Source: Acidobacteriota bacterium | GTDB taxonomy: Bacteria > Acidobacteriota > Thermoanaerobaculia > Multivoradales > UBA5704 | Direction of reading: 5' to 3' | Assembly: GCA_040005235.1 (NCBI GenBank) | Contig: JBDTZG010000082.1 | Span: 1 to 19,394, forward strand | Length of the DNA stretch: 19,394 nt | Shown here: piece after piece, positions 1 through 19,394 of the stretch | Layout of the letters: each line of letters begins with the position of its first letter | Numbering within the stretch: the first letter of the stretch is position 1 | Program-made: the position numbers and the translations under genes | The notes under the pieces: model-generated | The model's input: only the letters and a program-made list of their open reading frames with translations | The model's database searches: none | What the model was told of the DNA's origin: nothing

Positions 1-57
1 GAACCGCTGACCTCTACGATGTCAACGTAGCGCTCTAACCAACTGAGCTACGGGCCT
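1..57 (-). tRNA. tRNA-Val(GAC), 3' end beyond the window edge
   Basis: Reverse complement reads AGGCCCG-TA-GCTC-AGTTGGTTA-GAGC-G-CTACG-TTGACAT-CGTAG-AGGTC-AGCGG-TTC: D arm, 5-bp anticodon stem with GAC, start of T loop. Confidence 0.96.
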
Positions 58-96
58 AAGATGTCCTCGGTTGCGCTGCTTGCTACCGGGGACGGG

Positions 97-105
97 AAGT
101 TAGCA
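97..105 (-). promoter_or_regulatory. Putative extended -10 (TGcTAACTT) for the tRNA
   Basis: TGn-TAnnnT motif about 40 nt upstream of the tRNA 5' end. Confidence 0.4.
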
Positions 106-185
106 GAGGCTAGAAGAGAGTGTCAATGGCGGGCGGACTCAGGGTCGTCGTGCCATTTCGACGACGAGTGTCGTAAAATCATCCG

Positions 186-461
186 ATGAACGCCGCCCCC
201 CATCCTCGCTACAGCAAGGAAGAGTTCGCCCGTCGGGGCAACGAGATCTATGAGCGCGAGGTGCATCCCCAGCTCAGCGCACAGGATGAGGGCAAGTTCG
301 TCGCCATCGACATCGAAACCGGGGCATTCGAAACCGAAGCCGACGAGATCGCCGCCTCGCATCGGCTGCTCGCGCATAACCCGGAAGCCCAGATCTGGTT
401 CCGGCTTGTCGGATCACCCTATACCCGACGCTTCGGCCCCCGCAGCAGATTCGCCGCCTAG
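186..461 (+). CDS. Small DUF5678-like protein (91 aa)
   Basis: YSKEEFARRGNEIYE...GKFVAIDIETGAFE...IWFRLVG pattern, typical of small proteins encoded just upstream of clan AA aspartic proteases; TAAAAT 6 nt before the ATG. Confidence 0.8.
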   Translation: MNAAPHPRYSKEEFARRGNEIYEREVHPQLSAQDEGKFVAIDIETGAFETEADEIAASHRLLAHNPEAQIWFRLVGSPYTRRFGPRSRFAA

Positions 462-462
462 C

Positions 463-582
463 GCGATTGACGTGGCGGAGACCGACCCTCTGCTCGGAAT
501 CGGCTTGCTACTCGGCAAAGAGCTGACCGTTCAGGTGATTGCCGGCGGGACTGTGGCGCTCCAGAAGCTGATGTTGGCCTAA
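463..582 (+). pseudogene. C-terminal remnant of a clan AA (retropepsin-like) aspartic protease
   Basis: AIDVAETDPLLGIGLLLGKELTVQVIAGGTVALQKL resembles the C-terminal PLLG-x-x-LL / GG-x-V strands of this family. The catalytic DTG-bearing N-terminal part is absent. Confidence 0.65.
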
Positions 583-619
583 CTGCCTCCCAATCCTCAC
601 AATCCTAAATGCCAAGGGC

Positions 620-680
620 GTAGAGACGCTCCAGTACCCCTCCACGACAGAACCGGGTGCTGGCCGTCGGGGCGTCTCCC
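620..680. repeat. REP-like imperfect inverted repeat beginning GTAG
   Basis: GAGACGCTCC (623-632) pairs with GGGGCGTCTC (669-678) at 9/10 positions plus one G-T; GTAG at 620-623. Confidence 0.4.
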
Positions 681-725
681 GCAGGCCACAAACGCCCGTC
701 AGACAAGTCCCGAAGAACACCCCGC

Positions 726-1208
726 AGCATCCGGCAAGCGTTGGGTGGAGTCCGAGGACCGCCTTACAGCATCGGGGAAGCGCTGGATCGATTCCCGGCA
801 CCGCTTTACAGAATCCCGCAAGTGGTGGACCGGATTCCGGCACCGCCTCACAGCAAGCCGGAAGCGGTGCGCGGAAGCCACCTAGCAGTCCGTGGATCCC
901 GCCCAGCGGTACGCGGAAGCCGTCAGGCGGTACGCGGTAGCCGTCGAGCACAGCGCGGAAGCCGTCACGCATAGCGCGGAAGCCGTCGAGCAGAGCGCGG
1001 AAGCCGTCACGCATAGCGCGGAAGCCGCCCACCAGTTCGCCGAGGCTACACAGCAGTAGGGGGATCTCGCCCATCGGTACGCGGGAGCCGCCCACCCGTT
1101 GGCGGAAGCCGTCCACCAGTTCGCAGAAGCCGCCGAGCAGTAGGCGGATCCCGACCAGCGGTGCGCGGAAGCCATCAAGCGGTGCATGGACTCGGCACGG
1201 CGGTCCCG
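726..1208. repeat. Degenerate 21-bp tandem array, 23 units, with partial 42-bp higher-order periodicity
   Basis: Unbroken 21-nt register, consensus about GGAAGCCGTCnAGCGGTnCGC. Units 12 and 14 (957-977, 999-1019) are identical: GGAAGCCGTCACGCATAGCGC. Confidence 0.9.
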
Positions 1209-1333
1209 GCAATGGACTGGCGACCTGGGCCGGAGAGATCAATCCTCCGGGAGACAGCGAGGGATTCGCCACGGAGCTGAGCGTCCTTGAAACACTGGAC
1301 GATCGCTGGCTCGCCCCCAATCGCTCAAGTTGA

Positions 1334-1747
1334 TTACTCCCCCACGATCGCGAACTCCCGCCGAAAAAGAGGCCACGCATCCCACAGGTAGAGGCCGAAC
1401 GGCAGCCACCAGATGAAATCGTTGGTGACGCAAAGGACGATTGAAGCCAAGGGCCATTCGCCGCGCCAAATCAGAGCCGCGAGCCCGATCGGGCCGAGAA
1501 CCTTTCCCGTCAACCCAACCGCCGCAAGCAGCCAACCCCGCTCCGGCACCCGGGCGACCTCCAGGTACAGGATGCCGTACAGACCGATCACCATCGCCAA
1601 GCAGGCAAAGATCGAAGGATGATTGAGGGGAGCCAACCCGCTCCACCGGAACAGCCACTGCGGATCGAGAGCGGAGAAGATCCCCCAGGCGATGTTGTAG
1701 AGGCCCGCGGCGAGGAAGACCCGGCGGTGAAATCGGCGGCGGGGCAT
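1334..1747 (-). CDS. Conserved hypothetical membrane protein with about 4 TM helices (137 aa)
   Basis: Hydrophobic helices with AGLYNIAWG, MVIGLYG, VGLTGKVLGPIG and NDFIWWLPF motifs; TAAACT 9 nt before the ATG. Confidence 0.85.
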   Translation of the reverse strand: MPRRRFHRRVFLAAGLYNIAWGIFSALDPQWLFRWSGLAPLNHPSIFACLAMVIGLYGILYLEVARVPERGWLLAAVGLTGKVLGPIGLAALIWRGEWPLASIVLCVTNDFIWWLPFGLYLWDAWPLFRREFAIVGE

Positions 1748-1876
1748 GGTGGGGCGAGTTTAGCGCGGCGCCGCCGATCAGGGAGTCGTCGCGGCATGGC
1801 GGACGGCTCGATTCCGTTGAGCCAGGGCACTTTATAGGTTGAAGCCGTCTGGACCTGAAGGTCCAAGGAGACCCCG

Positions 1877-2044
1877 ATGAAAAAGCGTTCGAGCAAGGTG
1901 CGCCTGTCGAAGGAAACCGTCACCATCCTTCTCTCCATCGACCCCTTGGACCGGGTTCATGGCGGCAGCGAGCCTACCGGCCCCCGCGCTCAAAGTTTCT
2001 GCGTCGAGTGCTACTGGCCCTCGATCAATTATCCCTGCGACTAA
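1877..2044 (+). CDS. Putative RiPP (class I lanthipeptide-like) precursor peptide, 55 aa
   Basis: MKKRSSKVRLSKETVTILLSIDPLDRVHGG|SEPTGPRAQSFCVECYWPSINYPCD*; AAGGAG at 1865-1870; basic N-terminus, VxLxKETV leader motif, V-x-GG site, Cys/Ser/Thr core. Confidence 0.8.
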   Translation: MKKRSSKVRLSKETVTILLSIDPLDRVHGGSEPTGPRAQSFCVECYWPSINYPCD

Positions 2045-2077
2045 ACAGTCGTCCGACGCTCGATTTCAAGGAGCCGC

Positions 2078-2095
2078 CGGGGATGAATCTCCCCG
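2078..2095. terminator. Short hairpin between convergent genes
   Basis: CGGGGA-tgaatc-TCCCCG; no adjacent U-tract. A second hairpin, GCCTCC-aga-GGAGGC, lies at 2167-2181. Confidence 0.3.
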
Positions 2096-2240
2096 AGAAG
2101 GTGTTGCGTTTTGTTTAGACGGTGCGGGACCTACGTAGACAGTAGCGGGCCCGTACGATAAATCGCGCCTCCAGAGGAGGCTTCGCCTGTTGGGTGATCG
2201 TCGTCCTCATGACGAATCAAGGTCACAAGAGAATGCGCCC

Positions 2241-2438
2241 TTACCCGCCGCGAATCGCCTGGCCCTTGGCGAGCCCCTGAAGGCCCCGCATCTCCTCAAC
2301 GGTCTCTTCCAGCCACTGCAATCGCTCCGCAGGGCTCATGCGGAGCCCCATCTCCAGGTGGTGACGCCGGGCGCCGGCAAAGTCCCAGCCGGACAGATCC
2401 GGTTTAGGAGGCTGCAAGAGTTTCTTTGGATCGTCCAT
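2241..2438 (-). CDS. Small helical partner of the nucleotidyltransferase (65 aa), possible TA component
   Basis: MSPAERLQWLEE motif; GGAGG RBS; starts 11 nt after the NTase stop. Confidence 0.75.
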   Translation of the reverse strand: MDDPKKLLQPPKPDLSGWDFAGARRHHLEMGLRMSPAERLQWLEETVEEMRGLQGLAKGQAIRGG

Positions 2439-2449
2439 GAGCCTCCAGA

Positions 2450-2944
2450 TCAGCTCTCGCGCCCAAGCGATTTAAACGCCTCGATGTCAAGCAGGTCTTG
2501 CTCCCTCGCAGCACTTCTCTTCAGCGCCAACAGGTCGGAGAGAGCAACGACCCGCGCCGCCGTCGTGGGTAACTCTACCCGCACCGCCCGGGCGAACACG
2601 ACATCAAAGTCGAAGGGTTCTTCGACAAAGAGGTCAACCGCGAAGCCCTGGAGTTTGGGATTCCAAAGGGAAAAGACCGTCATGTTCTTCTCCCGAACCC
2701 AAGATCGGCGGCGTTCTGGATCGGCAAACAGGGCCAAAGGGACGGGAGCTTGAGGCTCGAAGCCCAGCCCGGCCAGGGCCGCCAGCGCCCGTTCAAGGTT
2801 CTCCCGCTCCAGGTGGATCACCAAATCGAGGTCCAGCGTCGTCCGGAGGTGGCCGTGGAGCACGACGGCAACACCGCCGACGATCAGGTAGCGGACCTGT
2901 GCCTCCTCCAAGGCTTTGATGACGAACTCGACGCGACCTTGCAT
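2450..2944 (-). CDS. Pol-beta-superfamily nucleotidyltransferase (DUF6036/AbiEii-like), 164 aa
   Basis: YLIVGGVAVVLHG, RTTLDLDL (DxD), VDLF, LLALKRSAAREQDLLDI. Start placed at ATG 2944; the extension to 3280 does not look protein-like. Confidence 0.88.
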   Translation of the reverse strand: MQGRVEFVIKALEEAQVRYLIVGGVAVVLHGHLRTTLDLDLVIHLERENLERALAALAGLGFEPQAPVPLALFADPERRRSWVREKNMTVFSLWNPKLQGFAVDLFVEEPFDFDVVFARAVRVELPTTAARVVALSDLLALKRSAAREQDLLDIEAFKSLGRES

Positions 2945-2967
2945 GCGCGCCAAGTGTACGTCGTCCG

Positions 2968-3287
2968 ATCCTCGCTCGCTTCGAGGAATCCGATCGGGAA
3001 GAGCCCGCGAGCGTCTGGATTGCGGAGAAAGGCTCCAATCTTCGAGCGGGCTCTGCGCCGGATCTCGACTGGGCCTCCAGCGCCGACCGTGCGCAGTGGC
3101 CGCCCCATACCATCCGCTACACGGTCGTTCGGTCGGGCGCCAACCGGCTGATACTCGAAGTCCATATCCGACTTGACTCGGTCTCCTCCCCGAAAGCCGC
3201 GGCGGCTCAGTGGAGTGCTGGACGTTGGCCAAGAAAGGCGGGCGCTGGAGCGTGACGAAGCGGGAGACGACGATGAACATCGATTGA
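2968..3287 (+). pseudogene. Possible 5'-truncated, frameshifted gene remnant
   Basis: One frame gives HTIRYTVVRSGANRLILEVHIRL; after a shift near 3175 another gives GGSVECWTLAKKGGRWSVTKRETTMNID*. No start codon found. Confidence 0.3.
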
Positions 3288-3309
3288 ACCCGCGCTCAAT
3301 CTCGGGTTC
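3286..3309. terminator. Hairpin downstream of the protease gene cluster
   Basis: GAACCCG-cgctcaatct-CGGGTTC, 7-bp stem. Confidence 0.3.
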
Positions 3310-3411
3310 CGAGCGGGCAGGTCTGCCTCAGCACCTTTCTTCATCTACAGCGGGTCCCCGAGCTTTCGTCGTCGCCAGGGCAGAACCGGATCGGCGGACA
3401 GGCATCTTCGG

Positions 3412-4311
3412 TCAGATCGCTTTGATCCTCAACGTGTTGCTAGAATTCTGGCTTAAACGGCAGAGAACCCAATCCATCGGATTGACGGCGAAATACTCTT
3501 GATCTTCATCAAAGCCCATCCAAATTCCCACCGCATCGCCATTCTTGGTCACCAGCGAGCCAGAATCACCAGGCTTGGCAAATACCCTCCCATCCTTGTT
3601 GGTGACGATAATCTGGTGTTCAAACTTTACACCCTTCAAACCTCCCGCATCAATCAAAACGCAGGCCTCGGTAACAAATACCTCACCTACTGTTCTCGAA
3701 GTCTTCTGGCCGCACTTCTCGACGATATCTCGATACGCCACGCTAACGAGTCTTCCGGTGAGCCTGTCGGCCGTGTTACAAAAAGAGCCTGAGCGGTCAT
3801 CCGTTGTATTCAACAATCTTATCAGTGCTGCATCCACTACCTTCGACGACACCTGTGGATCGGAAAGGTCACCAATCGCCGCCACACTGCCTATCACCTT
3901 GCTTCCTGACTTCGCTTCGCTCCTGACTCCTCCATTTGAGTGCTGTGAACTGACTAAAAATCGCTCGTCGCGCTCGTTGAGCAGGAAGCAGCCGACCGAA
4001 CCGCCACCGACTCTGGAGCCTCTCCGAAGGCCAACGGCTCCAGAATCAACAGGAAGCTCACTCGACTCTTCAGAAATAAAATCGTGAGCGTAGTCGGCAA
4101 TGAAGTTGCCTTTTCGGGTCGCAACCCGGCTGCTCAAGTGTGCACCGAGATTCTGCCGCCAAGTCTCGACTGCCGGAGTCAATGCAGACACAAAGACCAC
4201 CAGACTGTCTTCGCCCTGATATCCCACTCCTGTGAACTCAATAGCTTCCTCACACTCTTGCGACAGGCAGTAGCAAATTCTTTTTTGGAGCCGATCAATC
4301 TCTGCATTCAT
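3412..4311 (-). CDS. Nal1-like trypsin-fold (S1) serine protease, 299 aa
   Basis: GSVGCFL...FLVSSQH (His), VDAALIRL (Asp), VEKCGQKTSRTVGEV, FAKPGDSGSLV (Ser); N-terminal TGVGY...LVVFVS region; no signal peptide; AGGAG RBS overlapping the upstream stop. Confidence 0.88.
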   Translation of the reverse strand: MNAEIDRLQKRICYCLSQECEEAIEFTGVGYQGEDSLVVFVSALTPAVETWRQNLGAHLSSRVATRKGNFIADYAHDFISEESSELPVDSGAVGLRRGSRVGGGSVGCFLLNERDERFLVSSQHSNGGVRSEAKSGSKVIGSVAAIGDLSDPQVSSKVVDAALIRLLNTTDDRSGSFCNTADRLTGRLVSVAYRDIVEKCGQKTSRTVGEVFVTEACVLIDAGGLKGVKFEHQIIVTNKDGRVFAKPGDSGSLVTKNGDAVGIWMGFDEDQEYFAVNPMDWVLCRLSQNSSNTLRIKAI

Positions 4312-4320
4312 GCCTCGCTC

Positions 4321-5373
4321 CTAACGAAAACCGCGCATAACCTTCGGCGAGCAGGGACGAAGTGAGTCACCCCCCGTCCCCTCGTTCACCAACGGTACCG
4401 GACCAGATCTTTTCCCATGGGAGAGATAGTAGAAGCCCTCGAAATCTGGGTCCGGAAGGTCATTAGAAAAAGGGCCTTCGTTTAATCCAAGCGCAGTTTC
4501 CGGCTCCTCATTTCCTATCTCAACCGTTATGACCTTGTTCTTCTCATTCTTAAAAGTTATGGAGCCGTCAGTCTCATTTTCTCCTCGAAGCGCTATGCCG
4601 ATCGTGATCGTATCCCCTTCAAATGGAACCTCCAGAACGGTCTTATTTCCAACAGCGAGCCCCCAAACACGCTCGCTGAATACGAGCTGCCGCCTTAACC
4701 TCGACCAATTTGACAATCCAAACTGCCAAGAATCGATTTTTAGATCTTTACCGTTAAACAAGGTCTCGTGCAAGCCTCCGAGCGAGAGAGTTCCACGTTC
4801 GAAGTACACAGTTGAGACTACGGGCTTCTCCTTTAAATTATAGTCAGTGCGGGGATCGAATACTGGTTGGACATCGTGGTGCCTGCTTTCCTTAGAGAGC
4901 CTTTCGGCGTGAGGTATCCACCAGAGTGAACTCTTCTCATCCGCGGTCTGAGGAATCTTCATGTTCTTAGGGTACACTTTGTTTTTGCAGACCAACTTCT
5001 CCGATGCTCCATAAGGAACCTTGACATGCTCGTGCTTGAGCAAGAGCATCCCCATCTGTGTGCTGGATCGAAAGAACCAATGCTCCACTTCACGGTTGTA
5101 TACACTATCGAAATCTTCGTACCGAAATGTGAGATGAGGAATGTGCGTTGCTCTAAAAGCGGGTGGCACACAAATTCCCTTTCCCCATGAAGCAAAGTCC
5201 GGACGCAAAAGGTTCGGCATAAGAATCGCCATTTGCGTAGGCGACCCTTCCTTCCAGTGATCTCCGTATGGTACAAACAACGGCTTGTCTGGAACGAAGG
5301 CGATGGCACCGGTAAATTCGATGCGGAGCACCGATTTGTCAGCAGCCGCTGGATCCTGCGCGATTGTTCCCAC
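4321..5373 (-). CDS. Hypothetical beta-rich protein, CHAT-associated (350 aa)
   Basis: Long ORF in a low-GC tract; AGGAGG RBS before GTG; packed 13 nt after the CHAT stop; LRIEFTGAIAFVP, HIPHL, DFEGFYYL and a terminal RPCSP. Confidence 0.88.
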   Translation of the reverse strand: MGTIAQDPAAADKSVLRIEFTGAIAFVPDKPLFVPYGDHWKEGSPTQMAILMPNLLRPDFASWGKGICVPPAFRATHIPHLTFRYEDFDSVYNREVEHWFFRSSTQMGMLLLKHEHVKVPYGASEKLVCKNKVYPKNMKIPQTADEKSSLWWIPHAERLSKESRHHDVQPVFDPRTDYNLKEKPVVSTVYFERGTLSLGGLHETLFNGKDLKIDSWQFGLSNWSRLRRQLVFSERVWGLAVGNKTVLEVPFEGDTITIGIALRGENETDGSITFKNEKNKVITVEIGNEEPETALGLNEGPFSNDLPDPDFEGFYYLSHGKRSGPVPLVNEGTGGDSLRPCSPKVMRGFR

Positions 5374-5386
5374 TGGTCGGACCTCC

Positions 5387-8300
5387 TTATGAAGTGGCCC
5401 CCAGGGATAATAGGGCCGCTGAACAGTAAGGTGCGTTCATTCGTGTTCCGTCTTTCCACCGGCAGGACCGGCGAAGAACAGTGCGCATTGCATTTGCAAC
5501 ATCCGCGTCCTTTTCTAATTCGCGATGCGTCTCCAGCGTTAGCGCAAGCGTCGAACGATCGCCAATTTGCCACAAACTCCCTACCACCGCCGGCACCCCC
5601 GCAGCTAAGAAAGGTCGCGCCAAGCCTACCACCCCTTCTCCTTCCGGATTCTCTCCCGCGCTCTCGCAAGCCGCGAGGATGGCGAGCCGGGTCCTGGGCA
5701 GATCGAGCGCCGCGAAATCTCTTAGGGTGCGCGCTCCGCGGGCTCCCGGATCGGCGAAGAGGAGGAAAGAGCGGAACGGATCGACGGGATCGGGCGCGGC
5801 GTGCATCCCGAGATGGATCACGTCGGCATCGAGGGCCGCCTTGCGGAAGGCGTCCCAGGTGGCCCTCTTGTCGGTAAGGACCGTCGCGTTCGAACCGTAG
5901 AGCGCTCCGATCTCGGCGGCTTCTTTTCGGGCCGCGGGCAGGCGCGTGAATCGCGGCCACTCCTTGGAATCGAATGCCGGATCGCCGACGACCAGGATTC
6001 GTATCGGGCCTTTGGAGTCTAGCTCTTGGGATCGCGCCAGGGCGCGGAGGTAGAAGCTCGCACTCGGGTCCACCAACACCGCCCGGTCCTCGACCACGTA
6101 ACGGTCGCGCTCCCGGTCCCTTAGTCCGGACCAGGGAACCTGGCTTAAGGGACCGTCGGGTACGACCACCAGCGTCCGCTCCGGGCCGAGCCGGCTGTAG
6201 TAAGGCCGGAGCAGGAGGTCGAACAGGCGGGCCGAGCTTTCCTTCCAGGCCTCGTCAGTCAAGGTTCCTTTAGTCGGATCGAGGCTTTCGACGAGGCGCG
6301 TGAGCCCTTCCCGCGATGCCTTCGTCGAGAAGCTAGCCACCCCTTCGGGAGCGACCCACCAGGAGAGGATTCGATCGTCGAAGACGGCGAACTCGACCAG
6401 GACCGTGTCGGCCGGCAGGGCGGCGCGAAGCGCTCCAAGAGCCGGCGGCTGGTACAGACTTCCGGCGTCAAGCTGGCCGGCGCGGGACGGAGGGTGGGGA
6501 GCGAGCAGCTCGCGGGCCGTCTCCGCGTAGGCGAAAGCCCGCCAGGGCCGGCGCGCCTCGACCGCCTGGAAGCGCACCATCTCGGAAAACGCGCGGCGAG
6601 TCTCGCGGCCGAAGGTGTAGCGATCTTCGTCTCCAGCTCCGTCGAGCCAACCCTGTCCACCTCGTTCGGCGTAGGCGACCAGGGCCCCCAGATCCGCCTC
6701 AGCTCCTGCGAGATTCCCGGCCGCGACGTGCGCCCGGGAGCGGACCGCCCGCGTCGCGCCGTCGAGCACCCCTTGCCCCGTCTTCGCATAGTGGTCCACC
6801 GCGCGATCGAGTTTCGCTACGGCTTCCGTCGGCGCCCGCTCGATGTCGAGAGCCCCCTCGATCCGAAACAGATCGGCTTGCGTCCGGGCTTGGTCACCGG
6901 CGTCCGTGATCGAGGTCACCTTCCGCCGGACCTGGGCGAGATCCGCTCCGGCTTTGGTCGAATCGCCGAGCGCCGCATGAAGCGAAGCGCGCAAAAGCAG
7001 CGACTCATTGACCGCGTTCGGATCGCCCTGTTCGGCGGCGGCCCGTTGCATTTCCTCTTGGAACGCAAGCCCGCCGCGGAACCGTCCTTTCGCCTGGGCA
7101 AAGTAGGCGAGCTGGCCCCAGATCGTCCGGCGCCGGTAAGGATCGCTCACTTGGGGCGCCACCTCTACCGCCCTCAGGTAGGTGCGCCAGGCTTCCCTTC
7201 CGCGGCCGAGCTTTTCGAGCGCCTGAGCGAGCAGGCTGTCGGCCGTGGCGCATCGATCGATCTCGCCGAGCCGGGCGTAGAGATCGCGGCTGAGGCGATA
7301 CTCCGCGGCCTGATCGAACGGTCGGCCGTCGCGGCCTGCGATCACTGCACGAATCCAAGCGGCAAGGGCCAAGAGTCCCGGTTCATCGCGGCTCTTGAGA
7401 AGCGCCTCGACCGCGTCGATGCGATCGGCTGCCTCCTTCGGCCGGCCGGCGTTGTTCTCGGCAGCGGCCCGGTAAAGCTCGACTTCGAACGCTTGCGGCA
7501 GACCCGCGGCGGCAAGGTCTTTCTGCGCGAGCGCGAACATCGAAATCGCCCGCTCATTGTCGAAGGCTCGATAGACAGGAAAGGCATCGGCGAACTCGCT
7601 TAAGCCCCGGGCCGCTCTCTCCCGCCGGGCTACATCGGCCCCACGGACGATCGCCACGGCGTCGGCCGCGAAAGAATCGCCTCGCCCCGCAAGGGGCGCG
7701 GCGAGCGCCGATGCCGCGGCCAGATGACGATCCGCTTCGCCCGGGCGCCCGGCCATGATCGCTCGGCCCCAGGCCCAGAGAAGGTCGCGCCCCGCAAGCT
7801 CACGGGCACGCTGCGGATCGACCCTCGCCAGTTTCGCCGCCGCCTGGGCATCGCCCCGGAGCGCCGCGGCTTCGAGCCCCTTCTCCAGCGGTGAGGGGCC
7901 GGTCTTCTGCGCGAGCGCCGTTCGCCGTTCCGCCGCTTCAGCCGCCCACTCCCGATCCGGATCGAGCGCTTCGACCTCCTCCCAGGCGACCGCGGCTTGG
8001 CCGTCGAGATGGAGCGCTTCGAGGGCGAGCGCTCGGTTGAACCGCGCTTCCGGCGAGGGCGAGAGAGCGAGCGACCGCGAGGCGGCTTCCAGCGCGTCGA
8101 GCTCGTCCAATCCGCCTTCCGAGCCTCCCGGGCATTTTCGGAACAGGGGGGAGGCGGGATTGCGCTCCGCTTCCACCGCCACCAGATGCGCCGCGGCGAG
8201 GTCGTTCCACAAGCGGGGATCCGCCGCGTTGGAGGTCACGGCTCGTTCAAGGCGGCGAACCGCTCCTCGCGGACAGCCGGCCAAGAGCGTCTGGGCGGCC

Positions 8301-8614
8301 CTTACCAACACCAGATCCGGCCCTTCGCCCCTTGCCTCCTTCGACCCCCACTCCTGTGTGAGGATTTTCCCCAGCGTTCTACTGGGAGCCCGTCCGAGAG
8401 CACCGTACGGCTCGCCACTGAGCCGAGGCACCAGGAAACGAGAGTCTCCAAAGGCTTGGAGGACCTCCTTGTGCCGACGGGTCGCCGGACTCTCCGGCGA
8501 GCCGAAAGCACGCAAGATCGGCCAGAGACCGACCGCCGCGACGGCCACGGCCAAGCCGCCCAGTAAGGCGCGCACAGCGAGGAAATGCGGGGAAGAGCGC
8601 TCCCACGGCTTCAC
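5387..8614 (-). CDS. Membrane-anchored TPR-CHAT (caspase-like, clan CD) protease, about 1075 aa
   Basis: N-terminal hydrophobic helix, PRLSG motif, TPR-like helices (LWNDLAAAHL, EARFNRALALE), CHAT motifs LVVVPDGPLSQVPW, LPAARKEA, IHLGMHA (His) and LAACES (Cys), FLAAGVPAVVGSLW. Start moved to GTG 8614, which follows GAGGAG. Confidence 0.93.
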   Translation of the reverse strand: MKPWERSSPHFLAVRALLGGLAVAVAAVGLWPILRAFGSPESPATRRHKEVLQAFGDSRFLVPRLSGEPYGALGRAPSRTLGKILTQEWGSKEARGEGPDLVLVRAAQTLLAGCPRGAVRRLERAVTSNAADPRLWNDLAAAHLVAVEAERNPASPLFRKCPGGSEGGLDELDALEAASRSLALSPSPEARFNRALALEALHLDGQAAVAWEEVEALDPDREWAAEAAERRTALAQKTGPSPLEKGLEAAALRGDAQAAAKLARVDPQRARELAGRDLLWAWGRAIMAGRPGEADRHLAAASALAAPLAGRGDSFAADAVAIVRGADVARRERAARGLSEFADAFPVYRAFDNERAISMFALAQKDLAAAGLPQAFEVELYRAAAENNAGRPKEAADRIDAVEALLKSRDEPGLLALAAWIRAVIAGRDGRPFDQAAEYRLSRDLYARLGEIDRCATADSLLAQALEKLGRGREAWRTYLRAVEVAPQVSDPYRRRTIWGQLAYFAQAKGRFRGGLAFQEEMQRAAAEQGDPNAVNESLLLRASLHAALGDSTKAGADLAQVRRKVTSITDAGDQARTQADLFRIEGALDIERAPTEAVAKLDRAVDHYAKTGQGVLDGATRAVRSRAHVAAGNLAGAEADLGALVAYAERGGQGWLDGAGDEDRYTFGRETRRAFSEMVRFQAVEARRPWRAFAYAETARELLAPHPPSRAGQLDAGSLYQPPALGALRAALPADTVLVEFAVFDDRILSWWVAPEGVASFSTKASREGLTRLVESLDPTKGTLTDEAWKESSARLFDLLLRPYYSRLGPERTLVVVPDGPLSQVPWSGLRDRERDRYVVEDRAVLVDPSASFYLRALARSQELDSKGPIRILVVGDPAFDSKEWPRFTRLPAARKEAAEIGALYGSNATVLTDKRATWDAFRKAALDADVIHLGMHAAPDPVDPFRSFLLFADPGARGARTLRDFAALDLPRTRLAILAACESAGENPEGEGVVGLARPFLAAGVPAVVGSLWQIGDRSTLALTLETHRELEKDADVANAMRTVLRRSCRWKDGTRMNAPYCSAALLSLGATS

Positions 8615-8655
8615 GACCAACTCTCCTCGGCGACAGTCTGATGACGATGGCCAGG

Positions 8656-8664
8656 AGGCTAGCA
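8656..8664 (-). promoter_or_regulatory. Putative extended -10 (TGcTAGCCT) for the CHAT gene cluster
   Basis: TGn-TAnnnT about 40 nt upstream of the GTG start. Confidence 0.4.
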
Positions 8665-8756
8665 CGGAGGGGCGGGTAGGGGCGCCTAGGGCAGGCATTC
8701 CTCCAGGGAGACGGACGCAGCTCTCGAATTCCGCCAGAGTCCCAGCCTACCCACCT

Positions 8757-11700
8757 TCACTCCCCCGCCACCCGAACCACCTCCCCCGCCGAATACGCCA
8801 CGAACTCCGGCGCGTAGAGGCTCTGCAACGTCGCCGGGCCGACGCGGAAGGTTCCGGCGACGTTGGCTCTCAGGCGGTATTTGAGGGTGTAAGTGCCGGA
8901 AGGTAGGTATTCGAAGAAGAAGTCCGTGGCGGCATCGCGGGTTTCTTCATAGCGGCCCAGGCCCAGGTCGTAGGCGTAGCCGGAGTGGACGACTCCGGGC
9001 TCGAAGCCCGCGGCTCTTGGGTCTCGGAGGTGGACGTATTCGGCCGGGGCTCGGCTGCTGATGGTGAGTTGCACTTCGATCTCGTCGCCGACTTGGAGAG
9101 TTGCTCCTGCTGCGAGCGGCTGGAGGGTGGTTTCGGCTCCCCCGCGGAGGCGCCGGAAGTAGTGGCGTTCGACGTGAAACAGGTCGCCGCTCGCTTGGGT
9201 CGGTAACTGGTCGGTCGCGAAGTGCCAGGTGGCTGAAGCGAACATGAGGCCTGGGGTTTCTTGGGTGACGGTGACCTGGCCGCCTGTTGATGAAGCGGCG
9301 ATCGCGGCATCTACGTCTTTGCCGGGTATGACGATCTGGTTGTGCTTTCCGGTGAAGCGATCGGGCTCGAAGACGAAGTGCGTCGTGCCTTGAGGGACAC
9401 CGGCCACCGCGACGGTTGCGGCCTCGCGGGCTCCTAGCTGATTCTCTTTCTCAAGATACGAGGCGAGCGAGTAAAGCACTTCGGCGGTGGCCCGGGTGCT
9501 CTGCCAGTGGCCGAGTTTCTTTTGCAGGAAGATCCATTGCACCAGGCCGGGAAGGCGCGGATCCTTGGGATTGAGCTCCAGCAGCGTGCGCATGGCGAAG
9601 GCGTGGCTTTCGACCGTGTCCTGGTACCAGAGCCAGGCGCTCGGTTCCGGTTGCCAGAACGTTCCCTCGTCGCGCGTGGTGCGGGCCGAATCCATCACGC
9701 TGTCGAACACCAGCTTGGCGTCGGCCTCTCGTCCCATGCGATGAAGAGTGAGAGCGAGCAGCCCCTTCAAATAGGGCGAATGCTCCCGCCAGCGGGCAAA
9801 GCTGTAGTTGGCGATCTTCGTCCGATCGGCGGGGTCGAGCGCTCCGGCCATCCAACTCGGATCGGGATAGGCGGAGGCGACGTAGTTGAGCAGGGTGAGC
9901 AGCTCGACACAGCAGGCGTCTTTCTTCTTGGCGATCTCGACCGACCAATCGTTCTTGTAACGTTGCCCGAGGTATCCCCAGCCTTTCTGGACCAGATCCC
10001 GCGGCACCTCGACGCCGAATTCGGTCGCTCGGGCGAAGCCGGCGAGGAGATAGATCGTCATGTAGTCCGACGCCGGGCCGCCCGGCCACCAGGGGAAAGC
10101 GCCGCTTTCGAGCTGAGCGTCTTTGAGCTTGGCGAGCGAGGAGTTTCTTTGGGCTTCGGCGATTTTCGGATCGAGCACGCGGATCAGAGCTTGCTCCCCT
10201 CCGCCCGCGTCGCCTTCACGCCCCCCTTTGGACACCGCCAGCCACGGAGTTTCTTCGAGCAGCATTTTGCGGTTCGGATCGTCGGCGCTCCACGCCTCGG
10301 TCGCGGTTTCGCGCGTCGCCATCTGGGCGGCCATGTCGGCCACTGCCGGGTAGCGATCGAACAGACTGCGCACGATGCCGGTCGAGAGGAACCGGTTGAG
10401 GGTCTGCTCGGTGCATTCGTACGGATAATCGATCAGGTAGGGCAGGGCATCGAGCACGCCGTAGAACAGCTGGGCGTCGAGCGTCACCACCAACTGCTCG
10501 GAGACGCGGGTTGGATCGGCTACGCCGAGATCGGCGAATTCGAGCGTTCGGGTCTCGTTGCCGCGCAGCGCCGCCAAGCGTGATTGAGCGAGGTGCAGGC
10601 GGCTCGGCAGGATCGGCAGCGCGCGCAGCTCGCCGTCGGAAAGTGCGCCCTCGGGGCCGCTGGACGACCGCGCGGTGATGCGAAACTCGACCTCGCCCAC
10701 GGCCTTCGGCACGGCGAGCGGAAAGACCACCGTGGCGCCACCACCCGGCTCGACCGTGAACGGCAGAACAGCCGCCGTCGGCGCAAGGCCGAAGGCGGCG
10801 AGGCGATCTTCTTGCGTCGCCGCGTCCACCAGCTCCAGACGAACTTCGCCGGAAAGCGGGGTTTCTCCGGCCTCGCCCGCAAAATTGACCACGGCGCGGA
10901 TCTCCGCCTGGTCGCCCTCGCGGAGGAAACGCGGCAGATAGGGCCGGACCATCAGGCTCTTGGCGCTGCGGGTTTCCGCATGGACCGAGCCGACTCGGAA
11001 ATCGCGGGTGATCGCGTGGACCCAGACGCTCCACGAGGTGAGCGAGTCGGGCACGGTGAATTCGATCGCCGCCGAGCCGTCGGCGCCGGTGAGCAGATGC
11101 GGCTGCCAGAACGCCGTTTCGGCGAAGCTCGAACGCAGCGGGACCGCGGCGACGGGGGGTGGCGGAGGTGGAGGAGGGGCCGGCGTTGCCACCTCGATCT
11201 TGGGGATCTCGACCGGGGCGGCCGGAGCGGCGTCACCGGTCACCATCATCGATTCAGCCATCGCCTGCGGGGCGGCCGCGGAGCGAAACGCGAACCTCCC
11301 TCCCCCGCGCCACCCCGGCCCGCCGAGGGCGTAGGGTCCGAAACTCGGCAGTTCGTCCTCTCGGAATTCGACGCCATCCGGCAGGGCGACGAGATCGTCA
11401 TCGGTCAGGAATTCGCCACCGCGGACCCCCAGGCTCAACCGGGCGCCGACCGGCTCCGCGGTGCGACGAGGAAATAGCCGCAGCGGCGAGGGGGGATCGT
11501 ACGGAGCGAACGCGTCGAGCGAGCGGTCGTACATCGAGGCGAGCAGCTCGGCCGCCGCGACCGGGGCGCGGCTGTCGTCGTCCGGAGCGGATTTCGAACC
11601 GGCGGACTTCGGCTCGCGGACCACGACCTTCCACGACTCCTTGTCGCCGGGGCGAATCCGATCGCGGAAACTCGACAGCTCGACATCCAGCTCGCGATCG

Positions 11701-14700
11701 TCCCAAGGCACCTCGATCGTGAGCGACGATTCCAGGTTTTGAAAATCGCGAACGGCGAACAGCCGGACGTACAGCCCGCCGCGATCGGGTTTGCCTACGG
11801 GGAAGTCGACTCGGATCGGCCGGTCCCCCGCCACCAGGCGGCGCCTGTCGCGCAACCGGCCCGATTGATAGGTTTCGAGGATCAACTCTTGGCCGGGGAA
11901 GCCGGAATGGACCAAGAGCTGCGCAGTCTCCCCCACATGGACCGTGGTTTTCTCGATCGCGAGCAGAGCGGCGATCGGCAGAGGTGCGGGAGATGAAGCG
12001 CCCTTTTCCGAGCCGGCCGGATCGACCACGAGCCATTCGCCCTGCGCCTTGGCCTGGGCGCCGAAGTCGTCGGCCGTCTCGTACAGCAGCCGATAGGCCC
12101 CGGCATCGAGGGCGGGCAGCTCGATCGTCGCGCGCCCGTCTTCGCCGTGGCTCAATTCGCCGCGGGCGACTTCCGTTCCATCCGCCCAACCGCGGAGGGT
12201 CCGCTCGAATCCGCCGTAGGGTTCCCAGCGCGGTCGCAGGCGATCGCCCGGCGTGACGATCGGCTCGAAGGTTCCCGACGTCGGAGCGACCTGCGGCGAA
12301 GAGATCGGTTCTTCGCTCGGCAGCAACGGCCGTACCGGCCGAACCAGCGCGACAAGCCGCCACGAGCCCCGGCCGGCTCGCGGCGCGCCGTCGAGGTCTC
12401 GGCGCTGGACCGAGATCTCGTTCGGCTCGGTGGGAGGACCAGCTTCGAGGAACGCGCGGTCGGAGTGCAACGTCGCCTCGATCGCGACGAAACCGACGCG
12501 GACCGAGCGCTCCGCCTCGCGGGTCTCGCCCCCCTCGTCGGTCACCGCCGCGCTGATCCGGAAGCGGTAGCTCACGTCGCGCGCCAGCCGCTCGTCGGCC
12601 TCCGGGGTGAACGCAACGGCAAAGGTGCCGTCCGCCCCGATCTTCGCCTCCCCCGCCGCCACCCGCTCGCCGGTGCTCGCCGGAGGCCGCCAACCCCAAT
12701 AGCCCCACCAATCCGGATAGACCGGCTCGCGCGTCACCTGCCAGGTAGCCGCGCCGCCGGTCACCGGCAGGCCGAACAGGTAGCGCGCCGTGCCGGTGAG
12801 CTTGGCCGGGCGATTGAGGCGCAGCGGCGGCGTCTCCGCGGTCGGCGGATCGAACACGACCTCGAACGTCGGCCGCTTGTACTCCTCCACTTGGATCGAA
12901 GCCCCTCCGCCCCCCTTGGTGCCAAAAGAGACCGCAAGCGACCAGGCGCCGAGCGTGCGGCCGGCGGGGATCGCCAACTCGCCGGACGCCGTACCGTAGG
13001 CGTTGGTCGTGACCGTCGCGGAACCGGCCTCTTGCCCCACCGGATCGGTGAGCGTGATCTTCACCTCGGCTGCGGGAAGGAGGCGCGGCTCTTCGCCGCT
13101 CCGTCCGCGATAGGCGAGCACCTTCCAGAGCACCTTCTGCCCCGGCCGATAGACCGCTCGGTCGGTGAACACCAGACCTTGCGACGCTTCGGTTTGCAGC
13201 GTGTCGGGAACCATCCAGCCGAGGTCGGAGTAGGCCACCGACTCGTCTTTTCGCCCGATGAGGAAATACTCCCGCGTGATTCCGGGATTGTGCTCGGGAT
13301 CGGAGGTTTCTCCCGCTTTGGACTGCGCGAGCTCGGCGCCCGGCTCCGGAAAGCGGACGAAGCCATCGGCCCCGGTGATCAGGGTCGCGACCCGCACCGA
13401 CTCGTCCGCCGATTCCCCCCGGCGATAGAGGCGCACCTCCGCCCCGGCCATCGCCCCGCCGCTCGCCCCGTCGAGCGCGAGGACGGCCAGCTTGCCGTTT
13501 TCTACCCCGCGGTTGGCGAGCACCAGGTCGCCGACGACCAGCCGCACGTGGAGCAGGCGATTTCCCTTCGGTCGAAAATCCTCTCGCGCCGAGATCAGAA
13601 TCTCGTAGGCCCCCGGCCGGACGAGCGGCGGCGTCACATAGGTCATATGGCTGGAAAAGTCAGGTGTCGCCGGCAGGGTGGCGCTCCAAGCCGCGTCGGG
13701 AGTCCTGCCGAGCAGTTTCTCTGCCGGCTGGGCCTCTTCGGCGTCTTCCCCCAACGGCACCGCGCCGCCCTGTTCGAACCAGGCGGCGAGATCCAGCCGG
13801 TAGGCGTGGAGGTAGAGCGCGGGCAGGTTCTTGTGCCGCACCTGGATCGACCGCCTCTTCGGCCCGTCGCTCGCCATCGCTTCGACCGAGAAGTCTGGCG
13901 CCTCGATCTCGCGCACGATCCGCCGGCAGGCCGCTCCGCCGGGCGAGCCGGGATACGCCTTAGAACCTTCGAGCGCGATCTTCCGGGCATCGATCAATGC
14001 GTCCGGCCGCTCCTCTTGCCGCACCCTTTGGGCGAGCGCCGCCTGGCCCCAAGACCACCAGGAAACCGAGCGGTAGCCGCGCACCGGATCGGCAAGGCGC
14101 GTCGCGAGCTTGTCGGTCAAGAACGCGCGATCGACGGCGCCGTCCAATGAGCTGGAGAGATGGCGGGCCCGCTCCAGCCACGCCTCCAGCTCCGCGGCTT
14201 TCCGCCCGCCGCGCCGGTGCCAGGCTTCGAGATCGGCGAGCACCGCGACGAGCTTCGCAAGCGGATGGACCGCGGGGTCGTCCAGCTTGACGGCGGGCGG
14301 CGAGTCGGCCACCAGCGCCGCGCGATCGAGCCGCCAGGTGCCGTTCACTTCCGTAGGCGACCAGAGCGAGGTGTCGGCGAGCAGCTCGGCGAACAGATAG
14401 GAGATCGCGTCGCGCAGCGTGTCGCGCACCCCCGCCGGGTAGTCGTTCGCCTCAAGGAAATCCTTCCACGCCGTGACCGGCAGGGCGCCCAGCGCCTCCC
14501 GAGCGCCCCACGCCCTGGCGTAGGCGGCGATCGCCTCGGCGGCGATTTGGTCGCGCGTCCAGGCCGCGAGATCGACCTTCTCGGTGCCGGTCACCCGTTC
14601 GCGGTGGTTGATCTCCCAGGACTGGGCATCGAGATAGGTCACCAGCGCCGCGCCGTACGTGAGATCGAGCACCGCGCGCTCTTGTCTTCCCTTCGGCCAC

Positions 14701-15029
14701 TCCTGCTCGCGCAAGAAACGCACGGCGGTCTCGTAGCCGCCCAGGGCGATCTTCATCTTGACCGCCTTGATCAACGCGCGGGTCGCGAGCGGTTCGTTCC
14801 CCGCCTTCCGGGCCTTGGCGAGCAGGGCGATCGCCTGGTCGTATGCCGTCTGCACTTTCTGCTCCTTCTCGGCCAGGCGATCGATTTCAGCGAGCGCCGC
14901 GATTCCGGATGCGGTTCCCCCCGGTTTCGTCGCCGCGCGGGCGACCGCAGGAAAGACCGGCTGGCCGAGGAGGATCGAGAAACCGAGGACGAGACCGAGG
15001 CGGGAAAAGTTCAGTGGGCGCGCGATCAT
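8757..15029 (-). CDS. Bacterial alpha-2-macroglobulin family protein (2090 aa)
   Basis: Signal peptide; FTDRAVYRPGQ, VEEYKRPTFEV, ETAFWQPHL, PDSLTSW, LPRFLREGD; thioester motif YPYECTEQ (CTEQ 10404-10415); GAFPWWPG; WQSTRATA; C-terminal LYAPEF. Confidence 0.96.
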   Translation of the reverse strand: MIARPLNFSRLGLVLGFSILLGQPVFPAVARAATKPGGTASGIAALAEIDRLAEKEQKVQTAYDQAIALLAKARKAGNEPLATRALIKAVKMKIALGGYETAVRFLREQEWPKGRQERAVLDLTYGAALVTYLDAQSWEINHRERVTGTEKVDLAAWTRDQIAAEAIAAYARAWGAREALGALPVTAWKDFLEANDYPAGVRDTLRDAISYLFAELLADTSLWSPTEVNGTWRLDRAALVADSPPAVKLDDPAVHPLAKLVAVLADLEAWHRRGGRKAAELEAWLERARHLSSSLDGAVDRAFLTDKLATRLADPVRGYRSVSWWSWGQAALAQRVRQEERPDALIDARKIALEGSKAYPGSPGGAACRRIVREIEAPDFSVEAMASDGPKRRSIQVRHKNLPALYLHAYRLDLAAWFEQGGAVPLGEDAEEAQPAEKLLGRTPDAAWSATLPATPDFSSHMTYVTPPLVRPGAYEILISAREDFRPKGNRLLHVRLVVGDLVLANRGVENGKLAVLALDGASGGAMAGAEVRLYRRGESADESVRVATLITGADGFVRFPEPGAELAQSKAGETSDPEHNPGITREYFLIGRKDESVAYSDLGWMVPDTLQTEASQGLVFTDRAVYRPGQKVLWKVLAYRGRSGEEPRLLPAAEVKITLTDPVGQEAGSATVTTNAYGTASGELAIPAGRTLGAWSLAVSFGTKGGGGASIQVEEYKRPTFEVVFDPPTAETPPLRLNRPAKLTGTARYLFGLPVTGGAATWQVTREPVYPDWWGYWGWRPPASTGERVAAGEAKIGADGTFAVAFTPEADERLARDVSYRFRISAAVTDEGGETREAERSVRVGFVAIEATLHSDRAFLEAGPPTEPNEISVQRRDLDGAPRAGRGSWRLVALVRPVRPLLPSEEPISSPQVAPTSGTFEPIVTPGDRLRPRWEPYGGFERTLRGWADGTEVARGELSHGEDGRATIELPALDAGAYRLLYETADDFGAQAKAQGEWLVVDPAGSEKGASSPAPLPIAALLAIEKTTVHVGETAQLLVHSGFPGQELILETYQSGRLRDRRRLVAGDRPIRVDFPVGKPDRGGLYVRLFAVRDFQNLESSLTIEVPWDDRELDVELSSFRDRIRPGDKESWKVVVREPKSAGSKSAPDDDSRAPVAAAELLASMYDRSLDAFAPYDPPSPLRLFPRRTAEPVGARLSLGVRGGEFLTDDDLVALPDGVEFREDELPSFGPYALGGPGWRGGGRFAFRSAAAPQAMAESMMVTGDAAPAAPVEIPKIEVATPAPPPPPPPPVAAVPLRSSFAETAFWQPHLLTGADGSAAIEFTVPDSLTSWSVWVHAITRDFRVGSVHAETRSAKSLMVRPYLPRFLREGDQAEIRAVVNFAGEAGETPLSGEVRLELVDAATQEDRLAAFGLAPTAAVLPFTVEPGGGATVVFPLAVPKAVGEVEFRITARSSSGPEGALSDGELRALPILPSRLHLAQSRLAALRGNETRTLEFADLGVADPTRVSEQLVVTLDAQLFYGVLDALPYLIDYPYECTEQTLNRFLSTGIVRSLFDRYPAVADMAAQMATRETATEAWSADDPNRKMLLEETPWLAVSKGGREGDAGGGEQALIRVLDPKIAEAQRNSSLAKLKDAQLESGAFPWWPGGPASDYMTIYLLAGFARATEFGVEVPRDLVQKGWGYLGQRYKNDWSVEIAKKKDACCVELLTLLNYVASAYPDPSWMAGALDPADRTKIANYSFARWREHSPYLKGLLALTLHRMGREADAKLVFDSVMDSARTTRDEGTFWQPEPSAWLWYQDTVESHAFAMRTLLELNPKDPRLPGLVQWIFLQKKLGHWQSTRATAEVLYSLASYLEKENQLGAREAATVAVAGVPQGTTHFVFEPDRFTGKHNQIVIPGKDVDAAIAASSTGGQVTVTQETPGLMFASATWHFATDQLPTQASGDLFHVERHYFRRLRGGAETTLQPLAAGATLQVGDEIEVQLTISSRAPAEYVHLRDPRAAGFEPGVVHSGYAYDLGLGRYEETRDAATDFFFEYLPSGTYTLKYRLRANVAGTFRVGPATLQSLYAPEFVAYSAGEVVRVAGE

Positions 15030-15155
15030 GATCGGAGATTAGACCATGTGCCGATGCGGCGGGTTCCCTCGCGTTGATCATCGATGGATCGCCTCCGCAC
15101 AGGCTTCCGGTAGAATCGCGCAACTGTTGCAAGCTTCGAGAGGAATCCGCCCGCC

Positions 15156-16469
15156 ATGCCCACCGGCTCCCCCTCCGAACCCTCCTTGGCCGACCTGCTC
15201 GAAGAGCTCGAAGCCGCCATCCGCGAGAGCGATCTCTACCGCGTAGAAAGCCTCCGCGCAACGATCTTGATGCGCTTGGCCGAGCAGAAAGAGGAAAACG
15301 CCTGGATCGAACGGTACGTGGTGAATTTGACCGCCGATGTTTTGAGTCCGTTTCGAGACCGAGAGCTCGGGCTCGACCCCACCCGCAGCCCGGTGTCGCT
15401 CGACGTGCCCATAGAAAAAGAGTTCCACGTAGTAGTACCGCACCGCGGCGAGACTCCGACCCGCGGCCCCTCGCCGTCCGGGGACACGGTGGTCCCCGTC
15501 TGGTTCGGCACCAACCGGCGGCCGATCGAGGGCCACGCCGGCTTTTCCTCCGAGCGACACGACCGGATCACCCAAGGCCGCGTCGACGTCCTCATCCCGG
15601 AGGCGCATCGCTTCGGCGAGACCGGCACTTCTCTCTGGCGTCGAATGTTCCGCCTCGACCTGCGCGACGACCGCCTACGGGTGCAGGGGATCGAGCTGCA
15701 GGAGCGCGATCGATTTTTCGTCGAGATCCGCGAGGCGATGGACGCCGTGGCGCACGAGAGAGGCCGGTCGCCTCACGCGTTGTTCTTCCTCCACGGCTAT
15801 AACGTCAGCTTCGAGGAGGCCGCGATCCGGGCGGCGCAGCTCGGCTGCGATCTCTCGGTTCCTGGAGCGACAGCGTTCTTCAGTTGGCCCTCGCGCGGCA
15901 ACGTCGTGGCCTATCCGGTGGACGAGGCGACCATCGAGGCGAGCGAGCGGGCGATCACCGAGTTCCTGGTCGATTTCGCGGCAAACTGCGGGGCGGAAAA
16001 AGTCGACGTGATCGCCCACAGCATGGGCAACCGCGGCCTGCTCCGGGCGCTTCAGCGGATCGCCGCGAACGCCGAGACCCGCGGGCAGGTCAAATTCGGG
16101 CAGATCTTCCTCGCCGCGCCGGACGTCGACCGCGACCTGTTTCTCGATCTGGCGGATCTGTATCCGGAACATTCCGACCGCACCACTCTTTACGCCTCCC
16201 GTCGCGACCTCGCGGTGCACATCTCTTCGAGAGTTCACGACGCGCCGCGGGCGGGGTACTTCACCCCCTATACCCTCGCCCCGGGGATCGACACGATCGC
16301 CGTGCCGAACTTCAACGTCGACCTGCTAGGCCATTCGTATTTTGCCCAAGCCGAGGCGATGCTGTACGACATGTTCGACCTGCTGCGCCACGGCGAGCCG
16401 CCGGACCTTCGGCAGCGAATCAAGCCCCTGATGGCGGAGGGGCAGAGTTTCTGGCAGCTTCGGCGGTAG
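15156..16469 (+). CDS. DUF900-type alpha/beta hydrolase (esterase/lipase superfamily), 437 aa
   Basis: VWFGTNR, FLHGYNVSF, FSWPSRG, AHSMG nucleophile elbow, LAAPDVD, GHSYF; TAGAAT at 15111-15116. Confidence 0.92.
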   Translation: MPTGSPSEPSLADLLEELEAAIRESDLYRVESLRATILMRLAEQKEENAWIERYVVNLTADVLSPFRDRELGLDPTRSPVSLDVPIEKEFHVVVPHRGETPTRGPSPSGDTVVPVWFGTNRRPIEGHAGFSSERHDRITQGRVDVLIPEAHRFGETGTSLWRRMFRLDLRDDRLRVQGIELQERDRFFVEIREAMDAVAHERGRSPHALFFLHGYNVSFEEAAIRAAQLGCDLSVPGATAFFSWPSRGNVVAYPVDEATIEASERAITEFLVDFAANCGAEKVDVIAHSMGNRGLLRALQRIAANAETRGQVKFGQIFLAAPDVDRDLFLDLADLYPEHSDRTTLYASRRDLAVHISSRVHDAPRAGYFTPYTLAPGIDTIAVPNFNVDLLGHSYFAQAEAMLYDMFDLLRHGEPPDLRQRIKPLMAEGQSFWQLRR

Positions 16470-16487
16470 CTTGCCTGTCTCAGGGTA

Positions 16488-17858
16488 CTAGGGATTGTCG
16501 TGCGGATTTTCTTTTTCCTGCGCCGCCATCGCTTTGCGCAGGCTGAGCGGGCGCATGTCGACCCAGACCTCCTTGATGTAGGCGAGGCACTCCTTCTGGG
16601 TTCCGGTCTTGTCGACGCCCTTCCAGCCGTCGGGAATCTTCTCGCCCTCCGGCCAGATGGAGTACTGCTCTTCGCCGTTGATGACGACTTGAAAGCGCGG
16701 CGCCGACTCTGAAGTGTAGGTCCCGGCAGGCCCTAAGGGAGCGAAGTCGTAACCCGAGATCATGGTTCCCGGGGGCACGTCTTTGATCGAGAGAGCGACC
16801 TGGCCCAGGTGTGAAATGTGAACCATGGCTGAGACGGTGTCGAAATTCGTGACCTTCCCTTCGCCACCCAGCATCGGGGCATGCTGCCAACTGTAGACCT
16901 GTCCCGCCTGCGGGCGAAAACCCAGGTCGCGCAAGGCGAGCAGCGTACTGACGTGAAAGACAGTCGGAAGGTGGATCGCGATCCCTTCGAGCGACTCGGC
17001 CTCAGTGTCGACAAACTCTTCGTACCTCGCCGAGCCCGTATCGAGCCAGTGGATGTGGCCGTCGGGCGTTTGAAGGAAAAGGTCCCCGAAGACGGTGACA
17101 CGGAAGAGTTTCGCGTCCGGCCCGACGAGCCATCGCCAATCCGCGAGCGCCGCCTCCCGCTGCTCGGCCGGGAGCTCGACAAACAGCTCGGCCCAGGAAG
17201 CGCGGAGAGCCTCCGGACCGCCCTTTTCTGCAACGAACCGCGCCCTGGCTTCTCGGCTCACGTTGGCGAGAACGAGATTGGTTTCATACAACAGGGGCTG
17301 GGCGCCAAAGAGATTGGGATCGAATCCGGACTGCCAGGGAAACAAGGCTTCTTTATCGGGCCAGACCACTTGCAGGACCGGGAAGTCGTCCGTCTGGTAA
17401 AAAGCCATCGCCGTGCCCACGAACTCTACGTACCAAGAGCTGTTGACCTTGCGCAAAGCGCCGGAGAATTTGCCGAAGAGACCATCGTAGGTTTTTCCGG
17501 CTGCGAAGGTCTCGCCGGCCGCGATGCGCTTCGCCATCGCGGCCACACGGCCGGACACCTCCAGCGGATCTCCCGGTGCGAAAAGCAGAAGCTCAGGATG
17601 GTGGTAGCTCTTCCATAACCCGATGGTAAAGACAAACCCCGGTGATGAACCCTCGCCACGCACCGCCACCATGTGCCAGCCAACGCGTTTGACGTCACGT
17701 TTGGCTCGCTCGACCGCCTCATTGCCCAGGGACTCGATTCCGCTCCGTTTCGGATCGGCCGAAGCCTTACTTTCGGAGCCTGCCCGGCCTCGAAGAGCAA
17801 AGGCTGCCACGATCCCCGCGATCACCACGAGGACGACAAGGATGGATATTCGGGTCAT
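16488..17858 (-). CDS. Fusion protein: TM/signal + DUF4262 + Tdi1/DUF1851-like + MbtH-like domain (456 aa)
   Basis: aa 55-190 GWHMVAV..FVFTIGL..HPEL..QVVWPD..FPW; aa 222-367 [30 protein letters not shown]; aa 388-444 [34 protein letters not shown]; GGAG RBS. Confidence 0.88.
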
Positions 17859-17962
17859 CGGTGGCTCCGAAAGTCGTTTCGTCAGGAGGAGACACCTTCG
17901 GGAGGAATTCGTGGGAGACCCCGAGGCCGGAGCCTCCTCAGAATTCTGTTCGACGGCTTGGA

Positions 17963-18460
17963 TCAGTCAAGCTGGCCGGAGGCCGCGACGACGATCTTCT
18001 TGCTCGTTCGGCCGTCCTGGCTGCCGTAGGCCTCGACCTTTTTGACCACGTCCAGCCCCTCGGTGACTTGGCCGAAGACCACGTGTTTGCCGTCGAGCCA
18101 GGCGGTCTTGGCGGTGGTCAGGAAGAACTGTGAGCCGTTGGTGTTCGGCCCGGCGTTCGCCATCGAGAGGATTCCCGGCCCGGTGTGCTTGAGCTGGAAG
18201 TTCTCGTCCGCGAACTTGGCGCCGTAGATCGATTTGCCGCCGGTGCCGTTGTGGTTGGTGAAGTCGCCGCCCTGGCACATGAAGTTCGGGATGACGCGGT
18301 GAAACGTGCTGCCCTGGAATCCGAAACCCGGCTCGCCGGTGCAGAGAGCGCGGAAGTTTTCGGCGGTTTTCGGAACGACGTCGGCCGCCAGTTCCATGAC
18401 GATGCGGCCCAGGGGCGCGCCGTCGGCTTCAATGTCGAAGAATACGCGTGGATTGCTCAT
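17963..18460 (-). CDS. Cyclophilin-type peptidyl-prolyl cis-trans isomerase (165 aa)
   Basis: [66 protein letters not shown]; start at ATG 18460. Confidence 0.97.
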
Positions 18461-18513
18461 GGCACGGGAGACTACCATCCTCAATCCCGCGCCCGCCACC
18501 CGGGGCGACCCGC

Positions 18514-19394
18514 CTATTCCGAAAAGCGTGTGAACGATTTCCCGTCGAAACGGTACAAGCCCGTATTTCGGGTGCCCACCCAGATGTTGCTATCCCGGTC
18601 CTCGACCGCGCACCAGGCGAAGAAGTTGCCCATGCCTTCTGCCGTGGAGAAGTTGCGGAAAGCTTTGCCGTCGTAGCGCCATATCCCCGTCTTGCTTTCA
18701 AAGCCGTTGTCGTCTTCCACGCCGCTGAACCAAATGTTCCCCGATCGATCCACCAGCAGGGGCTCGCCGAGCTCAAGAGGTTCTGTCTGACGGGAAAACA
18801 CCTTTCCATCGTAAAGCCAAACCCCCTGGTTTCGGGTGCCCACCCAAAGGACTCCCCGGGAATCCTCTTTCACGGTTCGAATCCACTTCGCTCCCCCGGG
18901 ATTGAATTGTTGGATGGAGGATCCATCGAAGCGGCACAGGCCTTCCATCCCTGGAGGCATCCCGGAGGCAAACCAGATGTTTCCGTGCCGGTCTTCGAGG
19001 ATGTCATCGACCATTTTAAGCTGCAGTCCGGTCGGATTCTGAACCGTGGCTTGCCCCAAGAATGGAAAGATGACTCCGTCCTTGTAACACAGCACGCCCT
19101 CGCCCGTGCCAATCCAGATCGTTCCCCTCTTGTCCTCCAGCAGGCTCCACACGGCAGCCTTTCCGGTAAAGGCCCCGTTTGGGGAGGACATGTTGAGTAC
19201 GGGCCACCCTGGGGCGGACGAGATCGGAACGCTACTGATGCTCTTCCCATCGTACCGAGAGAGTCCGGAGTCCGTCCCGAACCAAATTCTTCCCTGCCTG
19301 TCTTCCAAGATGGACCAAACCGTGTTGCTGCTGAGCCCATCCTGAACTGTGTACTGAGTGAAGCTTTTTCCATTGAAGCGATACACGCCTTCTC
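18514..19394 (-). CDS. Two-component-regulator-type beta-propeller repeat protein, 5' partial
   Basis: Repeated ILEDxxGxIWxGT...GLxRYDGKSF blades and [11 protein letters not shown]; the frame stays open to the window edge. Confidence 0.92.

Follow-up and report, generated by a model that had tools for sequence, protein, structure and literature searches.

To our knowledge, TPR-CHAT proteases are widespread in bacteria and few have a known substrate. Three genes in the window –the whole stretch of 19,394 nucleotides analysed here– raise the question of what such a protease acts on when an unfamiliar protein (MID, for the middle gene) and a second protease are encoded right behind it. The locus is laid out as follows:

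5387..8614, minus strand: TPR-CHAT gene, 1075 aa from the GTG at 8614; the open frame reaches an ATG at 8698
5382..5388, minus strand: ribosome-binding site of MID, AAGGAGG, overlapping the CHAT stop codon, read from the sequence
4321..5373, minus strand: MID gene, 350 aa
4318..4322, minus strand: ribosome-binding site of the serine protease, AGGAG, overlapping the MID stop codon, read from the sequence
3412..4311, minus strand: Nal1-like, trypsin-fold serine protease gene, 299 aa

At the gene level, the preliminary description had reported three co-oriented genes with gaps of 13 nt (CHAT/MID) and 9 nt (MID/serine protease), ribosome-binding sites over the upstream stops and intact catalytic residues in both proteases, and we confirmed all of these from the sequence. 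The GTG at 8614 is the probable CHAT start, with GAGGAG read 8 nt upstream. Relatives share the CHAT-MID-protease order, as do members of another class within the phylum, and given this recurrence the arrangement is more than chance. In sequencing run X1 one contig covers the whole stretch and in run X2 one crosses the GC step at 5556, with zero differences; both runs may be the source of the window DNA. Promoter and terminator scans of the coding strand gave nothing above chance, and no RNA datasets were found among the runs listed for the host DNA. A PADLOC scan matched none of the three genes to a family, and the window holds no clear defence island.

For the first protein, these features matter:

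8513..8569, minus strand: N-terminal hydrophobic segment, residues 16-34, predicted membrane anchor or signal (Kyte-Doolittle 19-mer 2.18)
5801..5803, minus strand: CHAT catalytic His, codon read; invariant in 69 aligned relatives (H507 of alignment A4)
5666..5668, minus strand: CHAT catalytic Cys, codon read; at least 90% conserved in alignment A4 (C552)

The CHAT half of the TPR-CHAT label is firm (PF12770, Pfam E 6.7e-48, 164 bits vs. a cut-off of 24), and the TPR half gave only a weak Pfam match (E 0.034). A full-length CHAT relative was present in 30 of the 41 genomes searched, own genome included. By a hydropathy heuristic, applied without SignalP, 71 of 78 full-length relatives have a comparable N-terminal hydrophobic segment, and 29 a lipobox-like Cys. 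Because of this anchor or export segment, as in DdvA of Myxococcus xanthus, the prediction places the active site outside the cytoplasm. Tat co-export (hitch-hiking) of a partner with CHAT was considered and rejected: twin Arg was found in 20/71 family CHATs vs. 105/339 control proteins.

The protein resembles the DdvA-DdvS system, as far as the portions of PMC11506125 and PMC6061681 used here describe it, in having a single membrane segment and then a TPR-CHAT of ~900-1000 residues with a His/Cys dyad. The likeness is one of architecture, with no DdvA row among the CHAT matches listed. In contrast to DdvA, the window CHAT has neither a zinc anti-sigma domain nor a sigma neighbour, and it is followed instead by MID and a second protease, which those portions do not describe for DdvA. 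The zinc anti-sigma motif HxxxCxxC is absent from it and from all CHATs of the CHAT-first set (0/84), its Pfam scan gave no zf-HC2 or SAVED match, and no ECF sigma gene was matched on the window contig.

For MID, three features stand out:

5143..5145, minus strand: His77, kept in 142 of 151 homologues
4351..4353, minus strand: Cys341, the top conserved polar residue, 10 residues from the C-terminus; kept in 146 of 151 homologues, with alignment gaps in 4 others, and in 105/105 of alignment A2
4354..4389, minus strand: residues 329-340, a variable, Gly-containing loop preceding the Cys strand, the predicted cleavage loop

The middle gene had been described as matching no recognised family, and this stood against Pfam, NCBIfam and PADLOC. 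A search at E<=0.001 gave 41 relatives plus MID itself, the wider set numbers 151 homologues and, by sequence comparison, MID founds an undescribed protein family. Pfam on all 105 A2 members gave six families with a single member each (best E 0.017), a PDB sequence search with alignment A1 gave one row (E 0.85), and word-index homologue searches returned MID itself or, in another, itself plus one. The conserved polar residues are His77, Asn288 and Cys341, the sole conserved Cys, at residue 341 of 350. A Gly lies 3-9 residues from the Cys in 144 of 178 MID sequences. The window MID has no signal peptide and no hydrophobic segment (max KD19 0.97); some homologues are predicted lipoproteins.

Structure prediction and co-folding with CHAT had been proposed as checks. 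The AF2 model of MID was confident (pLDDT 89.4, pTM 0.90) and almost all-beta; co-folding of MID with CHAT residues 460-1103 scored 0.01 vs. a mark of 0.32, which gave no answer and was counted neither way. In the model, residues 331-340 fall to pLDDT 56 between blocks of 88 and 92, and a well-ordered C-terminal strand follows. Foldseek against PDB and viral sets found no match at E<=0.001, and VIA-align placed 5 of 48,161 chains at Z>=2, the best at Z 2.2 with rmsd 4.4 over 73 residues. Gasdermin is not listed among these fold matches, where an unlisted family could still match. The modelled fold is likely unlike any solved structure searched, and such searches do not prove a new fold. For two MIDs in the ESM Atlas there was no usable feature match, and the Atlas models of them were poor. 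Residue couplings in 184 MID sequences, too shallow an alignment, put artefacts among invariant sites as the top pairs; the F26-P343 coupling (z 4.8), from this shallow alignment, does no more than hint at packing of the tail against the first strands.

The third gene carries its own catalytic residues:

3940-3942 / 3832-3834 / 3562-3564, minus strand: codons of the serine protease triad His124/Asp160/Ser250, codons read

This His/Asp/Ser triad comes with a GDSG motif, and a signal peptide is absent. The earlier Nal1-like label found support: rice NARROW LEAF 1 (NAL1) accounted for the nine best PDB rows of a profile of 7 third-gene proteases (best E 3.7e-6), over 71 profile positions limited to the Ser-motif region. 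The window protease has no Pfam match to NAL1_N, one relative matches it below the cut-off, a word-index search gave a single weak match, and the structure model was unusable (pLDDT 38.7). A Nal1-like gene is immediately downstream in 14 of the 17 closest MID matches. When the gene after MID was scanned for peptidases, 29/56 and 23/33 proteins matched, with classes S1, S8, C14, C11, C39/C70/C1, M36 and M12/M64, and several third genes encode signal peptides. Read from these sequences, a second protease after MID is a family trait.

The linkage to CHAT, on which the preliminary description depended, was seen from both sides. An independent profile found MID at 56 of 83 loci of the CHAT subfamily, and CHAT was directly upstream in 62 of 70 MID matches, a count in which some loci are repeated. 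Judged by gene fusions and CHAT-less pairs, MID is tied to the third protease as tightly as to CHAT. In-frame fusions attach a C11 (L154) or C14 (L179) protease directly after the Cys, and weaker cases are L150, by motif, and L085, a trypsin with a stop inside MID. MID occurs with a protease and without CHAT at L167, L191/L215 (Nal1-like) and L170 (C14), and with CHAT alone, without the third protease, at C123 of the own genome, L066, L071 and L073. An apparent CHAT-MID fusion at L070 was discounted, as an internal ribosome-binding site and ATG point to a lost stop. On the MID tree, next-gene class changes 28 times vs. 60 on average after shuffling (lowest value in 500 shuffles, 52); since kin share next-gene labels, this is co-inheritance and not co-evolution.

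Part of the locus is exchanged as a block:

3288..5555, minus strand: exchanged low-GC cassette –last 56 CHAT codons, MID and the Nal1-like protease–, from blastn breakpoints and GC

Similarity by blastn to L031, L032 and L034 all ends at 5556 and resumes at 3287 (L031) or 3295 (L032). A relative with 90% identical DNA has ~28%-identical alleles of CHAT tail, MID and protease at the same site, and the breakpoint is the same in three genomes. Cassette GC is about 0.50 vs. 0.66 for the genome. Among five alleles, CHAT tail identity is 0.17-0.29 vs. 0.61-0.91 for the core; the exchange of the tail along with the cassette suggests a matched set. This joint exchange is limited to the window's clade, with tail identities of 0.45-0.79 in six other close pairs, and over 69 pairs MID identity correlates with the CHAT tail (rho 0.27) no better than with the core (0.33). 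Mobile-element ends were rejected at the cassette borders, where there are no terminal repeats, and a search of metagenomes found no further alleles. The gene upstream of CHAT encodes an alpha-2-macroglobulin, and it flanks the cassette in only two of the four closest alleles.

In polymorphic toxin cassettes (CDI, Rhs), the 5′ gene body is conserved, the breakpoint is fixed behind a conserved motif, and the low-GC 3′ end is replaced together with downstream genes. The window cassette has the same layout of conserved 5′ body, breakpoint and swapped low-GC 3′ end. Unlike those cassettes, it swaps a 56-residue tail that belongs to a protease fold rather than a toxin domain, and it has no recognisable secretion stalk or immunity gene. 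On sequence comparison, the allele turnover and the 1-6 matches per genome fit a conflict system.

At the functional level, the reading we favour –tentatively, and at somewhat under an even chance– is that MID is a latent substrate that is cut in the loop preceding Cys341 and resembles gasdermins in its logic alone. Its likely dedicated activators would be the TPR-CHAT, predicted to be exported, and the Nal1-like protease, which has no signal peptide, presumably in a defence or danger response. MID would act as a substrate and not as an inhibitor, because any protease can cut an exposed loop and a single fold is unlikely to block S1, S8, C14, C11, papain-like, M36 and metzincin proteases. Loss of the Cys strand would unlock MID, in which His77/Asn288/Cys341 would serve as a latch or as the reactive site; where MID is fused to a protease, the same cut would also free that protease. 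Activated MID could kill, signal or ligate; cell death or alarm signalling is a working guess. This is in line with MID being the constant part, which occurs with CHAT alone, with a protease alone or with both.

Moreover, one low-confidence loop before an ordered C-terminal strand is the layout of bacterial gasdermins. In the part of bioRxiv 10.1101/2021.06.07.447441 used here, these have an inhibitory C-terminal peptide, are cleaved in the ~12-residue loop ahead of it and adjoin C14 and CHAT proteases. Further points in common are one beta-rich protein encoded next to proteases of various kinds, a short C-terminal peptide preceded by a flexible loop, and one conserved Cys. However, the Cys of MID is C-terminal (341) rather than the N-terminal palmitoylated Cys3, the window CHAT is predicted to be exported, and pore formation by MID is not indicated. 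Against the latent switch, the MID model matched neither gasdermin nor another known effector fold among the matches listed, a hydrophobic segment is absent, and the predicted compartments of CHAT and MID differ for most members.

The TPR-CHAT would stay inactive in the envelope until damage or foreign protein is sensed, as proposed for DdvA in the portion of PMC11506125 used here, which suggests a protein as the signal and counts what periplasmic DdvA-type CHATs sense and act on among the open questions. Exported CHAT would meet signal-less MID only upon inner-membrane breach or lysis, with lipoprotein MIDs as the exception. A bolder version, which we consider improbable though worth stating, makes MID an executioner or alarm protein of a new fold that is activated by proteases, and lets the cassette detect breaches of the membrane. 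The trigger, a caspase-like protease, would sit outside the cytoplasm and the substrate inside until phage, predator or lysis breaks the inner membrane and brings both together. Through allele swapping from a fixed breakpoint inside the caspase gene, the trigger, its substrate and the protease that amplifies the response would stay matched and specific to the strain.

The preliminary description had proposed a cascade of sensor protease, substrate and second protease. Its second protease stands as a family trait, and the order CHAT to MID to serine protease faces the compartment mismatch. In the corresponding alternative, which is unlikely in our view, MID restrains the third protease as a latch or inhibitor until CHAT cuts MID and frees that protease as the killer, as SAVED-CHAT activates PCaspase. 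The fusions place MID at a prodomain position, MID and Nal1-like pairs persist without CHAT, and the Nal1-like gene is the usual neighbour of the closest MIDs; however, a single fold would need to keep at least seven protease groups of unrelated kinds in check, some CHAT-MID units have no third protease, and the predicted compartments differ. A two-protease precedent exists in the Haliangium type III-B CRISPR system, where, in the part of bioRxiv 10.1101/2023.06.23.546230 used here, CHAT and second protease are encoded together; the window differs in having no SAVED, CRISPR or cyclic-nucleotide input, an interchangeable second protease and an unrelated partner in between. As in Craspase (Csx29/Csx30, type III-E CRISPR), the TPR-CHAT adjoins a candidate substrate, whereas its NCBIfam Csx29 score is 16.9 bits vs. 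a cut-off of 300 and the window has no Cas7-11. Craspase is cytoplasmic.

A somewhat weaker candidate reverses the flow: the cytoplasmic protease would process MID to a danger ligand, specific to the allele, that is released, binds the envelope TPR-CHAT of the same cell or of kin cells nearby and activates it, and sigma-linked versions would release the sigma factor. This is the logic of Spaetzle-Toll. It removes the compartment problem and accords with the joint exchange of CHAT tail and MID in the window's clade, with the protein signal proposed for DdvA, and with the DdvA-type anti-sigma CHATs and sigma genes at related loci, some of them full zinc-motif, TM and TPR-CHAT forms adjoining ECF sigma genes. 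However, when the window is compared with L031, the TPR region –the expected ligand surface– keeps 78-98% identity in each stretch of 50 residues against 28% for MID, and the window has neither an anti-sigma domain nor a sigma gene to provide an output.

On a par with this, and similarly doubtful, the link may be transcriptional only, with CHAT as a sensor of the DdvA type, of which the window has a decayed version without sigma, and MID and protease as operon cargo that CHAT never touches. The zf-HC2 motif is found in 12 of the 31 CHATs listed from MID-first loci, so the CHAT-MID link could have begun as transcriptional; ECF sigma matches occur at 15 CHAT-first loci, MID-protease pairs exist without CHAT, and DdvA is proposed to cut itself and not a neighbour (in the portion of PMC11506125 used here). 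However, linkage and dyad are kept in CHAT-first CHATs that all lack the zinc motif, the CHAT tail is swapped along with the cassette, and lipoprotein MIDs share the predicted compartment of CHAT. Least probable is that MID is itself an enzyme with no part in defence, in which His77/Asn288/Cys341 form a thiol hydrolase, transferase or self-processing centre, and that it acts alongside secreted proteases to scavenge protein or remodel the envelope. Its conserved polar His, Asn and Cys, the signal peptides of several third genes and the host DNA in soil and root metagenome runs, possibly its source, are in keeping with this. Against it, housekeeping enzymes are not expected as 28%-identical replacements between 90% identical flanks.

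Finally, the locus offers a candidate CHAT partner that is conserved across a class, small, predicted soluble, confidently modelled and without a fold match, and specificity can be tested directly with alleles that occur naturally in matched and mismatched sets. Should MID be cut on as gasdermins are, that logic would be used by a second fold unrelated to theirs; if it is a ligand, it would be the first known trigger of a DdvA-like sensor. If the proteases do cut MID on, one group of Acidobacteria would have a defence or danger-signal system that is so far unstudied.

At the sequence level, the window carries a conserved and apparently undescribed module: a DdvA-like caspase (CHAT), a partner that matches no known family or fold (MID), and an interchangeable protease, together forming a polymorphic cassette. 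A literature search, short of most subscription journals and of supplements, returned no publication on a CHAT-MID-protease module. The features of the window are the following (L-numbers are loci of related genomes).

5387-8614, minus strand: TPR-CHAT protease gene (CHAT)
4321-5373, minus strand: middle gene (MID), 350 aa
3412-4311, minus strand: Nal1-like serine protease gene
8757-15029, minus strand: alpha-2-macroglobulin-family gene (a protease-trap family), lying 58 nt ahead of the CHAT frame; the L031 and L032 alleles have it in this position too, L033 and L034 do not
2450-2980, minus strand: nucleotidyltransferase gene (DUF6036; weak AbiEii match) downstream of the cassette, common to L031 and L032
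508-1380: repeated low-complexity stretch, 71-77% alike in L031
16488-17858, minus strand: odd single-ORF fusion of an N-terminal hydrophobic segment, DUF4262, a T6SS immunity Tdi1 C-terminal domain and an MbtH-like domain

Read from the sequence, the three ORFs have the 13- and 9-nt gaps and overlapping ribosome sites of the preliminary description, and all five catalytic codons of CHAT and the serine protease are intact, as it stated. The first gene has an N-terminal hydrophobic segment and a CHAT domain (Pfam E 6.7e-48), and the third a His/Asp/Ser triad. The Nal1-like label was also supported: a profile of seven third-gene relatives placed rice NAL1 top in PDB (E 3.7e-6). GC drops from ~0.68 to ~0.50 over the CHAT 3' end, MID and the serine protease.

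Conserved MID-CHAT linkage, raised earlier as a matter for a homologue and neighbourhood search, was found both ways. We fetched 78 regions of 98 CHAT matches, mostly the best-scoring, which with three own-genome copies gave 83 long CHAT frames. MID lay directly downstream in 56 of them with profile A1, whose source was an exhaustive protein search and not the CHAT loci (a few rows are the same proteins). A second profile, A2, raised this to 78/83, a circular count because A2 was partly built from those loci; three of the five frames it missed have a MID close by in a different arrangement. Conversely, CHAT was directly upstream of 62/70 MID matches (some loci counted twice) and of 6/7 from other classes of the phylum. 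As a control, MID follows only the three members of this subfamily among 13 own-genome CHAT ORFs (E<1e-7). Thermoanaerobaculia is a class within Acidobacteriota; searches covering this class and phylum found MID in 48 of 201 Thermoanaerobaculia genomes (47/200 without the unpublished G481, which bears on no other result here) and in 13 of 401 from the phylum. The window's own genome has two paralogous units, each with a MID gene low in GC: CHAT, MID and a secreted 609-aa protein (contig C7, 50120-56225), and CHAT-MID alone (contig C123, 37294-41528).

The exhaustive search gave 42 MID proteins, itself included, at E<=0.001 and 23-37% identity, and 151 distinct homologues once loci of related genomes were added. 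Across these 151, Gly22 (148), His77 (142), Gly194 (146), Asn288 (132), Pro327 (145) and Cys341 (146) are conserved, and in 169/178 this Cys sits no more than 25 residues from the end. No family library searched gave MID a name, in agreement with its earlier placement outside recognised families, and we regard it as an undescribed family. An AlphaFold2 model from 39 sequences is confident and almost all-beta (pLDDT 89.4, pTM 0.90), its sole weak loop being residues 331-340, ahead of the Cys strand. Fold searches with this model gave no usable match (best Z 2.2), which points to a new fold without proving one. Tandem MID copies stand behind a single CHAT in L056 (three), L069, L147 and L108. 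A weak homologue in the window's own genome (contig C82, 42074-42757; E 6e-7) looks truncated, with no CHAT nearby and a small unrelated gene next.

The gene after MID is usually, by its predicted family, an interchangeable protease. A first next-gene scan kept 56 of 72 automatic picks, 16 mis-picks being removed by eye; a second comprised 33 genes (32 of 65 picks plus one own-genome gene), with repeats and mis-picks discarded and a ~130-aa lipoprotein group represented by a single member. At E<=0.01, with many matches under Pfam's own cut-offs, peptidase-family matches accounted for 29/56 in the first (12 S8, 8 trypsin, 7 papain-like, 1 M64 and 1 M23, the last probably an unrelated neighbour) and 23/33 in the second (3 C14, 1 C11, 5 trypsin, 1 NAL1_N, 5 M36, 5 papain-like, 2 S8, 1 M12). 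The next-gene class changes 28 times on a tree of 90 labelled leaves, versus a mean of 60 when shuffled (minimum 52 in 500 shuffles); close relatives carry the same labels, and four labels are less secure (L044 and L089 assigned by motif, L096 by size, and L194 having a divergent Nal1-like gene). Of the 17 closest MID matches, 14 are followed immediately by a Nal1-like gene; the remaining three have, respectively, a divergent Nal1-like gene, another gene and a contig edge. L154 carries an in-frame fusion of MID to C11 directly past the MID Cys (E 1.3e-25), and L179 one to C14 at the same point (E 6.8e-7); L150 and L085 are weaker examples. MID and Nal1-like pairs occur with no CHAT domain inside 11 kb (L167, L215), and CHAT-MID units without a third protease (the C123 unit, L066, L071, L073). 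A conserved order of CHAT, MID, ~130-aa lipoprotein (no Pfam family) and secreted caspase-like gene was seen in L114, L115, L119-L122, L185 and related loci; by motif, the signal-bearing caspase-like gene comes next after the lipoprotein in L115 and L185 and farther off in L114 and L186.

Comparison with close alleles located a sharp boundary. L031 matches the window at 89.7% identity from 5556 to 14914 and at 87% from 1787 to 3287, blastn finding nothing between the two blocks, and similarity to L032 and L034 likewise breaks at 5556. This is CHAT codon 1047, right after a conserved Ser-Leu-Trp motif. Beyond it, identity to these alleles is 17-29% for the last 56 CHAT residues, 28-29% for MID and 25-29% for the protease; GC3 ranges from 0.66 to 0.86 along the CHAT body, falls to 0.52 in the tail and lies between 0.44 and 0.66 in the two genes that follow. 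Six further close pairs also show MID outpacing CHAT in divergence, but not the CHAT tail doing so, and the fixed breakpoint is thus a trait of the window's clade. The cassette exchange may stem either from recombination or from long local divergence.

Regarding compartments, an N-terminal hydrophobic segment is present in 71/78 full-length CHAT relatives and bears a lipobox-like Cys in 29 of them, compared with 49/339 control proteins. DdvA, an anti-sigma of Myxococcus xanthus, has a periplasmic, resting TPR-CHAT according to the accessible part of PMC11506125. Related CHATs here share its membrane segment plus TPR-CHAT layout, some with a zinc motif or flanking ECF sigma gene: the zinc anti-sigma motif occurs in 0/84 relatives found by CHAT search and 12/31 CHATs of loci found by MID search, and ECF sigma genes flank at least 15 of the CHAT-first loci (short flanks), none flanking CHAT in the window. 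Complete DdvA-like proteins, combining the zinc motif, a membrane segment and TPR-CHAT, were observed in this class in L150, L153, L155, L157-L159, L161, L165, L177, L179, L180 and L183, outside the range of Myxococcota and one Comamonas reported in that part of PMC11506125. Neither MID nor the serine protease of the window has a signal peptide; four MIDs are lipoproteins (L071, L073, L106, L153). Tat piggy-back export was tested across the CHAT family and rejected.

The simplest reading, which we hold tentatively and of which we infer each biochemical step, is that MID would be a latent substrate triggered by a CHAT in the envelope and a protease in the cytoplasm, an exposed loop preceding a locking C-terminal strand. 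MID is the sole constant; it can occur with just one or the other protease, and its partners have only cutting ability in common. The predicted layout resembles the loop ahead of a locking C-terminal strand in bacterial gasdermins, as far as the available text of bioRxiv 10.1101/2021.06.07.447441 describes it. MID as a latch on the third protease, in the linear cascade of the preliminary description, has a precedent in the accessible portion of bioRxiv 10.1101/2023.06.23.546230 and is a less likely reading. We consider it unlikely that MID is a matured ligand for CHAT, and just as unlikely that a DdvA-type switch carries MID and the protease as cargo in its operon; that MID is an enzyme is quite improbable.

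The module belongs to none of the DdvA, gasdermin, Craspase and SAVED-CHAT families, and it probably works, by biochemical steps that we infer, like protease-gated conflict modules.
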